Positions 1-64,000 of a stretch of 64,000 nt of DNA are shown here, piece after piece. The stretch's first letter is position 1, and each line of letters opens with the position of its first letter. The stretch is from positions 288,001 to 352,000 of the IMG/VR virus record IMGVR_UViG_3300015615_000196. One strand, given 5' to 3'. The translations under genes and the position numbers were made by a program. The DNA comes from a virus (lineage: Duplodnaviria > Caudoviricetes). The notes below the pieces were generated by a model. That model ran no database searches and had not been told where the DNA came from. It saw only the letters and a program-made list of their open reading frames with translations.

Positions 1-2
1 TC

Positions 3-677
3 TGGACAAAGGAGGACGCATTCAAACGCTACGGCTTAACCTTTAAGCGTGGAGTACTTATGTATGGTACTCCGGGTGGTGGTAAGTCACACATTATTCA
101 ATTAATTGTGAAGCACCTTATCGACAATGAAAAAGGTGTAGTATTTAAGATTGAGACGGCAAACGATGTTGAAACATTCCACACGTTCATGCAGTCAACC
201 TTCAAGTTGATCGAACCTACAAGAAGACTTGTGGTAATCATTGAAGACATTGACGGCTTGTTCCAGTCGGGTAAATCAACGGAAACAATCCTGCTCAACA
301 TTTTGGATGGTATGGGTCAAATGGACAATGTGGTCTATGTGGCAACTACTAACTATCCAGAAGAACTTGCGGATCGTATCATCAATCGTCCTTCTCGTTT
401 CGATAGACGTTACGAGATTTCGTTGCCGAACGAAGAAGTACGTAGATCGTATTTCGAACAGACGTTAAAACCGGAAGACCTGCCAACCATTGACCTTAAT
501 AAGTGGGTAGCGGAGACGGAGAATCTTTCAATCGCTCACTTACGTGAAGTGATCGTGTCAACGGTAATTCAAGGCAATAGCTTTGAGGAAACCATCAAGT
601 TGATGAAGGATTATAACAGTGAAAGACCTTCCTCAAGAAAATTCAAAGGAAGCAAGACCGTAGGATTTGGGAAATGA
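3..677 (+). CDS. AAA+ ATPase (5'-truncated by window edge)
   Basis: Walker A GTPGGGKS, Walker B IIEDID, SRH TTNYPE..RPSRFDR; frame open back to position 3. Confidence 0.9.
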   Translation, partial: WTKEDAFKRYGLTFKRGVLMYGTPGGGKSHIIQLIVKHLIDNEKGVVFKIETANDVETFHTFMQSTFKLIEPTRRLVVIIEDIDGLFQSGKSTETILLNILDGMGQMDNVVYVATTNYPEELADRIINRPSRFDRRYEISLPNEEVRRSYFEQTLKPEDLPTIDLNKWVAETENLSIAHLREVIVSTVIQGNSFEETIKLMKDYNSERPSSRKFKGSKTVGFGK

Positions 678-946
678 CAACAAAAACCGCTTATAGAGTT
701 GTAGATTACAAAGGAGTGCAATATCTCCATTATCTAAAACTCTATAAGTTTTGGTTTGTAAAGTGGTATGAATGGGAAACGATCTCATATCCCAATGAAC
801 ACGGAAAACCGCAGGTTGTTTGTAATAAGATACAAGACTACCGCAGTATACGAAAATTTGTTATCAAGTATCCAGACATAGCAGAGTACTTTAAGACTGA
901 GTATGTTGAAAGAAAAAACAAGTTTAAAAACGGTCACAATAAGTAG
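674..946 (+). CDS. hypothetical protein
   Basis: ATGA overlap with upstream stop. Confidence 0.7.
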   Translation: MTTKTAYRVVDYKGVQYLHYLKLYKFWFVKWYEWETISYPNEHGKPQVVCNKIQDYRSIRKFVIKYPDIAEYFKTEYVERKNKFKNGHNK

Positions 947-1223
947 CATCGTCATTACGATGTTCTGTCACATTTTTTGTTGCGTTCTTCCACTCTTAGG
1001 ATTCGTTGTGGGTCTTAATGTCATTGGAAGCTACGCTCACGCCTATGAGAGTGTCATTATTGCTCTCAACCTTATTTCAATCACCTTCGGCTTTTACTAC
1101 ACGTATCTCCATAAGGAGAAAAAGAAGTGTGATCACCAGCATTGTCATGATCGCAGTAAAGTAGCATTCTGGATCGCGACAATTATTTCTCTATCGATAA
1201 TGATTGTTCCACACTTAAATTAA
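903..1223 (+). CDS. MerC/MerT-like Cys/His-rich membrane protein
   Basis: 3 TM segments; CHIFCCVLP motif in TM1; CDHQHCH loop. Confidence 0.55.
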   Translation: MLKEKTSLKTVTISSIVITMFCHIFCCVLPLLGFVVGLNVIGSYAHAYESVIIALNLISITFGFYYTYLHKEKKKCDHQHCHDRSKVAFWIATIISLSIMIVPHLN

Positions 1224-1227
1224 AAAC

Positions 1228-1632
1228 ATGAAGACCAAGGAGTTAGAGTTTAATGGGAAGCAAGTAATTGTGGTTGATGCGCCCGTCACGGCAACACATG
1301 CAAATCCGTCTGTGTTCGATGGTGCAAGGTATATCGTCTATAAGAAAAACAAACCTCTCGATTCATATGTGTTCGATACCAATGGTGATGACACGGAATT
1401 AGTGAGTCGCTACGAAAATCGTTGGGTCAACATTGGTAAAGTTTCATTGGCCGAGGAAGGGAAAGTGGCTGACCTGTTCACTCCCATCAAGAATGGAAAT
1501 TTTTGGGAATATGAACACAATGGTGTCATTTACCCGAAAGCCGTAGATGCATTGAAAGACATCTTGGATCAAGAAACTGGTTTTGAGAACCCGTTTGTCT
1601 TGGTCATAAAACCACAAATCGAATATGCATGA
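1228..1632 (+). CDS. hypothetical protein
   Basis: ORF in tightly packed operon. Confidence 0.7.
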   Translation: MKTKELEFNGKQVIVVDAPVTATHANPSVFDGARYIVYKKNKPLDSYVFDTNGDDTELVSRYENRWVNIGKVSLAEEGKVADLFTPIKNGNFWEYEHNGVIYPKAVDALKDILDQETGFENPFVLVIKPQIEYA

Positions 1633-2011
1633 TATTGTTAAAGTTGTAATGGATGCATCTTATCCTTACAATGATTTTCTTGGATGGTGGCAATCAATGG
1701 ACACCTACGACAAAGAGGTCTGGACGTACATTTCAAAAGACTCTGGTCGTACCGAGCAAAATTCAATGTTGCTCACTAAGAAGGCAATGGAACTGTATTG
1801 CCTTGAAATGGGAATCGACTACATTCCCAACAGTGAGGAATACCTTGACAAAATGTTTAGACGATTAATCTCAATGATCGTCATTGCTTCGTTAATTGAT
1901 CGTGGCATGGTCTACATTGGATCAGGCAGATTATCATTCATTGAAGATGCAACTCCAATGTTGACGGAGAAAGGAAAGAACTACCAAAAGGAATCTAAAG
2001 CAGATAAGTGA
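1625..2011 (+). CDS. hypothetical protein
   Basis: ORF in tightly packed operon. Confidence 0.7.
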   Translation: MHDIVKVVMDASYPYNDFLGWWQSMDTYDKEVWTYISKDSGRTEQNSMLLTKKAMELYCLEMGIDYIPNSEEYLDKMFRRLISMIVIASLIDRGMVYIGSGRLSFIEDATPMLTEKGKNYQKESKADK

Positions 2012-2523
2012 GAATTGTCTTTCTCGATATTGATGGTGTTTTAAATCACGAAGCATTCTACCGAAAACGGCAAGAGGAAGGGATACATATTTACCCAACG
2101 TATCCTTTGTCTGAATTCGATCCTGAATCTGTTTCTCGATTGAACTACATTCTTGAACAGACAGGTGCTAAAGTGGTAATGTCTTCCTCATGGAGACACG
2201 GGCGTACAATTCAAGAACTTCAAAACATACTTGAGAAAGTCGGCTTTAAAGGTGAGTTGATTGACAAGACTCCATCCTTCAAACACGATGATTGTGTGCG
2301 TGGTAATGAGATCGAAAAATGGATTGATGACCACAGAGAATTACTTGGAGCAGACAAGTTCAGATATTGCGAATACGTGATTCTGGACGATGATTGCGAC
2401 ATGCTTTATACGCAAAAGGACAATTTCATACACGTAGATCGGTATGTTGGTATTACCATGCAGACTGCAATTCGTGCAATTAATATTTTGAAAACTGTAA
2501 GAGAACCCTTAATTTTGAGTTGA
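2008..2523 (+). CDS. HAD-superfamily phosphatase (Swiss-army-knife RNA repair-like HAD)
   Basis: FLDIDGVLN, SSSWR, RGNEI, YVILDDD motifs. Confidence 0.85.
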   Translation: MRIVFLDIDGVLNHEAFYRKRQEEGIHIYPTYPLSEFDPESVSRLNYILEQTGAKVVMSSSWRHGRTIQELQNILEKVGFKGELIDKTPSFKHDDCVRGNEIEKWIDDHRELLGADKFRYCEYVILDDDCDMLYTQKDNFIHVDRYVGITMQTAIRAINILKTVREPLILS

Positions 2524-2524
2524 C

Positions 2525-2749
2525 ATGGATCGTACTGTAACCATAAGCGAAGCTGATTTCAATAAAGTAGAGAAGGAACACAATGCTGTTGTTCTTCAAA
2601 ACACAGTATTGAAGAGAGACTTGACTCGTGCTTTGCTTTTACTGAAAACAAGTACCGAATACTACGATACCGACATCAGTGATGTTGACGAGTTCGAAGA
2701 AAAGGTCGTGAAGTTCATTTCAATAACGAAGAGAGATCACAAGATATAA
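2525..2749 (+). CDS. hypothetical protein
   Basis: ORF, TAATG coupling to next gene. Confidence 0.65.
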   Translation: MDRTVTISEADFNKVEKEHNAVVLQNTVLKRDLTRALLLLKTSTEYYDTDISDVDEFEEKVVKFISITKRDHKI

Positions 2750-3336
2750 TGGACTACCAAGAATTTAGAGACAAGATGGATGCACTGGATGCATTCATTG
2801 AAACTTGCGAGACAAAAGAAATTGATGGTGACATTCACATCACGATCAATGACGATAACGTTGACGAGTTCAGAGAGATCATGCAGGACTTGATCACCAT
2901 TGCAACAAGCGATGATAACTACGTTGATCAGATACTTGAATACTTAGCTGAAATCGATCAAAAAATTACTGACAAAAATATGATTGCAAAGTTTATCCCC
3001 GTGTTCGCTGCAATACAAGCATTTGCAAGCGCAGTACGTACCTTCGCACAAGGCGAAGTAGAAGAAGGAAAAGCCATTGAATTATTCAAGGGCACAGGTG
3101 ATCCGAATGTTGACGAATGGGTCTTCGAAATGAATACGTTGACTGCTCCGATGGATGCACGATTTGGTAAGGTTGTGGATAAGGTGAAGACTGAATCTGG
3201 TTCAACAGTTATCAAGATCAAAGCACCGCTTGCGAATGAAATCGTGGAGTGGGAGGATACGATGTTTGTTGTTGTTCCTGAAATGGAAAAAATCCTCAAG
3301 GAGTATCAGACGAAGTACACTAAAACCTTTTTCTAA
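2749..3336 (+). CDS. hypothetical acidic protein
   Basis: 195 aa ORF, TAATG coupling. Confidence 0.75.
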   Translation: MDYQEFRDKMDALDAFIETCETKEIDGDIHITINDDNVDEFREIMQDLITIATSDDNYVDQILEYLAEIDQKITDKNMIAKFIPVFAAIQAFASAVRTFAQGEVEEGKAIELFKGTGDPNVDEWVFEMNTLTAPMDARFGKVVDKVKTESGSTVIKIKAPLANEIVEWEDTMFVVVPEMEKILKEYQTKYTKTFF

Positions 3337-3348
3337 TCCTTACGTATA
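3324..3348 (+). promoter_or_regulatory. phage promoter AACCTT-N13-CGTATA
   Basis: motif recurring ~19 times just upstream of gene starts. Confidence 0.75.
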
Positions 3349-3355
3349 AGGGTGT

Positions 3356-3907
3356 ATGGGAGTAATTTATACGCCACCAACCAAAATAGAAGAATCCGAT
3401 TTCATCAATTACATGGTGTTTTTGGCGGGTTCCATTGAAATGGGTGTTGCCGAAGACTGGCAGACCACACTTTCAAAGGAACTGGTCGATATACCGAAGT
3501 TGACAATTCTGAATCCAAGACGACCACAGTGGGATAACTCGTGGGTACAAAGTCTTGACAATCCAATATTCAAGGAACAAGTTGATTGGGAACTGGACGG
3601 CATCGAAAAGGCTGATCTGGTTATCTTCTACTTTGATCCGAATACCAAGTCACCGATTACCCTGCTTGAGTTGGGAATGGTGAGCCAACTGGTACGACTC
3701 GAAAAGCGAATCATTGTGTGTTGCCCCAACGGTTTCTACCGTAAGGGTAACGTTGACATTGTGGTTCACCGTATGCGAGAGAGTATCAGACAGAATCCCT
3801 TCTTCCCCAAAGATGGGTTTGTCAGTGACTACGTAATGCAAGCGGAAACACTGGAAGAATTATTGGATATTGCAAAAAGGTTTTTGAAATATAAAACCAA
3901 TTTGTAA
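3356..3907 (+). CDS. nucleoside 2-deoxyribosyltransferase-like protein
   Basis: VFLAGSI..WQ, NPRR, QVDWEL, SPITLLELG, FYRKGNV. Confidence 0.85.
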   Translation: MGVIYTPPTKIEESDFINYMVFLAGSIEMGVAEDWQTTLSKELVDIPKLTILNPRRPQWDNSWVQSLDNPIFKEQVDWELDGIEKADLVIFYFDPNTKSPITLLELGMVSQLVRLEKRIIVCCPNGFYRKGNVDIVVHRMRESIRQNPFFPKDGFVSDYVMQAETLEELLDIAKRFLKYKTNL

Positions 3908-3919
3908 CTTTCCGTCCTT

Positions 3920-4156
3920 ATGAAGGACATAAAGGAATGCCTCAAATCAACCAGTCTTGACGAGATTAAAAGAGAGATTGATGAACGTAAGGATTTACGT
4001 GCGCAAATGGTAGGACAATTGTATCCTGCAATGTTGACTGATGAAATCAGTCAGTTAACATCGCACTATACTGCCGTTTATCGTTTCGTAAAACACAACA
4101 TGGATCACATCCGAAAACAAGAAGAAGAATGGAAACCTACCCAACCGCCAATGTAA
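3920..4156 (+). CDS. hypothetical protein
   Basis: ORF in operon. Confidence 0.6.
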   Translation: MKDIKECLKSTSLDEIKREIDERKDLRAQMVGQLYPAMLTDEISQLTSHYTAVYRFVKHNMDHIRKQEEEWKPTQPPM

Positions 4157-5235
4157 ATGCAGACTTGATTGCACCACAAATTGTGTCGGTAGAAAACCGT
4201 CCGTTGGATGCAACTATTGAAATTGTGCATGGTGTTGAGAAACATCCGAATGCAGACAAACTTGATCTTTGCATGATCTTGGGTTTCAAGTGTGTGACCA
4301 AACGTGATCAATTCAAAGACGGTGACAAGGTGATTTACGTTCGCCCGGATACGGTATTTCCGTTGGCTGATTGGGCAGCAGAGTATCGTAAGTATTCACC
4401 AAAGAGAATCAAAGCAATTCGTCTTCGTGGAGTATTCAGCGAAGGCGTAATCATTCCATTCGATGCAGTGCCAGAAGACGTGCGTAATCTCATTGTCAAC
4501 TTTGCAGTGGGAGATACCGTTGCCGAAATTCTTGGCATCACGCACTACCAAGAACCTGAACCACAGGATCAATCTGCAAAAGGTGGTCTGCCTCTTGGCA
4601 TTCCGAAAACCGATGAAGAACGTTTTGAAGGTATGAAGTATCTTCCGTTCGGAGAGGTCGTTGATCTTCAATTGAAGATTGATGGTCAGTCATGCTCGTA
4701 CTACTACAACTACGAAACCAAAGTCTTTGGTATTCTTGGTCGTAGTCTGGAATTGAAGTACAAGGTGGTTGACGAAAACGGAATCGAAAGCATTGCCAAC
4801 AACAAGTATGTCGAGAACATTCCGATCTACGACATCGAAAATAAATTACGTGACTTCTGTGAGAAGGAACAAATTTCACTTTGTATCCGAGGTGAATCTT
4901 ATGGTCAAGGTTTACAGGGACATGAAATCAATCCTCATGCGAAAGCAAACAAGGGTTGGGCGATGTTCTCCGTATTCTTGATCACCGAGCATGTGTACGC
5001 TGAAAAGGGTCACAAGTATTACTTTAAGAATGTGGCGCAAGCTACAGGGCTTCCTATTGCCCCAATGATCGAAGAAGATGTAGAGTTAACACCTGAATTG
5101 GTGAAACACTATTCCGAAGAAATTGAAAAGCTGAACTACAATGGCATTCAAGCGTTACCGTTTGAAGGTGTTGTGGTAAAGACAAAAGCCGGATCATTCA
5201 AGATCATCAATAAGTACTACGATGCAAACAAGTAA
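4129..5235 (+). CDS. RNA ligase, DRB0094/Rnl5 family
   Basis: N-terminal OB/tRNA-binding HPNADKL; RLRGVFSEG; PKTDEER; KIDG motif I; EGVVVK; SFKIIN. Confidence 0.88.
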   Translation: METYPTANVNADLIAPQIVSVENRPLDATIEIVHGVEKHPNADKLDLCMILGFKCVTKRDQFKDGDKVIYVRPDTVFPLADWAAEYRKYSPKRIKAIRLRGVFSEGVIIPFDAVPEDVRNLIVNFAVGDTVAEILGITHYQEPEPQDQSAKGGLPLGIPKTDEERFEGMKYLPFGEVVDLQLKIDGQSCSYYYNYETKVFGILGRSLELKYKVVDENGIESIANNKYVENIPIYDIENKLRDFCEKEQISLCIRGESYGQGLQGHEINPHAKANKGWAMFSVFLITEHVYAEKGHKYYFKNVAQATGLPIAPMIEEDVELTPELVKHYSEEIEKLNYNGIQALPFEGVVVKTKAGSFKIINKYYDANK

Positions 5236-6012
5236 ATGAAAGGTCAACTTACATTTCAGAACTACAAGTCTTACACGAAAGAAGATCAAAAGACTTGGGG
5301 TGCTCTTTTCGAACGTCAGGTGGATAACCTGAAAAAAGACAACAAGGTTGTCGAAGAGTTTTGGGAAGGTGTCAATAAGTTGAAAATCAAAAGAGGTGAA
5401 ATACCCAATTTTGAAAACGTCAACAAGATACTCAAGCCACTGAACAATTTTGAGATCATGGGTGTGACTGGTTTGCTGGATGATCAAATCTTCTTCCAGC
5501 TAATCAAGAATCGCAAGTTCCCGGTGACCACTTGGATTCGCAAACCTCACCAGATCGACTATATTGAAGAACCGGATATGTTTCATGACTTGCTCGGTCA
5601 CGTACCGTTCCTTGCTCATAAATCGTATACGGACTTACTGGTTGAACTTGCCGATGCTGCCTTACTTTCGTTCCAGAGAAACGACAAAGTGTTTCAGGAT
5701 GCGTTTGTGCGCTTTTACTGGTACAGTGTTGAGTTCGGTCTTCTCCTGAACAAAGAAGGAAAGCACCAGATTTACGGAGCAGGGATTCTTTCATCGTTCT
5801 CGGAGACAAACAAAGTGTTTGAAGCAGAGAGTGTGAAGAAGGATTTCAGCTACGACATTTTGAAGGAAGACTTCGATAAGCAGCACCTTCAAAATTTCTA
5901 CGCTGTGCTTTGTGGTCAGGACGGAGGCATTGGCTTTGCAAGTGGAATTGAGCGACTACGGGAATGGGTCGTTTATGTAAACGATCAACAACACGGGAGG
6001 CACAATCCATGA
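5236..6012 (+). CDS. phhA: phenylalanine 4-hydroxylase (biopterin-dependent aromatic amino acid hydroxylase)
   Basis: YIEEPDMFHDLLGHVPFL, RFYWYSVEFGL, YGAGILSS; Fe ligands His/His/Glu intact. Confidence 0.92.
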   Translation: MKGQLTFQNYKSYTKEDQKTWGALFERQVDNLKKDNKVVEEFWEGVNKLKIKRGEIPNFENVNKILKPLNNFEIMGVTGLLDDQIFFQLIKNRKFPVTTWIRKPHQIDYIEEPDMFHDLLGHVPFLAHKSYTDLLVELADAALLSFQRNDKVFQDAFVRFYWYSVEFGLLLNKEGKHQIYGAGILSSFSETNKVFEAESVKKDFSYDILKEDFDKQHLQNFYAVLCGQDGGIGFASGIERLREWVVYVNDQQHGRHNP

Positions 6013-6243
6013 ACATAAAAGGTGAAATGCTGAAACCAGAAACCAGATGTTACAAAGGCAACATCGAAGATCACGATAACGGTAGACGCATACTCTTTTG
6101 ATGGAACAACCAATGGGCTTTATGTTGAAGCAACGTGGTTAGTCAGTGGAGAAAACATTTTTACTCTTGGCGATATAGGTCGTGTTATGGACTCCGGCAA
6201 GGGACAAATAATTAACGACCAAAGAAAAGTAGATCAGAACTAA
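6009..6243 (+). pseudogene. small ORF frameshifted by a 7-bp tandem duplication
   Basis: AAACCAG repeated at 6033-6046; removing one copy gives a continuous ORF from ATG 6009 to TAA 6243, coupled to both neighbours. Confidence 0.65.
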
Positions 6244-6461
6244 TGAAAGCAACACCACGTCAGCAAGCAATCATACAGGAGGTTCAGAATCAAGCAAGTT
6301 TCTGGATGAATACAAACGACATCACCTCACCAACGCACTATTGTGACATTGAAGAAGAAGTACGCAAGCTGGAAATGGACGATGTGTTGACGAAAGCAGA
6401 TGCGAAAAAACTTGAAGACCTTTTAGGTGACCTATACGATTTCATAAAAACAAAACTTTAA
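6243..6461 (+). CDS. hypothetical protein
   Basis: TAATG coupling. Confidence 0.65.
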   Translation: MKATPRQQAIIQEVQNQASFWMNTNDITSPTHYCDIEEEVRKLEMDDVLTKADAKKLEDLLGDLYDFIKTKL

Positions 6462-6465
6462 AGCC

Positions 6466-6879
6466 ATGACAGCATTAGTTGTATTACAGGTTCTTTTCAT
6501 CCTGTTCATTCATTGGGTTGCAGATTTTCTTCTTCAAACCGAAAACATGGCAACCAAGAAAAGCACATCAAACTATTGGTTAACCCAACACGTACTTGCG
6601 TATGCCGTAGGAATTATTCCTATTGGCCTTCTCGTGTTCTTCATGGGACACGTTACTTGGGCAGGTGCAATTCTTTGGGTGGTCTTGAATAGTGGCCTAC
6701 ACTGGCTGACGGACTACTACACGAGCCGTTGGACGAGCCAGCTTTACGCTACCAAGAATTTTTACAACCCAAACAAGTACTTCAAGTACTTTAACTTTCC
6801 GGCTTTTTTCAGTGTTATTGGCCTTGACCAGATTATTCATTACTCCTGCCTATTTATCACATATGCAGCATTCACGTAA
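6466..6879 (+). CDS. DUF3307-like membrane protein
   Basis: HWVADFLLQ, HWLTD, IGLDQIIH motifs. Confidence 0.8.
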   Translation: MTALVVLQVLFILFIHWVADFLLQTENMATKKSTSNYWLTQHVLAYAVGIIPIGLLVFFMGHVTWAGAILWVVLNSGLHWLTDYYTSRWTSQLYATKNFYNPNKYFKYFNFPAFFSVIGLDQIIHYSCLFITYAAFT

Positions 6880-6987
6880 TGAAAATTTTTAGAAAGAAGG
6901 ACAGGACAAAAATCAAAAAGGCATTAGTGGGAGTACTTGTGATTCTCATTCTTTTGTTTTATATTTGGTTTTTAAACCAGTCTCACC

Positions 6988-8070
6988 ATGTTAAACCGTA
7001 ACGGTAATAAGTTAGCCATCTTTGAAGATTTCGTAGTAGACACGAACCTACCAAAGTACACAAAAGGTACGCCCGTTGAATTACAGGGCAGCATTCCGGT
7101 CACAAGTGGAAGCGTTTTCATATCCACTGGATCAGCAACAACAATAAACACTTGGGGTACGATTCAAGTAGCCCCATCAAACGATGGATGGGTCGGAATG
7201 GATTCAGGCTCTGGCTCATACTCAGAGAGCAAACCCAAAGGATTCATTGGTGGACTTCTTGCAAAATTTGCAAAGAAGAAGGAAGAGAAAAGAAAGACAA
7301 TGACCATCATTTCATTCTTCTCGTCTCTGGCGCAATCCTTGAACGATTTAAAGACCTTACAGGATATTGCCATCCACTACGAGACTGCAATTTCAAATGC
7401 AGCTAAAGCAGGGCAAACGGCTCTGGTGGACACGTTGAAAAGCCGACTGGAATCGGCAAAATCTGAGGTTCAGTTGGTCATCAATAACTTAAATAAGTAT
7501 TTGACCGAAGACCAGATTGTCGATTTCTACAAGCAAGCGAAGAAGGACAAGAACCTCAAGTTGACGTGGATCAAACATTTTATCAAACCAATTCCTTCAA
7601 GAATTCTGGATGCAAAAGCAGACCTTGACAAACAGTTGGTATTTGACAACTACGTGGTACTCCACTACGATCCGAACAACGATGCTACGGACTACACCGC
7701 AGACGAGAAGGAAGAAATCAAGAGACGCGAGAAAGACCCAATTCTGTTTGGTGTTATCAAGAACAGCCGTAGACTTTACTACATCGGTGACTGGATTGAT
7801 GACTACTGCGATCTTACCCTTGACGTGGTAATTGAAACACTTGGAGAAAAAGTGAATGAGGTCAACAATGATAAGGTGAAAACTTATCTTGACTTGGGTG
7901 AGAGAAAAGAAGTGCGTGAGAAGAAACCAAATCCATACGCCTCAACTGCGTCTACGGTAAACTTCCCTTCAATGAATTTTGAGAAGGTGAAGGAAGCTGT
8001 AGAGAAGCCAATTAAGATGGTGAGCCGTGTCTTCACTAAGAAGAAGGCGACTGCCAAGAAAAAGAAATGA
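6988..8070 (+). CDS. hypothetical phage protein
   Basis: 360 aa ORF; KDPILFG..LYYIGDWIDDYCDLT segment. Confidence 0.8.
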   Translation: MLNRNGNKLAIFEDFVVDTNLPKYTKGTPVELQGSIPVTSGSVFISTGSATTINTWGTIQVAPSNDGWVGMDSGSGSYSESKPKGFIGGLLAKFAKKKEEKRKTMTIISFFSSLAQSLNDLKTLQDIAIHYETAISNAAKAGQTALVDTLKSRLESAKSEVQLVINNLNKYLTEDQIVDFYKQAKKDKNLKLTWIKHFIKPIPSRILDAKADLDKQLVFDNYVVLHYDPNNDATDYTADEKEEIKRREKDPILFGVIKNSRRLYYIGDWIDDYCDLTLDVVIETLGEKVNEVNNDKVKTYLDLGERKEVREKKPNPYASTASTVNFPSMNFEKVKEAVEKPIKMVSRVFTKKKATAKKKK

Positions 8071-8411
8071 AACCCCCGAAAGACTTAACACTGGTGGATT
8101 TAATCACCGTGTACGATCTGATCGCAACCTTACGGAAGGCGACAGTTCCTGTTAACGAACACATTGATCCTTTAGCAGTAGATGATTGTTGGGATGAATT
8201 GACCAACATCGTTGACAGCATGGGTCTACTGATCAAAGATAAACTTGTTACGAAGGAATCCATTGAAGCCATTCTCGGCAGGAAGATCGTGACTTTTGAA
8301 AAGGTCTACGATGAACAGGGAGTTCTTCGTGAAGTAAAAGTCCAACCAGTAATGGCAGTCGAATACATTACGATGCAATTTAAAATCGTACCGGAAGGTA
8401 CTGAACTATGA
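8067..8411 (+). CDS. hypothetical protein
   Basis: ATGA overlap. Confidence 0.65.
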   Translation: MKPPKDLTLVDLITVYDLIATLRKATVPVNEHIDPLAVDDCWDELTNIVDSMGLLIKDKLVTKESIEAILGRKIVTFEKVYDEQGVLREVKVQPVMAVEYITMQFKIVPEGTEL

Positions 8412-8611
8412 ATGTTTCAAAAGACGTAACAATTACCCTCACTCCGAAAGAAGCAGAGAAGATCATCCTTGATCATTTGAATTCTACTCATGCAGGATTC
8501 AATATGAAAACCGTTCACTTTGACATTAAAAGAGAATACGGTGAGTATGGCGATCACAGTGAGTATCACAGCTTAGGCGAAGTAAGATGTGAAGGAAAAC
8601 TTGTTGGGTAA
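8408..8611 (+). CDS. hypothetical protein
   Basis: ATGA overlap. Confidence 0.6.
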   Translation: MNVSKDVTITLTPKEAEKIILDHLNSTHAGFNMKTVHFDIKREYGEYGDHSEYHSLGEVRCEGKLVG

Positions 8612-8698
8612 TCAACGTTTTCTCTTTTGAGAAATCGAATAGATGATACCACTGATGATTAGGATTGCATAGAATGCAATGAAGCAGTATACAAACAT

Positions 8699-9115
8699 TT
8701 AATCGCCACCTCCCGAAGAGCATCCACTGCTTCCGCTATCGTGACTACTGCTGTCATGTGAATGACTATGAGAGTCATCACTTGAATGATGATGGTTGTC
8801 GTCATTCGAATCGTGATGATGGTTGTCGTCATTCGAATCGTGACGGTGATTGCTTCGATGACTGTCTTCTTCTGATGAATTATTCCACACCGAAATTGGA
8901 CTGATGGGACTCAAAGGGTTGAGAGGATTCAGGAAATCATCATCGTTTCTACGTGTGAGATTTTTAACATGTTCTTCATGTTCACGGATACGATCCATGC
9001 GTTTCTTACGAGCAGCTTGCCACTGTGCATGTTCTTTTTCCCATGCTTCGTGTTCTTTGCGTTTACGTTCCTCTTCTCTTTTTTTAGAGGACTTGAAGAT
9101 ACTGAATAATCCCAT
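8699..9115 (-). CDS. low-complexity His/Ser/Asp-rich protein
   Basis: start MGLFSIFK just downstream of tRNA-Leu; C-terminal H/S/D tract ending SSGGGD. Confidence 0.7.
   Translation of the reverse strand: MGLFSIFKSSKKREEERKRKEHEAWEKEHAQWQAARKKRMDRIREHEEHVKNLTRRNDDDFLNPLNPLSPISPISVWNNSSEEDSHRSNHRHDSNDDNHHHDSNDDNHHHSSDDSHSHSHDSSSHDSGSSGCSSGGGD
8787..8843. repeat. 27-bp tandem duplication (HHDSNDDNH x2)
   Basis: tgatgatggttgtcgtcattcgaatcg present twice. Confidence 0.85.
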
Positions 9116-9132
9116 ATTCGTTTTGTTTTTTG

Positions 9133-9218
9133 TAGCACTGACGGGAATCGAACCCATACGTCCATTACTGAACACCAGATTTTAAGTCTGGCTTGTCTAC
9201 CAGTTCCAACACAGTGCC
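9133..9218 (-). tRNA. tRNA-Leu(TAA)
   Basis: acceptor GGCACTG/CAGTGCT, CCAGA-CTTAAAA-TCTGG anticodon arm, long variable arm, GGGTTCGATTCCC; CCA not encoded. Confidence 0.93.
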
Positions 9219-9225
9219 GAAGACT

Positions 9226-9474
9226 TTAGTCTTTCTTCTTAACCGTGTTTGTTTGCGTTGCTTTTAAGAGCAAGCTGAACACCCACACAATCTTTACTGA
9301 TTGCCACCATGTTAAGGTTGCAGCCAATACACCGCTTTCAATTGCCTTCGGGAACATTGCAGTAATGGAATCCTCCCAAATAAGCCACAGGGCAGTACCG
9401 CCCAAAACTGACATAACACATACTAAAAATAGGGCCACCACAATGAACCCTACGCCTTCCATGAAATCACTCAT
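9226..9474 (-). CDS. membrane protein
   Basis: two hydrophobic segments. Confidence 0.7.
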   Translation of the reverse strand: MSDFMEGVGFIVVALFLVCVMSVLGGTALWLIWEDSITAMFPKAIESGVLAATLTWWQSVKIVWVFSLLLKATQTNTVKKKD

Positions 9475-9490
9475 AATTGTAGTTGTTTAA

Positions 9491-9709
9491 CTACGTAATA
9501 ATAGCAATTCCTTTTTTAATTTCAAAATTCGAACAGTAGCCTTTCATCACGAATCGTGGTTGGCGTTTGCTGATGTGTCCGTAAGTCGGTACACCACATA
9601 CTACGTTATCAACAATGTGACAGGTCTTGTTGTAGTGTACCGAAATCTTGCAACGTCCTGCGCTTTGGGATGCAGGTTTATTGAAGTGAAAGAAGAATGC
9701 TTTTTTCAT
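9491..9709 (-). CDS. hypothetical protein
   Basis: ATGA coupling; ends in TAG. Confidence 0.7.
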   Translation of the reverse strand: MKKAFFFHFNKPASQSAGRCKISVHYNKTCHIVDNVVCGVPTYGHISKRQPRFVMKGYCSNFEIKKGIAIIT

Positions 9710-10209
9710 ACGAGTGCGAGATCGGCCTTGACCTTTTTCAATTGGTCTTCAAGGTCTTTCTTCTTTGCATTGAGAACTTTTTTCTGAATGGTCTTCTCAT
9801 TGAATTTCTCGGCATGGAGACGACCATTGAGAACTTGCTTTTCAATCTCGTTGAATGCTGAGATCGTAGTGTTCTCTACGTTGGTCTTCTTTTCAATTGC
9901 ATTGTAGTCGTAGAAGTCCCATTCCAATTTGATCGGAATCAAAACTGATCCACGATCAGTCTGATATGGCTTTCCACCGTTGAGCGTAAATGCGTTCAAC
10001 TTGAAGTATGCTTCTTCACCCTTTGCATTCAAACGCTTGAACCATTTCTGTTGCATGACGAATGAGTTCAACGAGTCGTTGACATACTTGATGATGAATT
10101 CAGGTGACTTTCTCAACGATGTGAGAATGACACGTCTTTCTTTATCCAATGCTCCGAGGCGTTGGCAAAGTTTTTCGTATTCTGAACTTTTTGTTGCGCG
10201 AGTTGCCAT
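9706..10209 (-). CDS. hypothetical protein
   Basis: 167 aa ORF downstream of promoter motif. Confidence 0.75.
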   Translation of the reverse strand: MATRATKSSEYEKLCQRLGALDKERRVILTSLRKSPEFIIKYVNDSLNSFVMQQKWFKRLNAKGEEAYFKLNAFTLNGGKPYQTDRGSVLIPIKLEWDFYDYNAIEKKTNVENTTISAFNEIEKQVLNGRLHAEKFNEKTIQKKVLNAKKKDLEDQLKKVKADLALV

Positions 10210-10229
10210 ATTTTTATGCTTTGCTGTAT

Positions 10230-10254
10230 TGTACGTAAAATTACGAAAAAGGTT
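10230..10254 (-). promoter_or_regulatory. phage promoter AACCTT-N13-CGTACA
   Basis: motif match. Confidence 0.7.
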
Positions 10255-10261
10255 GGAAGAA

Positions 10262-10540
10262 AGTAGCAGGAATGTGGCGGCTTATGAACAGTCGCATTGC
10301 TTTTCGTGGCATTTCGGACATCCCGAAGTAATGGGTTAATAGTCCTCATGTTCTCCACTGTGGTTATATCACCACATTCCCCCTTACGTTATCCTTGTCC
10401 CTGTTAAGACAGGTGAGCCATTGCTGGCAAGTTCCCTTATCGGTTTGCTACAGTCCTGTGGTGTGCAAGAGCACGTTTCAGGGCGTGGGATGAAAAATTC
10501 GCCCTACAGTGTCAGTGGATTGTCTACCAATCCTCTACCT
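10262..10540 (-). ncRNA. unclassified multibranched structured RNA(s)
   Basis: stems GGATTG/CAATCC, AGGGCG/CGCCCT, GTGC/GCAC, GTAGCA/TGCTAC, GCCA-GCAA-TGGC, CCTGT/ACAGG, GGAATGTGGTG/CGCCACATTCC; GC-richer than flanks; no credible ORF. Confidence 0.6.
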
Positions 10541-10550
10541 ATTTTTCAAG

Positions 10551-10621
10551 TGGATACTGGATGATTCGAACATCCGTTAACCCCCTCAATGGGGCCGTTC
10601 TAACCGCTAAACTAAGTACCC
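10551..10621 (-). tRNA. atypical tRNA-like gene (non-canonical anticodon loop ATTGAG; possibly Gln-TTG derived)
   Basis: acceptor GGGTACT/AGTATCC, D-arm GTTT-AGCGGTTA-GAAC, T-arm GGATG-TTCGAAT-CATCC; anticodon arm GCCCC-ATTGAG-GGGGT. Confidence 0.7.
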
Positions 10622-10626
10622 GTTTT

Positions 10627-10795
10627 CGGGAAGGTTCGGAGTTCCACACGAACCTCTCCATACCTAATTCTGAATGTCGTGTGCGCTTCACAGCTACTCC
10701 CCTTGGATTAATGGTTTTCGATGGCCAATGGCTCCCCGCACAACGAGTACAAAACTTCAAACGGTATGGCGCATTCATACTATGCTACCTTTCCC
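10627..10795 (-). ncRNA. tRNA-shaped RNA with a 98-nt structured insert in the anticodon loop
   Basis: GGGAAAGG/CCTTCCC acceptor, GCAT/ATGC D-stem, CCATACC/GGTATGG stem enclosing 98 nt, GTTCG/CGAAC T-like arm. Confidence 0.7.
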
Positions 10796-10797
10796 TG

Positions 10798-10865
10798 ACA
10801 CAACTTCACGCACTGCGTAACCAATGCATCATGGCCGATTTACGTCAACCACTTCGAAGTTATGT
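10798..10865 (-). ncRNA. three-way-junction RNA with complementary (kissing) loops
   Basis: P1 ACATAACTTC/GAAGTTGTGT, P2 TGGTTGA/TCGGCCA, P3 ATGCATTG/CAGTGCGT; loops CGTAAA and GTTACG; G-U pairs work only on the minus strand. Confidence 0.65.
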
Positions 10866-10868
10866 TTG

Positions 10869-10980
10869 TGGGAAGGGATGGACTTGAACCACCAACCTCT
10901 CAGCTTTGCGATCTGTAAAGATGCATACCATTGCATTTGATTTCCGCATCACTGAGTTCTCTAACTTGAGATACCTTCCC
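10869..10980 (-). ncRNA. tRNA-shaped RNA with a 48-nt insert in the anticodon loop
   Basis: GGGAAGG/CCTTCCC-A acceptor, TCTC/GAGA D-stem, CTCAG/CTGAG stem, GGTGG-TTCAAGT-CCATC T-arm. Confidence 0.8.
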
Positions 10981-10983
10981 ATT

Positions 10984-11095
10984 TCAGGAGCGTCATGCGG
11001 TCATTGATTGTGTGGAGGCTTTAGCCTAATTTCGATGCATGAACACCTCACCACTAAAACATTTCTGCGTTTCAATCAACAACCCTTTCTCCTGA
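10984..11095 (-). ncRNA. unclassified ~110-nt rod-like RNA with possible pseudoknot
   Basis: TCAGGAG/CTCCTGA, GTTGATTG/CAATCAAT, GTGG/CCAC, AGGCT/AGCCT; TCATGC/GCATGA cross-pairing. Confidence 0.55.
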
Positions 11096-11103
11096 CCTTT
11101 TAT

Positions 11104-11209
11104 ACTGCTAAACATCACCGATGTGTTCATTCCATAACAGATACTGTTGCTCGATCAAAGACTTGGTTTAGTGCCAAAATTGCTCGACAGTACTCGATGT
11201 CTGTACAGT
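11104..11209 (-). ncRNA. unclassified structured RNA
   Basis: ACTG/CAGT, AGACATC/GATGTTT, GTACTGT/ACAGTAT, TTGG/CCAA nested stems. Confidence 0.5.
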
Positions 11210-11220
11210 TGGATTTCTTG

Positions 11221-11292
11221 CGCGGATACCCGGATTCGAACCGAGGTCAAGGGATTTAGAGTCCCCTGTTCTGACCACTAAACTATATCCAC
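11221..11292 (-). tRNA. amber suppressor tRNA (anticodon CTA)
   Basis: GTGGATA/TATCCGC-G acceptor, GGGGA-CT-CTA-AA-TCCCT anticodon arm, CTCGG-TTCGAAT-CCGGG T-arm. Confidence 0.9.
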
Positions 11293-11303
11293 GTATGTTC
11301 CTT

Positions 11304-11329
11304 TATACGAAAAAAGGGGACGCAAGGTT
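11304..11329 (-). promoter_or_regulatory. phage promoter AACCTT-N14-CGTATA driving the ncRNA cassette
   Basis: motif ends 12 nt before the 5' end of the suppressor tRNA. Confidence 0.75.
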
Positions 11330-11335
11330 GTTACC

Positions 11336-11539
11336 TTACTCCCCTTTATTTTCAATTTTTTCTCCGATCTCCGTGATCATGAGCGTCATCAAAATGCCGA
11401 AGCTATACCACGATTGAAGTACAGTTTTGAAGAATACTTCGTTATCAGGTTCAGTCTTCTCGACAATTGAAATTCCTTTCAATGCACCAGCAGTTGCAAA
11501 TACACCTGCGAGATAAATACCAAATAATGTCCACCACAT
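11336..11539 (-). CDS. small membrane protein
   Basis: two hydrophobic segments. Confidence 0.6.
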   Translation of the reverse strand: MWWTLFGIYLAGVFATAGALKGISIVEKTEPDNEVFFKTVLQSWYSFGILMTLMITEIGEKIENKGE

Positions 11540-11563
11540 AGTAATGCAAATAAAGGGAAAATT

Positions 11564-11719
11564 TTAGTCAATAGCAACCTTTTGACGGCAAGCGTTTTTG
11601 TTGGCTTTCTTCTTCTTGTCGGTTGTTACCATCGGTTTAGGCATACGGTTCGTCTCACGGCTAACTCGTTTAGCCATTTTAAGACGATCCATGTTCGTTA
11701 TTTTGTATGTCTTTGCCAT
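11564..11719 (-). CDS. small basic protein (51 aa)
   Basis: MAKTYKIT...DKKKKANKNACRQ; below the ORF-track cutoff. Confidence 0.6.
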   Translation of the reverse strand: MAKTYKITNMDRLKMAKRVSRETNRMPKPMVTTDKKKKANKNACRQKVAID

Positions 11720-11734
11720 TGTGGTAATAAATAC

Positions 11735-12061
11735 TTACTCGGTGAGTGCTTCGTAGCGTTGACGAATGACTGCCGAATCACGTTTGATCAGTAGTTCATT
11801 CTGTACGTATAACCGAAGATAAATTGAGTCGATGATATTTTGTTTCATGCCCTTGCACTTGTACAGGTCAAGAGTTACTGAACTTTTTTCAATGCGAGAG
11901 ATACGAGCCAAATTCATGATTTGGTAGTCCTTGAGAATATCTTTGAGAACCATTTCGTGATTGGCTGCTTTTAAATCACGAACGCTGAGAGCAAGTTGCG
12001 TAGTGCTGGTGGCTAAGGCCACAACGACTAAAAAAATGACGATTTTGAACGAATTTTTCAT
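11735..12061 (-). CDS. hypothetical protein with N-terminal signal/anchor
   Basis: hydrophobic N-terminus; AAC-N16-CGTATA upstream (12069-12093). Confidence 0.65.
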   Translation of the reverse strand: MKNSFKIVIFLVVVALATSTTQLALSVRDLKAANHEMVLKDILKDYQIMNLARISRIEKSSVTLDLYKCKGMKQNIIDSIYLRLYVQNELLIKRDSAVIRQRYEALTE

Positions 12062-12130
12062 TTGAGTATATACGCAAAATTATTTGTTTTGTTGCGCAAA
12101 AGCCCTATTTTTACAGAAATTATTTTTAGC

Positions 12131-12382
12131 ATGGATGCACTAACACAAAAAGCATATCTTGTCGGAGTTCATCGACACTCATATAGAGCGGGAGAAGTTG
12201 CAGAAATCATTGCAGTGAAATGGGCGAAGCCAACAGGACACGATTGGAGACTCGTGTATGAGGTTCAATTTTTTGATGGTGACACCGATCTAATTCCGTA
12301 CCTTGATGTTGAAGGTGGTAACGCAGTAATCATTTCCGATCTGGAATTATCTCAAGGGAAAATTCCAGAAGTTTGTCAGTAA
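12131..12382 (+). CDS. hypothetical protein
   Basis: ORF; HRHSYRAGE segment. Confidence 0.65.
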   Translation: MDALTQKAYLVGVHRHSYRAGEVAEIIAVKWAKPTGHDWRLVYEVQFFDGDTDLIPYLDVEGGNAVIISDLELSQGKIPEVCQ

Positions 12383-13059
12383 AAGAGAAGCACACTGAGA
12401 AGTCGATGCTCAAAGCAGTCCACAATTATTTTTCAGGTGATTATAAGTACTGCTTGAAGAATTCATTTGTGTTCAGACATGATTGGGAGTCGGATTACTT
12501 TTGTGTGAATAGGGAAGGATACGCATACGAGATTGAAGTGAAGATCAGCAAGAAAGACTTCAAACTCGATTTTAAAAAGGAGAAGCATAAACTGTTTGAG
12601 GATTACTCGGCAGTACAGAAGGGAAGGCTCACACCGAACAGATTTTACTATGCTGTTCCAAAAGACCTACTTACTGAGGAAGACATTCCGAAATATGCTG
12701 GTCTGATATATGTGGATGGGTCACACATGAACATAGTGAAACGTGCACCATTCATACACAAGACCAAGCACGATTATCGGAAAATACTTTGTGATAAGTT
12801 CTACTACCAGTTGCTTGCTAAGAGAAAGGAACTGAACATCATAGAGTATGACAAAGAGTCGTTGGAAAAGAAAATTCAGAACTTTTGGATTAATTCTTTT
12901 ACCTTTGAGAAACAATCTTGGGAGATTCTGTCGATTGACTTCAAGAACAAGAAGGTAACAGGAGAATCGATGCCATACTACGATAAGCACAATCACTACA
13001 AATTGGTGAAAGGTGAGGAAGTGAGAGAATTTGATTTTAAGGACGTAAAATTTAAATGA
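12373..13059 (+). CDS. PD-(D/E)XK nuclease-like (MmcB-like) protein
   Basis: ESD...YEIEVKISKKDFKLD, NRFYYAVP, YAGL. Confidence 0.7.
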   Translation: MSVKEKHTEKSMLKAVHNYFSGDYKYCLKNSFVFRHDWESDYFCVNREGYAYEIEVKISKKDFKLDFKKEKHKLFEDYSAVQKGRLTPNRFYYAVPKDLLTEEDIPKYAGLIYVDGSHMNIVKRAPFIHKTKHDYRKILCDKFYYQLLAKRKELNIIEYDKESLEKKIQNFWINSFTFEKQSWEILSIDFKNKKVTGESMPYYDKHNHYKLVKGEEVREFDFKDVKFK

Positions 13060-14384
13060 TGGAAAAAGTAACATTCAAATACGAAGGAGAGGACATTACA
13101 ATTGAGTTGACAGACGAGTTCGCAAGAGCGCACGAATTGCTTGAAACCACTGATGAAAGTTTTTTCATAACTGGAAAGGCAGGAACTGGTAAATCAACTT
13201 TGCTCAAGTACTTTCGTTCTCAAACCAAAAAGAATGTTGCTGTTGTTGCTTTCACTGGTCTCGCTGCAATTAACGTAGACGGACAAACAATCCATTCGTT
13301 CTTTGGATTCCCAATTGGTTTCATTCATCCTAATGCAATCAAGTTCAATGATGAACTTCAATATTTGCTTAGGACATTAGATACCATTGTAGTTGATGAA
13401 GTGTCAATGCTTCGTGCAGACTTGATGGATGCAATGGATAAGTCTCTTCGTATTCATCGTGGTGTTACCAAACCTTTTGGTGGTGCACAAATGATTTTCA
13501 TAGGTGACTTGTACCAATTGCCACCTATTGTAGAGAGAGACTTGACTGACGTATATGGCAAGTACTACAAGACCCCGTATTTTTTCAGTGCAGACGTTTT
13601 CTCGCACATGAGACTCCCGTATATTAATCTTGAAAAAATACATCGTCAGAACGATCCTGAGTTCATCGGTATTCTGAATGCGATTCGTGAAAGAAGGGAT
13701 TTGACTCCGGCACTTAATCGTCTCAATCAAAATGTCTCATACGACTTCAATGATTTGAAGGCCGGAGAAACAGTGGTGCTTTCAACCACGAACGAAAAGG
13801 TTAGAGAAATCAACAATTTCTTTCTTGACAATCTAAACGTTCAAGCGTATTCCTTTGCAGCAAACATCGGTGGTGACTTCGATCCCAAGTCGTATCCCAC
13901 AGAGGAACGTTTGTATTTGAAGGAAGGTGCAAAGGTCATGTTCGTGAAAAACGATCCTGACAAATATTTTGTAAATGGTGACATTGGTATTGTAACAAAA
14001 CTCACTCCATTTTCAATTGAAGTGAAAGTGAAGGGAAGTACGTTGGTCGTGAAGAAACAGAAGTGGGAAAAAATTAAATACAAATACGTTCCTTCTGATC
14101 AAGAAGGTGAACGTGGATCGGTTCAGAAAACCATCGTTGGTTCATTCGAACAGTATCCTCTACGTCTTGCATGGGCGATCACCGTACACAAAAGTCAGGG
14201 TCAGACATACAACAAAGTTTTCATTGACTTGCATACTGGTAGCTTCACTTCTGGTCAAACGTATGTGGCACTTTCACGCTGCAAAACCCTTGACGGCATC
14301 AAATTGCAACGGCCAATTCGGGAGAGCGATGTCATTCTGGATCAGCGCATTACGGAGTTCGCGAGAACCTTCCAGAGTATGTAA
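13056..14384 (+). CDS. PIF1-like SF1B helicase
   Basis: TGKAGTGKS, DEVSM, GDLYQLPP, QYPLRLAWAITVHKSQG, YVALSR. Confidence 0.93.
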   Translation: MMEKVTFKYEGEDITIELTDEFARAHELLETTDESFFITGKAGTGKSTLLKYFRSQTKKNVAVVAFTGLAAINVDGQTIHSFFGFPIGFIHPNAIKFNDELQYLLRTLDTIVVDEVSMLRADLMDAMDKSLRIHRGVTKPFGGAQMIFIGDLYQLPPIVERDLTDVYGKYYKTPYFFSADVFSHMRLPYINLEKIHRQNDPEFIGILNAIRERRDLTPALNRLNQNVSYDFNDLKAGETVVLSTTNEKVREINNFFLDNLNVQAYSFAANIGGDFDPKSYPTEERLYLKEGAKVMFVKNDPDKYFVNGDIGIVTKLTPFSIEVKVKGSTLVVKKQKWEKIKYKYVPSDQEGERGSVQKTIVGSFEQYPLRLAWAITVHKSQGQTYNKVFIDLHTGSFTSGQTYVALSRCKTLDGIKLQRPIRESDVILDQRITEFARTFQSM

Positions 14385-14386
14385 GC

Positions 14387-14411
14387 AACTTTTTTCGATT
14401 TTTTCCGTATA
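14387..14411 (+). promoter_or_regulatory. phage promoter AACTTT-N13-CGTATA
   Basis: motif match. Confidence 0.65.
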
Positions 14412-14503
14412 TTTGGTTCTGTAAACTACACCATTATGGGACGTGTTATTTCTTGGATTCTTTTGGTGATTATTATGATCTGTTTCTTTTTAATGCTAAC
14501 AAA

Positions 14504-14953
14504 ATGAAACACGATTTGAACGATCAACAAGACCCGTTGCAAGCCCTGACTGAATTTTTAAAAAGTCCAGAGGGCAAGGCATCTATTGCTGCCTTTGCAC
14601 AGGAGTTAGTCAACAAAGACAACATCAAAGCATCCCAATTGGCAAGATTCAATGAGAGACTTGAAAAGGGTACTTTGGAATTTGCTTCGGTTGTCGAACG
14701 AGTTTTGGAAAAATACAACTCTGACAAGTACAGAGACCATTGGTATAAGGCAGGTTATGAACCGCCTGAACCGTTGTGTTTCTTTCTCTTTTACTATGCT
14801 GAAAAGTATGGACGTGAGTGTACGAAGAAAGAGTGGAAGAAATTTGCGAATATGTTCACGGGTGACCTGTACTACTACGGAGGTTACTATTTCAATTTGA
14901 TGCACGGACAAGGATCAGTGGTACATATCACACACGAGAACGATGAAAAGTGA
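14504..14953 (+). CDS. hypothetical phage protein
   Basis: ORF ending MHGQGS motif. Confidence 0.7.
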   Translation: MKHDLNDQQDPLQALTEFLKSPEGKASIAAFAQELVNKDNIKASQLARFNERLEKGTLEFASVVERVLEKYNSDKYRDHWYKAGYEPPEPLCFFLFYYAEKYGRECTKKEWKKFANMFTGDLYYYGGYYFNLMHGQGSVVHITHENDEK

Positions 14954-15099
14954 TGGACGGTTTATACGAGATATTGCAATCATACTGGTAATCGGTATTG
15001 GTTATCAATATCCGTTCAATAGCTGGCAGTATAATGTGAGTGTGTTCGTAAGCGGTTGTGTTTTCGTATACACTCTTTATCGAATTTTAATGTGGCTCA

Positions 15100-15732
15100 A
15101 TGCTAAAGGAAATAATTTCAAAGACGAAACTAAAGGACACTGATCTAATTGCGGTCTACCCATACGGTTCAAGAGTATACGGAACTGCAAGAAAGAATTC
15201 GGACTATGATTTTATTGTCGTTACTCCAAAGAAAACCAACGAGCAATATTCAGACAAGTTGATCAACATCAACTTCTACACCCCGGAAGAGCATCAGAAT
15301 CGTTTGAACGAGCATGAAATTTCTGCTCTGGAATGTTACTTCTTACCACAAGAACAAGTTTTGTTCGATTGCTTTCATCCATTGAATAGAACACCACGAG
15401 TAAAGCCATTCACCTTCAAACTTGATTTGAATACACTTCGTCATTCGTTATCGGCAAAGTCATCGAACAGTTGGGTCAAGGCGAAAAAGAAACTTACTGT
15501 CGAGAAAGACTACGACATTGATCTTGGACGAAAGAGTCTTTTCCATTCATTCCGAATCATCGAATACGGAAAACAAATTGCCGTACATGGAACGATTGTA
15601 AACTATTGTTCCTGCAATGATCTCTTCAATGAAATTATGAACTGTTACACTTGGGATCAGATGTTTGATGGTTTCAAGGAACGTTACAATAAGTTGTGCA
15701 CTGAATTTAGAATCTTAGCCCCGAAAGAATGA
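15100..15732 (+). CDS. nucleotidyltransferase (Pol beta superfamily)
   Basis: YGSRVYGT...SDYDFIVV. Confidence 0.8.
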   Translation: MLKEIISKTKLKDTDLIAVYPYGSRVYGTARKNSDYDFIVVTPKKTNEQYSDKLININFYTPEEHQNRLNEHEISALECYFLPQEQVLFDCFHPLNRTPRVKPFTFKLDLNTLRHSLSAKSSNSWVKAKKKLTVEKDYDIDLGRKSLFHSFRIIEYGKQIAVHGTIVNYCSCNDLFNEIMNCYTWDQMFDGFKERYNKLCTEFRILAPKE

Positions 15733-16730
15733 CATCAATTTTAGTAACTGGTGGAGCCGGATTTATCGGTTCAAATTTCATACCGTTCATGCTTAACAAG
15801 TATCCGTCTGAATACAGCATCGTTAATTTGGATGCGTTGACGTATGCGGGTAATCTTGAAAACTTAAAGGAGGTTGAAAAACATCCGCATTACAATTTCG
15901 TTCATGGCGACATACGTGATCGTGCAATGGTGAAAGATATTTTCAGACACTACAGATGTCGTGCAGTGATCCATTTTGCTGCCGAGTCACACGTTGATAA
16001 TTCAATCACAGGGCCGGAGGCTTTCATCACTACAAACGTATTGGGTACGTTTACACTACTCGATGTTGCAAAAGAAATGTGGAAGGATGCGAGAGGATAC
16101 AATCCAAGATTTTTACACATATCAACAGATGAAGTGTATGGTAGCTTGGGTGAGACTGGACTTTTTACCGAGAGAACACCCTACGCACCGAATAGTCCAT
16201 ATTCTGCATCGAAGGCTTCCAGCGATATGATTGTTCGTAGCTATCATCATACCTACGGGCTGGATGTGGTGACGACAAATTGCTCGAACAACTACGGCCC
16301 AAAGCAGCACAAGGAAAAACTAATTCCTACAATCATTCGATCAGCATTGGCAGGAAAAGAAATACCCATCTATGGTGATGGTAAAAACGTAAGAGACTGG
16401 TTGTATGTTGGTGATCATGTAAGAGGAATTAACACTGCCTTCCATCTTGGAAAAGCAGGTGAGACATATAACATTGGTGGGAAGAACGAGAAAACGAACA
16501 ACATGATTGCCAAGCAAATTTGTGATGTGCTTGACCAATACTATCCAAGACCAGACCGTAAGTCCTATTCAGAACAAATCACATACGTGGCAGATCGTGC
16601 AGGACATGACAGACGATACGCAATAGATGCCACCAAGATCACTTCAAAATTGGGATGGGCTGCTGATGTAGATTTCGAAGACGGAATTAAGAAAACCGTC
16701 CAGTGGTACGTCAAACAGCTTATAGGGTAA
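15729..16730 (+). CDS. rfbB: dTDP-glucose 4,6-dehydratase
   Basis: TGGAGFIGS, HFAAESHVD, STDEVYG, YSASKA, NNYGP, GHDRRYAID. Confidence 0.95.
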   Translation: MTSILVTGGAGFIGSNFIPFMLNKYPSEYSIVNLDALTYAGNLENLKEVEKHPHYNFVHGDIRDRAMVKDIFRHYRCRAVIHFAAESHVDNSITGPEAFITTNVLGTFTLLDVAKEMWKDARGYNPRFLHISTDEVYGSLGETGLFTERTPYAPNSPYSASKASSDMIVRSYHHTYGLDVVTTNCSNNYGPKQHKEKLIPTIIRSALAGKEIPIYGDGKNVRDWLYVGDHVRGINTAFHLGKAGETYNIGGKNEKTNNMIAKQICDVLDQYYPRPDRKSYSEQITYVADRAGHDRRYAIDATKITSKLGWAADVDFEDGIKKTVQWYVKQLIG

Positions 16731-17532
16731 TATCGTCACGGTCGATCTCCGCACCCTTATCAATCAATACGGAGATTTGGCTTACAACGTTATCCATTTC
16801 ATCATACGACTCGTAGATTTTGTCAATGATGAATTTCATTTCATCATCACGTCTTTGACCATTGAGTTCAAGAATAAGGATATTCATCAAGCCTTTCAAT
16901 CGGCTCAATGGCGCATTGAGTAGATGTGAATTTATGAAGCCGTATTCAATGAACTTTTCGTTTTTCTTTTTGATGATTTCTTGAAGTTGTTCGTTGTGAA
17001 CTTTGATTCTATCAGCATACTCGTTGAGTTTCTTCAAGTCTTCATTTCTCTTGCTCGATATGTAGGCAATACTGATTACCTGAGAAACATCACTACCAAA
17101 TTTTACATCTTCCTTTGTCCAGCTATAGTGCTTACCAGTCTTACCAAAGAATACCATACCGTATTGTACTCCATCTACGTAGATGGGGATTTGAAGTATT
17201 GACTTGATATTCTCTTTGTCAAAGTGTTCGTAGAATTCGTAAGTGAACTGACTGTTGTAAACATCGTTGGCCACAATGACACGCTTTTCAAGTAGTGCTT
17301 TTGTGTATGAGGGATACTGATCTAAATCAAAAGAGAAGTTGCAATCGAAATCGAAAGACTTTTCCTGATACTTAAATTGGCAGCTTAAAAAATGCTCGTG
17401 GAATTTCCATACCGTTAAACGGTTGATTTTCATTCCATCGAATGCAATTTTCGAGATTTCGATCAGCGACTGCTTAAATCCTAAATTCTGTACTTTCCTG
17501 CTGAGTTCTAAAAAAATATTTTCGCTGACCAT
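16720..17532 (-). CDS. GAF + HisKA protein lacking a HATPase domain
   Basis: GAF-like region (IVANDV, SILQIPI), coiled coil, H-box SHLLNAPLSRLKGL, then the protein ends. Confidence 0.75.
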   Translation of the reverse strand: MVSENIFLELSRKVQNLGFKQSLIEISKIAFDGMKINRLTVWKFHEHFLSCQFKYQEKSFDFDCNFSFDLDQYPSYTKALLEKRVIVANDVYNSQFTYEFYEHFDKENIKSILQIPIYVDGVQYGMVFFGKTGKHYSWTKEDVKFGSDVSQVISIAYISSKRNEDLKKLNEYADRIKVHNEQLQEIIKKKNEKFIEYGFINSHLLNAPLSRLKGLMNILILELNGQRRDDEMKFIIDKIYESYDEMDNVVSQISVLIDKGAEIDRDDITL

Positions 17533-17677
17533 TGTGACTTTCTTTCACTGATAAATACACTTTTTGGCCCAATTGCCAGACTATTTTCATGATAACTTAA
17601 TTAAATTTTGAACTTTTTTCAGTAGATTTGTGGTTATGGAAATGTATTTATCAGTGGAAGAAAATTCCACGAGACCT

Positions 17678-18073
17678 ATGTTTTTAGAACCTCAAGAATT
17701 GAGGATTGGCAACTATATCAACTACGAAAATACTACACACGTAGTAGCTGAACTTCACAAAGAGAAAATCATCCATTTCTGGATCAATTCTGGTCACGAT
17801 GGTTACGTCACCACATACAATCAAGTACAGGCTATCCCTCTCACAACGAGAGAGATTCTCGATTTTGGATTCGAAGAAGACTTTGATCGAGTAAAGTATT
17901 TCGAAGGATACTTCGATAATAACGGTATGTGTATCGAACACGATGGAGATAATTTTTGGTTGTGCCAGCATCGTGATGAAGATGAAGTAGTAAGAATCGC
18001 AGTAGTTGATGATGTACACGAATTGCAGAATTTGTACTACCACATCACAGGAAAAGAACTGACCTACAGCTAA
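17678..18073 (+). CDS. hypothetical phage protein
   Basis: ELRIGN...IPLT...VHELQNLYY..TGKEL pattern typical of Bacteroidota phages. Confidence 0.75.
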   Translation: MFLEPQELRIGNYINYENTTHVVAELHKEKIIHFWINSGHDGYVTTYNQVQAIPLTTREILDFGFEEDFDRVKYFEGYFDNNGMCIEHDGDNFWLCQHRDEDEVVRIAVVDDVHELQNLYYHITGKELTYS

Positions 18074-18312
18074 TGGTTTACACTGATCGAGTTCATATGA
18101 TCGCAACTACGATTGAAGAACTGCATGAGTTTGCAGGAAGCATTGGACTGAAAAGATGTTACTACCGAAACCCAAGAAAGAAACGTCACCCTCATTACGA
18201 CTTGATGAATGAACGCATCCGAACAGCAGCAATCGAACACGGTGCAAAATTGGTAACAGATCGTACCATTGTAACATTGTGTCGCAAATTTTACGGGGAA
18301 AGGCTCCTGTAA
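18073..18312 (+). CDS. DUF4031-like protein
   Basis: HMIA...ELHEFA..IGL, HYDL, A...GA. Confidence 0.75.
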   Translation: MVYTDRVHMIATTIEELHEFAGSIGLKRCYYRNPRKKRHPHYDLMNERIRTAAIEHGAKLVTDRTIVTLCRKFYGERLL

Positions 18313-18388
18313 AATAGGAAATACGATTATTTATGATAAATTTGTTGTGCCTGAGCAGTCAGGATTAACCTTATTTAAGTTTTCGACC

Positions 18389-18619
18389 ATGAGTCGTTCA
18401 AGAAAAAAGGAAGCAGTCTATAAAGACCCATCCAACACCAAAGGCAAGAGATTTGCCAATAGAAAATTCAGACGTAGAATCAAGCAAGCCGTTCACAATG
18501 AAGACGAAACCATGCCTGTCATTGATGAAGTAATGAATCAATACGACCTTGTTGATTTCAAATTCAGAGCGGTGAAGGAACGTGATAAGGAGTACTACGA
18601 TAAGGTGAAAAGAAAATGA
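18389..18619 (+). CDS. small basic protein
   Basis: MSRSRKK...KRFANRKFRR. Confidence 0.65.
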   Translation: MSRSRKKEAVYKDPSNTKGKRFANRKFRRRIKQAVHNEDETMPVIDEVMNQYDLVDFKFRAVKERDKEYYDKVKRK

Positions 18620-19452
18620 AGGAAAAACTAAAGCTGTGGTATGAGAAGATAGTGCGACTTTATGATAGTGCGATTGTTCTAAACGCCACACTATTCATAA
18701 TTCTTTCTACTATCGTATTCGGTTTTAGTTACCAGTACTTTCACAACAACCCAACCGAATTTTTTGAAGAGTTTCTTTTCGCATCCTATGGTATGATTCT
18801 CGACATTGCAGTAATTGGTATATTGATTACTTGGATTACGGAGAGAAGAGAAAAGAAGTATCGCATTCAGTCATATATGAATGAGATCGATGACTTTAGA
18901 AGTTGGGTATCAGAAGAATCGATGTTTCGAACCGTAGGTAACATCAAAAGATTAAATAAGAATTCGATCACCGAAATGAATCTCGTGGATTGTACACTCC
19001 GTAACATCAACCTGAACTATGCAGACCTTACGTCATCTAATTTAAATTCTGCTGATATTTCTAATTCAACATTGATCGGAGTCAGACTGAACAATTGCAG
19101 AATGAACCAGACTAACTTTGAAAATAGTAACCTTAATCAGGCAGAACTCAAGAGTGCGTTTGCAACAGGTTCTAATTTTAAAGACAGTTATTTGATCAAG
19201 TCTGATTTTAGCAAAGCGTATTTGATCAAAGCAAATTTTGAAAACGCATTCTTGATTGAGGCAAATATGAACGGAGCAATTGTCTCCGATGCAACATTCA
19301 AAAATGCAAGTCTATACAAAGCTGATTTAAGAAATGCTGTTGGCCTTAAAGCCGAACAACTCATAAATGCCAAGAGTCTGTATTTAACTAAACTTGATCC
19401 AGAAATTGAGGTAGAATTAAAAAGGGTAGCCCCTCATTTACAAAATGCTTAA
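18616..19452 (+). CDS. membrane-anchored pentapeptide repeat protein
   Basis: 2 N-terminal TMs followed by A(D/N)(L/F)xx repeats. Confidence 0.88.
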   Translation: MKEKLKLWYEKIVRLYDSAIVLNATLFIILSTIVFGFSYQYFHNNPTEFFEEFLFASYGMILDIAVIGILITWITERREKKYRIQSYMNEIDDFRSWVSEESMFRTVGNIKRLNKNSITEMNLVDCTLRNINLNYADLTSSNLNSADISNSTLIGVRLNNCRMNQTNFENSNLNQAELKSAFATGSNFKDSYLIKSDFSKAYLIKANFENAFLIEANMNGAIVSDATFKNASLYKADLRNAVGLKAEQLINAKSLYLTKLDPEIEVELKRVAPHLQNA

Positions 19453-20011
19453 AATTGAAGTAGGAGATTATCGAATGATTGATTTGGCAATGATGATCGC
19501 CACATCACAAATTTCAAGACGTGTGATACACGAAGGGTTTGAATACGAAGTGAAAGACATCATCAGTAGAATCATGGGATTCGATGAAAAAACAAAAAAT
19601 CCGATATGGATTGACGGAAAATTTTATGTACTGGCGAGAGTAAACCCTAACGACATAACACCAGTTATCGTTTACATGCATGAAACGCCATATAAACAAC
19701 AATATCTCAACGGGTGATTACAGCATCAAAGATATTATTGCCCTGCTGCTTAATTGGCAATTCCGTCTTGGTGATTCCATCGAAACATCGTCTCAATGGA
19801 ATGGGATTACAGTGAAATACCGTGCAACGCTGGCAGCATATGACGAACGTACTGCCTGTTTGAAAATCACTGAGAAGATACGAATAGACGAAAACGGGCA
19901 GGTTTCAAAAGAAGTTTACAAAGACGAGTACACAAATCTGCCCATTGAGTATCTGGAATTCTTTAAGCATGTGTTCTGAGGCCATGCTGAGTATTTATAG
20001 CGTAGAAGGCA

Positions 20012-20311
20012 ATGAAAATTACTCACCCCGATTTTATAAAAAATGGTTACTATTCCATTTTGGACATTCAGGAATATTTACTAAGTTTGAAACTTAAAGA
20101 GGCGAGACATAAGCTGGAAATGGACGAGAAAAGCGTTCCGGTGACAGCATATATCGACCACACGCTTACGGCCTTTAGAGAACTTTTGAAAATGATCGAC
20201 AAGTCTCAATTGCCGTTGGTGTACCGCGAAATAGAAAAAGCGATAGCACAAATTGAGGAATTGAAGCATCCCAAAGCTAATGCAAAAAAGAATAGAAATT
20301 CTACATGGTGA
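20012..20311 (+). CDS. hypothetical protein
   Basis: ORF preceded by GTATTTATA. Confidence 0.6.
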   Translation: MKITHPDFIKNGYYSILDIQEYLLSLKLKEARHKLEMDEKSVPVTAYIDHTLTAFRELLKMIDKSQLPLVYREIEKAIAQIEELKHPKANAKKNRNSTW

Positions 20312-20454
20312 TTTTGGAACGGTCAGGAACGAACTTGGCCAACTCGTAAACAATGAAGTAGAAGAAATTATTTCACTAACCCATAGCACCAGTTCCAACA
20401 ATACGAACTCATTCATCACAATCGTGATTATCTTTATACCTAAACAAGAAGAGG

Positions 20455-20847
20455 ATGAAAAACAATAATGCACTTGTAAACATTGGACTTGCTCAACTGG
20501 CAAAAGAAAAGGGCTTCGATGAAATTTGTGATGCCGGATATTGTTTCGACACTACGAAACAAGCCTACTACACAAACTACGATCCTGATTATTTCAAGAA
20601 CAGTTTGTTGTGGGAGAAGCACACGGCAGCACCAACTCGTGAGCAATTACAGACTTGGTTGCGTGAGAGAAACGTGATCGTCACTGTTGAAGTAGATCGC
20701 ACCTACGAACCAAAGTTCGTCTACAGTGTGGATGTCTACAAAGATGGTGGCAATTGGGACAAAGAACTCAACAAGTACTCTGACTTGTACTACAAGTACG
20801 AACAGGCACTTGAAGATGGATTACAAGAGGGTTTAAGTAAACTATGA
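20455..20847 (+). CDS. hypothetical phage protein
   Basis: LAKEKGF...APT..LQTWLRE...YEQALEDGL pattern. Confidence 0.75.
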   Translation: MKNNNALVNIGLAQLAKEKGFDEICDAGYCFDTTKQAYYTNYDPDYFKNSLLWEKHTAAPTREQLQTWLRERNVIVTVEVDRTYEPKFVYSVDVYKDGGNWDKELNKYSDLYYKYEQALEDGLQEGLSKL

Positions 20848-21554
20848 AAATCATTTCTCAGTTCAAGGACTTTTACGATTTTGTTGTCACTGAAACCGAC
20901 AACAGAAAAGTTTTTGTCCGTGCAACAAAAGATGTTGTCTTCACGAAAGAAGAACAAAAGAAAAACCCATCGAGAACTATCCTTTCTCCTATTCCAAGAG
21001 AGAAGGTTTCTCAATTAGATAGAAGAGACTATATCGCACATTTCGATCATGGTCACGTCAGTGTTGTTGCATTCTGCAATAAGCTACACACATATCTACA
21101 GTACAAGAATTTGATCTATTGGAGATACGAAGACATACCAGCAGACGTATTAAAGGATTTGGAACCATACGGACGTAGTAGATGGGAGACCAGTGATGAA
21201 GACTACGAGAAGTATAGCTGGTATCACAATCCGTTGAAGGATATTCTTCGCTACAAGAAAATTGATTGGGTGAGAGATCGTCATACCAAAGAGCCATACG
21301 AAACCAAACTCAACAAAGCATTTAACGCTCCTGTTCTCATTGTAAAGGACGGAACGCTTGATCACATTACGCTCAATCCAAGATTGACTGACATTGGCTT
21401 CAATCGTATCCTTACACCTACCGAAGCATATCAGGACATCTACAATTGGATTCCGTACAACGAACCAGAAGTACCTTCTTCGCCAACGGACTTGAGCCGT
21501 TACGAAGCAAAAGGATTTGACAAGAAGACCTCATTTAGACCAAAGATGAAATGA
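20844..21554 (+). CDS. hypothetical phage protein
   Basis: MKIIS.FKDFYD...GFDKKTSFR pattern. Confidence 0.75.
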   Translation: MKIISQFKDFYDFVVTETDNRKVFVRATKDVVFTKEEQKKNPSRTILSPIPREKVSQLDRRDYIAHFDHGHVSVVAFCNKLHTYLQYKNLIYWRYEDIPADVLKDLEPYGRSRWETSDEDYEKYSWYHNPLKDILRYKKIDWVRDRHTKEPYETKLNKAFNAPVLIVKDGTLDHITLNPRLTDIGFNRILTPTEAYQDIYNWIPYNEPEVPSSPTDLSRYEAKGFDKKTSFRPKMK

Positions 21555-22662
21555 GAATTCTTTTTGATGAAGAAAGAAAACGACCATTGAAAGTTGTCAA
21601 TCGAAAAGGTCATTTCTCCATGCGAGACATAGGAGAATGGATCAAGGCCATTTCGAGTATCAACAGAGAATTCAATGGTGATGCGTACCAAAATACGAAT
21701 GAAGAGATTATTTATGGCTATGGAAATGGTGATATGGTTTATCGTTTTGAATTGGAAGAACGAATTAATAACCTACCACCAGAATTGAAGGCACGTTATT
21801 CAAAACCGATCAATAAGAACTACTATAAAACTTTCACTTTAAAATGACACTGTTCCTTAGAAACAAAAACAACCGATCAATCGTAGACATTGACATCTAC
21901 GTTAAAACAGAAGAAGGTCGCAAGTTCGTTGAATTAAACAGTAGTGTGATTATCGACACCTACTCTGACTTCTTGATGAACAACCTCAACAATGCCAACG
22001 AGATCATAGATACATTCACGTACATTTCTGATTTGCGTGGTTGGCTTTGGGAAAGCTATTTCGCTGGTGAAGAAAACGATCCAGAAAGACTTCAAGACGT
22101 AATCAAGGAAGTTAAATCTTTCTTGAAGGGCGTTGCAACAAAATACGAACTTTATTACGTAGAGGATTGAAACCAGTCCACTACACCATGCGCAACTTGG
22201 AAGAGATCATTCGAAGGGGCGCAAACGTCAATAGAATCAAGGTTGGCGACATTTTGTATTTACGTCTTGATTTCTTAAATTTGAAGATTGAAGAAGAGAT
22301 TGAGGTTGTGGATATTCAGGACGGCAAGTACTTTATCAAGACCTTGAGAGCATTCAAGCGAATTGATGAACGAACACGGTTGATTATTCCAGATGCCTAT
22401 ATCCAGTTTTTTACGTTGAATGACGTGGATGATACTATCTTCAAAACACCGAAATACCTATGAGCGAACTAAAGTGGAAAAGCATGGAAACGAAGGTTTG
22501 GGGATTTCATTTAGACCCTGAGCCGGAAGTAATTTATGTAATCGAAGGTTGCAGTGCTGGCAACTACATTGTCGTTCACGAAGACGCATTCGGATATTCA
22601 ACGGGTCAAACCGAAATCATGACCAAAGAAGCAGTCGAAGAAAAATACGGAATCAAACTACA

Positions 22663-23022
22663 ATGAAAGCATCAGATGTAAAATTTAAGGTGTGGGATAA
22701 GGAAGAAAAGAAATTTGTTCGTCAGGTCGAAATAGACCGCATCCCCACTCAAAACACTCGTTACGGTTTTAAACTGAAAAGCGTTTTTGAATTGTTCCTT
22801 TACACTGGTGAGAAAGACACTGGTGGAAAAGAGATTTATGATGGTGATATTCTCGAAGTATCATTGCATCCACACATTTCACAACATATTGTGAAGTTTG
22901 AAAATGGTGCTTATGGTGTTTACGAAGACAACACATTTAAAGTACTCGGTAAATTTCTTGGGTACTACAATGGATTGGACGGCACGATCACTGTCGTTGG
23001 ACACGTTAAAAAACTAAAATGA
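22663..23022 (+). CDS. YopX-family protein
   Basis: KFKVWD...YTGEKD..GKEIYDGDI. Confidence 0.8.
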   Translation: MKASDVKFKVWDKEEKKFVRQVEIDRIPTQNTRYGFKLKSVFELFLYTGEKDTGGKEIYDGDILEVSLHPHISQHIVKFENGAYGVYEDNTFKVLGKFLGYYNGLDGTITVVGHVKKLK

Positions 23023-23471
23023 AAGTATACTTAGCTGGCGCAATTACTGGACAAAGTGAAGGTAGTGCAAAGGGTTGGAGAGAAGCAGTCACTGAACGTT
23101 TGAAAGACGTTGGAATCACTGGTTACTCACCAATGAGAGGAACGGCATACGTTTCAGGAACACAAGGTCTTACTGAAAAGGAAAAGACAAAGTTCTTCGG
23201 ACAAAACATTGACTCCATCGTTGGTATCAATGTGAGGGACTACAACGACTGCAAGACTTCGGATGCGATTCTTGTTAACCTGCTTCCTGCCACAAAGGTA
23301 TCAATTGGTACTGTGATGGAAATTGCATGGGCAAGAGCATTTCAAATTCCAGTGGTAATTGTAATGAACGAAGAAAATGTTCATCGTCATGGTATGCTTA
23401 TGCATGGTAATATTGTAGTCGATAACCTTGACGAAGGTGTTGCTTCAATCATTCAACTTTTAAAACCATAA
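23019..23471 (+). CDS. nucleoside 2-deoxyribosyltransferase-like protein
   Basis: VYLAGAITG..WR, RD..D...SD, SIGTVMEIAWA. Confidence 0.8.
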   Translation: MKVYLAGAITGQSEGSAKGWREAVTERLKDVGITGYSPMRGTAYVSGTQGLTEKEKTKFFGQNIDSIVGINVRDYNDCKTSDAILVNLLPATKVSIGTVMEIAWARAFQIPVVIVMNEENVHRHGMLMHGNIVVDNLDEGVASIIQLLKP

Positions 23472-23473
23472 CT

Positions 23474-24229
23474 ATGTGGGATAAAACATTAAAACAGAAT
23501 ACAGAAGGATTCGCGAATCAAGTCTATGACATATTGGAACGCATTGGCGGTGCTGTGCCAAACCAACGTATTCCTTTTGTCTATGAACATCTTGAATCGG
23601 AGTATCCGTGCAGAGAATGGAGATTCATGGGAAAACTTGGTGTTGGTGGAAAATACAGGGCACAACGTAATCGCGTAGATTATTACCATGAAGATGAAAC
23701 TCCTGAAATGGTTCTGGTGACGGATGCTATAAATGAAGCACTCACGAAACTTGAGCGCAAGCATATCGTCTATGTTGACATGGATGGTGTAGTTGCCGAT
23801 TTCAATGCAGAGATCATTAAAGTTCATCCTACTATCTTCGAACATGAAGATGGTGACTACAGAGGAAAGGTCATTGATGAAATCTGTGAAGCAGACGTAA
23901 ACATTTTTCAACGTCTCAAACCAATTCCCGGAGCAGTTGAAGCAATCGACAAGTTGAAAGATTACTATGAGATTTTCTTCTTATCAACTCCGATGTGGAA
24001 TGTTCCTCATTCGTTCACTGACAAGAGATTGTGGATTGAGCAATACTTCGGTGAAGTCGGAAAGAAGCGTTTGATTCTCACCCATCATAAAGACCTCAAC
24101 GTAGGTGAATATTTGATCGATGACAGATTGAAGAACGGTGCAGAGAAGTTCACAGGCAAGCATCTACACTTTGGCACACAGTCATTTCCTGACTGGAAAT
24201 CGGTAGAAGAATACCTGCTACCAAAATAA
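23474..24229 (+). CDS. 5'(3')-deoxyribonucleotidase (NT5C, HAD) with N-terminal extension
   Basis: YVDMDGVVADF, DKRLWI, LIDDR. Confidence 0.85.
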   Translation: MWDKTLKQNTEGFANQVYDILERIGGAVPNQRIPFVYEHLESEYPCREWRFMGKLGVGGKYRAQRNRVDYYHEDETPEMVLVTDAINEALTKLERKHIVYVDMDGVVADFNAEIIKVHPTIFEHEDGDYRGKVIDEICEADVNIFQRLKPIPGAVEAIDKLKDYYEIFFLSTPMWNVPHSFTDKRLWIEQYFGEVGKKRLILTHHKDLNVGEYLIDDRLKNGAEKFTGKHLHFGTQSFPDWKSVEEYLLPK

Positions 24230-24252
24230 CCTTTTTACGAAATCTACGTATA
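24228..24252 (+). promoter_or_regulatory. phage promoter AACCTT-N13-CGTATA
   Basis: motif match. Confidence 0.75.
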
Positions 24253-24259
24253 AGGAAGA

Positions 24260-24505
24260 ATGGAAGTGTATCGACCCAAATTCAACACTGTCTTCGCAGA
24301 ACAAATATCGCGTCAGAAATTGACGAATGGCAGCATTCGCAATATTGACCGGGATAATATCGTTGTCTGGTCTGACCATGCAATTGTCACCACCACAAAA
24401 GAGAAGGTGAAGGCAAATCTTGGCGACTGGATAGTGAGACATGCTGACGGTGAGATTTGGGTCTTCACTAATGAAATGTTTCACTTTTTATACAAACACA
24501 TTTAA
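24260..24505 (+). CDS. PGDYG-like small protein
   Basis: ANLGDWIV...GE.W.....F...Y. Confidence 0.55.
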   Translation: MEVYRPKFNTVFAEQISRQKLTNGSIRNIDRDNIVVWSDHAIVTTTKEKVKANLGDWIVRHADGEIWVFTNEMFHFLYKHI

Positions 24506-24508
24506 CTT

Positions 24509-25084
24509 ATGGCAAATCTAATTATCTTCGGTTCAATTTGGTTTTGGATTCTGACAGTTGTCAGTGTTGGCATTATTTGGAATTCACTCGAACGTGCATT
24601 GAATAGCACAGAAGACGATGGTGGTGGTATCTTTGCCACGATCATCCTGATCGCATTCGGAGTCCTCTATTACTTTTTCGGTTCCAAAGAACACGTTGAA
24701 TCGATTTTTCAATTCATCATTCACAATTCCGGTACGATCATTGGTATTATTGGAGGTTATCTTGTGGCCGGAGTTATTTGGTCAATCGTGAAATGGTTCT
24801 TTTTCCTTCACGATGCAAAAGACAAATTCTTAAAGAACGTATCACAATATCCGAACACATACAAGATGTCGGAGATTACCAAGCACATTCCTACAGCTTC
24901 CGATAACAAGTTTCGTATTCTCACTTGGATGTATCTGTGGGTCTTTTCTGCAACGTGGACACTTATTGATCAACCGATCAAACGTACTTTCCGTTTCATC
25001 TACAACAAACTGGAATCTACCTACGATAAGATGGCGGTTAAAATCTTTGGCGACCTGACCAATGAAGATCAGAAACAAGCATAG
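24509..25084 (+). CDS. multi-pass membrane protein
   Basis: several TM segments; ends in TAG. Confidence 0.75.
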   Translation: MANLIIFGSIWFWILTVVSVGIIWNSLERALNSTEDDGGGIFATIILIAFGVLYYFFGSKEHVESIFQFIIHNSGTIIGIIGGYLVAGVIWSIVKWFFFLHDAKDKFLKNVSQYPNTYKMSEITKHIPTASDNKFRILTWMYLWVFSATWTLIDQPIKRTFRFIYNKLESTYDKMAVKIFGDLTNEDQKQA

Positions 25085-25826
25085 CAACTTCGTTGACCCG
25101 AAGCGTTTGAATCTCGACAACGTTGAGGTTTACAAAGACACTTTGCTCAAGGCAACGCAGTACCCAATCGGTGAGACATTCAAGCACGACTATCGCGAGT
25201 ACAAGACAAACGTACTTGAACAAAGACGTGGTGAAGTCTTCGTAGAGAACATTGATTCAGTTGGTGCATTGATCAAATACAACGAAGCACCTACTTGTCT
25301 CCTGAATATGGCATCTGCCAAAACTCAAGGTGGTGGTGTTGCTTACGGTTCCAAAGCACAGGAAGAAGCACTCTTCCGTTGCTCGAACTTGGGGCTTTCA
25401 ATTTCGTCTGCACACTATCCGTTGGGTGACGAGAAGTTTTTGTACACGGTCGATGCCGTGTTCTTCAAAGATAAAGACTACAACGATCTCCCTGATGGTC
25501 ATGAAGCAGACGTAATCACTTGTGCTGCAATCAAAATTGTGGACGGTGTGAAGGAAGCGAACTACGAAGAACTGACCAACAAGAAGATTTATTCTATTCT
25601 CACATATCCTGCTTTCAGAGCAGAGAATCTTGTGGTAGGTGCGTGGGGTTGTGGAGTGTATAAGAACGATCCGGTATTTATAGCAAACACGTTCAAGAAG
25701 CATTTGATTACTTTGCGACACCTGTACGACAAAGTGATCTTTGCAGTCATCAATGACGAGAACAGTGTGGGCAATAATTACCAGATATTCAAATCCATTC
25801 TGGAAGATGGAACGCTTAAAGATTGA
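25062..25826 (+). CDS. TIGR02452/DUF2263 bacterial-type PARG macrodomain
   Basis: LNMASA..GGG...GSKAQEEALFR, GAWGCGVYKN. Confidence 0.85.
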   Translation: MKIRNKHSNFVDPKRLNLDNVEVYKDTLLKATQYPIGETFKHDYREYKTNVLEQRRGEVFVENIDSVGALIKYNEAPTCLLNMASAKTQGGGVAYGSKAQEEALFRCSNLGLSISSAHYPLGDEKFLYTVDAVFFKDKDYNDLPDGHEADVITCAAIKIVDGVKEANYEELTNKKIYSILTYPAFRAENLVVGAWGCGVYKNDPVFIANTFKKHLITLRHLYDKVIFAVINDENSVGNNYQIFKSILEDGTLKD

Positions 25827-25994
25827 GGACATACTTCTCCCCGGAGCAAAGATGGAAGTCGAGAAAATTGACTTCGATGACCCAAAGAATGCCCATATAA
25901 AAGCACTGTTTGAGGACACCCGTAAACGACAAGAAGAACTCCTGAAATTGAAGGAAATCGATCCGTCCATATGGGATTTACGCATCACAATCTA

Positions 25995-26019
25995 AACCTT
26001 TTGGCTTATTTTCCGTACA
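25995..26019 (+). promoter_or_regulatory. phage promoter AACCTT-N13-CGTACA
   Basis: motif match. Confidence 0.7.
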
Positions 26020-26026
26020 AGACCGT

Positions 26027-26542
26027 ATGGACACGCTCGTAATACATCCATTTGACCCTACAACTGCGTTTTTAAGCACAATTTACGCAGACATGAAGTG
26101 GACTGTCCTTTCGGAGAACGTGTCTAAAAAGGTGCTTAAAGAGCAAATAAAGGCTCACCAGAGAATCATCCTTATGGGACACGGTTCCAACATGGGATTG
26201 TTCGGACACGGTAGGCTTTTCATCGACTCAAAACTTGTTTACCTTTTGAGAGAGAAGGAGTGCATCTGTATCTGGTGTAACGCCAATGAATTTGTATCGA
26301 GATACGAATTGAAAGGCTTCTACACTGGTATGATAATTTCTGATTTCGAAGAAGCATTGCTATACTGCATAAAGTGTACGGCAGACGATATTGATTCTTC
26401 GAATCGTTTGTTTGCTGAGATTGTTCGTGCAGCTATTTTCACGGAGAACTGTGAAGCAATGGCGAGTATGATCAAGAAGTTATACCATAGGGATGATAAC
26501 CCTGTGATTTTATTCAACAAAGAAAACATCTTCAACACATGA
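26027..26542 (+). CDS. hypothetical protein (GHG..WC, possible caspase/CHAT-like fold)
   Basis: MGHGS and IWCNA motifs. Confidence 0.55.
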   Translation: MDTLVIHPFDPTTAFLSTIYADMKWTVLSENVSKKVLKEQIKAHQRIILMGHGSNMGLFGHGRLFIDSKLVYLLREKECICIWCNANEFVSRYELKGFYTGMIISDFEEALLYCIKCTADDIDSSNRLFAEIVRAAIFTENCEAMASMIKKLYHRDDNPVILFNKENIFNT

Positions 26543-27919
26543 GTGTTTGTAAAATAAAAGAGAGAGAAGGCAGGTGCGATCTACGTACTGTCATCGTAAT
26601 TGAAGGAGGTATGAGTGATGACGTTGTACGTTGGTGTGCATACTGTGGTGCGGTTGTTGTAGATACTGATGTTGACGGGAGAGTCCATCCGGGCAAAGTA
26701 CGCCCGATGGTCTTTCCTGAAATCGCAAAGAAAAAACAAGATGGCGAATAGCGAAAAGAAAGGAGTGTCCTACAAGGACATTAAACCTACTGCTGGACTT
26801 CCGGTAAGCCAAGAGGAATACAATCGGTTTCTCGAAGTCTATCACTCGATTCGTCCTTATCTTGAACGCGAGTTACAAGTCACGAAGGAACAACTCTTGA
26901 AAGAGTTTCCTGATCGTAAGCAAATGGTTGAAGATGTTTGGACTTGCGTTGTTGATATGAAAATGAAATGGCCACATGAAATGGTCGGAACTGTTTTTAA
27001 CGTATGATAGAAATTTTAAAACACCCTATTTTTATCGGAGTCATGTCCTTCTGTGCTGGCTTCTTACTTTGCTATTCGTTTGTCTTGATTGACAAGAGAA
27101 GGGAACAAAGAGATAAACGGTTCAACAAGAAAGGGACAAATCATTACGTAAAGATTCCGGGACACAATAATCCGATCCCAATTTGTGTCAATGAGCAAAT
27201 CAATCGTGGTCATGAATTCGTATTGGATAGAATTGCGTATATTGTGGCAAGTATCCAACATAAGAAGACTGGTGAAGTAATATTTCACCTTAGACATCAA
27301 GTACTATGAGAGAAGCGATCAAAACATTTTTCAAACAACTTTTCTGCAAGCACGATTATCGACTGGATAATCCTGACGAAGTGTTTCCTGAGCCACCGAA
27401 GAACGGTTGGATTAGTTTCACTCGTGGACACACTTGTTCCAAATGCAGTAAGAAAACGATTCTCGGAAGCGGGATAATAATGTGATGAAATACGAATTGA
27501 AATACGACCAGCCTACCGAAGTCACTGAGAAGCAGTACAACGAAGCACGTAAACGCTTCGGTGGTATTATTGCCCATCGTAAAGATGAAGAGACTGGCAA
27601 GTACTATATTAAACTCTGGTTGACAAAATACAGAGCACTTGTTCAGGAATGTTTAATTCAAAACGAAGAGAAATGAAAAAGTTCATCGTAAGACCGTTGA
27701 GCAATTCACAGGGCTTCAACATGAAGCACATGAGTTCCGAGTATGAAGTCACTGAGTTGAGTTGGAGGAACGTCTTCAACCCCGAACACAAACCTACCTT
27801 TTGGGGTGGGATTGAAGCAGTGAGTAAACACGCTGCTCTTGCAGGGTTTCATTACTTTGCATGGAACGGATGGGTCTATGAAACTGGTGGTGACCGCACC
27901 GATGTAAAAACCGAAACAC

Positions 27920-28321
27920 TTGGATAATATGGAAGCCGAGAAAAGAATTGCAGAGATCGACAAGGAAACTTCCGATCTACACCAGACCTTGAATAAGATG
28001 GATAATGAAGATCATCCTGACGATTCAGATTTTGATGGCTACGAAAAACGTAGGGAACCCGTGTGGGCGAAGATCGGTGCACTGAGCAGGGAGAAACGAT
28101 TGATCATGACTCCCACATTCAGAGAACTTCCCACTTACGGTGACGTAATGTCTTTGAAGCAATTCATATCCTGTGTGAAGTCAGGTGGATTCATCGACTA
28201 CGATGGACATGGTTGCTATGTGAAAGATGGCAAGGCAACGGACATTAACATCTATCCGAGTGATCATCACTACAAGTCCATCCGTAAAGACTTTGACACA
28301 ATCATTTGGTTCAATCGATGA
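27920..28321 (+). CDS. hypothetical phage protein
   Basis: GGFIDYDGHG...WFNR pattern. Confidence 0.7.
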   Translation: MDNMEAEKRIAEIDKETSDLHQTLNKMDNEDHPDDSDFDGYEKRREPVWAKIGALSREKRLIMTPTFRELPTYGDVMSLKQFISCVKSGGFIDYDGHGCYVKDGKATDINIYPSDHHYKSIRKDFDTIIWFNR

Positions 28322-28893
28322 AACGACTGGCATTAATTTCAATCTTCTTTCTTGCATTCACAGGAATAGAGACTAAGACCCTGATCATCGGGGATAGCAT
28401 TAGTGTCTATGCAAATGGTTGGCAGGATGTTCTTTGTAAGGACAAGAAGCTGAATTGTACCAACATTGCCAAAGGTGGAATGAAGACCGACTGGATGGTT
28501 AAAACACTCAAGGCACACTTGAAGACAAACCACAGCTACAGTCAGGTAATCATCTACGGTGGCATCAACGACATATTCTCTTATGTACCTGCTGATTCAG
28601 TTGTGAAGAACGTGGAGAGAATGGTTGCCCTTTGCAAGCAATACAAAATAAAGCCAATTGTGATCATCGGATACGATCCGAATACGATCATTCATAATTC
28701 ATGGGTAACTGATCGTGCACTGGAAACAAAACTACGTAACAACTACGTGGAGTATCAGAGACGTTTGATGAACGTACAAGGTGCTGAGATCATTCCAATG
28801 GTTCCTACTACCGAAGCGGATTCAGGAGACGGTATTCATTTGAGCCGTCAAGGTCATAAGACTTTTGCTGAATACTTCGCCAATTACTTTTAA
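28318..28893 (+). CDS. SGNH/GDSL hydrolase with signal peptide
   Basis: IGDSIS, GG, GGIND, DGIHL. Confidence 0.88.
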   Translation: MKRLALISIFFLAFTGIETKTLIIGDSISVYANGWQDVLCKDKKLNCTNIAKGGMKTDWMVKTLKAHLKTNHSYSQVIIYGGINDIFSYVPADSVVKNVERMVALCKQYKIKPIVIIGYDPNTIIHNSWVTDRALETKLRNNYVEYQRRLMNVQGAEIIPMVPTTEADSGDGIHLSRQGHKTFAEYFANYF

Positions 28894-29342
28894 GAAGTCC
28901 AACGAGAATTTAGCTTGTGCCAAGTTCTTCCTTGTAGTCTTTCGTGAGACTCAATACAGTTTTGGCAAGCAGTAACAATCCAACCTTGTGATTGCTGGAC
29001 GTTTTGATTCGATCCACAAAACTCACAAGTTCTGTATGAAAGAGTTGAAGCGAAGTTGATTAGTTCGTGAACAACATCGTCAGCACCATCACAGTAAACA
29101 CGAAGCCCACCAAATTTTTCTTTGATCTGAGCAATGCAGAATCCTTCCGGCACACCTTTGTGTTTGTGCTTGAAGTAGCTGTCGATGTGATCGAGCAGTT
29201 GTTCGAGAATTTCATACCAGCCATCACCACATTCGAATCCGAACATAGCGAATGCTCTCCTGTCTTCTGATGTGAATAGGTGTTCGTATTTGACACGAAG
29301 GTAATCGTAACCTTCAAGATGTCCTGTGCTTCCTGTTGCCAT
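28890..29342 (-). CDS. conserved phage protein
   Basis: ECGDGW, QIKEKFGGLR, CEFCG. Confidence 0.8.
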   Translation of the reverse strand: MATGSTGHLEGYDYLRVKYEHLFTSEDRRAFAMFGFECGDGWYEILEQLLDHIDSYFKHKHKGVPEGFCIAQIKEKFGGLRVYCDGADDVVHELINFASTLSYRTCEFCGSNQNVQQSQGWIVTACQNCIESHERLQGRTWHKLNSRWTS

Positions 29343-29388
29343 AATAGCAAAGATAGAAAAGTTTCAGAGAAAACAAAACTTAATTAGG

Positions 29389-29790
29389 TTATTGCCATTG
29401 TTGGTTGGGGCCACCACCGTAATCTACCATGACCTGACGACCATCCAGCATCCCGTAGTTCCCCGGCTTGTGATCTCCACAAACCTTAAATAAGTTTTCG
29501 ATGGGCTTCCAGTTTTCGCGATCTACTGGTTCTGTTCGTTTCATGATAAGTAACCAACCGCCCCATGAACACCAGAGGACAGGACACAAATGTTCCTTAG
29601 TGTCTTCTAATGCAGTGTGAGGAATATTTGCAATGACCCAAACCATCTTCTCTTCCATATTGGCGAGAAGACCACGAAGGAAATGATTCCAGATGAAAGG
29701 CTTGGGAATTTTGAATGCGTAATTGCCGACCAGTATAACCAGTCGAGTTACGCCTGTGGTAATAAGCTGAATGTTTCTGGTCTTGCCCAT
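29389..29790 (-). CDS. minimal protein-kinase-like protein
   Basis: G.TR.V...YAFK, D.KPGNYG, VDYG. Confidence 0.6.
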   Translation of the reverse strand: MGKTRNIQLITTGVTRLVILVGNYAFKIPKPFIWNHFLRGLLANMEEKMVWVIANIPHTALEDTKEHLCPVLWCSWGGWLLIMKRTEPVDRENWKPIENLFKVCGDHKPGNYGMLDGRQVMVDYGGGPNQQWQ

Positions 29791-30026
29791 GTGAGTGTGG
29801 CATCTTCGTCCATGACATAGGCAACCATCACACCGTCCCAATTGTACAGGTGATGAACTTCATACGTCTTTCCCTTTTCAAATGAGTCGTATCTGGTTGT
29901 TGACCATAGACCAATTCCTGATGTTGATCTTTCGGTTTGAATGCAAAGAAGTTTGTCACCTGCTTTAAGTCCAGCAATGACTTCTGTCTTCTGACCGTGA
30001 TTGTCGTAGATTGTTGCTATTCTCAT
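29748..30026 (-). CDS. hypothetical protein
   Basis: ORF in minus-strand block. Confidence 0.6.
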   Translation of the reverse strand: MRIATIYDNHGQKTEVIAGLKAGDKLLCIQTERSTSGIGLWSTTRYDSFEKGKTYEVHHLYNWDGVMVAYVMDEDATLTWARPETFSLLPQA

Positions 30027-30191
30027 GATTTGCGTTCAGTGGATTTGCCGATGAAGTACCCCAATCCAACACCAAGTCCAACGACATACGGAAAATGTAG
30101 AACGTCTCTTATGAAGGTGAGAATTAGAATGGTTACCACAATGGCAATGATTGCTTGGGTTTGAGTAATTTCGTTTTTCATTATGTTCGGT

Positions 30192-30500
30192 TTAGTATAA
30201 GTCTTCACTGTAAAGCGTGACCAATTCTTTCTTGATTTGTCCAGCAGCAAATGCGATCTTGGCAGCTTCCTCACGATCAACAAAACGATTTGTGTTGGTC
30301 AGGAAGCCTTGCTCGTGTTCGCCAGTTGCGTCTTCGGCAAATGTTACTGTACGCAATTTAGAGAGCGTATAGACCGTATTAATGCAATGGCCGTGTCTAT
30401 GACCACAAACAACCGTACCCTTGTCTATATTGACAGGAAGGAAGCGCATGGTAGGTAAATCTGGATACCAGATTGCAGCACACAAAATACGTTCGTCCAT
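30192..30500 (-). CDS. conserved phage protein
   Basis: ILCAAI, G.RH, QGFLT...FVDR.EA, LYSEDLY. Confidence 0.8.
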   Translation of the reverse strand: MDERILCAAIWYPDLPTMRFLPVNIDKGTVVCGHRHGHCINTVYTLSKLRTVTFAEDATGEHEQGFLTNTNRFVDREEAAKIAFAAGQIKKELVTLYSEDLY

Positions 30501-30768
30501 AGAGACGCAAGATAAGTAATTACTCAGACATTCCCAAGACATTGGGAACAGGTATCAAAACCGTTTTCAGCGTCAACGGTATTGACCCGGCATATGCAGC
30601 AACGATAGATACCGTGCTTCTGGTCGTACATTTGTTGGGTGATGAAGTTGGTCTTAGGTACATCAAAGATGTGAGCAATGCCGTGTGCGAAGTAATGTGT
30701 AACGCGATCATTGTCGGTTTTTAGTTCACCGATGATTTTCCCATCCTTATCCAGTATGTAGTAGGTTG

Positions 30769-31392
30769 TCATCTGAATTTTGTTTCGAGAATCTTCTTTA
30801 TCTTCTCAGCATCTTCAAAGCGTTCTTCCTTCAACGCACTTTGCAATTCAGCATTAAGTTGAGTTTCATTCATGCCATCGAATTGATGCTTGACCTTTTC
30901 TTTTTTTATACGTGCTACTTTCCTTTCGGGGAATGCTTCTTCGTATAGCTGTGTCTCTATGCCACCATCAAAATAAAGATCAGCATCGAAATAGAAGCCA
31001 TGAAACATTTTGAAGGGGAATGACACTGCAATTGCAACACACATACCAAAGACATTGGCTACAAGTAAGTGAGCCAATTCGTACATGACGTAGTTGCTAT
31101 TGTACGGGAAGACACGCATGAGCCACATAGTATATCCGAACACAGCAGTGGAAGCGATCCAGTAAGCAACATGAAATCCATTCCTATACCACACGTAGTC
31201 GGCAGTACGATAATGAAAGAGGCACACGTTTACAGGAATGAGAACAAACGAAATTAGAAATGAAGCCAGTGGTATATCGGCAGGAGCGAAGTAATACCAA
31301 GCAACACCGTATGCAATATTGATAGCGATCAAGAATGCTTTCTTGACAATCTCTCGATTCTTCAAATACTTGATCAGCTTATCGTTACTCAT
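30769..31392 (-). CDS. membrane protein with C-terminal UVR-like coil
   Basis: 4 TMs; ALKEERFEDAEKIK. Confidence 0.7.
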   Translation of the reverse strand: MSNDKLIKYLKNREIVKKAFLIAINIAYGVAWYYFAPADIPLASFLISFVLIPVNVCLFHYRTADYVWYRNGFHVAYWIASTAVFGYTMWLMRVFPYNSNYVMYELAHLLVANVFGMCVAIAVSFPFKMFHGFYFDADLYFDGGIETQLYEEAFPERKVARIKKEKVKHQFDGMNETQLNAELQSALKEERFEDAEKIKKILETKFR

Positions 31393-31659
31393 AAGTGTTT
31401 TGTTTTTTCTCTGTTGCCTTTTGAAGACCTTCCCTGACCTTAATGAACTCGTCTCTCACGCCTTCTTCAATTGGTACAACCGAATTAACCAACAGTGGAG
31501 GCATTGCTTCAAAGAATTCACCACAGGCTTCGTAGAAGCGACCGTACATGTTTTGCTCACCGTGATAGTTCTGTGCATTACGGTGCAGTTCTTTCGCTAC
31601 AGCAATACGGAATTTCCGATTGTGTGCAAAGAGACGAATAAGTAAAAGTGCAATGTATT

Positions 31660-31947
31660 TCATATTTCTCCGGTCTTAACAAAATTTTGCAGAATGGGAA
31701 TCAGGGCTTTCACTTGTTCTTGATTCAAGTGCATTCGAGAATCAACATCCCAATTACGGGGAAGTTCGGTTACGATGTACTTGCCCATCGATTCATTTTC
31801 GAAGACCGTGAGTTTCGGTTTGTCGATACCGAGCCAAATGGAAGTATCCATGTTACTCGATTTTTGAATTGAGCACTTGTTACCGTAGGTATCAACGAAC
31901 TCACCTTTCACGAAACCCCTTTGGGTCTTTGATGTCTTGATCTTCAT
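31660..31947 (-). CDS. conserved phage protein
   Basis: RGF...F.D.YG..CSIQKSS, IWLG, RMHL. Confidence 0.75.
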   Translation of the reverse strand: MKIKTSKTQRGFVKGEFVDTYGNKCSIQKSSNMDTSIWLGIDKPKLTVFENESMGKYIVTELPRNWDVDSRMHLNQEQVKALIPILQNFVKTGEI

Positions 31948-32869
31948 GCGTTCTCTGCAAGTTTATGTGCTGCTGCCAAGTACTTACGCTTTGCTTCGTA
32001 TGCTTGGTACTCGGCTTCATTAAGATTGTCAAGTTGTTCTGTGTGCCTTGAGAGCATCATGAACGTAGTTGCAATGAACGCCATTGAGAACGCACCTGTG
32101 CCGAACAGCACGATACAGAAACCACTGTTAAACTTTCCAGTCAGGAACAGTTGAGCAAAATATCCAGTGCCATTGAGGAACCATTCGGCAGAGATCAATG
32201 TCAACATGAGACTTGAAAAAAGCGTAGGGATCAAAAGAATGAACGATACGCGAACTAAGGTTTTCATTTTCATATAACTGCGATTATGTTTTTTGCTGTG
32301 CAAGCTAAACGCATCTTTGGCGTTTCGATTGTGTAGGAATATTCCTTGAACTTGGATACTCGTGTCCCGGAAGGAGAGTGAACGGTAAGTACGTCATTCT
32401 CCAACGTGTAGGGTACAGAGAAACATTCTATTGTACCTGATGCAGTCCAAAGACCACCACGCTTGAACGTACCGTCAGGATTCGTCTCAGCGTAGATTTT
32501 TTCAATCTCCACGATCTTACCCGTGTACTCGTTGTACAGGGAAGGCTTCTTGAGCCGAACGTTTTGTCCTATGGTATGTTTTGGTTCCATTAGTACAGGA
32601 GCATTAAGTCGCGTGATGGGAATGAAATTTTTTCGTCAGGAAACTCGACAGTAACGTAGTCGTACTTACCCAACACTGCATTGTAAGGATAAGGATGCAG
32701 ATAGCGACCTTTCTCGTCCTTTTGAAGAGGACTTACGATCTCAACGATCTTGCCGTAGTTGTGTGCAGGGATTTCTTTTGGATGGCAATGATTCTTCATT
32801 GTCTCCATTGCTTTTGGCGTTATTGCAGCCATATCCCCCACTTTGTACGTTCCTTTTTCCATATGTAGT

Positions 32870-32895
32870 TATACGGAAAAGCAGGGGAAAAGGTT
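32870..32895 (-). promoter_or_regulatory. phage promoter AACCTT-N14-CGTATA
   Basis: motif match. Confidence 0.7.
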
Positions 32896-32902
32896 ATGAA
32901 AA

Positions 32903-33229
32903 TTATGACTTTAAAACGTGCTTGGCGAATGCCTGATTCTTCTCGTGGAGACGTTTTTTCAAAGACTGATAACTCACCCCTGCGTTAAGGGCAATGGCCA
33001 TAATGCACTGTATTGAATCGGCTGCTTCTTCTTCGATATTAGATAAAACTTGAGAATTGGTTTCATCTTTTGATTTTCTTTTTCTGCCGTTGAGTTTGTT
33101 CACACCTTGAGCCAACTCTCCAACTTCTTCTGTAAGTTTGGCAAGGTGCATTGTCATGTTGAGTGACGAATTTTCTGGTTTCTCACTGATAGCGAGAATT
33201 TCTCGTATTTGTTCGTATGCTTTTCTCAT
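32903..33229 (-). CDS. MazG-like nucleotide pyrophosphohydrolase
   Basis: KLTEEVGELA...EEAAD. Confidence 0.8.
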   Translation of the reverse strand: MRKAYEQIREILAISEKPENSSLNMTMHLAKLTEEVGELAQGVNKLNGRKRKSKDETNSQVLSNIEEEAADSIQCIMAIALNAGVSYQSLKKRLHEKNQAFAKHVLKS

Positions 33230-33657
33230 GCTCTACCTTCGATTATTAAATTGAATTGCTCCAAGAGAGCAACGTTTTCGTAGATGTTACCGATCACCTC
33301 AAAACTTTCTTGACGAAAGGATGTGAGTTTTGAATCGTAGAGTGCTGCCATGAAGTCAAGAAAACGGGAAGGACTTTCGAGTGCGAAACACGCTTTCGTT
33401 GGAATGTATTTCACGATGAACGGCATTCCAGTTCCATCTTTCTCGTAGAACATTAGAATGTCCCCTTCGTAGATTTCCTTGTCGTTCTTATCGTTGAACC
33501 CAATGTACTCCATCCAACGTAGTCCATCGAAATATGCAAACGGATTTTGCAGGTCTAATGTCGTTGTGAGTAGTGCTTGCGTTTCGGATGCAGTGATTGC
33601 ATTGTAGATCATTACCTGACCTCTAACATCCCACGCTCTGTATTTAATCGTTCTCAT
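33226..33657 (-). CDS. YopX-family protein
   Basis: IKYRAWD, DKNDKEIYEGDI, EVIGNIYEN. Confidence 0.85.
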   Translation of the reverse strand: MRTIKYRAWDVRGQVMIYNAITASETQALLTTTLDLQNPFAYFDGLRWMEYIGFNDKNDKEIYEGDILMFYEKDGTGMPFIVKYIPTKACFALESPSRFLDFMAALYDSKLTSFRQESFEVIGNIYENVALLEQFNLIIEGRA

Positions 33658-33659
33658 GC

Positions 33660-34295
33660 TTACCAGCTTACAAAGAAATTAGTTGTATCCAACGGATACT
33701 CAGCATCAATCAATTTCAGATACTGATCAACGTCCTTTTTTCCTGTGAGAAAGAAATCAACAACAGTATCATTGGAAATGTTGAAGTGATCACATCTGAG
33801 AATTGTGCGTCTCATTTTCTCACTATCGATTCCGTTTTTTGCTGCGATCTGATAAACAATTTCAAAGAAATTGAATCGCCCACGTTTGTCTTTTTCAGGA
33901 ACGTGACACTTTGGGCAAATGGGTCTGTAGTACATGATTCGTGTACCACCACAATTTGGGCAAATGCTTTTGCCAAGTCGTGCAAGGTGTTGTTCGAAAA
34001 TTTCAGTTGGGTTTTCCCACATGACCAGTCCACCATTGTTGTACTGGTAGTTGAACATGTGTTGCCAGTATTCGGCTTTGGTTGCTGCAAGCGTTCCTTC
34101 TTGCTTCATCAATGTCTGGTAGTCGATAGCCTGAACGTTCTTGATGGCATCCAACAAGATTTGTGGGTCATCGGTGTACTTCACCATTTGGATAAAGAAT
34201 TCTCCGTCCTTCTTGATTACGAAAGGATCACCGTTGGCCTTCTTGAGAAGAATCTCAATGTCAGACTGTAGCTGTTTCTTGCTCACGGGCTTCAT
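33660..34295 (-). CDS. hypothetical Zn-ribbon protein
   Basis: CPNCG...CPKC. Confidence 0.65.
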   Translation of the reverse strand: MKPVSKKQLQSDIEILLKKANGDPFVIKKDGEFFIQMVKYTDDPQILLDAIKNVQAIDYQTLMKQEGTLAATKAEYWQHMFNYQYNNGGLVMWENPTEIFEQHLARLGKSICPNCGGTRIMYYRPICPKCHVPEKDKRGRFNFFEIVYQIAAKNGIDSEKMRRTILRCDHFNISNDTVVDFFLTGKKDVDQYLKLIDAEYPLDTTNFFVSW

Positions 34296-34605
34296 GTTTT
34301 TGCGTGTACTCCTTGTATTCCTTGAGGCGATGCTCGTAGTGTTCCAGCATCACTTCGGACGTGTCGATCATATCCTGAACGTCTTCCTGCTCAGGGTATT
34401 TTTTCGAATGTACCTTCAAGAATGCAAGATGCTCCTTTTCCTTCGCAATCATATTCTGAATGAAGGGAATGAAGTTCTTAACTGTTTCTACATGCGCTTC
34501 CATAGGAACGAATTTTTGTTCAACATAATCTGATACCTCTGAACACTGATCAGATGAAAGGCCAATGTGCCTCATATCTCCGAAAACGTCAGGTGTTTGG
34601 GTACT

Positions 34606-34630
34606 TATACGTAACATAAGTAAAAAGGTT
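34606..34630 (-). promoter_or_regulatory. phage promoter AACCTT-N13-CGTATA
   Basis: motif match. Confidence 0.75.
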
Positions 34631-34638
34631 GTGGGTGA

Positions 34639-35157
34639 TTAATTGCAGTCTTGGAGTGGGTTGTACTTGCGCCAGAACATCCAGCCGTCTTTGGTAAAGA
34701 AACCCCAATCACGAATTACTTTACCAGTGAATACCAGAGTGTGTGCTGGTATGTTTGTACCGTCCAGATTACGTTTGAGTTGAAGGCTATGTTCCCATGA
34801 AGCAGGGCGATACATTATACTTCCGGGTCTGTGGTACTTCACTACTTGTTCACGGCCATCAACACCTGTGGCTCTCTTCACCCATCGACCACTATCTTTT
34901 TGTGTGACGGGAGTTGTTTCGTAATAACCACCTTTGAGGATGATTGTCAGGAAAGGCCAAGGATGATCGTGCGTACACTTCGGATCGGATTCAAGAATTT
35001 GATGGTACTTGATCGAAAACCATTTGCCGAGTGTAAGGAAACTTCTTCTGATCAAATAAGGAACACCGTCTTCTCTCCTGATGACAATGCGTTTGTTAAT
35101 CTCAATTAACTTTTCATTCTCACCAGTGTAGCGTTCGTCTTCATTCGTAGTCTTCAT
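34639..35157 (-). CDS. cupin-like phage protein
   Basis: HDHPW..LT.ILKGGY.E, H, WGF. Confidence 0.7.
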   Translation of the reverse strand: MKTTNEDERYTGENEKLIEINKRIVIRREDGVPYLIRRSFLTLGKWFSIKYHQILESDPKCTHDHPWPFLTIILKGGYYETTPVTQKDSGRWVKRATGVDGREQVVKYHRPGSIMYRPASWEHSLQLKRNLDGTNIPAHTLVFTGKVIRDWGFFTKDGWMFWRKYNPLQDCN

Positions 35158-35322
35158 AGGCTTCGTCATCAAATAAATGTTTGTTCTTTTCGTAGGCTTG
35201 TTTCATGGCTTTTCGAAGTTCTAACATCCCTCTGAAATTTGGGTCTTCCATTAGGTCTTCGACAGTCATTGGTTTTCGTTTGAATCGTAGTCGTGTTAAC
35301 TTGTTTGGATTCACGTAGCAGA

Positions 35323-35823
35323 CTAATCCACCAATCTTTTTGGATATGCTATCATTGCCTGACGTAATATCATATTTTCCCATGTCTTTATATACGCATC
35401 ATTTCGCCAATCAAACCAAACACGCATGAAATCATTGTGTTTAATTTTTCTGAGTTCTCCATTCCAAGGGTCAACGATGTACACACGTTCGGTGTCCACA
35501 TCTACCACAATGCTTGAGTGTCCTTCACCAACATCGTCTCCATAACCAACGGAGAACCAGTCAATGATCACCGGGATTCGGTGATTAACCCAATAGCGTA
35601 AATCTTCAATGGTAGAATTCTCGTAGATTTTTACAGCAAGTCCGTAGGCTTCGAGTGCTTCCTTCATTTGAAGATCATTACACCCGACTTCGTAAGTGTG
35701 ATGGCAACGCTCTGCAATTTCAGATTCAGAGGCTTCTATGCCGTAGTAGTTGAGAACCATTTTTATGACAGCAGGGCCACATAAACTCGGATCGCTTTGA
35801 ACAAAAGATTTAATTTCGAGCAT
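35323..35823 (-). CDS. C39-like cysteine peptidase
   Basis: Q....CGPA, GHSS, VDPW catalytic triad. Confidence 0.8.
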   Translation of the reverse strand: MLEIKSFVQSDPSLCGPAVIKMVLNYYGIEASESEIAERCHHTYEVGCNDLQMKEALEAYGLAVKIYENSTIEDLRYWVNHRIPVIIDWFSVGYGDDVGEGHSSIVVDVDTERVYIVDPWNGELRKIKHNDFMRVWFDWRNDAYIKTWENMILRQAMIAYPKRLVD

Positions 35824-36107
35824 ACGGACACGAAGATAGGGAAATTCCCCGAAGACTCAAATTACGTTTTGATATATTTTATCGCAATGTACGTGCCGAG
35901 AAACCCCCCTAATGCACTGGCAATCACGAACTTGTGATCTTCTGTGTAGGCGATCACCGTGAAAGAGGTGAGCAAACTAATTACCGATCCCCAAATGCTT
36001 GCAGGGAGTGCTTTCTTCTGTGCAGTTTTGATAATGTAAATTGCCCATGCAACGTCTGTTATCATGACGCACGAAAGAATGAGAAGAAATTTGAGCCAAA
36101 AGTTCAT

Positions 36108-36878
36108 TTAAGGTTTTACGAATTTGCTGCCGATGTATAACACTTCTTCTACTTTGTTGAGATCGAACTTTCCATCCGTGCGAACACCTGCTTGCATGTC
36201 GATCCAATATTCATTTACTGTGGAGTAGTCGTGTGATTCGATTTCTGTAATCACTGCTTTGATGTTTGATGGATTGATACCACCAGCGATTCCTTCTTTT
36301 CTCCATTCGTCACGTAACTTCCAACTCTTATTCTCTACACCAAGTCCACCAGAGTTATCGAGAAAGGGAACCATTACGTTCGGTGTTCTGCCTATGTTGT
36401 TCTTCAAAAGAGAAAAGACGTGGTAGCCTTCGTTATTCAATTGAATGATGTACTCAGGGGCTTTACCTTTCTCAATGCTCTTGACGAAATGCTCAATGTT
36501 AAGTTTGTCCCATTCAACTGCAATGTTGACTTGAACACGGTCGAAGTTACCCAAGTCTTCCAGCATGTAGCCGTAGATCGTTTCATTGGGGAACTTGTGT
36601 TCACTGGTTGGATTGTTCAAATCGAATGCAACAGGATCAATTGCGAATGCTCGTGCGTAGTTACCACAGAGGTGCAGTGATTTCTTTACTCCTGTCCCTT
36701 TGAAGACCAATTCATTTATCCATTCGACACTTGGATATTGTGGCTTACCGTAGTTTTTATGTGAAGCAAGTATTGCCCACTCAACAAACGGATACTTTTC
36801 TGAAAGGTAGAGAATGTCATCAATTTCAGCACCGTCATCGACACCTGCAATACCAATGGTTTTCAGTTCTGGTTTCAT
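36108..36878 (-). CDS. TrpF/PRAI-like TIM-barrel protein
   Basis: LHLCG, RVQVN, DNSGGLG, AGGINPSN, WIDMQAGVR. Confidence 0.7.
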   Translation of the reverse strand: MKPELKTIGIAGVDDGAEIDDILYLSEKYPFVEWAILASHKNYGKPQYPSVEWINELVFKGTGVKKSLHLCGNYARAFAIDPVAFDLNNPTSEHKFPNETIYGYMLEDLGNFDRVQVNIAVEWDKLNIEHFVKSIEKGKAPEYIIQLNNEGYHVFSLLKNNIGRTPNVMVPFLDNSGGLGVENKSWKLRDEWRKEGIAGGINPSNIKAVITEIESHDYSTVNEYWIDMQAGVRTDGKFDLNKVEEVLYIGSKFVKP

Positions 36879-37447
36879 TTCTTTTTTTCTTCAAAAGGTA
36901 AATTAAGTTCTATGCGTTTTTGATAAACGGCCAATGTCTCTTTTGTTTTCTTGTTGATGTAGACACGATCTTTCGTGTACGTCCAGTATTTTTCCCAATC
37001 AGGAAACATCAACTTTTGCATCCGAAGATGCTCTTCTCGATCAAAGTCGGAAGACAACGATTGTTCCCCAAATTCCATATGAAATCAACATTGCGAATAC
37101 AAGATATGCAATCAAAGGAAATTCCTCAAATTTGTTTTGAGGATTCTCTCTTGGCATAAGATGTTTCCATATGGCTTTAAGAACGTTCATAGCCAGCAAG
37201 TTTTGCTGCTTGAGGATGAATCAACCAAGTTCTTTGTCTACCGTCTGGTTCTTTGAATGCTTCGTATTCGGACAAGCTAAATGCGAATCCGGCAGCATCA
37301 AACATACCATTGCTCACAATGCAAATAAGATTTGGTTGAAACTCTTTACCGTCTACGATAGTTGCTCCATCATCGACAAGTGCCTTTGCTTTACCAAGAG
37401 GACGGAGTGGTTCTCCTTTGCTGTTTGTGTTAATGTAATATCCCATG

Positions 37448-37882
37448 TTATTGTGTTTTGAATTGATTCGCGTATTGCTCCATACAGTTCACCAGAACAT
37501 TCTCGGTGTAACGAGAAGACATCCATGAAAGATCGTAACCATTTTCTTTGAGTATAGTTCGTGGGTCTTTCACTTCTTTGTGTGCACTGAATGAGATTTG
37601 TAATGGCTGCATCACCGTTCTTTGTCTGCAAGCAGGACAAATGTGAATGTATCGCTTGCCTTGTGGAATGTGAAGGTGACTTGGTGGATTGTGACCGGGA
37701 TGAAGGCAACGTTTCGGCAGATCAATGTCTTCGAAATGTGATTCTTCTTTCTCTTTTTCGTTGATCAGACGATTGATACTTTCTTCGAGATTGTTTTTAA
37801 CGGAACCAATATAATTGGGATCGTCACTGCCAACATATCTTGAAAAGTCGTCAGCTATTTTTTGAGGGGTGTTAAAGTCCAT
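37448..37882 (-). CDS. hypothetical protein
   Basis: C.HPGHNPP...H.CPAC. Confidence 0.6.
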   Translation of the reverse strand: MDFNTPQKIADDFSRYVGSDDPNYIGSVKNNLEESINRLINEKEKEESHFEDIDLPKRCLHPGHNPPSHLHIPQGKRYIHICPACRQRTVMQPLQISFSAHKEVKDPRTILKENGYDLSWMSSRYTENVLVNCMEQYANQFKTQ

Positions 37883-38067
37883 TGGTTTGTCTTTTTTCTT
37901 CTTCGGTCTTAGGTCTCCACCCGACAATTTCTTGACACTTACCAGTGCAGAAACATTGGCCGTTTGTACAGCCTTTTTTAATCGGCACTTCATTTTGATG
38001 TTTGGTGAGTGCATTGTCCATGAACTCATTCATCGTGTAGATGGGATTTTGTTCTTGCTTTTCCATA

Positions 38068-38304
38068 TTACAACGGACACCATTTTGGTGTCTCACTTTC
38101 TTTTCTGATGTTATAGGGACGACAAGCAACCGTAACTGGTTTGAATGGCTGGTGATCAGCAGCGTACTTAGAATTCTTGTCTTCTTTCTTTGGAGTCTTT
38201 GTACATACTACTGCAACGTCATCATCGTTGAACCAGTCCGTAGGGTCTGGATCGGAAATGACCTTGTGAAAAGGGCAGTCAATGCAATTTTCGGGCTTTG
38301 TCAT
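38068..38304 (-). CDS. small Cys-rich protein
   Basis: CIDCP...PKWCP; host-type promoter upstream. Confidence 0.65.
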   Translation of the reverse strand: MTKPENCIDCPFHKVISDPDPTDWFNDDDVAVVCTKTPKKEDKNSKYAADHQPFKPVTVACRPYNIRKESETPKWCPL

Positions 38305-38346
38305 AATTTACCCGACAAAGATAAGCTAAAATTCGATACTACCAAA

Positions 38347-39432
38347 TTACTCGTAGTCCCTGATTGCAATAACTTTCGGGAAACGGGGCTTTCCTGCCGG
38401 AGTATAGTTGAAGAAACGAACCGTAGCTTTCTTGCCAATCAAGTCTTTGCGTTTCAATAATTCAGCAAGATAATCCCAATCACCGTTTACCGGGGAATCG
38501 AAATCCTTTCCTTCTTTTGTCTTGAAGTAAAGTTTACCGACTTTGCCTGACATGTTTCCAACGCCTTCCTCAACTCCGAGAACCTTAAACTCGTCATCAA
38601 CGAATTGTTTGTCTTTCAGCAGTGACTTGGTACGCTTGTTCTCGTACACTTTGTCCTGACGAATGATTTGACCTTCATACCCAAGCGACATATAGTATTC
38701 GTATTGAGGCATGATTTTGTCTTCACTTGTGATCGGTGTGGTAAGAACCAATACGCACGATTCAGGAAGATCAAGACCAAGCAACGCATCGTAGCGTTCA
38801 CTGAATGTACCGGGAGCAGACGGGAAATCATAGACGTGGTACTGAATGAAGGCTTTGCTTTCAATCAGGTCATCTTTCGTGGGCTTGCTCTTTCTTGTGA
38901 GCGAAATGATTTTGTTGAAGTTGTTTGCCAGCTTGTCGCAATACAATTCACCGTCCAGAATCAGATCAGGGTCTTTATCGAAAAACGGTTTCAGGTCTTC
39001 AAAAATGTGTGGAGCGGAGAGAATGGCTTTACCATTGCGTGACCAGAGTCCATCGGACTTTGCGATACAACGCATCCCATCCAACTTTGGTTGGGAGTAT
39101 ACGGGGTACTTTAACTTTTTAATGTTTTCGTAGAGATCATCTGCCAGCATCGGCTTGAAGAACACAGGAGTATCAATGTCTTTGATGTTCTCGAATGAAC
39201 CTGCTTCCGTGCGCTTCTTGTGAATTGCACTTGCTTCTGCAAGGGCTTGTTGTTCATCGGTTGTGGCGTTCTTCTTGCCAGTGTTTTTCCCGGCACAAAC
39301 TGTCCATGCACTTGTTACTTTCTCGCCATCGGTGAACCCGGAAGTGGTGCGATACTTGTTTCCTTCAACTTCAATTGTCCATTCTACGACCTTGCCTGTA
39401 GTGGAGCGTTTGTAAAGAATTGGCAGTTTCAT
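38347..39432 (-). CDS. ATP-dependent DNA ligase
   Basis: PMLA, QPKLDGMRC, LDGELY, YEGQIIR, LLK.K, PRFP..IAIRDYE. Confidence 0.93.
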   Translation of the reverse strand: MKLPILYKRSTTGKVVEWTIEVEGNKYRTTSGFTDGEKVTSAWTVCAGKNTGKKNATTDEQQALAEASAIHKKRTEAGSFENIKDIDTPVFFKPMLADDLYENIKKLKYPVYSQPKLDGMRCIAKSDGLWSRNGKAILSAPHIFEDLKPFFDKDPDLILDGELYCDKLANNFNKIISLTRKSKPTKDDLIESKAFIQYHVYDFPSAPGTFSERYDALLGLDLPESCVLVLTTPITSEDKIMPQYEYYMSLGYEGQIIRQDKVYENKRTKSLLKDKQFVDDEFKVLGVEEGVGNMSGKVGKLYFKTKEGKDFDSPVNGDWDYLAELLKRKDLIGKKATVRFFNYTPAGKPRFPKVIAIRDYE

Positions 39433-39440
39433 TGCCTCAT

Positions 39441-39501
39441 TATACGGAGAAAGGGAAATTTTGTTTTGGAGAACGTAACTTTTTTTCGGAATTTGCGTAT
39501 A
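39441..39501. promoter_or_regulatory. divergent pair of phage promoters at the strand switch
   Basis: minus AACAAA-N13-CGTATA (39465-39441); plus AACTTT-N13-CGTATA (39477-39501). Confidence 0.7.
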
Positions 39502-39521
39502 AGTGGCTTAAAGACAGTATT

Positions 39522-40022
39522 ATGGACGAATCTAAACAATTTCAATTGCAAAAACTGGTGATAGACCAGTTTAAAGACACGGACGATCAAACTTTGATCG
39601 ACTTCATGGATAGCTTTGTCTATCATCGTCCAGCAAAGAACGACAAGATCAGTACGTTGATCGAAGACTTTATAAAGCGAAACGGTTTGACTACTGCGTA
39701 CACGAATTACTTAGCCGATTTCGTTGGAGAGAAGACTCAGTTCTTTCGTAGATCGCAAGGAAGTGAAATTACTATGATCGAAAATATCAAAGCTGCATTT
39801 ATGAATGCTGCCTACAATCGATTCAGAGTAAGCGCACAGATTAATGCGAAACAAGCTGACCTAAGCAAAACGTTTCAGAAGGTGCTGAAAAGCATTGACA
39901 AGTTACTGGATGCTGGTAGACTTGAACGCTTCGATGAAGCAATTGATGAATTGAAGGAAATACACTTTGAACACAAGAAAAATGAAAATAGAACACGTCA
40001 TAGAAAACAAAAGGCTCGATGA
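39522..40022 (+). CDS. hypothetical protein
   Basis: ORF after promoter. Confidence 0.7.
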   Translation: MDESKQFQLQKLVIDQFKDTDDQTLIDFMDSFVYHRPAKNDKISTLIEDFIKRNGLTTAYTNYLADFVGEKTQFFRRSQGSEITMIENIKAAFMNAAYNRFRVSAQINAKQADLSKTFQKVLKSIDKLLDAGRLERFDEAIDELKEIHFEHKKNENRTRHRKQKAR

Positions 40023-40404
40023 ATCGATAAAGAAGCAAGCCATCCTTTATAAGGGAGAAGTCTATACATACTTCGACAGTGGCTTGACTCGTCACGTATT
40101 TGCAAACGATGCAAAGACGAAGGTCATCAAAATTCTTGTTGAGAAGGATATGAAAGACTACAACAAGGAAGAAGTTGATGTCTACAAGAATGCCAGTGAA
40201 GAAATTCGGAAGGAACTTGCCAAGACCGAATTGACTTACGATGGCTACGTTGTCGAGCAGGAGTTTTGTAATCCGATCAAGTTCGATAAACGGACATTGA
40301 CCATAGAGCAAATGCTTTTCGCTTCGTCATGCCGTGATGAAGTTGGATGGACTGCCGATGGTCGGTTGGTTTGTTTCGACTTGAGTGAATACAAACACTA
40401 CTAA
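39982..40404 (+). CDS. minimal kinase-like protein
   Basis: SG.TRHVF...VIK, N.EE, VG...DGRLVCFD. Confidence 0.5.
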   Translation: MKIEHVIENKRLDESIKKQAILYKGEVYTYFDSGLTRHVFANDAKTKVIKILVEKDMKDYNKEEVDVYKNASEEIRKELAKTELTYDGYVVEQEFCNPIKFDKRTLTIEQMLFASSCRDEVGWTADGRLVCFDLSEYKHY

Positions 40405-40815
40405 CTAACAGGACTCTTCGCGAATGCGATGAAGTCCTGTTTTAGTTTTTCACCCATCATTTCATAGAGTTCATCGTTGGTATACTTTGCGTCTGGATGT
40501 TGAGGCAATTCAACGTTCAATGGAAATCTTATTTCTTTGTAGGTGATACTGTTTACCGGATCAAGGTAGAGCGCAGATGCAGTGAACTTGAAGTCTCCTT
40601 CAATTTCAGGTTTCATCGTCTCATAATTCAAAATAATTTTTGCCATAAATTCAGTTATGATGTAAATATAAATACATTTACGAAATGAACAATCTGATCG
40701 CGGGAGTTATCATCATACTTGTACTTTTTGCTCTCACGTTCTTCACCCATTTTCGAAATCAACCGCCAGAAGAGAAACCATAGTTTTTCTGTATTTATAA
40801 GAAACACAGAACTTT

Positions 40816-41274
40816 ATGGGCAAGGTTAAAGCAATTTTGGCGTTTTTAACGCTTTTCATTGGTCTGGCGATTGCATCACCAGCACAAACTAAAACACTAC
40901 AACAACCTAAAGCACCTTATGTTTACCGTGACTTGGGGTCGTACAAGTATGACTTCCCGGATGGTAGTTCAGTTGGTGTACATGCATACATTCTTAAAGG
41001 GCCAAACAATAGTGGATACTACACACAATACAGTAACGTTTTCATTTTGGTTGCTGAAAGCAAATCGGTTTTTGGTGGCATGTATAAATCAACTTGGTTG
41101 TATGGTACAAGAGTTTTTATGAATGGTGTCGAGCAGACAGCACAACAATATCCAGCAGGGTATACGGCATACGTCAAGACCAGTCCAACTACAATTTACT
41201 ACTGGTATACGAACGATGAAGAGATTGGCAAATATTACTTTAGTTGGGAAAGTTCGGCATACGAAACCCGATAA
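40816..41274 (+). CDS. secreted protein
   Basis: signal peptide; GTATTTATA upstream. Confidence 0.7.
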   Translation: MGKVKAILAFLTLFIGLAIASPAQTKTLQQPKAPYVYRDLGSYKYDFPDGSSVGVHAYILKGPNNSGYYTQYSNVFILVAESKSVFGGMYKSTWLYGTRVFMNGVEQTAQQYPAGYTAYVKTSPTTIYYWYTNDEEIGKYYFSWESSAYETR

Positions 41275-41288
41275 AACTTAAATAAGTT

Positions 41289-41642
41289 ATGGCAGAAGAA
41301 AAAGAAGAGGATGGCGAAAAAGTCACACTCAGAAACATGAAGTCGATAAACGCCAACACGCAAATCGTGTTTACGATGAAAGGATTCATTGCAACCATAC
41401 TTACCATCTTGGGTATATTCGTGGGGTTTCATAAAATGGTTATTCAACCAGCCATTGAAGAACACAAGCACAACATCGAGAAGTACGAAGAAAGCAACGA
41501 AAAGAAATTTGACAACATCAACAACCGTCTTATCGAAATCACCAACGGTATCGGTACGATCAACGGTAACATTGAAGGTATCAATAATCGCTTCAAAGAC
41601 CTTCAAGTAGTGCGAACTGAAAAGGGAGGAACTTTCAACTAA
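41289..41642 (+). CDS. single-TM coiled-coil protein
   Basis: one TM then heptad I/N repeats. Confidence 0.65.
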   Translation: MAEEKEEDGEKVTLRNMKSINANTQIVFTMKGFIATILTILGIFVGFHKMVIQPAIEEHKHNIEKYEESNEKKFDNINNRLIEITNGIGTINGNIEGINNRFKDLQVVRTEKGGTFN

Positions 41643-41646
41643 ATGT

Positions 41647-41671
41647 AACCTTTTGTCTGGTTTTACGTATA
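41647..41671 (+). promoter_or_regulatory. phage promoter AACCTT-N13-CGTATA
   Basis: motif match. Confidence 0.75.
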
Positions 41672-41695
41672 ATAGGTAAATAACCAGATAAAACG

Positions 41696-42508
41696 ATGAC
41701 AACAGTTTGGGCCGACTCTAAGCATGAACAAAAGTTCGAAGAAAATGACGGTGGACGTTCAAAGTATTTTGACGGAACTACCGGGGATTGCGTAACACGA
41801 GCCATTGCAATCGCAAGTGGCATCGACTACAAAGAAGTGTATGATGCACTCTTTGGCACGATCAAAGCAGAACGCAAAAACAAGCGTACAAAACTTAGCA
41901 GAAAAAGAGCAGGACAATCAGGAACCACTCCGAGAAATGGAGTGCATCGGAAAATCTATGAGCCATATCTTTTGGCAAATGGTTTCCGTTGGGTTCCTCT
42001 CATGCACGTTGGCAGTGGATGCACTGTACACCTTCGTGGTGATGAACTGCCAAAGGGAAGAATCATCGCTTCACTCTCACGTCACTTGGTTGCCGTGATC
42101 GATGGAGTTGTTCACGACATCTACGATCCCACACGAGCAGGACAACGGTGCGTGTACGGTTACTACATCAACGAACGTCCATTACCTGTGAAGAAGGTAA
42201 CAAAGAAAGACGTTGTTAAGAAAGCAACGAAAGGTATGAAGCCTTTGCAGAAACTTTCTTCATGGCACAAAGAAGAAATCGTTCGCCTCATTGACAATCG
42301 ACTTGAAACAATTCAGGACGATCACCTGAGTGCTGACTCGTTCGAGACTGAAACATCACTCAACTTCCTTCGTGACAAAATCGAAAACGGTCTTGTTCAC
42401 GTCTTCACCAAAGAAGAAAAGACTTGGCTCAAGGAAGAACTTTCAAATGCAGATAGCTTGGGTACACTCCGAGCAGGACGATTGATGGAATACGTTGACC
42501 TTCACTAA
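41696..42508 (+). CDS. papain-like fold phage protein
   Basis: GDCVTRAIAIA...RHLVAVIDG...D. Confidence 0.6.
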   Translation: MTTVWADSKHEQKFEENDGGRSKYFDGTTGDCVTRAIAIASGIDYKEVYDALFGTIKAERKNKRTKLSRKRAGQSGTTPRNGVHRKIYEPYLLANGFRWVPLMHVGSGCTVHLRGDELPKGRIIASLSRHLVAVIDGVVHDIYDPTRAGQRCVYGYYINERPLPVKKVTKKDVVKKATKGMKPLQKLSSWHKEEIVRLIDNRLETIQDDHLSADSFETETSLNFLRDKIENGLVHVFTKEEKTWLKEELSNADSLGTLRAGRLMEYVDLH

Positions 42509-43089
42509 TGCCACAGCACAGCCAACGATATTTAGAACGTAGATCGACTCACAAAACGAAACCGATCTCGGAGCATATTGCTCACTTCAAAAAACGTTTG
42601 CTGGAACGATTCGACATTACATTTACTACTGCGGAGTACGACAAACTCCTTTCTCAAATACACGAGACGCTTCCCATCTATGCAATCAATGGTAGCACGA
42701 AAGTATTCGAGACTCACATACAAGGCAAACAGGTTTGGATTCTTTACGGTAACAAAAGCGATAGACAACCAGCACGGTTGAAGACAGCACTGATACCGTA
42801 CACTGGATATATTGTGCCTGATTGTCTCTCTGAGGTCTTCGATCACAAAACCTTTACCGTTGCAGTCAAAGAAACGATTGACTACTTTGTTCAATTGTCT
42901 GACAAGTTGGACATCAACGATCCGATAAAGAAGAAAGAGTTCTTCACTCAACAATCAGCACACAGGACAGCACTGGCGGGAGCGTACTTTTACAAGAAGA
43001 ATAGACTCAACAAAGACTCGTTGGTACACTTAGCAGTACGTCATTTGAAGTACTTGAATAATATTGAGGTAGAAGAAGACGAAAACTAA
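42508..43089 (+). CDS. hypothetical protein
   Basis: HFKKRLLER...KT; TAATG coupling. Confidence 0.7.
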   Translation: MPQHSQRYLERRSTHKTKPISEHIAHFKKRLLERFDITFTTAEYDKLLSQIHETLPIYAINGSTKVFETHIQGKQVWILYGNKSDRQPARLKTALIPYTGYIVPDCLSEVFDHKTFTVAVKETIDYFVQLSDKLDINDPIKKKEFFTQQSAHRTALAGAYFYKKNRLNKDSLVHLAVRHLKYLNNIEVEEDEN

Positions 43090-43115
43090 TTTCAGAAATT
43101 TACGTATATTGCAGC

Positions 43116-43475
43116 ATGAGTTTTCTCGAATGGCTTTTTAACGGGAGTTCAAAATGGACACCAGAGGTCAAAAGACGGGCAACGAACCGGATTAAGGCAC
43201 TCTTTCAAGTCTATTGGAATGGTACATGGGGTGCAGATGCACACTCAAAGTATCCACTCTCAACATTGGAAATCACAAATCTTCAATTCGGTTTTCCGAA
43301 AGATAATCAGGTGTCGGTGATGGTTACTCTTGGTCGTCCCGGCATTCTCATTGGCAAAGGTGGTCGCACGTTGAAAGCACTTGAGGACTATTTGTCCAAC
43401 ATGCATGAAGAAGAGAATCATCCCTATGCAGTCAAAATCTTAATTACAGAATCTAAAATTTGGAAACCGTTATGA
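43116..43475 (+). CDS. type II KH-domain protein resembling the ribosomal protein S3 N-terminus
   Basis: GRPGILIGKGGRTLKAL. Confidence 0.75.
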   Translation: MSFLEWLFNGSSKWTPEVKRRATNRIKALFQVYWNGTWGADAHSKYPLSTLEITNLQFGFPKDNQVSVMVTLGRPGILIGKGGRTLKALEDYLSNMHEEENHPYAVKILITESKIWKPL

Positions 43476-44559
43476 GCAACAAAGCACATTTCATGAAACG
43501 CCTTTTTCAAAATCTATTGTACTTCATTGCAGTAAATGGAGTGGCGTATCTGGTCATTTCATTTCTCAATTGGTCTTTAAGCATTGCCGATTGGGGTGGC
43601 TTCTCTCGACTATTGATGGCGATCATATGGATTGTCATGGTCATTGCAACATACTCTGCGATGAAGACTGTTGTTCGAAACATTAAAGCCAAAGGATAAA
43701 ATGGGAATGAAATTAACCATCGGTGGCAAATGCTCCGATATGTGTCATTCAAAGTTAACGACTGAGGATGGCGGTGTTGATTACGAGAAGGACGGCTACG
43801 TGCCGAAAGGATTGGGTGTCGGTGGTGGTGACTACATTGAATTCGAAGTTGATCTTGAGACAGGTCAAATCTTGAACTGGAAGAAACCAACCGATGAAGC
43901 AATCCATGACTTCATTGAAAAATCAGAGTATCAAACAAATCATACATCAGGATGGGACGGACAGAATTAATACGCCAAATTCTCACGATGCATAATCACT
44001 TCGTGAAGGTCTACATGTCGAAGATATTCAGTAGCGATAACATGGCAGACAAACTTTTCAATCTGGAACTGCTGGATGTAAAGGCCGACAGGTTCTACAT
44101 TGTCGAGCATCTTGCTACCACGAACACGGACTACGAGAACAAAACCTTCAAGCCGATGGTTGAAGTTCGTTATCATCTTCGCAGTCAGGAAGCACGAGCA
44201 TACGGAGACAAGCACAGTGCATTCTATGATCGTTACTTGAGTACGATTGCATTCGACTATGAATCAATTGAGAATCCCGAACAGTGGAAACAAGAACTAC
44301 AGGAAGCGGTAACGAAACTCGAAGCCGAGAGAGAAGCACGTAAACAAACTGCATAATGAAAATCTACAAATCCTGTACTGCTGGAATCAGCGACAAACAA
44401 TTCGAGCAACTTCATTGCAGTGGTCTTTCTACGTTCATTAGCTTTGCAAGGTTGATGAAAGAAAGCATAGGTTCAAACCTCAAACCCCATGAACGAATCC
44501 GGGGAATGGTGATTGATTCTGACGGAGTTACCCTCTATCTGGAAATCGTAAAATAGGGT

Positions 44560-44584
44560 AACCTTTGCCCTGTTTCTACGTATA
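44560..44584 (+). promoter_or_regulatory. phage promoter AACCTT-N13-CGTATA
   Basis: motif match. Confidence 0.75.
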
Positions 44585-44604
44585 AGTGATTAAACAACAG
44601 AAAC

Positions 44605-45063
44605 ATGGCAAAGTACAAGATCACGTTCAAGCAATTTCTCAAGTTCTGTAAACAGAACGGACACGTTATTCCTACATGGCTGGACGAGACAATCTTTAAA
44701 GAAGCCCTTCAAGTCATGGAAGCACAAGGCAAACTTCATGTTTGCAAGTTCATCCTTGACAAATCAAAAGAGAACAACACCCGTGAACAGTTTGACCTGA
44801 AATGGTCAAAGATTGCTGTGGCCGATGTTCTTGAACTGTACCGTGTACTTCCTGTCACAAGCAAAGATGCCAATTCGGTTACGGTGAACGTAGAAGAACT
44901 TCTTCGTGTACTCGAACCCTTCCGGGCAATGGCGAATGAATGCTTGTACAATTCCACCCTTCATCACGATCAAACGGTCTATGCATACAACAAAGCACAG
45001 ATCACAATGGAGAATCTTCGTGACGTGGAGAAACTTGTCAACGACCTTAAAAACCTCAAGTAA
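44605..45063 (+). CDS. hypothetical protein
   Basis: ORF after promoter. Confidence 0.7.
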   Translation: MAKYKITFKQFLKFCKQNGHVIPTWLDETIFKEALQVMEAQGKLHVCKFILDKSKENNTREQFDLKWSKIAVADVLELYRVLPVTSKDANSVTVNVEELLRVLEPFRAMANECLYNSTLHHDQTVYAYNKAQITMENLRDVEKLVNDLKNLK

Positions 45064-45762
45064 CATGGAGCAAACATTCGATCAAGTTTGTCGCAACATT
45101 GATTGGGGCAAAATGGAAAAGAGCAGGGTCACCGTAAAGAACTTGGTGAAAACAAATCCTTCCCTGCAATATCTGGAAAAGTTTCTGGAACAAATTGCTG
45201 ACTCAGCAGTTGACGTGCACGGAATGCCATTGTCCAGTATTTATCCAAGAGCAACGCTTCAAGTAAAAGCGCACGGCAACAGGAATTAACCATGACCAAC
45301 AAAGTGATAGTCGAGTTCGTAGAGGTTAGCCCTCTCGGAGAAGTTGAAGAGAAGCCCATCATGGCGTATGAGGCTCCATTCTATCCTTCATACCATGAGG
45401 GAGAAACTATCACACTGGAAAAAGAAGACGGCTTCATCGAAGACGAAGAAGATGACGATAAAGCCCACCACTACACAATCGTAGACATTCACCATTCTGT
45501 ACGTCAGCAAATCCGTAGCGAGTACTCTGTAAAATCGCAGGTGAAGATGAAGGTTTTCCTTCGTAGAAGCTAATGACTGCACGACCCAAAAAAACTGAAT
45601 TGATTCGTCTCATTCAGACATTGAAGCTACCAGAACAAAGGTATCGAAGCCTTCAAAAGATCGGTCTTACCAAATACAATAAAACCCAATGGGCATGGAA
45701 TGAGGGGCATTTGAAGCTATTAACTCACGAAACCCTGTTCAATATTTTCCAAGAACTTTCCA

Positions 45763-45787
45763 AACCTTTGACCCCGGAATCCGTATA
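45763..45787 (+). promoter_or_regulatory. phage promoter AACCTT-N13-CGTATA
   Basis: motif match. Confidence 0.75.
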
Positions 45788-46940
45788 AGTCTGTAAACAA
45801 CAGAAATATGGATACGACAATTCAAACAACGATTTTTGGCTGGCCCCTCTTTTTGATATTCGCCAGCGTATTTCTCCTGAACTTCTTGATCGCACGTTAC
45901 ATGACCATCCGGCTTCTGCAAAAGAAGTACATCAAGAAAGGTTCACCCGAATTCAAGAAAGCAGTGATCGCATGGTTCATGCCGATTGTCGGTGCACTTG
46001 GATTGTGGATGCTCCTGTGGACACATCATGTCATTGCATTCTGGAAGTCGATCAGCAAGAAACTTTTCCTTAACCACGTTTGATTATGGAGACAAGAGAA
46101 TTGATCCGCAATTTCAGACAAAGTTTTGTTGCGACAGCAGAGAACATTGAAAAACTGGTTGACGACACGAAGGACTGGACTGCATCAGAAATGTCATCGG
46201 TCTCAATTGCATTGGGCATGACAGCAGGTTGTCTTTATGCACTCAAGATGGAACAGAAGTACGGAAAAAAAGTTAGCTTCTAATGAGACGAATTCGCAGA
46301 ACATATCAACGACCAACAAACGCCACTGGACAACTAATGATTTGGCGTAGTGGCTTCGGTCACGATCTGGTTGAAGTGCAAAGTACGAAGGAAATTCTTT
46401 ATGCTCACATCAGCGTAAAATTTCTCACTGGTTTCAGTGTAGGTCAAATCGGTCTCATTCCAGAATCACAGTTGAGAGACACGACACGTCAAACCTTTGA
46501 AAGGTACGATAACTTTGTAGCATCAAGATAATGGCACGGAAACCGAAACTTGCAAACTTCACATTTCAAAAAGTTGACACGTTGTTCAACGAGAGTGTGA
46601 TCATGGTCTTACGCAACAAAGACAAAAAGCACATTGCATCGATTGGTGATAGTCACCGATACGAAATGATAACGGAAGGATTCAATCCTGACGACAACCA
46701 GAGCATTCTGGATTACTTGGCACAGTGGCACTATCTTGACGAAATACCATGAGGAAAATCTTAATTAAGTTTTACAAGCAATGGCGTGAATACGTTCTCG
46801 CTATGAAGATCAGAGAGATCAGAAGAAAGTATGCTGAGTTGTACGGTCTTATCACCGATGGCTCATGGGAAAGACTCTGCCACTTTCAAAAGATGGAACA
46901 GGAAGAAATAAATTCTTTGAAAAGTAGTTGGAAATAAACC

Positions 46941-46966
46941 AACCTTTCAATACGTTTGTACGTATA
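46941..46966 (+). promoter_or_regulatory. phage promoter AACCTT-N14-CGTATA driving ncRNA locus 2
   Basis: motif match; no credible CDS follows before the terminator. Confidence 0.75.
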
Positions 46967-46991
46967 ACTACATATGATCAAAACCCTGCCG

Positions 46992-47065
46992 GACAGTCGA
47001 GTGTTAATGGCCAGCACGGTTCCCACTGACGGGAGCAAGTTTGAGTTCGAATCTCATGTCAGTCG
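46992..47065 (+). tRNA. atypical tRNA-like element (loop ACTGAC; imperfect acceptor)
   Basis: D-arm GTGTT-AATGGCC-AGCAC, GTTCCC-ACTGAC-GGGAGC, TGAG-TTCGAAT-CTCA; acceptor 5 of 7 paired. Confidence 0.6.
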
Positions 47066-47068
47066 TTA

Positions 47069-47488
47069 GAAGGTAGGTGAGATCATATAGCAGTGACCAT
47101 TGGCAATTTGGTGTAACAGAAGCACATCGGTTTCCCCGAAGGAGTGAGTGTTGCGATTCTCACGATTGCCGGAAAGATGGTCACGAAGAAAAGCCCTGAT
47201 AATGCAATGGCTGTCACCAGAGCAAAACAGGCAGTAGGGTTGACAGACTCTATGGGGTAAAAATGACCCCGTTGGCGCATAGGGAGATAGGCTCGAAAGA
47301 GTACGGCCTGACAAAATTCGGGTAAGATCAACCCGGAGACTTGCGACAATGAAACCCTACAGGGTGCAAGAACACGGTGAATAGACTATACGGTAACCAT
47401 CCCGACAACAGCCGTGATCCCTGTATGCGCGAATACGTTGGTCGTATACGTGACAGGTGGCCTCATATGCCCCTTCGAAAACGCCTAC
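47069..47488 (+). ncRNA. large (~420 nt) ornate structured RNA with embedded tRNA-like cloverleaf
   Basis: closing GTAGGTG/CGCCTAC; GTGACCAT/ATGGTCAC enclosing the cloverleaf 47102-47170; GTAGGGTT/AACCCTAC; CTGTCAC/GTGACAG; CTCTATG/CATAGGG; TTCGGGT/ACCCGGA; CACGGT/GCCGTG. Confidence 0.75.
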
Positions 47489-47489
47489 T

Positions 47490-47537
47490 AATCCCCTGCG
47501 GAAGGTCGCCAAAATGACCTGAAACAGGGGATTTTTT
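47490..47537 (+). terminator. intrinsic terminator
   Basis: AATCCCCTG...CAGGGGATT followed by a T-run. Confidence 0.75.
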
Positions 47538-47563
47538 ATTTCAAAAATATTTCAAAAAAGTGA

Positions 47564-47589
47564 AACCTTGTCCTGCCCACCCCCGTATA
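47564..47589 (+). promoter_or_regulatory. phage promoter AACCTT-N14-CGTATA for rIIA
   Basis: motif match. Confidence 0.75.
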
Positions 47590-47626
47590 ATCACACAAGA
47601 AACAACAACAACTAAACAACAGAAAC

Positions 47627-49822
47627 ATGAAAGTAGAAGTAGCTTACAACGATCAGGAAGTAGAAATCGCAGGTGTAGAGAAAACACAGGCTTTCGGCTT
47701 CTCAAAGGATGCAGAAGAAATGATCTTCTCGATGTTCACCAAGAACATCTATTCCAACCCCATCGGCTCTATCGTCAGGGAAATCACTTCAAACTGCTTT
47801 GACTCCCACAAGGAAGCAGGAGTGAATGAGCCAGTTATCGTTCGCCTCTCCCGTGAAAACAATGACTACTACATTTCCTTCGTTGACGTTGGAATGGGTA
47901 TGTCCCGCGAACGCATCACCAAAGTTTATTCAAAGTATTTCGAATCAACCAAGCGTAACGACAACAATCAGATCGGTGGCTTCGGTATCGGTGGCAAGAC
48001 TCCCCTTGCGTATGCCGAAAGTTTCTTCCTGATCACGACATTCAATCACATCCGTTACACGTACAACATCCGCAAAGGAAAAACCTCTCCGGTTCTTGAC
48101 TTGCTGGACACAAAGAAGACCAACGACCACAATGGCACGGTCATCAAAGTACCTGTACGTTCCTCTGACATTTCCAGCTTCGAGCGTGAGATCAACCGTC
48201 AGTTGTATTACTTCGAGAACGTTATCTTCGAAGGCTTCTCAACGACAGTTCAGAACGACTACAAGATCATCGAAGGCAAAACGTTCCTGTATCGTGGTAA
48301 CAGCTACAACTCTGCAATGCACATTTGCTTGGGACGTGTTGCTTACCCTATCGATTACAGTGTGTTTGAAAACCTGTACTCGAACGACTACAACGTTCCG
48401 GTTGCCATCAAGTTCAACATCGGTGAGATCAACGTCACTGCTTCTCGTGAAGCAATCGACTACACTCCTGCAACGAAGAAGTTGATCGTGAAGAAACTTC
48501 AAGAAGCAAAGGCTGAATTGGTTGGTATGCTTGACAAGCAACACGAAAAGATCAGCACTCTCGAAGAGTACTATCGCATGGAAGATTCAGCAGCAGTTCT
48601 TTGGTTGACATCAGATCGCATGGTGAACATCAACTCCCTGCTCGAAGGTCGCAGACAGCCGATCATCTTCAAGAAATTGGATTGCTTGGCATTGCCTTCT
48701 CAATCAGAGATCATCCACCAGTTCTACAACGTGTCGATGTTCGGCAAGAAAGGTCGCAGAGATCACACTTGGGACAAGTCACTGAAAAGCGTAGGCAATG
48801 AGCACGTATACTTCGTGAACGAAGAAGAAGAAATGCCCCGGAAGAAGAATGCGTACATGAAGCAAACGTTCAAACACTTCTACGCAATCGGTCGTAAAGA
48901 CTTCGCAATCTTCGAAACGAAAGCGTTGATCAAGAGACTGACTCCTGAGAAAAGCATCCAGCCTTCAAAGACTATCTTCAAGCAGTTCCGCTTGCTGAAA
49001 GATGAAGTCTACACGATGGTTGAACGCTTGGCAAAGAAGTACGCCAGCATCACAGTACCAGATGGTTTCGTTGCAACACAATCACGTTACAACCCGAACT
49101 ACGAACTTCCTGTAACTTACGATGGACGTTACGGCTTCGACAAGACCCGTCTCAAACTTGCAGAGATAGCTGCTTCGAAAGCAACAATCTTCTACACGGA
49201 CACGGATGGTGAAGGTAGCATGAAGTGGGCGCAGAACCAATACGAAACGCTCTTCAAACCTGAAAGCGATAAGAGGTTCGTCCTGTTCAACAGTGACTAT
49301 CACTCTAAGCCTGTACGCTTCATCATGGTATCAAAGACGAACTTGAAGTTCATCCAAGAACTTCCGAACGTGAAGCCACTGACTGAGTTCAACAAGATGT
49401 TGCTCCGCAAGCGTGGTGAAGTGATCAAGTACATCGAGAAGCGCAAGTTTAGCGAACGCTACGGCAATCAGCACTCACTGTTCCTCAACGAACCTTTGTT
49501 CCGCACGTTGGACACTGCATACTCTCAAGTGTTGAGCAAGCTGAACAAGAATGCAACGTACTACAACGGTGTGCCGAACTACTCACTGAACATCGATCCT
49601 GAGTTCTCTCCTTTGCTCAAGGTCATGAACATCAAGTATGACACGGTTCAATACGCAGGTGCTGACTTGCTTGACAAAGTTGAGCAGAAAATTGTGAAGA
49701 ACGGAAAGTTGAAATTCGTGCGAATCAACAACGATTTCGACCCTTCTGACAAAAACAGTCACTACGGCACGGAAGATATTGACAACATTCTGCAACTTTT
49801 GAAAGCAGTTTACGTAAAATAA
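47627..49822 (+). CDS. rIIA: rIIA-like protein (GHKL/HATPase N-terminus)
   Basis: IYSNP...REITSNCFDSH, D.G.GMS, STK..N..IGGFGIGGK; paired with rIIB. Confidence 0.85.
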   Translation: MKVEVAYNDQEVEIAGVEKTQAFGFSKDAEEMIFSMFTKNIYSNPIGSIVREITSNCFDSHKEAGVNEPVIVRLSRENNDYYISFVDVGMGMSRERITKVYSKYFESTKRNDNNQIGGFGIGGKTPLAYAESFFLITTFNHIRYTYNIRKGKTSPVLDLLDTKKTNDHNGTVIKVPVRSSDISSFEREINRQLYYFENVIFEGFSTTVQNDYKIIEGKTFLYRGNSYNSAMHICLGRVAYPIDYSVFENLYSNDYNVPVAIKFNIGEINVTASREAIDYTPATKKLIVKKLQEAKAELVGMLDKQHEKISTLEEYYRMEDSAAVLWLTSDRMVNINSLLEGRRQPIIFKKLDCLALPSQSEIIHQFYNVSMFGKKGRRDHTWDKSLKSVGNEHVYFVNEEEEMPRKKNAYMKQTFKHFYAIGRKDFAIFETKALIKRLTPEKSIQPSKTIFKQFRLLKDEVYTMVERLAKKYASITVPDGFVATQSRYNPNYELPVTYDGRYGFDKTRLKLAEIAASKATIFYTDTDGEGSMKWAQNQYETLFKPESDKRFVLFNSDYHSKPVRFIMVSKTNLKFIQELPNVKPLTEFNKMLLRKRGEVIKYIEKRKFSERYGNQHSLFLNEPLFRTLDTAYSQVLSKLNKNATYYNGVPNYSLNIDPEFSPLLKVMNIKYDTVQYAGADLLDKVEQKIVKNGKLKFVRINNDFDPSDKNSHYGTEDIDNILQLLKAVYVK

Positions 49823-49855
49823 GTTACCTTTGTAATAACAACTAAACAACAGAAT

Positions 49856-51139
49856 ATGAATAACATCATCGGAACGAAAATCGGTAACTTGGTGAACCTT
49901 GTGATCGATGGTAACGCATGGCAAAAGACCTTCGAGTCACAAGATGAAGCAAACGCCTTCTTCAAACTGATCCACAAGGCACGTACAGGTGATAAGGATG
50001 CATTCAACGAACTTCTCACCGCCCTGAACCGCAGGTATAAGACCGTGATCAACGGCATCCTTGAGAAAGATTCAGACGAGAACTACTACCTCAAAGGTAT
50101 CGACATCAAACTTCCCTCTCTCCTTGCAGACACTTTCGTTGACTACATTGAGAACGATTTCCCGGTGGATGCACTGGTGAACTTCTGGAAGTTGCTCCTG
50201 ACCAATCCTGATCCCCGTGTTCGCGAAGACCTGTTCAAGTTCCTGCAAGAGTACAACTTCGCCATCACTGACAACGGTTACTTCGTAGCCTACAAAGCAG
50301 TGGAAGCGAAGAACACAACGGGTGAAGACCTTGCTGCCTTCGTCTCCAATCAGTACTTGAAAATCAAGAAGTGGAAGAAGAACCCGGCCAACTACGAAGT
50401 TGCCCGTATCTTGACGGAGATCACCGAAGAAGTTGAGAACCCTGCCTACGAATACTTCGGAGACATCGATGATGAAGATGACGAGAACTACGGACAGGAA
50501 GACAACGGTGAAGATGAATTCATCGAAGAGACACGTAACGAGTATTCGTTCAAACTCTTCCCTGCCGGAGAAATCAATCTGGAAGATGACCAACAACTTG
50601 AAAAAGTGTATGGTAATCTCTCTGACCTGTTCAAGAACATCGACTCACTGATCGACAACCGTACCGTGTACCAGTCGAAGCACAGTGGCAAGAACGGAAA
50701 GGTTGAGCAAGTGTTGGGTGTGCCTGTGAAGATGGAACGCATCGAAACAAACGTTGACCCGAAAGTTGAATGCTCGTCTGGTCTGCACGTTGGAAGCACC
50801 AAGTACGTTGAGAATTTCAGCAGTGGTGATGATCGCATCCTTCAAGTTCTCGTCAACCCTGCACACGTTGTTGCAGTGCCTGAGTACGACAACTCAAAGT
50901 TGCGCACCTGTGAGTACTTCCCTTACGCAGAACTTGGGCGCAAGGAAGACAGCAAAGAGTTCGAAGTTCTGGAATCACCTTACTTCGAAGACGAGTACAT
51001 GAAGTACGAGAAGGCTGACCTTGAAGCACAATTGGCAGATGTTCAACCCGGACGTGAAGTGTCGGAGGATGCCAAGGTGAACTACAAGAAGATTCTTGAG
51101 GAAAGAGTAATCTACCTTGAGGGTGCATTGAAAAAGTAA
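49856..51139 (+). CDS. rIIB: rIIB-like protein
   Basis: FWKLL..NP, ITDNGYFVAYK, CSSGLHVG, VNPAHVVAVP.YD..KLRTCEY. Confidence 0.88.
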   Translation: MNNIIGTKIGNLVNLVIDGNAWQKTFESQDEANAFFKLIHKARTGDKDAFNELLTALNRRYKTVINGILEKDSDENYYLKGIDIKLPSLLADTFVDYIENDFPVDALVNFWKLLLTNPDPRVREDLFKFLQEYNFAITDNGYFVAYKAVEAKNTTGEDLAAFVSNQYLKIKKWKKNPANYEVARILTEITEEVENPAYEYFGDIDDEDDENYGQEDNGEDEFIEETRNEYSFKLFPAGEINLEDDQQLEKVYGNLSDLFKNIDSLIDNRTVYQSKHSGKNGKVEQVLGVPVKMERIETNVDPKVECSSGLHVGSTKYVENFSSGDDRILQVLVNPAHVVAVPEYDNSKLRTCEYFPYAELGRKEDSKEFEVLESPYFEDEYMKYEKADLEAQLADVQPGREVSEDAKVNYKKILEERVIYLEGALKK

Positions 51140-51161
51140 TTTCTGTTGTTTCATATGTTGG

Positions 51162-51189
51162 AAAGGGGATGGGCAACCATCCCTTTTTT
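51162..51189 (+). terminator. intrinsic terminator
   Basis: AAAGGGGATGG-GCAA-CCATCCCTTT plus T-run. Confidence 0.85.
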
Positions 51190-51202
51190 CCGTTTAAAGT
51201 GA

Positions 51203-51227
51203 AACCTTTGGCCTTGAAATGCGTATA
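51203..51227 (+). promoter_or_regulatory. phage promoter AACCTT-N13-CGTATA
   Basis: motif match. Confidence 0.75.
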
Positions 51228-52351
51228 ATAGGGTATGATCCAGTTATTCAAAAATAAGGGAAAAGAGGCTCAAAAACAGTCAGAATTGGCCACCGAGATA
51301 AAGCGGAGGGCTGAGGTCAACGTGGAAGCACGGAGAATGGCCGTTCAACTTGGGAGCCAAAGCAAGCAGGACACGAAGTCCGCGATCCAGAAGATCGATG
51401 AAATCTTAGATAAGGTTTCTGGCTTCGAGAACAGCAAGATCACTACCTTGTGTGAGTTGATGATCGCTCTGGAAACTGGCGATACCAAAAACTTAATCCA
51501 GTTTTTGAAGAAGGGTGATAAGGTCGTCAGGGTAAAGTCCAAGAAGAAATTCTAATGGACGCAACAGCACGAGCATTGGCGAACGAAGCACAACACGGCA
51601 CGATTGATTTAGCTGGCCATAAGACGAACTTTCTGGTGGCTCATGAATATGCAGACTTCATCGAGTTCCTTCAAGACAAGTTGGGATTCGATGAAGTTAA
51701 GTCTTTACAGAAAGAGTTTGAGGTGTGGAATGAGAAGCAGTCGAAACCAAAGAAAGAAAAGAAGCCCACGAAGAAAGAATTGTTCTCGGAGATTACCCCT
51801 GAGAATCTTCAATTACTTCCTGTAGATCAACGCACGAACAAAAACCTTCAAAAGCTACTGGACTGGCAAACAGAGTATAGCCATGTGAGTTGGAAACAAT
51901 TCGATGATAACTGGTGGCGTTGCTCCCTATGTGGAACTTATACTGACGAATCAACTTGTATCTGCTACGCACGATGAAAACAGAAAGCAAAATACCCGCA
52001 GGTGAATACAACGATGCACCAGAGGGATTAAAAGAAATCACACTCAAGGAATGGACACGGGGAATGTTCCTGTACTGCCTTGAGATCGCACAGAGCAAAC
52101 AAGTGCGTGAACCAAAGAACAACCGTTACTACGACCTTCGTCTGTTTGACGTGCCAAACTTCGATAACAAGAAACTTGGCTTCGCAGTGATGGATGATTG
52201 GTTCGATCCTGAAACTCGTAAGAGCCGTCCTGAACGTATTACTCGCTTCTGCCGATACGGAAGTGATGCAGACTGGAAGTCATTCGAGAGTCGCTTTGCA
52301 GCACAATTTGCTGGCGACAATTCCTAACGTCAAAAACTTAATTACATTTTT

Positions 52352-52777
52352 ATGTCTACTACCCCGAAATCCGGATTCGGTCTTGTAATCAAGACAAGCG
52401 AATACACTGGAAACTTTGAACGCGAAATGTGTGCGTTCCTCACTGGTCATGTTGGCGAGTGTGAAGTTGGTAATGACCTTACGAGAGTATTACCAAACAA
52501 GCCTGACTTCGAAAACCTGCAACAAGTTCCTGATGAACACGGTTGCCATCGCCCTGTATCACTGGACGAAATCGATCCCAACAACCTGATCATCTTCTTC
52601 GAGTCGAAACCTACGCAAGAACAAATCGACTGGATAAAAGAACACGCACAGGAGTACGACACAATCAGACGTACCAAAGGTCGTATGGCACAGTTCTACA
52701 AGGATGCAAAGAAGATCGAAGTACTTGGCTTTGGTCTGATTGAGTACAAGCATTCAACTCAAGCACTTGAACTTTAA
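52352..52777 (+). CDS. hypothetical phage protein
   Basis: YTGNFEREMCAF.TG..GECEVG. Confidence 0.7.
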   Translation: MSTTPKSGFGLVIKTSEYTGNFEREMCAFLTGHVGECEVGNDLTRVLPNKPDFENLQQVPDEHGCHRPVSLDEIDPNNLIIFFESKPTQEQIDWIKEHAQEYDTIRRTKGRMAQFYKDAKKIEVLGFGLIEYKHSTQALEL

Positions 52778-53181
52778 TGAAGAAGACATACATTGCACTT
52801 GACGGTGAGCCACACGAGTACGACTTCCCTGATCACGACATAAGCAAGTACGATAGACTCTTTCATGTTACACTGAAAGGAAACGTACCTTCGATTGAAG
52901 AACGTGGATTGCTGGTAAAGCAACCAACATACAAGTCCCTTGTTGAAACGGACTTGTTGTTCTTTTCATATCCTATCAGTGGTGACACTACTGACCTGTT
53001 TCGCTTCTACGAAGAAACACATGCAGTGGTTGTACTGGATGCAAAGAAACTGCATGAAGCAGGGTATCAGTTCTACGATGATGCGTTCTCCCGGCAGGAC
53101 GTGAGCAGCAAACGCAACCATCTGGCCACTGACAGAGACATCCCCAAAGAATTCATTATTAAGACCTTGACATTTGAATAG
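52777..53181 (+). CDS. ADP-ribosyltransferase-fold (Tpt1/KptA- or DarT-like) protein
   Basis: LFHVT...N..SI..RGL, FFS, IP..FI. Confidence 0.55.
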   Translation: MKKTYIALDGEPHEYDFPDHDISKYDRLFHVTLKGNVPSIEERGLLVKQPTYKSLVETDLLFFSYPISGDTTDLFRFYEETHAVVVLDAKKLHEAGYQFYDDAFSRQDVSSKRNHLATDRDIPKEFIIKTLTFE

Positions 53182-53950
53182 AAACCTCTAACTTTGGATT
53201 ATGGTTCTTATGTGGAAAGTATACGCAAAATGGTACGACAGTCAAAATGACGCGACCAAAGAGGTTATCAAAAACTTATTTAAGAAACACGATCACCTCT
53301 ACTATTCATCGAGTACTGGTAAAGTGCAATCAATGAAATGAGAAATACCATCTACTACGAAGAAAAGATTTCGGTAGTCCACGACACCTATAAACGTGAG
53401 TTGACGTGGAAGGATGTTCTTGCTGTCAAAGATAAACTGATCGAAAACGATGTGATCAAGGGATTCAGGTGGGAAGAAATTGATGCCAACCAAAATCCTT
53501 TCAGCATGGCAATGCCTGATGATCCACCAAACTATCAATACATCCTTTACCTTATCTTAGAACGTAAACGACTTGAGAACGATGAAGAGTTTGTTGAACG
53601 TCTAAGGAAAGAAGAACAACGGAAACAAGAACAAGAAAAACAAGACCGAGAAACTTACCTGAGATTGAAAGCAAAATTTGAATAATGGAAACCAACGACA
53701 TCAAGAAATCTCTCTACAAAGAAAAAACGAAAGCAACACTGTTGTATATTCGAAAAGGCACTGCCTATTATTGCACTACGTTATTCAGTGGAGCGAAGAT
53801 TTATTTTGATATTCCAGTGAGTGACATGGGTGATGCTGACTTCACTCCTGAAATGGAAGCCAAGCTACTCATTCGTTGGATAAGCACATACACTCCACCC
53901 CCAAATCAAATCGTTGTTGATCTTGAGACCAGTGGTTTAAATCCAACTCT

Positions 53951-54478
53951 ATGAGCCGAGTAACAACATTCGGTATTCATCCGAAGACAAAAGAAGCACA
54001 TGAAGTAGCTTACGGTTGGGACACGGTTCCGGGATTTTTACCCGGATATTTTTTTCAGGTGTTCGACAACGAAGACCCTGACAAGTCACTCGTGAACGAA
54101 GGCTTCTTGAATGGCATTGGTGTTGTTCGATTAGCTGAGTTGAAGAAAGAGTGGAAGGTGGACTATTGGGAAATGATTCATGCACACGTAGAAGGAACGG
54201 GCTTCTGTTCATTCCCTCACCACATGATCGAAGTGTCTCCAACTTACCATCAAATCGTTGAAGAAGGAATGGCAATCGTTCCTACGATCATAGAGTACTT
54301 GAAGAAGACCAACACTGGCATGAACGTGTTGATGCTTCTGATGGTCATTACCAAAGAGCAACCATATAAACCAGAACCAATTCTGGTAGATGGCAAAGAA
54401 GTGGAAGGCTTCGTTGGATATGATATTCGTGATGCGAGAAAAGCGTGGATCGAATGGGGTAAAAAATTAAATGAGTAA
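53951..54478 (+). CDS. hypothetical protein
   Basis: YGWD...YFFQV motif. Confidence 0.65.
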   Translation: MSRVTTFGIHPKTKEAHEVAYGWDTVPGFLPGYFFQVFDNEDPDKSLVNEGFLNGIGVVRLAELKKEWKVDYWEMIHAHVEGTGFCSFPHHMIEVSPTYHQIVEEGMAIVPTIIEYLKKTNTGMNVLMLLMVITKEQPYKPEPILVDGKEVEGFVGYDIRDARKAWIEWGKKLNE

Positions 54479-54783
54479 TGGAGAACCTTGTTCAATTATT
54501 GCACAAGCAACAAGCACTGATTAAACAAGGCGTGTCCATCTTAGTCAAGCACTACGAATCAGGTACGTTTAGTTTCGTGGTGCAGAAACATAATGGTGAT
54601 GCAACTGGTTGGACGAAAATTTCTCCGTTCATGAACAAAGGTTGTTACACATACGAAGAAGCACTTGAAGCAGGGTTTGAATGGTATGAGAAGCACAAAC
54701 TTGAAGAAGAGAAAATTGGGGATAAGGTGAAGGTTGCAACTGGTTCTGATTTCGGAAGCATGGTCAAAGTTAAATTATAAAAC

Positions 54784-55539
54784 ATGAAAAACTTAATTAC
54801 AATTCTCTTCTGTTTCGTTGGTGTTGCCTTGTACGCACAGGACACTACAAAGGTTGCACAAGTAAAGACTGACATCACCATTGCAACCAAGAACGTTTGG
54901 CGTGGCGTGAACTACGGTAACAACACACCGATGGTGCAAGGCACACTTGCATTGAACTTCAAGAATGCAGTTGAGGTCGGTGCATGTGGTACAGCAACCA
55001 TTAACGGAGATCGTAAAGGTTACGGTAACTGGATGGAGTTGTATACGACTTATACGATTGATCGCTTCTCCCTGACCATTGATGACTATTACTTCTTCTC
55101 GTATGATTCACTGAACGATTACTTCAACTACAGTAAGAATACAACACAGCATCTTGTCGAAGCGAGATTGAAATACAATATCGAAAAGAAGTTCTCGGTA
55201 TTTGCAAGCTATAACATCTACGCGAATGTCAATGCACAGAAGGCATGGTACTTTGAAGCAGAGTACTTCGTTCGTCCTGACTTATCATTGTTGTTCGGTG
55301 CTGTAACAGGAGCAAGCTGGTTGAACTACTATGATGCTGGTGGTATCACAACCATTGGTGTTGCAGGGAGTAGGGACATTGAAGTAACCAAGACATTCAA
55401 AATTCCGGTGAAAGCCTCTTTGATTTTCAATCCCAACTATCGTAATATTGCAAAGTGGGATGGCAGTGGCTACATCGATCCGGGTTATAATGGCTTAGGA
55501 CGTAATCCCGTCAACTTCGTAATTTCAATATCATTATGA
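54784..55539 (+). CDS. outer-membrane beta-barrel protein (Bacteroidota-like)
   Basis: signal peptide, VWRG..Q, amphipathic strands, C-terminal VISISL. Confidence 0.7.
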   Translation: MKNLITILFCFVGVALYAQDTTKVAQVKTDITIATKNVWRGVNYGNNTPMVQGTLALNFKNAVEVGACGTATINGDRKGYGNWMELYTTYTIDRFSLTIDDYYFFSYDSLNDYFNYSKNTTQHLVEARLKYNIEKKFSVFASYNIYANVNAQKAWYFEAEYFVRPDLSLLFGAVTGASWLNYYDAGGITTIGVAGSRDIEVTKTFKIPVKASLIFNPNYRNIAKWDGSGYIDPGYNGLGRNPVNFVISISL

Positions 55540-56013
55540 AAAAATGGTTTAAAAAACAATACTACAAAAGATTCGCAACGTACAAGCGACTTGAAGTACA
55601 GCTTGTCCCTTATAATGTAGGAGATAATATGCTGAGAGATAGCGAAGGGAAACCAGAAGATCAGCAGTGGCACTTAGCCAAAGAAGAAGATACCAACCGT
55701 GCTTATGGATACGTATTCCTTGAGCGCAAAGTACGAATATGGGAATGACAGCAGTAGAGAAACTTGAGAAATTTTATAAGATGGTTGCCCCTCACTTGAA
55801 GGGACATCACATTGCTCAATTGCTGTTTCTCGAAGCACTTGCTGAAATAAAAAACGAACCTATCATTACAGCAATTCAAGGTCGAAGTGAATATGACCCG
55901 ATAATAAAACATTTTGCTGGCTCAGAGGATTCAACTGGTCAACATGGAGAGATTGAGGTTCAGAGCGGTAATAAATGGGATGAACCAGTTATAAAACATT
56001 TTCAAAGTTAACG

Positions 56014-57078
56014 GTGAACATAAAATACTTCACAACGATCAACTACATTGAAGAGAACGCCCTCAATCAAATAGAGGACTTGCGTCAGGAAGAACACATC
56101 CAAGATGTTGCCGTGTTCCCTGATATTCATTTCTGTGACGAGAAGGGAATACCAGTCGGATTGACTTTTGCAACAAAGGACGTTGTCTATCCATTGATCA
56201 CTGGTAAGGACATGGGTTGTGGAGTTGCGTACTTGAAGATACCAAACCAATATATCTTAAAGCCTTTCAACAAAGACGAACACTATCGTGCTTTCGACAA
56301 AGCACACTTCAACATGACTGATGAAGGACTTGGTGGTGGTAATCACTTCCTTTCATTGGAAGTAGACGCTGGTAACTTGTATGTTATCGTTCATACTGGA
56401 ACACGAAACAGAGGCATCTACATGTACCAACGTAACATGGGATTGCTACAAGAATACGGTAGCAAGAAATACTTCACCGTTGACTTCCTGAACACGAACT
56501 ATCCGAAGTGGTTTGATGAATACAACGGAGTCATTGAATACGGCAAGCAACGTAGACTTCAATTCCTTAAAGGTACGTTTGATTTCCTTGTACGTAACAA
56601 GTACGTTATGAGCATGAACTTCGATGCGTTGCTTCGTGGTGATTCAGTTCATAATCATATCAAGAAGGAAGGAGATCAATACATACACCGTAAGGGAGCA
56701 ACCGAACTCGGCAATGAGATCGTAGTTATTCCGTTGTCGATGACCAGAGGAAGTTTGTTTGTCAAACAACGTTTCAGATATTCAAGTGTTGGGCAAGATA
56801 CCAGTAACTTGAACTCCTGCTCTCATGGTGCTGGAAGAAAGTTAAGCCGTACCAAGACCATGAAGTACTGGCATAGTTCTTTGAAGGAGAGAGAACGAAA
56901 GGAATACCGTGAACGATTCAATGAGTTACTTGATCGTAGTGGTGACTTCCCAAAGGGTTACATACAAGAGTTTGACTTTGCATACAAAGACTCCAATGAC
57001 TTGTTGAGAGAGCAACCGTTCCTTCAACAGATCACCAGAACCACACCAATCTGTACAGTTAAATTCACCGAGATATGA
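56014..57078 (+). CDS. rtcB: RtcB-family RNA ligase
   Basis: PDIH...PVG, DMGCG, LGGGNHF, HTGTR, HNH, HRKGA, SHGAGR. Confidence 0.9.
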   Translation: MNIKYFTTINYIEENALNQIEDLRQEEHIQDVAVFPDIHFCDEKGIPVGLTFATKDVVYPLITGKDMGCGVAYLKIPNQYILKPFNKDEHYRAFDKAHFNMTDEGLGGGNHFLSLEVDAGNLYVIVHTGTRNRGIYMYQRNMGLLQEYGSKKYFTVDFLNTNYPKWFDEYNGVIEYGKQRRLQFLKGTFDFLVRNKYVMSMNFDALLRGDSVHNHIKKEGDQYIHRKGATELGNEIVVIPLSMTRGSLFVKQRFRYSSVGQDTSNLNSCSHGAGRKLSRTKTMKYWHSSLKERERKEYRERFNELLDRSGDFPKGYIQEFDFAYKDSNDLLREQPFLQQITRTTPICTVKFTEI

Positions 57079-58013
57079 TCGAAAACTTAAATGAGTTTAT
57101 CCGTCACCTGTCCATTGAAGACAAGAAGACGTTAAGCCAAAAGGTCTTGAAGACCACCGAAGAACTTGGTGAACTTGCAAAGGCTGCACTTCCCTTTGAA
57201 AATGCACCCGGAACACTTCATCGTTTCAGTGATAGGAGCAAGATACTTGAGAATGTAATTGACGTTCATCTGTCTGCAATATCAATTGCATACAGCATGA
57301 ACTTCTCCGAAGAAGAGATCGCTGAAATGCTTCATCGTAAAGCAAAGAAATGGAGTGGTATTCAAAGTACAGAAGAGAACGTGAAGTTTCCTTTGCCATA
57401 TGAAATACATATCACGGTAAAGACTCCGAAAGACTTGGAAGGTTTCAAAGAACGTTGCAAGACCATTGGTGTGAAGCCAATTGTCATTGACCTTGAGAAA
57501 GGTGGTGCTACGGTGTTGTCTGACGTAATGACTTCATCGGTACACTTCGGTGACAACCGTTCTGCATTTGAAGAAGCCGACCGTCTCAGACATCAATTGG
57601 GTTCAAAGCATTACTTTGAAGAACCATATGAGGTTGTACGTGTAAAGATTGAAACTGTTCCTTGGCATCCAGCAGCACCTACTTCCGAAAACGGTTTGAT
57701 CATGAAGGGCGAGAACTACTTCGAGTCCCATCTACGAATCGTTACCACAGAGAAGAGAAGATCAATGCTGGAAGACATTGCTTCGATCAGGAAGGCTCAC
57801 CTTTCAAGAAACTTCTTCAAGAAGGTAAGTGAAACGGAATACATCATTATGATGACCCTGAGACAACACAAGGGCACATACAGTGAATTCAAGAGAGAAG
57901 TGGACACACTCAAGATACTGTTGGAGAACTACGAGTTTGAAGTTGATAAGATGGAGATTGAATTCTGTCTTTACGACACCAACCACGTTCACGATGCAGT
58001 ATGGATTAAGTAA
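57075..58013 (+). CDS. MazG-like domain fused to an unknown two-His domain
   Basis: KTTEELGELA N-terminus; YEIHITV and FESHLRI in the C-terminal part. Confidence 0.65.
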   Translation: MIENLNEFIRHLSIEDKKTLSQKVLKTTEELGELAKAALPFENAPGTLHRFSDRSKILENVIDVHLSAISIAYSMNFSEEEIAEMLHRKAKKWSGIQSTEENVKFPLPYEIHITVKTPKDLEGFKERCKTIGVKPIVIDLEKGGATVLSDVMTSSVHFGDNRSAFEEADRLRHQLGSKHYFEEPYEVVRVKIETVPWHPAAPTSENGLIMKGENYFESHLRIVTTEKRRSMLEDIASIRKAHLSRNFFKKVSETEYIIMMTLRQHKGTYSEFKREVDTLKILLENYEFEVDKMEIEFCLYDTNHVHDAVWIK

Positions 58014-58015
58014 GT

Positions 58016-58510
58016 ATGGGATTAGATATTAATACAGAAAAAGGACAGAAGTCATTGGCTGATGAACACGCTGCACATGCGATCATCAAGAACCTATGGA
58101 AGGTGGACGTTATTGAAACGCCTAAAGAAAGTAGCGCGAAGTGTGATGGGTTTCTGGTGAAGGACAACGTGATCAAAGCACTCTTTGAAACCAAGTGTCG
58201 ATACGATATGGGTTATCAGGAACTACTTGAACGTGGTACGTGGCTTGTAACCTACGAGAAGATTGCTGCTTGTAGGAAGCTATCTAAAGCGTTGGGCGTA
58301 CCATTTCTTGGCTTCCTCTATCTTCTTCCGAAGTCATCAAACGAGCAATTATTGATGTACTGGAAGATCACCGATGAAAAAGGAGAGTATCAATTCAAGT
58401 TTCAAGTACAGGATCAAGAAACGCAGAAAACAATCAACGGGGATCGTATTGTGAGAGAAAACGCATACCTGCCTGTTGAGTTTGCAAAAATGGTTGTACC
58501 TTTGACTTAA
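58016..58510 (+). CDS. PD-(D/E)XK nuclease-like protein
   Basis: CDGFL...FETKCR. Confidence 0.55.
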   Translation: MGLDINTEKGQKSLADEHAAHAIIKNLWKVDVIETPKESSAKCDGFLVKDNVIKALFETKCRYDMGYQELLERGTWLVTYEKIAACRKLSKALGVPFLGFLYLLPKSSNEQLLMYWKITDEKGEYQFKFQVQDQETQKTINGDRIVRENAYLPVEFAKMVVPLT

Positions 58511-58944
58511 TGGACTACACGGCTGGCATATTCCTTTTGAACGGACAGAATGAAATACTTCTGGTTCATCCAACTAATGCTCGTTGGAATACTTGGTCTA
58601 TTCCCAAAGGATTACCAGACGAAGGAGAGACTATACTGGAAGCTGCCAAGCGTGAATTGTTTGAAGAAACGAACGTAGACATCAACAAACTACAACTCGT
58701 TTACTTATACGACAAGATTAAACCAGTGTTGTACGCATCAAAGAAGAAGACCTTGTGTCCCATCTTCTGCAAGGTAGTGAAAGACCTTGACACACTTGAA
58801 CTCAAATGCAATTCACTGGTGGAAGGTGCTAACTTCTACGAGAACGACAAGATTGAATGGGTTGGATATGAAAGAGCATTGACCCTGATACACGAATCAC
58901 AAGTAAGAGCGTGGAAAGAATTCATAATGACATCCCTACGATGA
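58510..58944 (+). CDS. NUDIX hydrolase
   Basis: PKG..D.GE...EAAKRELFEET. Confidence 0.9.
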   Translation: MDYTAGIFLLNGQNEILLVHPTNARWNTWSIPKGLPDEGETILEAAKRELFEETNVDINKLQLVYLYDKIKPVLYASKKKTLCPIFCKVVKDLDTLELKCNSLVEGANFYENDKIEWVGYERALTLIHESQVRAWKEFIMTSLR

Positions 58945-59444
58945 TAAACGATAAATTCGATTCTGAGATCATTAAAGCAGTGCACGAGATACATGCCAAA
59001 CTGGAAGGTCGTGTTGTTTTTGCTGGTAGCTTTGGTTTGAAGTATTACGGGTTGCTTGATCGTTTGATCAAAGACCTTGATGTATTCACTGAACACTGGT
59101 ACTACGGTACAGAAGAAGCAGTAACAGAATTAAATCGAATATCATCTGGTAAGTTCTATGTGAATGGTAAAGAAGTTCTTTGCGTACACGGAGAAACATC
59201 AAATGGTATTCAGGTAGATTACTTTTACAAACATAAAGAACCATTGGAATTTAATCTTGTAGATTTTCACGGTGTAGAAATTAAGATTGAAGACCCCAAA
59301 TTTGCCATTCAAGCAAAGGAGCAATACGCAAAGAACAATTCCCAAGATGCATTCAATATTCAAAAGCATAAAGACGATTTATTATACATTTATGGTTTAC
59401 AAGATGAACCATATGAATCCACTGTAGATGATTTACCGTTTTAA
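58941..59444 (+). CDS. nucleotidyltransferase-like protein
   Basis: FAGSFGL...R..KDLDV. Confidence 0.65.
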   Translation: MINDKFDSEIIKAVHEIHAKLEGRVVFAGSFGLKYYGLLDRLIKDLDVFTEHWYYGTEEAVTELNRISSGKFYVNGKEVLCVHGETSNGIQVDYFYKHKEPLEFNLVDFHGVEIKIEDPKFAIQAKEQYAKNNSQDAFNIQKHKDDLLYIYGLQDEPYESTVDDLPF

Positions 59445-59823
59445 TGTAAATAAAAACCGTTTAATAGATTGGGCAAAAGAGTTGGTTCCTATGCCAAAAG
59501 AACTCTTTGGTCGTTGGGGTAGAAATGGTTGCTGGCGTTGGAGATTAGTTCATCACGTTCAGTGGTGGGATGATAAGTATAGTTATATGTGTAATGAATT
59601 CATTTACATCGTAGACTTTGTACACGGCAGCATCCATCATAGATACCGAATGATACGTAACAGCAGAGAAACCAATCCATCTGTATCTTTTGCACGAGGA
59701 ATGGAATTAAAAATGAAAGATTTTATTGTAGAAAACGTACCTATTAATGGAAAGGAATGGTGGTTACGTTCAACACCAAAGAAAATTTAATTGTATATTT
59801 GTCATATTTTAAAAAAACGCACT

Positions 59824-60318
59824 ATGAAATCACTAATTTCAATTCTGGCTGTCATTGCACTCGCATTCACAACCACCTCATGTACAGAGAATTACGCTAA
59901 TGGAGAGCGTATTGGTTTGGTTACTCAATTCTCGGTGAGTGGCATCATTTGGAAATCATGGGAAGGGCATTTAAACCTTACGCAAACAGGAATGAATTCC
60001 AGTTCGGCACAACCCTTTGATTTTTCAATTGATAACGATAGGCCAGACGAACAGGTTATCGCACTAATTGATAGTGCTGCCAATCAGGGGTGGAAAATAA
60101 AACTCACCTACCATGAAACATATGGAAAAAATTGGTTTTTAAATCGTGGTGAAACATCACATTTCATCACTAAGGTTGAAATACTTGATCGTAATCCTAT
60201 AGCAAATGCATTTAATGGTGAGAAAATTACTCACACTGCCCCTGCTTTAACTGGTAGAGTGATTGATACAGTTTACGTGGTTATAATTCCCAAATCACGA
60301 GTACTTCCAGAGAAATAA
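59824..60318 (+). CDS. lipoprotein
   Basis: lipobox TTSC; GERIG...G..WKSWEG.L. Confidence 0.75.
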   Translation: MKSLISILAVIALAFTTTSCTENYANGERIGLVTQFSVSGIIWKSWEGHLNLTQTGMNSSSAQPFDFSIDNDRPDEQVIALIDSAANQGWKIKLTYHETYGKNWFLNRGETSHFITKVEILDRNPIANAFNGEKITHTAPALTGRVIDTVYVVIIPKSRVLPEK

Positions 60319-60621
60319 ATCCAATGAGAATCAACGAGTTAGAAGCGAATGAGTTGATCAATTTGATCAAGGTACTCAAGTACTATGATAAGCATAGGGC
60401 TGGAATATTCATGATTGCAAAATTGCAAGAATTAGAGGTTATTCTGCCAAATGGTTCTGTGAATGAAGGGACGTTAAAACACCTAACGTCAATAGAAAAA
60501 AAGTTGAAAATCTTACTTCGTCAGGCTAAGAAAATAAAATAAATGAAAAAAGATTTGTAATTCTCAGCCCGAATTGTAATATTTGTTCTGTCATTTTACT
60601 TTTTAACAAAACTTAATTTCT

Positions 60622-61503
60622 ATGTCAAATCAAAACTCAATGTTTTTCCCGGCAAATCAGCCAACCACACAGGTGATTAACATTTCACCTGCACTGGCAG
60701 ATTCACTCCTTCAAAGAAACAAGTTGAATCGCAACTTGAAGAAGGCACAAGTAGCTACCTATGCAGAACAAATGCGTCAAGGAAGGTTCCAATCCTTGAA
60801 TGGTCAAACCATCAGCGTTGCAGGTAATGTTGTAAATGGAACTCTCTTGGATGGTCAACATCGTTTGACTGCCCTGATCGAAGCTGGCGTTACACTTCCT
60901 TTCTTGGTTGTGAGCGGACTTAGCGAAGATGTTATTCCGACAATCGACATCGGTGCAAAGAGAACGGCTGGTGACTTGTTCGATATGAACAAGATTCAGT
61001 ATGGCCGTATTCTTTCCGCAGCAATTTCGACTTATGCGAAATTGGTTTATCGTGCTGAGAACGATAAGCGTAAGATTGAAGGAGAACTTTCAGCATACAG
61101 GCTGACTCCTGAATCAATCTTCCATCTGTACATCAAGAACTCAAAGGATGCAGATGAAATTGTGAAGCTGGCCTTCTCATTCTACGAGAAGTTCAACATT
61201 ATCGGCCCTTCACAAATCGGTGGTATGATGCTCTACACCAGACTCCACAGCGTATTCAAGCACCGTGCGGATGCTGAATTCTGGAAGCCATTATTCACTG
61301 GTGAGAATGCTTCTGGAATGGTGAACGTATGCCGTAACTACCTGATCAACGAATTGGGTAAGCCGAAGTACAACCGCAGAAGTGCGACTGAACTTGTGAA
61401 CGCGATCATCAAAGCGTACAACACGCATTTTGGTATGCCTACCAAAACGTTGAAGTCTACGTCTTTGACCATTGCCACCAAGAGTGACAAGGCGTTCCTT
61501 TAA
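60622..61503 (+). CDS. ParB/Srx-like (DGQHR) domain protein
   Basis: NR.L....V..Y..QM..G, LDGQHRL.A, ID.G.KR. Confidence 0.75.
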   Translation: MSNQNSMFFPANQPTTQVINISPALADSLLQRNKLNRNLKKAQVATYAEQMRQGRFQSLNGQTISVAGNVVNGTLLDGQHRLTALIEAGVTLPFLVVSGLSEDVIPTIDIGAKRTAGDLFDMNKIQYGRILSAAISTYAKLVYRAENDKRKIEGELSAYRLTPESIFHLYIKNSKDADEIVKLAFSFYEKFNIIGPSQIGGMMLYTRLHSVFKHRADAEFWKPLFTGENASGMVNVCRNYLINELGKPKYNRRSATELVNAIIKAYNTHFGMPTKTLKSTSLTIATKSDKAFL

Positions 61504-61523
61504 TCGGTAGCCAACATATAACG

Positions 61524-61558
61524 AAAACCACCATTTCATTTGGAATGGTGGTTTTTTT
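61524..61558 (+). terminator. intrinsic terminator
   Basis: AAAACCACCATTTC-ATTT-GGAATGGTGGTTTT plus Ts. Confidence 0.8.
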
Positions 61559-62793
61559 GTTTAAATTTGTGTATGGTAACAAAGCAGAAAAGTTGGGAAA
61601 CCGTTTTTTTCAAAGCAACAAAACGGAAATCGGCTAAAGCAGGAGACACCGAAGTGACAGTTGAATTAAATTACAACCACATCACAAAAAGATTCACGCT
61701 CAATACTCCGCATGAAGAATCGGTATCGTTTAAAGACGATAACGTTGAACAAGCGGAACTAAAAGCAGAGGCAGTACTTGCAGCAGTCAGGTATATAAAA
61801 ACACTCAAATGAAACACATCACCCTCAACACCAAGAAACTCAAAAAGAAAAAACTGATTGAGATTGCTCAAGGGAGAAAGTATTTGCAAATCACTCCGTA
61901 CACTGAGAAGGAGAATGGTTTGTGGATCGCCTGTATCGAAGGTCTTCATCTTCTTTCAAAGAACAGAAAGAAGGATGGAAAGATAAAAAGAAAAACATTC
62001 ACCATCGTTGAAGTATTGCACATCATGCATACAGCATTCGATGCTGGTATACTAAGCACAAAACCAGAAAAGGAAAACTCATGTCCCTTACCACAACCGC
62101 AGGATGCACCTGTCAGCGAGAAATAGAACTTGGACTACCACGTACCAAGCATTGCTTCGTTGCCTGTGAATCACAAAGAAACGAATTTGATTTCGTAAGT
62201 AACTTGATGAAAGGTTTCTACCAAGACATAGAAACCTTTTGGGTTGAACATGGTGGCAAACCTCACCTTGATGCTGACCTTTCCTTTTACGAAAGCGATT
62301 GGGAAATGTTAATGAGTGTGGTTGAAATGATTGAAGGTCTCGGCTACCACACCATCATCTATCGCCAAGAAGACGGACAAGAAATGATGATCACTGATGG
62401 AAGTCCATCGTATAACTTAAAAGCAGAAAATTGCATCGTACCTAACGAACCAGCACCTCTTACTAAAACAAAGAAGCAAGCAGTGTTCGAAACGGTATTG
62501 AAGTTTATCTTCTGGTACAACAGAAATATGAAATGATTGTATACGCATTCTACTACAACCCAATGACCGAAGAAAGTGGTGACATGACCATGAGTCTTCA
62601 CTTTGATCGTGCTGATGCTGAACGAGAAATGGAAGCGCACAAAGCAAAAGAAAAAGAGCAATGGTACAAGATGTACGTTGCAACTGGTGAACCGGAAACA
62701 GAAGAGAAGTACGAAGAACCATACCCGTTCGGTTGCTTCCAAGATTGGAGAGTGGGAGAGGTAGAAGTTCAGGGCACACCGAAAACTTAAATA

Positions 62794-63180
62794 ATGATTG
62801 ACAAGATTGCTGCCGACCACAGCATGATCCTTATTCGAATTACCAGTGGTGATCGCTACTGTAAAGCAAATGGTGAGGACAACTACATCAACAGTAGTTA
62901 CATTGCTGGTGATGAAATTTATCTTGGTATCTACACTGATAAAGAACTCGAACTCATTTCCTTCTTTCATGAAATGGGTCACCATTTGGACAAAATAGAT
63001 TGGAGCAAAGGGGCAGACAAATACACCAAGTATAAGTCAGAGGCAAATGCGTGGAAGATCGGTATTGCTTTTGCAAAAGAACACGGTGTGACCTTCTCCA
63101 AATCCGCGATTAAGTGGGCGCAAAAGCAACTGGAAACATATCGAGCGGACAAGCAACCTTTTTTGAAAATTGCCGTATAA
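62794..63180 (+). CDS. HExxH metallopeptidase-like protein
   Basis: FFHEMGH...EANAW. Confidence 0.7.
   Translation: MIDKIAADHSMILIRITSGDRYCKANGEDNYINSSYIAGDEIYLGIYTDKELELISFFHEMGHHLDKIDWSKGADKYTKYKSEANAWKIGIAFAKEHGVTFSKSAIKWAQKQLETYRADKQPFLKIAV
63155..63179 (+). promoter_or_regulatory. phage promoter AACCTT-N13-CGTATA
   Basis: motif match. Confidence 0.75.
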
Positions 63181-63198
63181 TAGGGAAATAACACATAT

Positions 63199-63597
63199 AT
63201 GCCCTGCAACAGCGATTACTTGAATCCCACAGAAGAAGAAGCAAACCGCAAATTGGTTTGTGAACTCCTTATCTTCGTGAACGGTAAAATCCGTGCGAAG
63301 ACTGACAAGAAGATCATTGATGCAGCAAAACACGCATACGGTGATGGTGTCGAACTCAATGCAGTGGTAGTCCAACTTTGTGATCGCCTGAGCGCACTCA
63401 GCACCAAGCAAAAAAATTCAATCATCTACAACGGCAAGAACGAAACCTCTCGCAAACTTGCTGACTGGTGGGATGAACACGTCAAGGCAGACAAGAACCG
63501 TGTCCATGCAGAAATGCAGGAAGCTAAAGATGCGAAGGCACGGAAGAAAGCACTCAGCAAACTTTCAGTACACGAACGTAAACTTCTCGGACTCTAA
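63199..63597 (+). CDS. conserved phage protein
   Basis: MPC.SDY...WW.EH..AD...ALSKLS..ERKLLGL. Confidence 0.75.
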   Translation: MPCNSDYLNPTEEEANRKLVCELLIFVNGKIRAKTDKKIIDAAKHAYGDGVELNAVVVQLCDRLSALSTKQKNSIIYNGKNETSRKLADWWDEHVKADKNRVHAEMQEAKDAKARKKALSKLSVHERKLLGL

Positions 63598-64000
63598 TGA
63601 CTAAGGAAGAACATTTAATCGAACGCGAAAAATTCCAGTGGGGTTCATACGGAAAACTTGGTGACAAACCTCTCCGGTGGACGATCCTGAAAAACATTTC
63701 AGACTCGCATTTGATGCGAATTGTTGAACACTTGAAGTTGAGACGTTCAATGGCAAGTCCGATATACGACACACATGGAGCGGACTACGTTCTTGCTCTG
63801 ATGGAAACGGAAGTGACATTCAGAACTACGAACTACATCTTTGTACCTGAAACATATGACTAACATGGAAACAAAAAGATTTTTACTTGGCGAAGGTGCG
63901 CTCACATGGAATGCGATTGAACGTAGAAGCGACCGCTATGGTTCCGTTTATTGCTGTGACAAAAACAGTGAGGAAGCAACTATTTCTCCCAATGCAAAGA

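What the first reader, a model, noticed from the sequence alone, without database searches (positions are those of the whole stretch)
10255..11329. A ~1 kb cassette of tRNA-derived and unclassified structured RNAs (candidate undescribed system)
Seen: a non-coding, GC-richer stretch between two phage promoters in an otherwise densely coding genome. On the minus strand it runs: promoter > amber tRNA > hairpin RNA > rod/pseudoknot RNA > tRNA-shaped RNA with 48-nt loop > kissing three-way junction > tRNA-shaped RNA with 98-nt loop > atypical tRNA > ~280-nt multibranched RNA. Modules abut with only a few nt between them, and G-U pairs favour the minus strand. Inference: a polycistronic precursor in which tRNA bodies act as RNase P/RNase Z processing signals and as stabilising scaffolds for cargo RNAs. 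That would be a natural counterpart of the engineered tRNA-scaffold approach. The RNAs may serve as decoys or inhibitors of host defence or translation factors.
Basis: partly seen in the sequence, partly recalled or inferred. Interest (0 to 1): 0.9.

Follow-up and report, generated by a model that had tools for sequence, protein, structure and literature searches.

The report
Conserved phage operon of tRNA mimics
A family of giant bacterial viruses keeps, at one fixed spot, a 1-2 kb operon built mainly of RNA genes: a stop-codon-reading tRNA, several tRNA look-alikes that cannot read codons, and several folded RNAs that match no catalogued family; what these RNAs do is still untested.

Summary
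Confirmed and strengthened. The region is a non-coding operon in a complete 362.6-kb phage (probable Bacteroidota host), bounded by two copies of a recurring promoter-like motif. Eight relatives hold a complete cassette at the same locus, a ninth a partial one. The core order is fixed (amber tRNA > m2 > m3 or m3b > m4 > m7 > m8c) and extras are swappable. Compensatory base changes support the folds of m2, m4, m7 and m8c (m3, m6 on fewer copies), so these are not decaying pseudogenes. Rfam matches only the tRNA bodies. m7 keeps G1-C72, G2-C71, G3.U70, U4-A69 and A73 in 11/11 copies with a 3-6-nt anticodon loop: probably alanine-chargeable, non-decoding. The long-armed RNAs (m4, m6) fail intron tests. 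m2 starts at tRNA position 77, where theta ribozymes sit, but has another fold. Corrections: the 'hairpin' is a multi-stem RNA, the '280-nt RNA' is three separable units, and the kissing junction occurs only here. Processing and decoy function remain inference; no RNA data were available. The scan noted anticodon-less alanine mimics in other phages before, but no look-alike of this cassette.

The parts
11304..11329 (-). Upstream promoter-like motif (AACCTT-N-CGTATA)
   Evidence: Recurs in the genome, often just upstream of ORFs; present at the head of relatives' cassettes. Activity inferred.
11221..11292 (-). Amber (CUA) suppressor-type tRNA, canonical cloverleaf, no encoded CCA
   Evidence: Rfam tRNA 65.8 bits; a CUA tRNA heads 9/9 complete cassettes with varied acceptor stems
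11105..11217 (-). m2: unclassified multi-stem RNA abutting the tRNA 3' end, with a possible short pseudoknot; candidate trailer-processing element or ribozyme
   Evidence: 9/9 cassettes plus L021/L022 after tRNA-Phe; 8 pairs with two-sided changes, 0/500 shuffles; starts at tRNA position 77 in 9/10 copies, 78 in one
10985..11095 (-). m3: rod RNA with a pseudoknot
   Evidence: 5/9 cassettes, replaced by a different small RNA (m3b) in the other 4; 9 two-sided changes; pseudoknot helix changes on both sides in L013
10869..10980 (-). m4: tRNA-shaped RNA with an extended anticodon arm (48-nt loop here, 27-31 nt in the seven relatives measured)
   Evidence: Rfam tRNA 46.3 bits; 9/9 cassettes; 10 pairs with two-sided changes, 0/500; no excision gives a canonical loop
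10802..10862 (-). m5: three-way junction with complementary (kissing) loops
   Evidence: z -3.4; 5 loop-loop pairs; not found in relatives, where a different rod RNA fills the slot in three
10627..10795 (-). m6: tRNA-shaped RNA with non-canonical D and T loops and a ~100-nt branched anticodon arm
   Evidence: 4/9 cassettes; 10 of 47 pairs with two-sided changes; fails the intron test
10551..10621 (-). m7: anticodon-less tRNA mimic with alanine identity (G1-C72, G2-C71, G3.U70, A73) and invariant U4-A69 and U52-A62
   Evidence: 11/11 copies keep these while pairs 5-7 covary; elsewhere in the genome G3.U70 occurs only in tRNA-Ala and U52-A62 nowhere among 52 tRNAs scored
10478..10540 (-). m8a: small hairpin module
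   Evidence: In W, L007 and L014 only
10456..10491 (-). m8b: small module, partly overlapping m8a by base pairing
   Evidence: 6/9 cassettes, often without m8a
10264..10450 (-). m8c: unclassified ~150-220-nt multibranched RNA with an invariant internal-loop core
   Evidence: 12 copies, including two from phages with other gene context (L021, L023); 14 of 23 pairs with two-sided changes, 0/500; no Rfam hit
10230..10255 (-). Downstream promoter-like motif ahead of the 167-aa ORF
   Evidence: 21 nt upstream of ORF 9706-10209
9706..10209 (-). Flanking 167-aa ORF of unknown function (synteny anchor; probably not part of the RNA system)
   Evidence: No Pfam or PHROG hit; more distant homologues sit in loci without the cassette (L016, L019)
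11336..11539 (-). Flanking 67-aa ORF (synteny anchor)
   Evidence: A 65-71-aa ORF precedes the cassette in relatives

Best explanation
It is a selected non-coding operon of a jumbo-phage family. One phage promoter drives a precursor; host tRNA-processing enzymes (RNase P, then RNase Z or exonucleases) cut at the tRNA-shaped bodies and release separate RNAs, and CCA is added afterwards. The products are (a) a working amber suppressor tRNA; (b) non-decoding tRNA mimics (m4, m6, m7) that keep an acceptor stem and a tRNA-like elbow but have a lengthened or shrunken anticodon arm, so they engage tRNA-recognising host proteins without entering decoding, most likely as decoys or competitors for tRNA-attacking defence enzymes, with m7 carrying alanine; and (c) independent folded RNAs (m2, m3, m5, m8a-c). 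Shown: conservation, order, covarying folds, alanine marks and lack of a decoding loop. Inferred: transcription, processing, charging and the decoy role.
For: Synteny and fixed core order in 9/9 complete cassettes whose flanking protein is only 50-63% identical. Covariation in m7, m2, m8c and m4. Spacers of 3-11 nt. A tRNA-nucleotidyltransferase-family domain, RtcB, an RNA ligase 5 kb away and 61 predicted tRNA genes show heavy investment in tRNA supply and repair. G3:U70 is the main AlaRS determinant, and allo-tRNAs carrying it were tested for AlaRS charging in vivo (PMC5389517). RNase P processes phage regulatory RNAs such as C4 (PMC4919922). Phage tRNAs counter tRNA-cleaving defences, and OLD nucleases cut anticodon arms (PMC11464382, PMC11555353, PMC12445682; titles and abstracts only).
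Against: No expression or processing data. No partner protein identified. Known phage counter-defence by tRNA uses functional, cleavage-resistant tRNAs, not non-decoding decoys. The intricate conserved arms of m4 and m6 and the non-tRNA modules suggest more specific jobs than generic titration. Only 9-12 copies per module, all from related phages, and the shuffle test ignores relatedness.
Confidence: 0.5

Rival explanations
1. Compatible add-on for m2: it is a self-cleaving ribozyme of a new fold that trims the 3' trailer of the suppressor tRNA, doing the job that theta ribozymes do in gut phages.
For: It starts at tRNA position 77 in 9/10 copies, including after tRNA-Phe in a different phage; unpaired positions are invariant. 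Theta ribozymes lie within 1-5 nt of tRNA ends, mostly in Bacteroidota phages enriched for CCA-adding enzyme and DRB0094-type ligase (PMC10879173); domains consistent with both are present here.
Against: No Rfam ribozyme hit. My hand-written HDV and hammerhead descriptors found nothing (no positive control). The putative pseudoknot has no two-sided change. Abutting a tRNA is also expected of any RNA released by RNase Z.
Confidence: 0.3
2. The RNAs are parts or handles of a larger RNA or RNP assembly (GOLLD/ROOL-like or a translation-factor-binding complex), co-expressed in fixed proportion; the tRNA bodies mainly give processing and stability.
For: Fixed core order; extra T-loop hairpins inside several arms; invariant internal-loop residues in m8c; the genome also carries a true GOLLD RNA.
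Against: m8c and m2 occur apart from the cassette in L021 and L023; modules are swapped freely; I did not find or formally test covarying pairs between modules.
Confidence: 0.15
3. m7 acts in ribosome rescue, or blocks it, like a tmRNA tRNA-like domain (as with the 'TLD-only' gene of phage DS6A).
For: Alanine identity without an anticodon; DS6A precedent, and inhibition of tmRNA by a TLD-like RNA (PMC4131195).
Against: m7 keeps a covarying 4-bp D stem and a closed anticodon stem, which a TLD lacks (own knowledge). No tag ORF; ARAGORN finds no tmRNA in the genome at default settings. No phage SmpB, RF-1-family or NFACT-R gene.
Confidence: 0.12
4. m4 and m6 are intron-containing pre-tRNAs, like the enigmatic Lak phage tRNA introns, spliced to ordinary tRNAs.
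For: Inserts lie in the anticodon loop; the phage encodes RtcB and an RNA ligase; precedent in Lak phages (PMC6784885).
Against: In 0 of 12 copies does any single excision give a Y32-U33-R37 loop; the implied anticodons disagree between homologues; there is no conserved bulge-helix-bulge and no splicing endonuclease match.
Confidence: 0.08
5. The modules are antisense regulators processed from tRNA-like precursors, like C4 RNA of P1/P7.
For: Cloverleaf bodies with extended loops; C4 is an RNase P substrate.
Against: The longest exact match of any module to either strand of the rest of the genome is 12-15 nt, within the shuffle range; no C4 Rfam hit. Host targets could not be tested.
Confidence: 0.06
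6. A graveyard of decaying tRNA pseudogenes and chance hairpins.
For: This genome's m4 has lost a D-loop G, m5 has no relative, and gene content varies.
Against: Strong two-sided covariation, invariant identity pairs and fixed order in 9 genomes.
Confidence: 0.03

Closest known systems
Theta (minimal HDV-like) ribozymes at the 3' end of phage suppressor tRNAs (PMC10879173)
   Same: A structured RNA starting at the tRNA 3' end, beside an amber tRNA, in phages of Bacteroidota with CCA-adding enzyme and DRB0094-type ligase
   Different: m2 has a different helix order, no 7-bp P1 and no HDV core; cleavage is untested; this phage uses code 11
tmRNA tRNA-like domain, and the TLD-only gene of mycobacteriophage DS6A (PMC4131195)
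   Same: G3.U70 and A73 alanine identity, no anticodon
   Different: m7 has a full D stem and a closed short anticodon hairpin, U4-A69, no mRNA domain and no encoded CCA
Polycistrons of irregular tRNAs and allo-tRNAs (PMC5389517)
   Same: Co-transcribed non-canonical tRNAs mixed with suppressors; some carry G3:U70
   Different: Allo-tRNAs have 8/4 or 9/3 acceptor branches and real anticodons; m4 and m7 are 7/5 and lack a decoding loop; phage-borne and mixed with non-tRNA RNAs
Lak megaphage tRNAs with enigmatic introns (PMC6784885)
   Same: Conserved inserts in the anticodon region of tRNA-like genes in Bacteroidota jumbo phages
   Different: No excision restores a canonical loop; no insert-free allele was seen; the arms covary as stable helices
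C4 antisense RNA of phages P1/P7
   Same: Phage RNA released from a precursor by host RNase P
   Different: No Rfam match and no complementary target in the phage genome
GOLLD/ROOL large ornate RNAs near phage tRNA arrays; YrlA Y-RNA-like RNAs
   Same: Structured phage ncRNAs of unknown function beside tRNAs
   Different: No module matches these models; the genome's real GOLLD lies 107 kb away; bodies are not circularly permuted as YrlA is; no Ro60/TROVE match

Membership tests
Canonical suppressor tRNA (11221-11292) | Cloverleaf with a 7-nt loop, U33, CUA anticodon and purine 37 | tested here: met
Canonical suppressor tRNA (11221-11292) | Charged and reads UAG in vivo | not testable with these tools
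   Genome is code 11 with 38 TAG stops in 450 ORFs; no excess of long open frames after TAG
tRNA-Ala (m7) | G3.U70, A73, G1-C72, G2-C71 | tested here: met
   11/11 copies
tRNA-Ala (m7) | 7-nt loop with an NGC anticodon | tested here: not met
   Loops of 3-6 nt with variable sequence
tmRNA / TLD (m7) | No D stem; helix 2 leading to an mRNA-like domain with a tag ORF | tested here: not met
   Covarying D stem and closed hairpin; no tmRNA call
Intron-containing tRNA (m4, m6) | Excision yields a canonical loop with a consistent anticodon | tested here: not met
   0/12 copies
Intron-containing tRNA (m4, m6) | Bulge-helix-bulge or group I core, plus splicing endonuclease | tested here: not met
   No conserved BHB; no intron Rfam hit; PF01974 not found
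Theta / HDV-like ribozyme (m2) | 5' end within 5 nt of the tRNA 3' end | tested here: met
   Position 77 in 9/10
Theta / HDV-like ribozyme (m2) | Nested double pseudoknot P1, P1.1, P2, P3 with catalytic C in J4/2 | tested here: not met
   The covarying fold has another topology; descriptor search negative, though without a positive control
Theta / HDV-like ribozyme (m2) | Self-cleavage | not testable with these tools
   Needs an in vitro assay
YrlA / Y RNA | Permuted tRNA domain on a Ro60-binding stem; Ro60 gene nearby | tested here: not met
   Only a 23.6-bit hit (cut-off 69) across a tandem-tRNA junction in L010; no TROVE match
GOLLD, ROOL, RNase P, SRP, 6S, riboswitches (m2, m3, m5, m8) | Match to the Rfam model | tested here: not met
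   No hit at E<=10 in the window or at E<=1-3 in relatives; the same search finds GOLLD elsewhere in this genome
C4-type antisense RNA | Loops complementary to phage target sites | tested here: not met
   Matches within shuffle range
rRNA fragment or mimic (m8c) | Significant collinear similarity to 23S rRNA | tested here: inconclusive
   1/150 shuffles against E. coli 23S but 61/150 and 86/150 against two Bacteroidota 23S; HMM and CM negative
tRNA-punctuated polycistron | Single precursor cut by RNase P/Z into discrete RNAs | not testable with these tools
   Layout fits; no run was listed

The most novel reading that the evidence does not exclude
The cassette is an RNA-only host-takeover toolkit of jumbo phages. 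A new class of self-cleaving ribozyme (m2) matures the amber suppressor. Natural non-decoding tRNA mimics, including an alanylated anticodon-less tRNA, neutralise tRNA-targeting immunity or re-route translation quality control. m8c is a further new functional RNA class shared with other phage groups.
Probability: 0.25. Interest if true: 0.92.

Novelty: new variant of a known kind. Interest (0 to 1): 0.72.

Why it matters
It gives at least three comparative-supported RNA families absent from Rfam (m2, m3, m8c) and three kinds of tRNA mimic that standard annotation misses or mislabels, in one compact operon. Two claims can be tested in days without the phage: self-cleavage of m2 and alanylation of m7. 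A positive m2 result would be a new ribozyme class tied to suppressor-tRNA maturation. A positive decoy result would show RNA-based counter-defence against tRNA-targeting immunity and address why jumbo phages carry so many odd tRNA genes. The long-armed RNAs would be natural versions of the engineered tRNA scaffold.

Tried and rejected
BLAST of the cassette, m8c, m5 and m7 against 50,697 named phages gave only tRNA-level or chance hits. Protein-anchored scans of IMG/VR found no locus with the cassette; the one metagenome scan found a distant homologue without it. Exact patterns for m2 and m7 found nothing in IMG/VR. The m8c pattern was not found in GTDB genomes. Models of m8c and m2 were not found in 151 Bacteroidota genomes, apart from one 27.5-bit partial m8c hit that I judged chance; only the top candidates per genome were scored, so this is not proof of absence. 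L026-L028 are chance pattern hits inside coding DNA. No sequencing run was listed, which is no evidence on expression. m8c as an rRNA mimic: inconclusive. Hidden protein genes: matches between cassette ORFs fall in inconsistent frames and strands. TAG recoding: the coding-density gain is under 1 point. Phage partners not found: SmpB, RF-1 family, AlaRS, NFACT-R, FemAB-like GNAT, TROVE and tRNA endonuclease. The downstream protein gave no family or confident fold. Ten literature searches turned up no description of this cassette. I did not check the model files of the 10,006 viral candidate RNAs (PMC10690425), so overlap with that set is not excluded.

Full report
Setting. The window is part of a complete 362,603-bp phage genome with direct terminal repeats. 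It has 61 predicted tRNA genes and uses the standard code: 38 of 450 ORFs end in TAG, and reading TAG as sense adds under 1 point of coding density. A nearby phenylalanine-hydroxylase-like gene has almost only Bacteroidota best matches, so the host is probably Bacteroidota (inference). The genome encodes RtcB, a tRNA-nucleotidyltransferase-family domain and an RNA ligase 5 kb from the finding.

Observation. They are separated by 3-11 nt and fill about 95% of the space between two copies of a motif that recurs in the genome, often just upstream of genes. Rfam finds only tRNA bodies: the amber tRNA, m7 and m4. The same search finds a true GOLLD RNA elsewhere in this genome, so the blank in the cassette means something. 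Single-sequence folding supports m3, m4, m5 and m7 but not m2 or m6, which made homologues essential.

Homologues. Relatives of the flanking proteins led to eight further complete cassettes at the same locus (L007, L010, L013, L014, L017, L018, L025, L029) and one partial one (L024). The core order is the same in all nine: amber tRNA, m2, either m3 or a different small RNA m3b, m4, m7, m8c. Between these, other tRNA-shaped RNAs, other small RNAs and a few small protein genes come and go. m6 is in 4 of 9 cassettes; m5 is only in this genome. The supposed 280-nt RNA splits into m8a (3/9), m8b (6/9) and m8c (9/9). m8c also occurs in two phages with different gene context (L021/L022, L023), and m2 in L021/L022. 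Neither was found in 151 Bacteroidota genomes.

Covariation. Pairs with a change on both sides: m7 6 of 16 (1/500 shuffles); m2 8 of 23 (0/500); m8c 14 of 23 (0/500); m4 10 of 26 (0/500). m3 and m6 show 9 and 10 such pairs on only 5 and 4 sequences, and the m3 pseudoknot changes on both sides in L013. These shuffles ignore relatedness, and most m8c changes come from two distant copies. Still, slid controls fall to 27-61% paired against 91-99% for the proposed folds. Decay is therefore rejected.

m7. All 11 copies keep G1-C72, G2-C71, G3.U70, U4-A69 and A73, while pairs 5-7 change freely and stay paired. The anticodon loop is 3-6 nt and variable. Among 52 tRNAs scored in this genome, G3.U70 occurs otherwise only in tRNA-Ala, and U52-A62 only in m7. 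G3:U70 is the main AlaRS determinant (PMC5389517), and the phage has no AlaRS match. The inference is an RNA charged with alanine by the host that cannot decode. It is not a tmRNA domain: it has a covarying D stem and no tag ORF, and the phage has no SmpB match. Earlier agents reported similar alanine-marked mimics in other phages; those are unchecked notes, and my evidence here is independent of them.

m4 and m6. Both are tRNA bodies with long anticodon arms. No single excision gives a Y32-U33-R37 loop in any of 12 copies, the implied anticodons disagree, no bulge-helix-bulge is conserved, and no splicing endonuclease is found. They are therefore best read as stable long-armed RNAs, not Lak-type introns (PMC6784885). 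The m4 arm ends in a loop holding UUAC (UUAU in L029). This could present a Tyr codon or mimic an anticodon loop; that is one observation and untested.

m2. It begins at tRNA position 77 in nine of ten copies and 78 in one, including after an ordinary tRNA-Phe in another phage. Theta ribozymes occupy this position in Bacteroidota phages enriched for the same kinds of tRNA-end enzymes (PMC10879173). m2 has a different helix order and failed my HDV and hammerhead descriptors, which lacked a positive control. It is not a theta ribozyme, but it may work like one (about 0.3).

Mechanism. Shown: a conserved, ordered, covarying RNA operon with one canonical suppressor tRNA, three non-decoding tRNA-shaped RNAs and several unclassified RNAs. 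Inferred: one precursor, cut at the tRNA bodies by host enzymes as C4 RNA is by RNase P (PMC4919922), with CCA added later since none is encoded. Also inferred is the role of the mimics as competitors for tRNA-recognising host proteins, most plausibly tRNA-attacking defences, a known battleground for phage tRNAs (abstracts only). No antisense target, partner protein or expression data was found. I put about 0.97 on a real selected RNA operon, about 0.75 on tRNA-punctuated processing, and about 0.5 on the full account including the decoy role.

Novelty. tRNA-punctuated phage arrays, irregular-tRNA polycistrons and tRNA-abutting ribozymes are known kinds, so I file this as a new variant. However, m2, m3 and m8c fit no catalogued family, and I found no paper describing the cassette. 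Overlap with large unannotated candidate sets (PMC10690425) was not checked.

Noticed in passing
L021:2366-2665 (-) (L022 is a near-copy of L021) and L023:2100-2405 (+): A ~300-nt structured RNA directly upstream of the m8c homologue. In L021 it holds a 25-nt exact match to 23S rRNA around position 1910-1935 (helix 69-71 region by my own knowledge), with further similarity downstream (z 7.9). L023 has a diverged version. No Rfam hit. Possible phage rRNA mimic; not found in the window's genome.
   Followed up: partly
G000:C1:191172-191593 (L248:1673-2094, +): A genuine GOLLD RNA (159.8 bits, over the cut-off), followed by a tRNA-like gene at 191735-191806 whose anticodon hairpin has a 5-nt GUUGA loop like several m7 copies.
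   Followed up: partly
L010:4120-4239, L025:964-1081, L007:4628-4743, L013:4752-4832 and 5160-5246, L018:304-427: Further tRNA-shaped RNAs in relatives with variable anticodon arms, several holding a second T-loop hairpin inside the arm.
   Followed up: partly
L007:4390-4429, L017:3829-3868, L029:3796-3835, also L014: m3b, a ~40-nt stem with an apparent H-type pseudoknot that replaces m3 in four cassettes; the two never co-occur.
   Followed up: partly
L007 ~5185-5300, L013 ~5250-5365, L014 ~4940-5055; L013 ~5020 and L024 ~224; L025 ~910: At least four more recurring unclassified small RNA modules among the relatives.
   Followed up: no
L007:4780-5175, L014:4535-4933; L010:5415-5714, L013:5448-5750, L014:5265-5564: Two small unknown protein genes (131-132 aa and 99-100 aa) inserted inside relatives' cassettes; no PHROG hit.
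   Followed up: partly
window 5236-6012 (+): Phage-encoded phenylalanine-hydroxylase-like gene (Pfam Biopterin_H), closest to Pontibacter and other Bacteroidota; shortened to ~166 aa in several relatives.
   Followed up: partly
window 9132-9218 (-): A lone tRNA-Leu(UAA) 1 kb downstream, also present in L010.
   Followed up: no
window ~56092-57063 (+); G000:C1:230396-230779: RtcB gene inside the window; elsewhere a PolyA_pol/CCA-type domain within a 992-aa open frame, unusually long for that enzyme.
   Followed up: no
G000:C1:59159-59272 (-): A tRNA-shaped gene with a 62-nt stretch between D and T arms inside the main tRNA array.
   Followed up: no
L029 cassette head (L029:4051-4728): A 225-aa ORF on the opposite strand is inserted between the upstream ORF and the amber tRNA; another relative has a GIY-YIG gene nearby. 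Possibly mobile endonucleases.
   Followed up: no

Follow-up and report, generated by a model that had tools for sequence, protein, structure and literature searches.

Conserved tRNA-like RNAs with a structured rod in place of the anticodon loop in very large phages: candidate non-decoding tRNA mimics

Phage T5 encodes three small RNAs (RNA1, RNA2 and RNA3), annotated as 'tRNA-like stable RNA with unknown functions' (AY543070.1), which lie within its tRNA gene region and of which RNA1 and RNA2 fold as cloverleaves with an enlarged anticodon arm and no usable anticodon loop. For decades, no function has been assigned to these RNAs of T5. A different kind of precedent is the 'enigmatic' tRNA introns of the Lak megaphages: these are short inserts, too small to self-splice, in the anticodon region of tRNA genes of very large Bacteroidota-type phages, and the tRNAs that carry them have an assignable anticodon and occur both as insert-bearing and as insert-free alleles (Devoto et al. 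2019, PMC6784885). The YrlA-type Y RNAs (RF02553), which are bound by Ro60/Rsr, join a tRNA-like module to a protein-binding helix. The tRNA introns of archaea and eukaryotes, which are cut by EndA at a bulge-helix-bulge (BHB) and joined by RtcB, are likewise short inserts of the anticodon arm. Finally, in engineered E. coli tRNA scaffolds, a cargo helix replaces the anticodon loop, with the tRNA body providing processing and stability.

Here we analyzed a tRNA-like gene in a 64,000-nucleotide stretch of viral DNA (hereafter the window; positions 288,001 to 352,000 of the IMG/VR record IMGVR_UViG_3300015615_000196), which belongs to a phage whose 362.6 kb record has terminal repeats and some 60 tRNA genes. 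On the minus strand, from 10980 to 10869, the element is a full tRNA cloverleaf, in which 48 nt lie between the two strands of the 5-bp anticodon stem (Table 1). The anatomy given in the original prediction, namely a 7-bp acceptor stem with A73, a D stem, a 5-bp anticodon stem, the 48 nt, a 5-nt variable loop and a T arm, holds on that strand: the Rfam tRNA model RF00005 scores the element at 46.3 bits, against a gathering score of 29 (E-values of 4.6e-8 with 2.8 kb searched and 1.4e-9 with the genome searched). Rfam families other than tRNA give no match to it at E up to 10, and it is passed over by ARAGORN whether intron mode is on or off. Minimum-free-energy folding returns the cloverleaf, one arm of which is rod-like (-38.6 kcal/mol, z -3.7). 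The element has the acceptor, D, anticodon and T arms of a decoding tRNA, with covariation in all four helices, but 48 nt take the place of the 7-nt anticodon loop of a decoding tRNA, in which position 33 is U and position 37 a purine. Its D loop has 6 nt and lacks the usual GG; the single G in its place may make for a weaker elbow.

Table 1. Features of the tRNA-like RNA and associated genes (window coordinates)
Feature	Position	Strand	Evidence and remarks
Whole tRNA-like RNA, 112 nt	10869..10980	-	RNA position 1 = 10980, discriminator A73 = 10869; Rfam RF00005 and family model R1
Acceptor stem, 5' strand	10974..10980	-	Partner 10870-10876; 7/7 pairs standard, 5/7 invariant across seven phages
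D arm: 4-bp stem and 6-nt loop, single G	10958..10971	-	4/4 stem pairs covary in the family
Anticodon stem, 5' strand	10952..10956	-	Partner 10899-10903; 5 Watson-Crick pairs, 4/5 covary in the family
Insert replacing the 7-nt anticodon loop, 48 nt	10904..10951	-	Rod by folding; found once in the genome; a U33/R37 loop is not obtained by any excision
Apical hairpin of the rod, 5 bp and 6-nt loop	10921..10936	-	Absent from the shorter orthologous inserts
7-nt motif UUACAGA	10912..10918	-	Also in the L034 and L035 inserts; directly 5' of the 3' strand of the inner helix
Variable loop, 5 nt	10894..10898	-	Last base (position 48) covaries with position 15
T arm: 5-bp stem and 7-nt T loop	10877..10893	-	Standard form; RF00005 match and family alignment
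Amber-suppressor tRNA, anticodon CUA	11221..11292	-	Opens the RNA operon of the element; landmark for positional orthology
RtcB-family RNA ligase gene	56014..57078	+	PF01139, 102 bits; 45 kb from the element

Judged by its predicted fold and its place in a tRNA cluster, the element has its closest known counterparts in T5 RNA1 and RNA2. However, the T5 RNAs are unrelated to it in sequence and match the tRNA model poorly (24 bits for T5 RNA1, as against 46 bits for the element), and the T5 arms are branched with a T-arm-like hairpin, whereas that of the element is a simple rod. The likeness to the YrlA-type RNAs extends to the combination of tRNA-like module and helix but not to the topology, as the ends of the element's own RNA form the acceptor stem; in addition, RF02553 is not matched and a TROVE/Ro60 gene is absent from the phage.

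No close DNA match was recovered from cultured phages or IMG/VR. Exact-pattern scans were negative as well, both that of IMG/VR with the window element and those of IMG/VR and GTDB genomes with the family pattern. The MmcB-like protein encoded near the element has relatives of 57-69% identity, and the comparisons below are with six syntenic relatives (L034, L035/L036, L037, L038, L039 and L040). Their contigs display a matching gene order and the corresponding RNA operon on the minus strand, composed of small ORFs and an amber-suppressor tRNA, then of tRNA-like genes along with a larger structured RNA. In L034, L035, L037, L038 and L039, the tRNA-like gene that comes first behind the amber tRNA has a body closely resembling that of the window element; the orthologue in L040 is preceded by three other shells, one of which has a large insert. 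In place of the anticodon loop, the orthologues carry inserts of 21-31 nt with differing sequences. A covariance model (R1), built from the six relatives alone with the window element left out, gives the latter 55.5 bits, ranking it first among the about 60 tRNA-like hits in its genome (the runner-up has 47.3 bits), whereas the general tRNA model ranks it 52nd of 60. The D and anticodon stems of the window copy differ from those of the other members, and its predicted membership of the family rests on position, on the similarity of the T arm and acceptor stem, and on this 8-bit margin. Conservation, which the original prediction had made a precondition for function, is borne out in that the gene is kept in the six syntenic phages with covarying helices. 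The closest protein relative (P0001, 89% identity) falls outside the compared set, and a metagenome scan with the helicase yielded only 43%-identical loci, which are devoid of tRNA-like shells. A more distant phage (G001) has tandem tRNA bodies with the family's T arm (L017:3850-3919 and 3763-3839, minus strand), whose anticodon stems end in loops of 4 nt and 9 nt. A separate idea, that the element is a recent copy of a decoding tRNA, was rejected, as its body has no close paralogue in the genome.

Across the seven RNAs, whose small number and model-fitted alignment make the counts supportive rather than final, standard pairs occupy 147 of the 147 helix cells, and compensatory changes on both sides are seen in 12 of the 21 pairs, an extent reached in none of 500 shuffles. 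Shifting the pairing partners along the alignment abolishes this signal, and RNAalifold on the same RNAs returns the identical cloverleaf with the same 21 pairs. The tertiary 15-48 pair also covaries, being G-C in five phages and A-U in the window element and L035, which points to selection on the L-shape beyond the minihelix needed for end-processing. The acceptor stem is near-invariant in the seven phages, while the acceptor stems of the amber tRNAs from those loci are all different; given this disparity, the acceptor end appears to be read by some partner. Unlike in the man-made scaffolds, the body of the element itself, the acceptor stem above all, is under strong sequence constraint.

The inserts themselves are far less uniform. 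By folding, every family member has an anticodon stem prolonged into a hairpin in place of the loop, with at least three rod types among them. That of the window element begins with a single wobble pair and a 2x2 purine loop, which lead through a 5-bp helix and a large internal loop to the apical hairpin. The rods of L037, L040 and L038 contain an internal loop with AGUA opposite GAAA, which we take to recall the loop-E or bulged-G motif, and those of L034, L035 and L039 are of another design. The UUACAGA motif occurs once per operon region, each time inside the insert, and an ordered 6-mer is additionally common to the window and L034 inserts; with the chance of any shared 7-mer at ~0.05 by shuffling, the motif is moderate evidence for kinship of the window insert with those of L034 and L035. 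Its equal structural place, along with the further ordered 6-mer, suggests that the 48-nt insert is an inherited 27-nt insert expanded by the apical hairpin 10936-10921. No pairing target for UUACAGA was found within the operons, and with insert sequences of at least three types, a sequence-specific role of the rod is uncertain. Two other interpretations of the insert were discarded. It is not a mobile repeat, being single-copy with only chance 9-12-mers elsewhere. The kink-turn boxes C and D have look-alikes in its 5' end and in the 3' strand of the anticodon stem (10899-10956, minus strand); we put this down to chance because the fold would break the cloverleaf register and is present in no orthologue; an L7Ae gene is absent from the phage.

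Building on the fold, its conservation, the missing anticodon and the operon position established above, we propose that the gene product is an unspliced RNA, predicted to be stable, that would copy the whole L-shape of a tRNA while being unable to read codons, its anticodon stem continuing into a structured rod where the loop would be. It would be co-transcribed with the amber-suppressor tRNA and several other structured RNAs, and would probably be released from the precursor by ordinary tRNA end-processing enzymes and receive its CCA from a CCA-adding enzyme. This tRNA-type processing is suggested by the A/U-rich leaders of the family members, by the lack of an encoded CCA in all seven sequences, and by a CCA-adding/poly(A) polymerase head domain in the phage (PF01743, 84 bits; G000:C1:230396-230779, plus strand, within an open frame of 992 aa); RF00010 at E 0.01 recovered no RNase P RNA from the phage. 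Once released, the RNA would most likely bind a protein or enzyme that recognizes the near-invariant acceptor stem and the tRNA body. The rod would bar it from the decoding site of the ribosome and provide another contact surface that can be swapped. An unspliced, non-decoding tRNA mimic that acts through a bound partner is in our view the best explanation of what the sequences hold, with a probability of about 0.75.

The main question raised by the original prediction was whether the insert is instead an intron, and it had likened the geometry to that of BHB or bulge-helix-loop introns. The segments on which this was based (3 unpaired nt, a 4-bp helix and 3 unpaired nt) do occur in the sequence, but not in a bulge-helix-bulge layout: an internal loop at the base of the 4-bp helix is formed by the first and last 3-nt segments, which lie opposite each other, and the third bulges out from the strand that also carries the first. 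Enumeration of two opposed 3-nt bulges around a 4-bp helix gave none compatible with the cloverleaf, and the EndA-like nuclease, the search for which had been advised, did not surface, with the PF01974 profile of the EndA-family splicing endonucleases, run against the phage genome only, finding no match at E up to 1. Moreover, when all single excisions that leave a 7-nt loop are enumerated, every one has G33 and none combines U33 with a purine at 37. Excisions from the orthologues produce no canonical anticodon loop in five of six, L038 alone giving a canonical-looking but isolated one; the orthologues have no anticodon in common, and none is insert-free. Thus, although the position in the anticodon arm, the similar insert size and the RtcB gene in the genome recall BHB-intron tRNAs, the bulge-helix-bulge, a phage EndA and a canonical loop after excision are all lacking. 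The RtcB gene is 45 kb distant from the element, and RtcB in phages is usually tied to the repair of cleaved tRNA; still, its presence along with an RNA ligase gene 6 kb off would fit a scheme in which some nuclease cuts out the insert and either ligase reseals a decoding tRNA. Such a scheme could also draw on the small unexplained introns reported in Lak megaphage tRNAs (PMC6784885), which share with the present insert a size too small for self-splicing, but the Lak tRNAs can be assigned an anticodon and also exist as alleles that lack the intron, whereas here no anticodon is restorable and the insert is seen in 7/7 members. We hold an intron-bearing tRNA to be very improbable. Between the two outcomes that the original prediction had left side by side, the conserved family, with covariation in helices and the tertiary pair, speaks for the unspliced tRNA mimic and not for non-canonical splicing; the element is thus probably a conserved non-decoding mimic as opposed to a tRNA awaiting splicing.

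A mimic shape could also serve as mere punctuation, the tRNA fold being an RNase P and 3'-processing signal that frees the neighboring RNAs, with the released piece having no job of its own. This would account for the variable length and sequence of the insert, as expected if shape alone counts, for the spacers of about 3 nt by which the element adjoins other putative folded modules, and for the lack of a detectable minus-strand terminator inside the operon. However, an acceptor/T-arm minihelix suffices for RNase P and RNase Z, whereas here the D stem, the anticodon stem and the 15-48 pair covary and the acceptor sequence is near-fixed; furthermore, G001 has two such bodies in tandem with nothing between them to release. 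Since parts that processing does not need are conserved, a pure processing-signal role is less likely, and we rate it as distinctly unlikely. The D loop without GG and the failure of ARAGORN to make a call might alternatively hint at a decaying tRNA pseudogene broken by an insertion, but its helices are all perfect and covary in seven phages at about 60-70% protein identity, the genome holds no close decoding paralogue and the insert is not a repeat. Decay is accordingly hard to credit.

If the element is indeed a mimic, a tempting false lead, archaeal-style tRNA splicing in a bacterial virus, gives way to a defined and conserved family of anticodon-less tRNA mimics of very large phages. Their fixed acceptor stem, selected L-shape and swappable rods provide handles in the search for a partner, for which a synthetase, a tRNA-targeting defence nuclease and a processing enzyme are candidates. 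On a more speculative note, jumbo phages might keep a set of non-decoding tRNA chassis, with one fixed acceptor stem and interchangeable rods, whose acceptor end is charged or bound and which serve as harmless decoys or as adaptors in countering host factors by which tRNAs are attacked or sensed. The rod variants may then include a plain helix, a loop-E-like module and larger domains in neighboring genes. This would amount to an undescribed class of counter-defence, a tentative idea to which we give only modest odds. For annotation, the family is a warning that tRNA counts of huge phages include genes incapable of decoding.

Our analysis also brought up other unusual RNA genes in these phages. 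A tRNA body at window 10551-10621 (minus strand; 50.8 bits) has a 6-nt anticodon loop, for which ARAGORN gives a two-base anticodon, and homologues in L034, L035, L039 and L042. Further tRNA shells with non-canonical anticodon arms are found at L035:8126-8241 and at L040:4595-4675 and 4433-4514 (all minus strand), the L035 shell containing an embedded T-arm-like minihelix as in T5 RNA2. The RNA ligase gene of the window (4129-5235, plus strand; ~6 kb from the element) codes for a PHA02142 OB fold and an RNA_ligase domain, and is kept within a few kb of the RNA operon in L035/L036, L037 and L040, the relatives whose DNA reaches there. In its intron mode, ARAGORN reports a tRNA-Lys with a 2,024-nt intron (G000:C1:241987-244108) and a CUA tRNA with a 19-nt intron (G000:C1:59159-59272), both of which are missing from the list of the general tRNA model. 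Long variable arms are normally confined in bacteria to Leu, Ser and Tyr tRNAs; in this genome, ARAGORN calls tRNAs that have such arms along with Asn, Thr, Lys and Met anticodons at G000:C1:55818-55907, 58642-58728, 61000-61083, 82621-82709 and 95429-95520.

What the first reader, a model, noticed from the sequence alone, without database searches (positions are those of the whole stretch)
46941..47537. Independent transcription unit for a ~420-nt ornate RNA with a tRNA cloverleaf nested in one arm
Seen: promoter > tRNA-like leader > large RNA > terminator, with no credible ORF. An 8-bp helix (47093-47100/47177-47184) presents a full cloverleaf: GGCAATT/GATTGCC acceptor, GTGT/GCAC D-stem, short TCGG-TTTCC-CCGA arm, and GTGAG/CTCAC T-arm with a 10-nt TGT-starting loop like the 10627 element. 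The rest has at least 8 helices and crossing pairings (GCCCT/AGGGT with CTGTCAC/GTGACAG). Some words recall RNase P RNA in order (helix then GAAGAAAAGCCC; later AAACCCTACAGGGTGCAAG), but the 3' P4/CR-V strand is missing. Known: GOLLD and ROOL are large phage RNAs found near tRNAs, and some GOLLD RNAs contain tRNAs. Inference: a new large ncRNA class or a highly diverged RNase P-like or other ribozyme with a built-in tRNA module.
Basis: partly seen in the sequence, partly recalled or inferred. Interest (0 to 1): 0.9.

Follow-up and report, generated by a model that had tools for sequence, protein, structure and literature searches.

The report
New self-pairing phage RNA family
A giant bacterial virus carries a gene for a folded, non-coding RNA that matches no catalogued family, holds a tRNA-shaped arm, and has a loop whose changes across relatives suggest that copies of the RNA stick to each other.

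Summary
Real, structured and not in Rfam 15. The ~565-nt unit (phage promoter 46941-46967, terminator to 47537) has 9 homologues upstream of rIIA in related jumbo phages and one distant one elsewhere. The conserved part is a ~165-nt core (47189-47354) with strong covariation (27 of 52 pairs; 0/500 shuffles), plus the nested cloverleaf (8 of 10 by eye), which has no anticodon loop or CCA. The core has a bulged helix, a kissing pair of hairpins and a loop that stays palindromic while changing (GAUC, GGCC, AGCU, GCGC). In OLE RNA the same switch marks a dimer bridge seen by cryo-EM. A ~100-nt form of the core occurs alone in other phages, with fully swapped kissing loops, once filling a tRNA-tRNA spacer. 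It is neither GOLLD nor RNase P: the phage has both elsewhere. Best reading: a homo-oligomerising ornate RNA (0.55). Rival: a new processing ribozyme (0.2). Expression is untested. The scan had not reported this family on other DNA.

The parts
46941..46967 (+). Phage promoter (AACCTT-N14-CGTATAA); start inferred near 46973
   Evidence: 31 copies vs 0-2 shuffled; same motif or a close variant before all 10 members
46992..47064 (+). Degenerate tRNA-like leader (canonical T-arm 47042-47056, 6-nt anticodon-like loop, acceptor with 2 mismatches), enclosed here by 46972-46979/47081-47088; optional
   Evidence: similar leader in L002, L005, L318 only
47093..47184 (+). P0, 8-bp helix that presents the nested cloverleaf
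   Evidence: equivalent helix of different sequence in homologues
47102..47170 (+). Nested tRNA-derived four-way junction: 7-bp acceptor, D-arm, variable arm without an anticodon loop, T-arm with 10-nt loop, no CCA
   Evidence: two tandem copies in distant member L319
47191..47232 (+). P1-P2: invariant AA, pair G47193-C47232 across a 1-nt bulge (U in the other members, C here), CCUG/CAGG, A-rich internal loop, P2 with loop L2 CUGUCA (47211-47216)
   Evidence: G-C in 6 and A-U in 4 members; invariant columns
47234..47253 (+). P3 with loop L3 UGACAG (47241-47246), kissing partner of L2
   Evidence: cognate vs permuted loops 2/40320
47254..47270 (+). P4, extended by a variable stem in other members
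47271..47350 (+). P7 (47271-47279/47342-47350) closing a junction with variable P5 (47281-47309) and P6 (47317-47323/47331-47337)
   Evidence: compensatory changes
47326..47329 (+). Palindrome GAUC in loop L6, predicted intermolecular kissing site
   Evidence: palindrome at the same place in 10 of 10, four words; at least 3 changes on the rIIA tree
47375..47414 (+). Optional 40-nt 3' module, nearly identical in L070 and L318
47493..47537 (+). Intrinsic terminator with inner hairpin 47504-47519, kept in about 6 of 10 members and found once in the genome
47564..47590 (+). Separate promoter for the downstream rIIA (47627-49822) and rIIB (49856-51139) genes; context only

Best explanation
A phage gene for a stable, modular non-coding RNA of an uncatalogued class that works like OLE, GOLLD and ROOL: it folds into a compact core and assembles with copies of itself. 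SHOWN by comparison: own promoter and terminator; four side-by-side helical domains; an L2-L3 kissing helix; a palindrome kept in L6 through double changes; a tRNA-derived arm. INFERRED: (a) L6 pairs with L6 of a second molecule, because adjacent loop bases cannot pair within one chain, giving at least a dimer. (b) The L2-L3 kiss either locks one chain, with the A-rich loop as hinge, or links chains head to tail; with L6 this would give a ring-on-ring cage. (c) The cloverleaf is a domesticated tRNA: the small core sits next to real tRNA genes in other phages, and the nested copy lost its anticodon loop and 3' end and now serves as a structural or protein-binding arm. (d) The assembly acts in trans during infection as a scaffold or sponge; its partner is not identified. 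My odds by step: real structured RNA 0.97; L6 dimer 0.65; closed cage 0.25.
For: Covariation over 10 cores of 50-86% identity: 89.6% of cells paired, 27 of 52 pairs with double changes, score 0.418 vs 0.213 shuffled and at most 0.123 slid. L6 palindrome in 10 of 10 with four words; product of shuffle odds for the four words 4e-4; at least 3 changes on the rIIA tree. OLE L9.3 switches among GGCC, GAUC and AGCU and forms intermolecular bridge B3, and covariation-predicted kisses in ROOL (B4) and GOLLD (B7) proved intermolecular (PMC12286853). Kissing loops are fully swapped in distant cores that were found without asking for them. One copy per genome in nearly all records searched, as expected of a gene. 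Short phage motifs also self-assemble (bioRxiv 2026.07.01.735769).
Against: No expression, size or structure data. The palindrome is only 4 bp. It is absent from the small core and was not evident in distant member L319, so it may be an add-on. The palindrome statistic was computed after I noticed the pattern, and there are only 10 related sequences. The invariant bases cluster in P1 and its internal loop, which looks more like an active or binding site than a scaffold. Two relatives (L071, L316) carry a different RNA at this slot, so the RNA is not fixed here.
Confidence: 0.55

Rival explanations
1. The ~100-nt core is a new self-cleaving or tRNA-processing ribozyme, used like theta ribozymes to cut neighbouring tRNAs or messages apart; here it would cut next to the nested tRNA arm.
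For: Compact pseudoknotted core with invariant bases around a bulged U and an A-rich loop. In L343 it fills the whole spacer between two tRNA-Arg genes, starting 2 nt after the first and ending about 1 nt before the second. It starts 5 nt after a tRNA in L159, abuts the next tRNA in L333 and L336, and begins at or near a stop codon in several others. Theta ribozymes are a precedent (PMC10879173).
Against: Spacing to tRNA is not fixed and many copies have no tRNA nearby. The single copy in this genome is 36 kb from the nearest of 61 tRNA genes. It has no HDV-like topology and no hammerhead G8/G12 (inspection; own knowledge). A small RNA released by processing of its flanking tRNAs explains L343 equally well. 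It does not explain L6.
Confidence: 0.2
2. A monomeric tRNA-mimic RNA that binds or decoys a host or phage protein (a tRNA-targeting defence enzyme, synthetase or processing nuclease); the core only stabilises it.
For: The cloverleaf is kept in 8 of 10 members and doubled in L319. It has no free 3' end to be charged or cut. It neighbours rIIA/rIIB, which counter Rex exclusion in T4 (own knowledge).
Against: The anticodon arm and T-loop vary freely (T-loop 5-13 nt), so no recognition surface is conserved. L068 and L317 have only remnants. The link to rIIA is biased, because I found the homologues through rIIA, and L319 lies about 40 kb from it.
Confidence: 0.15
3. A highly rearranged RNase P-like ribozyme with its substrate attached.
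For: AA-G-U(bulge)-CC matches the CR-I word of RNase P, the opposite strand is preceded by an A-run as in CR-V, and a tRNA-shaped domain lies just 5' (RNase P features from own knowledge).
Against: The helix closes 35 nt downstream rather than as a long-range P4. There is no UUA and no CR-IV, and the G is A in 4 of 10. No RNase P model hits at E<=10, whereas the phage's own minimal RNase P at genome 45280-45460 hits at E=1.1e-4.
Confidence: 0.04
4. A cis-acting leader or attenuator that controls read-through into rIIA/rIIB.
For: Directly upstream of rIIA in most members, and it ends in a terminator.
Against: A separate promoter lies after the terminator in the members read. Other ORFs intervene in L002 and L005. 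Variable inserts of 0-150 nt separate core and terminator. The core occurs beside unrelated genes.
Confidence: 0.05

Closest known systems
OLE RNA (RF01071)
   Same: About 600 nt, ornate, with a loop that switches among the palindromes GGCC, GAUC and AGCU (dimer bridge B3, PMC12286853).
   Different: No model match (the genome search had no positive control). Phage-encoded, with a tRNA-derived arm and a small stand-alone core.
GOLLD (RF02032) and ROOL (RF03087)
   Same: Large phage RNAs with kissing loops, tied to tRNA islands, modular; they form D7 and D4 cages.
   Different: No match at this locus. A true GOLLD (159.8 bits) lies at genome 191172-191593. The core here is ~165 nt with a different helix order.
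Bacterial/archaeal RNase P RNA (RF00010, RF00011, RF00373)
   Same: Short bulged-U helix with an AAGUCC-like word next to an A-rich strand.
   Different: Helix closed locally; no CR-IV, no UUA, no long-range P4; the phage has a separate minimal RNase P.
Theta (minimal HDV-like) ribozymes
   Same: Small pseudoknotted phage RNAs next to tRNA 3' ends.
   Different: A two-hairpin kiss instead of the nested double pseudoknot; variable spacing to tRNA; cleavage untested.
phi29 pRNA; manA and EGFOA motifs
   Same: Phage-linked or short natural RNAs that multimerise through loop contacts.
   Different: No sequence or model match; no link to packaging genes seen.

Membership tests
GOLLD | Conserved 3' domain scoring over the RF02032 cut-off | tested here: not met
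   No hit at this locus at E<=10; a true hit elsewhere in the same genome is the positive control
ROOL | Match to RF03087 | tested here: not met
   No hit in cmscan of the locus or two homologues; the genome search rang nowhere, so it has no positive control
OLE | Match to RF01071 | tested here: not met
   genome search without positive control
OLE/GOLLD/ROOL (works like) | Loop that stays self-complementary through covariation of adjacent bases | tested here: met
   10 of 10, four words, at least 3 changes
OLE/GOLLD/ROOL (works like) | Protein-free homo-multimer in solution | not testable with these tools
   Needs mass photometry or cryo-EM
RNase P RNA | CR-I word with bulged U | tested here: inconclusive
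   AA-R-U-CC is present, but R is A in 4 of 10 and the bulge is C in this copy
RNase P RNA | Long-range P4 with CR-V ending in UUA, and CR-IV | tested here: not met
   Partner strand is local and followed by purines; no CR-IV word conserved; no model hit while the control hits
RNase P RNA | Pre-tRNA cleavage | not testable with these tools
   Bench assay
tRNA | 7-nt anticodon loop, canonical D/T loops, free 3' end | tested here: not met
   Loop of 5 nt here and variable in homologues; T-loop 5-13 nt; enclosed in P0; not called by ARAGORN or RF00005
Group I intron | P7 formed by R and S elements; RF00028 match | tested here: not met
   No hit here; no S element after the GACUA word
HDV-like/theta ribozyme | Nested double pseudoknot P1-P2-P3-P1.1-P4 | tested here: not met
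   Covariation gives two hairpins with kissing loops; no Rfam hit on small cores
Fremin 2023 viral candidate RNAs (PMC10690425) | Listed among the ~10,000 candidate models | not testable with these tools
   No supplement held

The most novel reading that the evidence does not exclude
The ~100-nt bulged-helix/kissing-loop core is a new class of catalytic RNA with an RNase P-like bulged-U metal site. It processes neighbouring tRNAs in phage operons, and in this clade it has fused with a tRNA and gained a palindromic loop to make a self-assembling RNA.
Probability: 0.15. Interest if true: 0.95.

Novelty: new variant of a known kind. Interest (0 to 1): 0.74.

Why it matters
Few natural RNA-only multimers are known, and OLE, GOLLD and ROOL have no established function. 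This family gives an independent case predicted from covariation alone, with natural variants that make a ready specificity test (GAUC, GGCC, AGCU and GCGC should not cross-pair). It also shows a possible path by which a large ornate RNA grows: a ~100-nt core found next to tRNA genes, then a form with tRNA arms built in and optional 3' modules. The small core is easy to make and test for cleavage; a positive result would add a ribozyme class.

Tried and rejected
Rfam at gathering and E<=10 on the locus and homologues: only junk hits. blastn against cultured phages: nothing useful. Exact patterns for the RNase P-like word, the P6-P7 region and the 3' module in viral contigs: none. The tight core pattern in metagenome contigs: none. 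Loose patterns gave mostly chance hits, filtered by descriptor or model. Sequencing runs: no RNA holder listed, which is no evidence on expression; read laying was therefore not used. Hammerhead, HDV-like, pistol, TPP and group I mappings were tried by eye and failed. Protein coding rejected. Literature: no description found. The Minerva preprint 10.64898/2026.09.22.753630 was listed but could not be opened. Only 200 of 408 supplements of PMC8040213 were searched, with no hit. The host was not identified: the capsid protein is T4 gp23-like with no close cultured relative. A Bacteroidota host is only hinted by TAnnTTTG in some homologue promoters (own knowledge). 'crAss-like' for the gut contigs was my guess and is untested.

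Full report
Setting. The window lies in a complete 362,603-bp jumbo phage with direct terminal repeats. It has a T4 gp23-like capsid protein without close cultured relatives and 61 tRNA genes. The finding fills the gap between short ORFs and rIIA/rIIB. The promoter at 46941-46967 is a genome-wide phage motif, 31 copies against 0-2 in shuffles. A terminator ends at 47537 and rIIA has its own promoter at 47564-47590, so the unit is about 565 nt.

Observation. The 8-bp helix, the cloverleaf and the leader are in the sequence as described. Rfam gives nothing, even at E<=10. Single-sequence evidence is modest: folding z -2.83 on + and -2.31 on -, and the cloverleaf descriptor is met by 15 of 200 shuffles. 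The case rests on homologues.

Homologues. Direct DNA searches failed. I took relatives of rIIA and read their upstream DNA. Counting this phage, 10 of 12 distinct loci with rIIA at 50% identity or more carry the RNA, each between the same kind of promoter and a terminator, 350-590 nt long. The other two (L071, L316) form a clade nested among the carriers and hold a different non-coding element. This sample is tied to rIIA by the way it was found. A model of the 5' half found a distant member in a 366-kb phage about 40 kb from rIIA, with two tandem cloverleaves and a wholly different kissing sequence.

Structure. On a plain MAFFT alignment of the ten cores (50-86% identity), 89.6% of cells pair and 27 of 52 pairs change on both sides. 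The covariation score is 0.418 against 0.213 in shuffles (0/500) and at most 0.123 in slid controls. I derived the structure from these same sequences, so the double changes carry the weight, not the percentage. G-U cells outnumber A-C cells 53 to 7, which supports RNA on the + strand. The core has four adjacent domains. P1 has an invariant AA, a pair that is G-C in six members and A-U in four across a one-base bulge, then CCUG/CAGG and an A-rich internal loop leading to P2. The loop of P2 pairs with the loop of P3. P4 follows. P7 closes a junction with a variable P5 and with P6.

The tRNA arm. A cloverleaf on a closing helix is seen in 8 of 10 members and found by descriptor in 7 of 11, always 19-38 nt before P1. 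L068 and L317 keep only remnants. Acceptor, D and T stems change in sequence and stay paired. The anticodon arm is free in length and the T-loop is 5-13 nt. It has no CCA and no free end, so it cannot decode. The 5' leader and the 40-nt 3' module are optional (4 and 3 of 10).

The palindrome. The loop of P6 has a 4-base palindrome 4-6 nt before GGAGA in all ten: GAUC twice, GGCC five times, AGCU once, GCGC twice. The product of shuffle odds for the four words is 4e-4, computed after the fact. On the rIIA tree, used as a proxy, the word changed at least three times, each time by two substitutions. In L002, L005 and L315 the flanking bases do not pair, so it is not a by-product of a perfect inverted repeat. 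Kretsch et al. used the same argument for OLE L9.3, which switches among GGCC, GAUC and AGCU and forms an intermolecular bridge by cryo-EM (PMC12286853).

The small core. Pattern scans found a ~100-nt version with the same P1 sequence and usually the four-helix order in other phage contigs. The second pair of patterns did not specify either loop, yet the loops are complementary with entirely different sequences. Over eight kiss types, cognate pairs beat all but 2 of 40,320 permutations. It is usually single-copy, and Rfam gave no match for it. In L343 it fills the spacer between two tRNA-Arg genes; elsewhere it follows a tRNA, a stop codon or a likely promoter. One tandem copy in L372 appears to lack the kiss.

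Mechanism. I favour a trans-acting RNA that assembles with itself (0.55): L6 gives a two-fold contact, and the L2-L3 kiss may add a head-to-tail contact. Covariation cannot tell whether that kiss is within or between chains; in ROOL and GOLLD such kisses proved intermolecular. The cloverleaf is most simply a tRNA that once lay beside the small core and was absorbed; this order of events is inference and was not tested on a rooted tree. The strongest rival is a new processing ribozyme (0.2), favoured by the invariant P1 site and the tRNA-adjacent copies and disfavoured by loose spacing and single copy. A protein decoy (0.15), an RNase P derivative (0.04) and an rIIA attenuator (0.05) follow.

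Known families. It is not GOLLD: a true GOLLD scores 159.8 bits elsewhere in this genome. It is not RNase P: an earlier scan note pointed to a minimal RNase P in the same genome, which I confirmed by its CR-I, CR-IV and CR-V words and an RNaseP_arch hit at E=1.1e-4. The same test finds nothing here. ROOL, OLE and group I models do not match; the ROOL and OLE genome searches lacked a positive control. I found no paper describing it, but could not check the candidate list of PMC10690425 or the Minerva preprint.

Verdict. A real, uncatalogued family of structured phage RNA, best treated as a new variant of the ornate self-assembling kind. Function and expression are untested. Interest 0.74.

Noticed in passing
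G000 45280-45460 (-), L377:481-661: Minimal RNase P RNA with CR-I, CR-IV and CR-V and a very short specificity domain; weak RNaseP_arch hit (E 1.1e-4), missed by the RF00010 genome search.
   Followed up: partly
G000 191172-191593 (+), L072: True GOLLD RNA (159.8 bits), followed closely by tRNA genes.
   Followed up: partly
L071:4735-4900 and L316:1715-1880: A different conserved non-coding element of about 170 nt with a canonical-looking T-arm occupies the same slot upstream of rIIA in one clade.
   Followed up: no
window 10260-11330 (-): About 1 kb without ORFs holding an amber (CUA) tRNA at 11221-11292, a tRNA with an abnormal anticodon loop at 10550-10621 and a tRNA-like unit with a 10-nt T-loop near 10630-10700. 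TAG still ends 16 of 247 long ORFs, so wholesale recoding is not evident.
   Followed up: no
L372:13117-13420: Two tandem copies of the small core; the second seems to lack the kissing loops.
   Followed up: partly
L069:3620-4444 (-): LAGLIDADG-family gene directly upstream of the RNA in one member.
   Followed up: no
L053, L083, L087, L241: Degenerate tRNA-like elements with a T-arm but long inserts lie just downstream of the small core.
   Followed up: no
window 47375-47414: A 40-nt module almost identical in three otherwise divergent members; no match elsewhere in viral contigs.
   Followed up: partly
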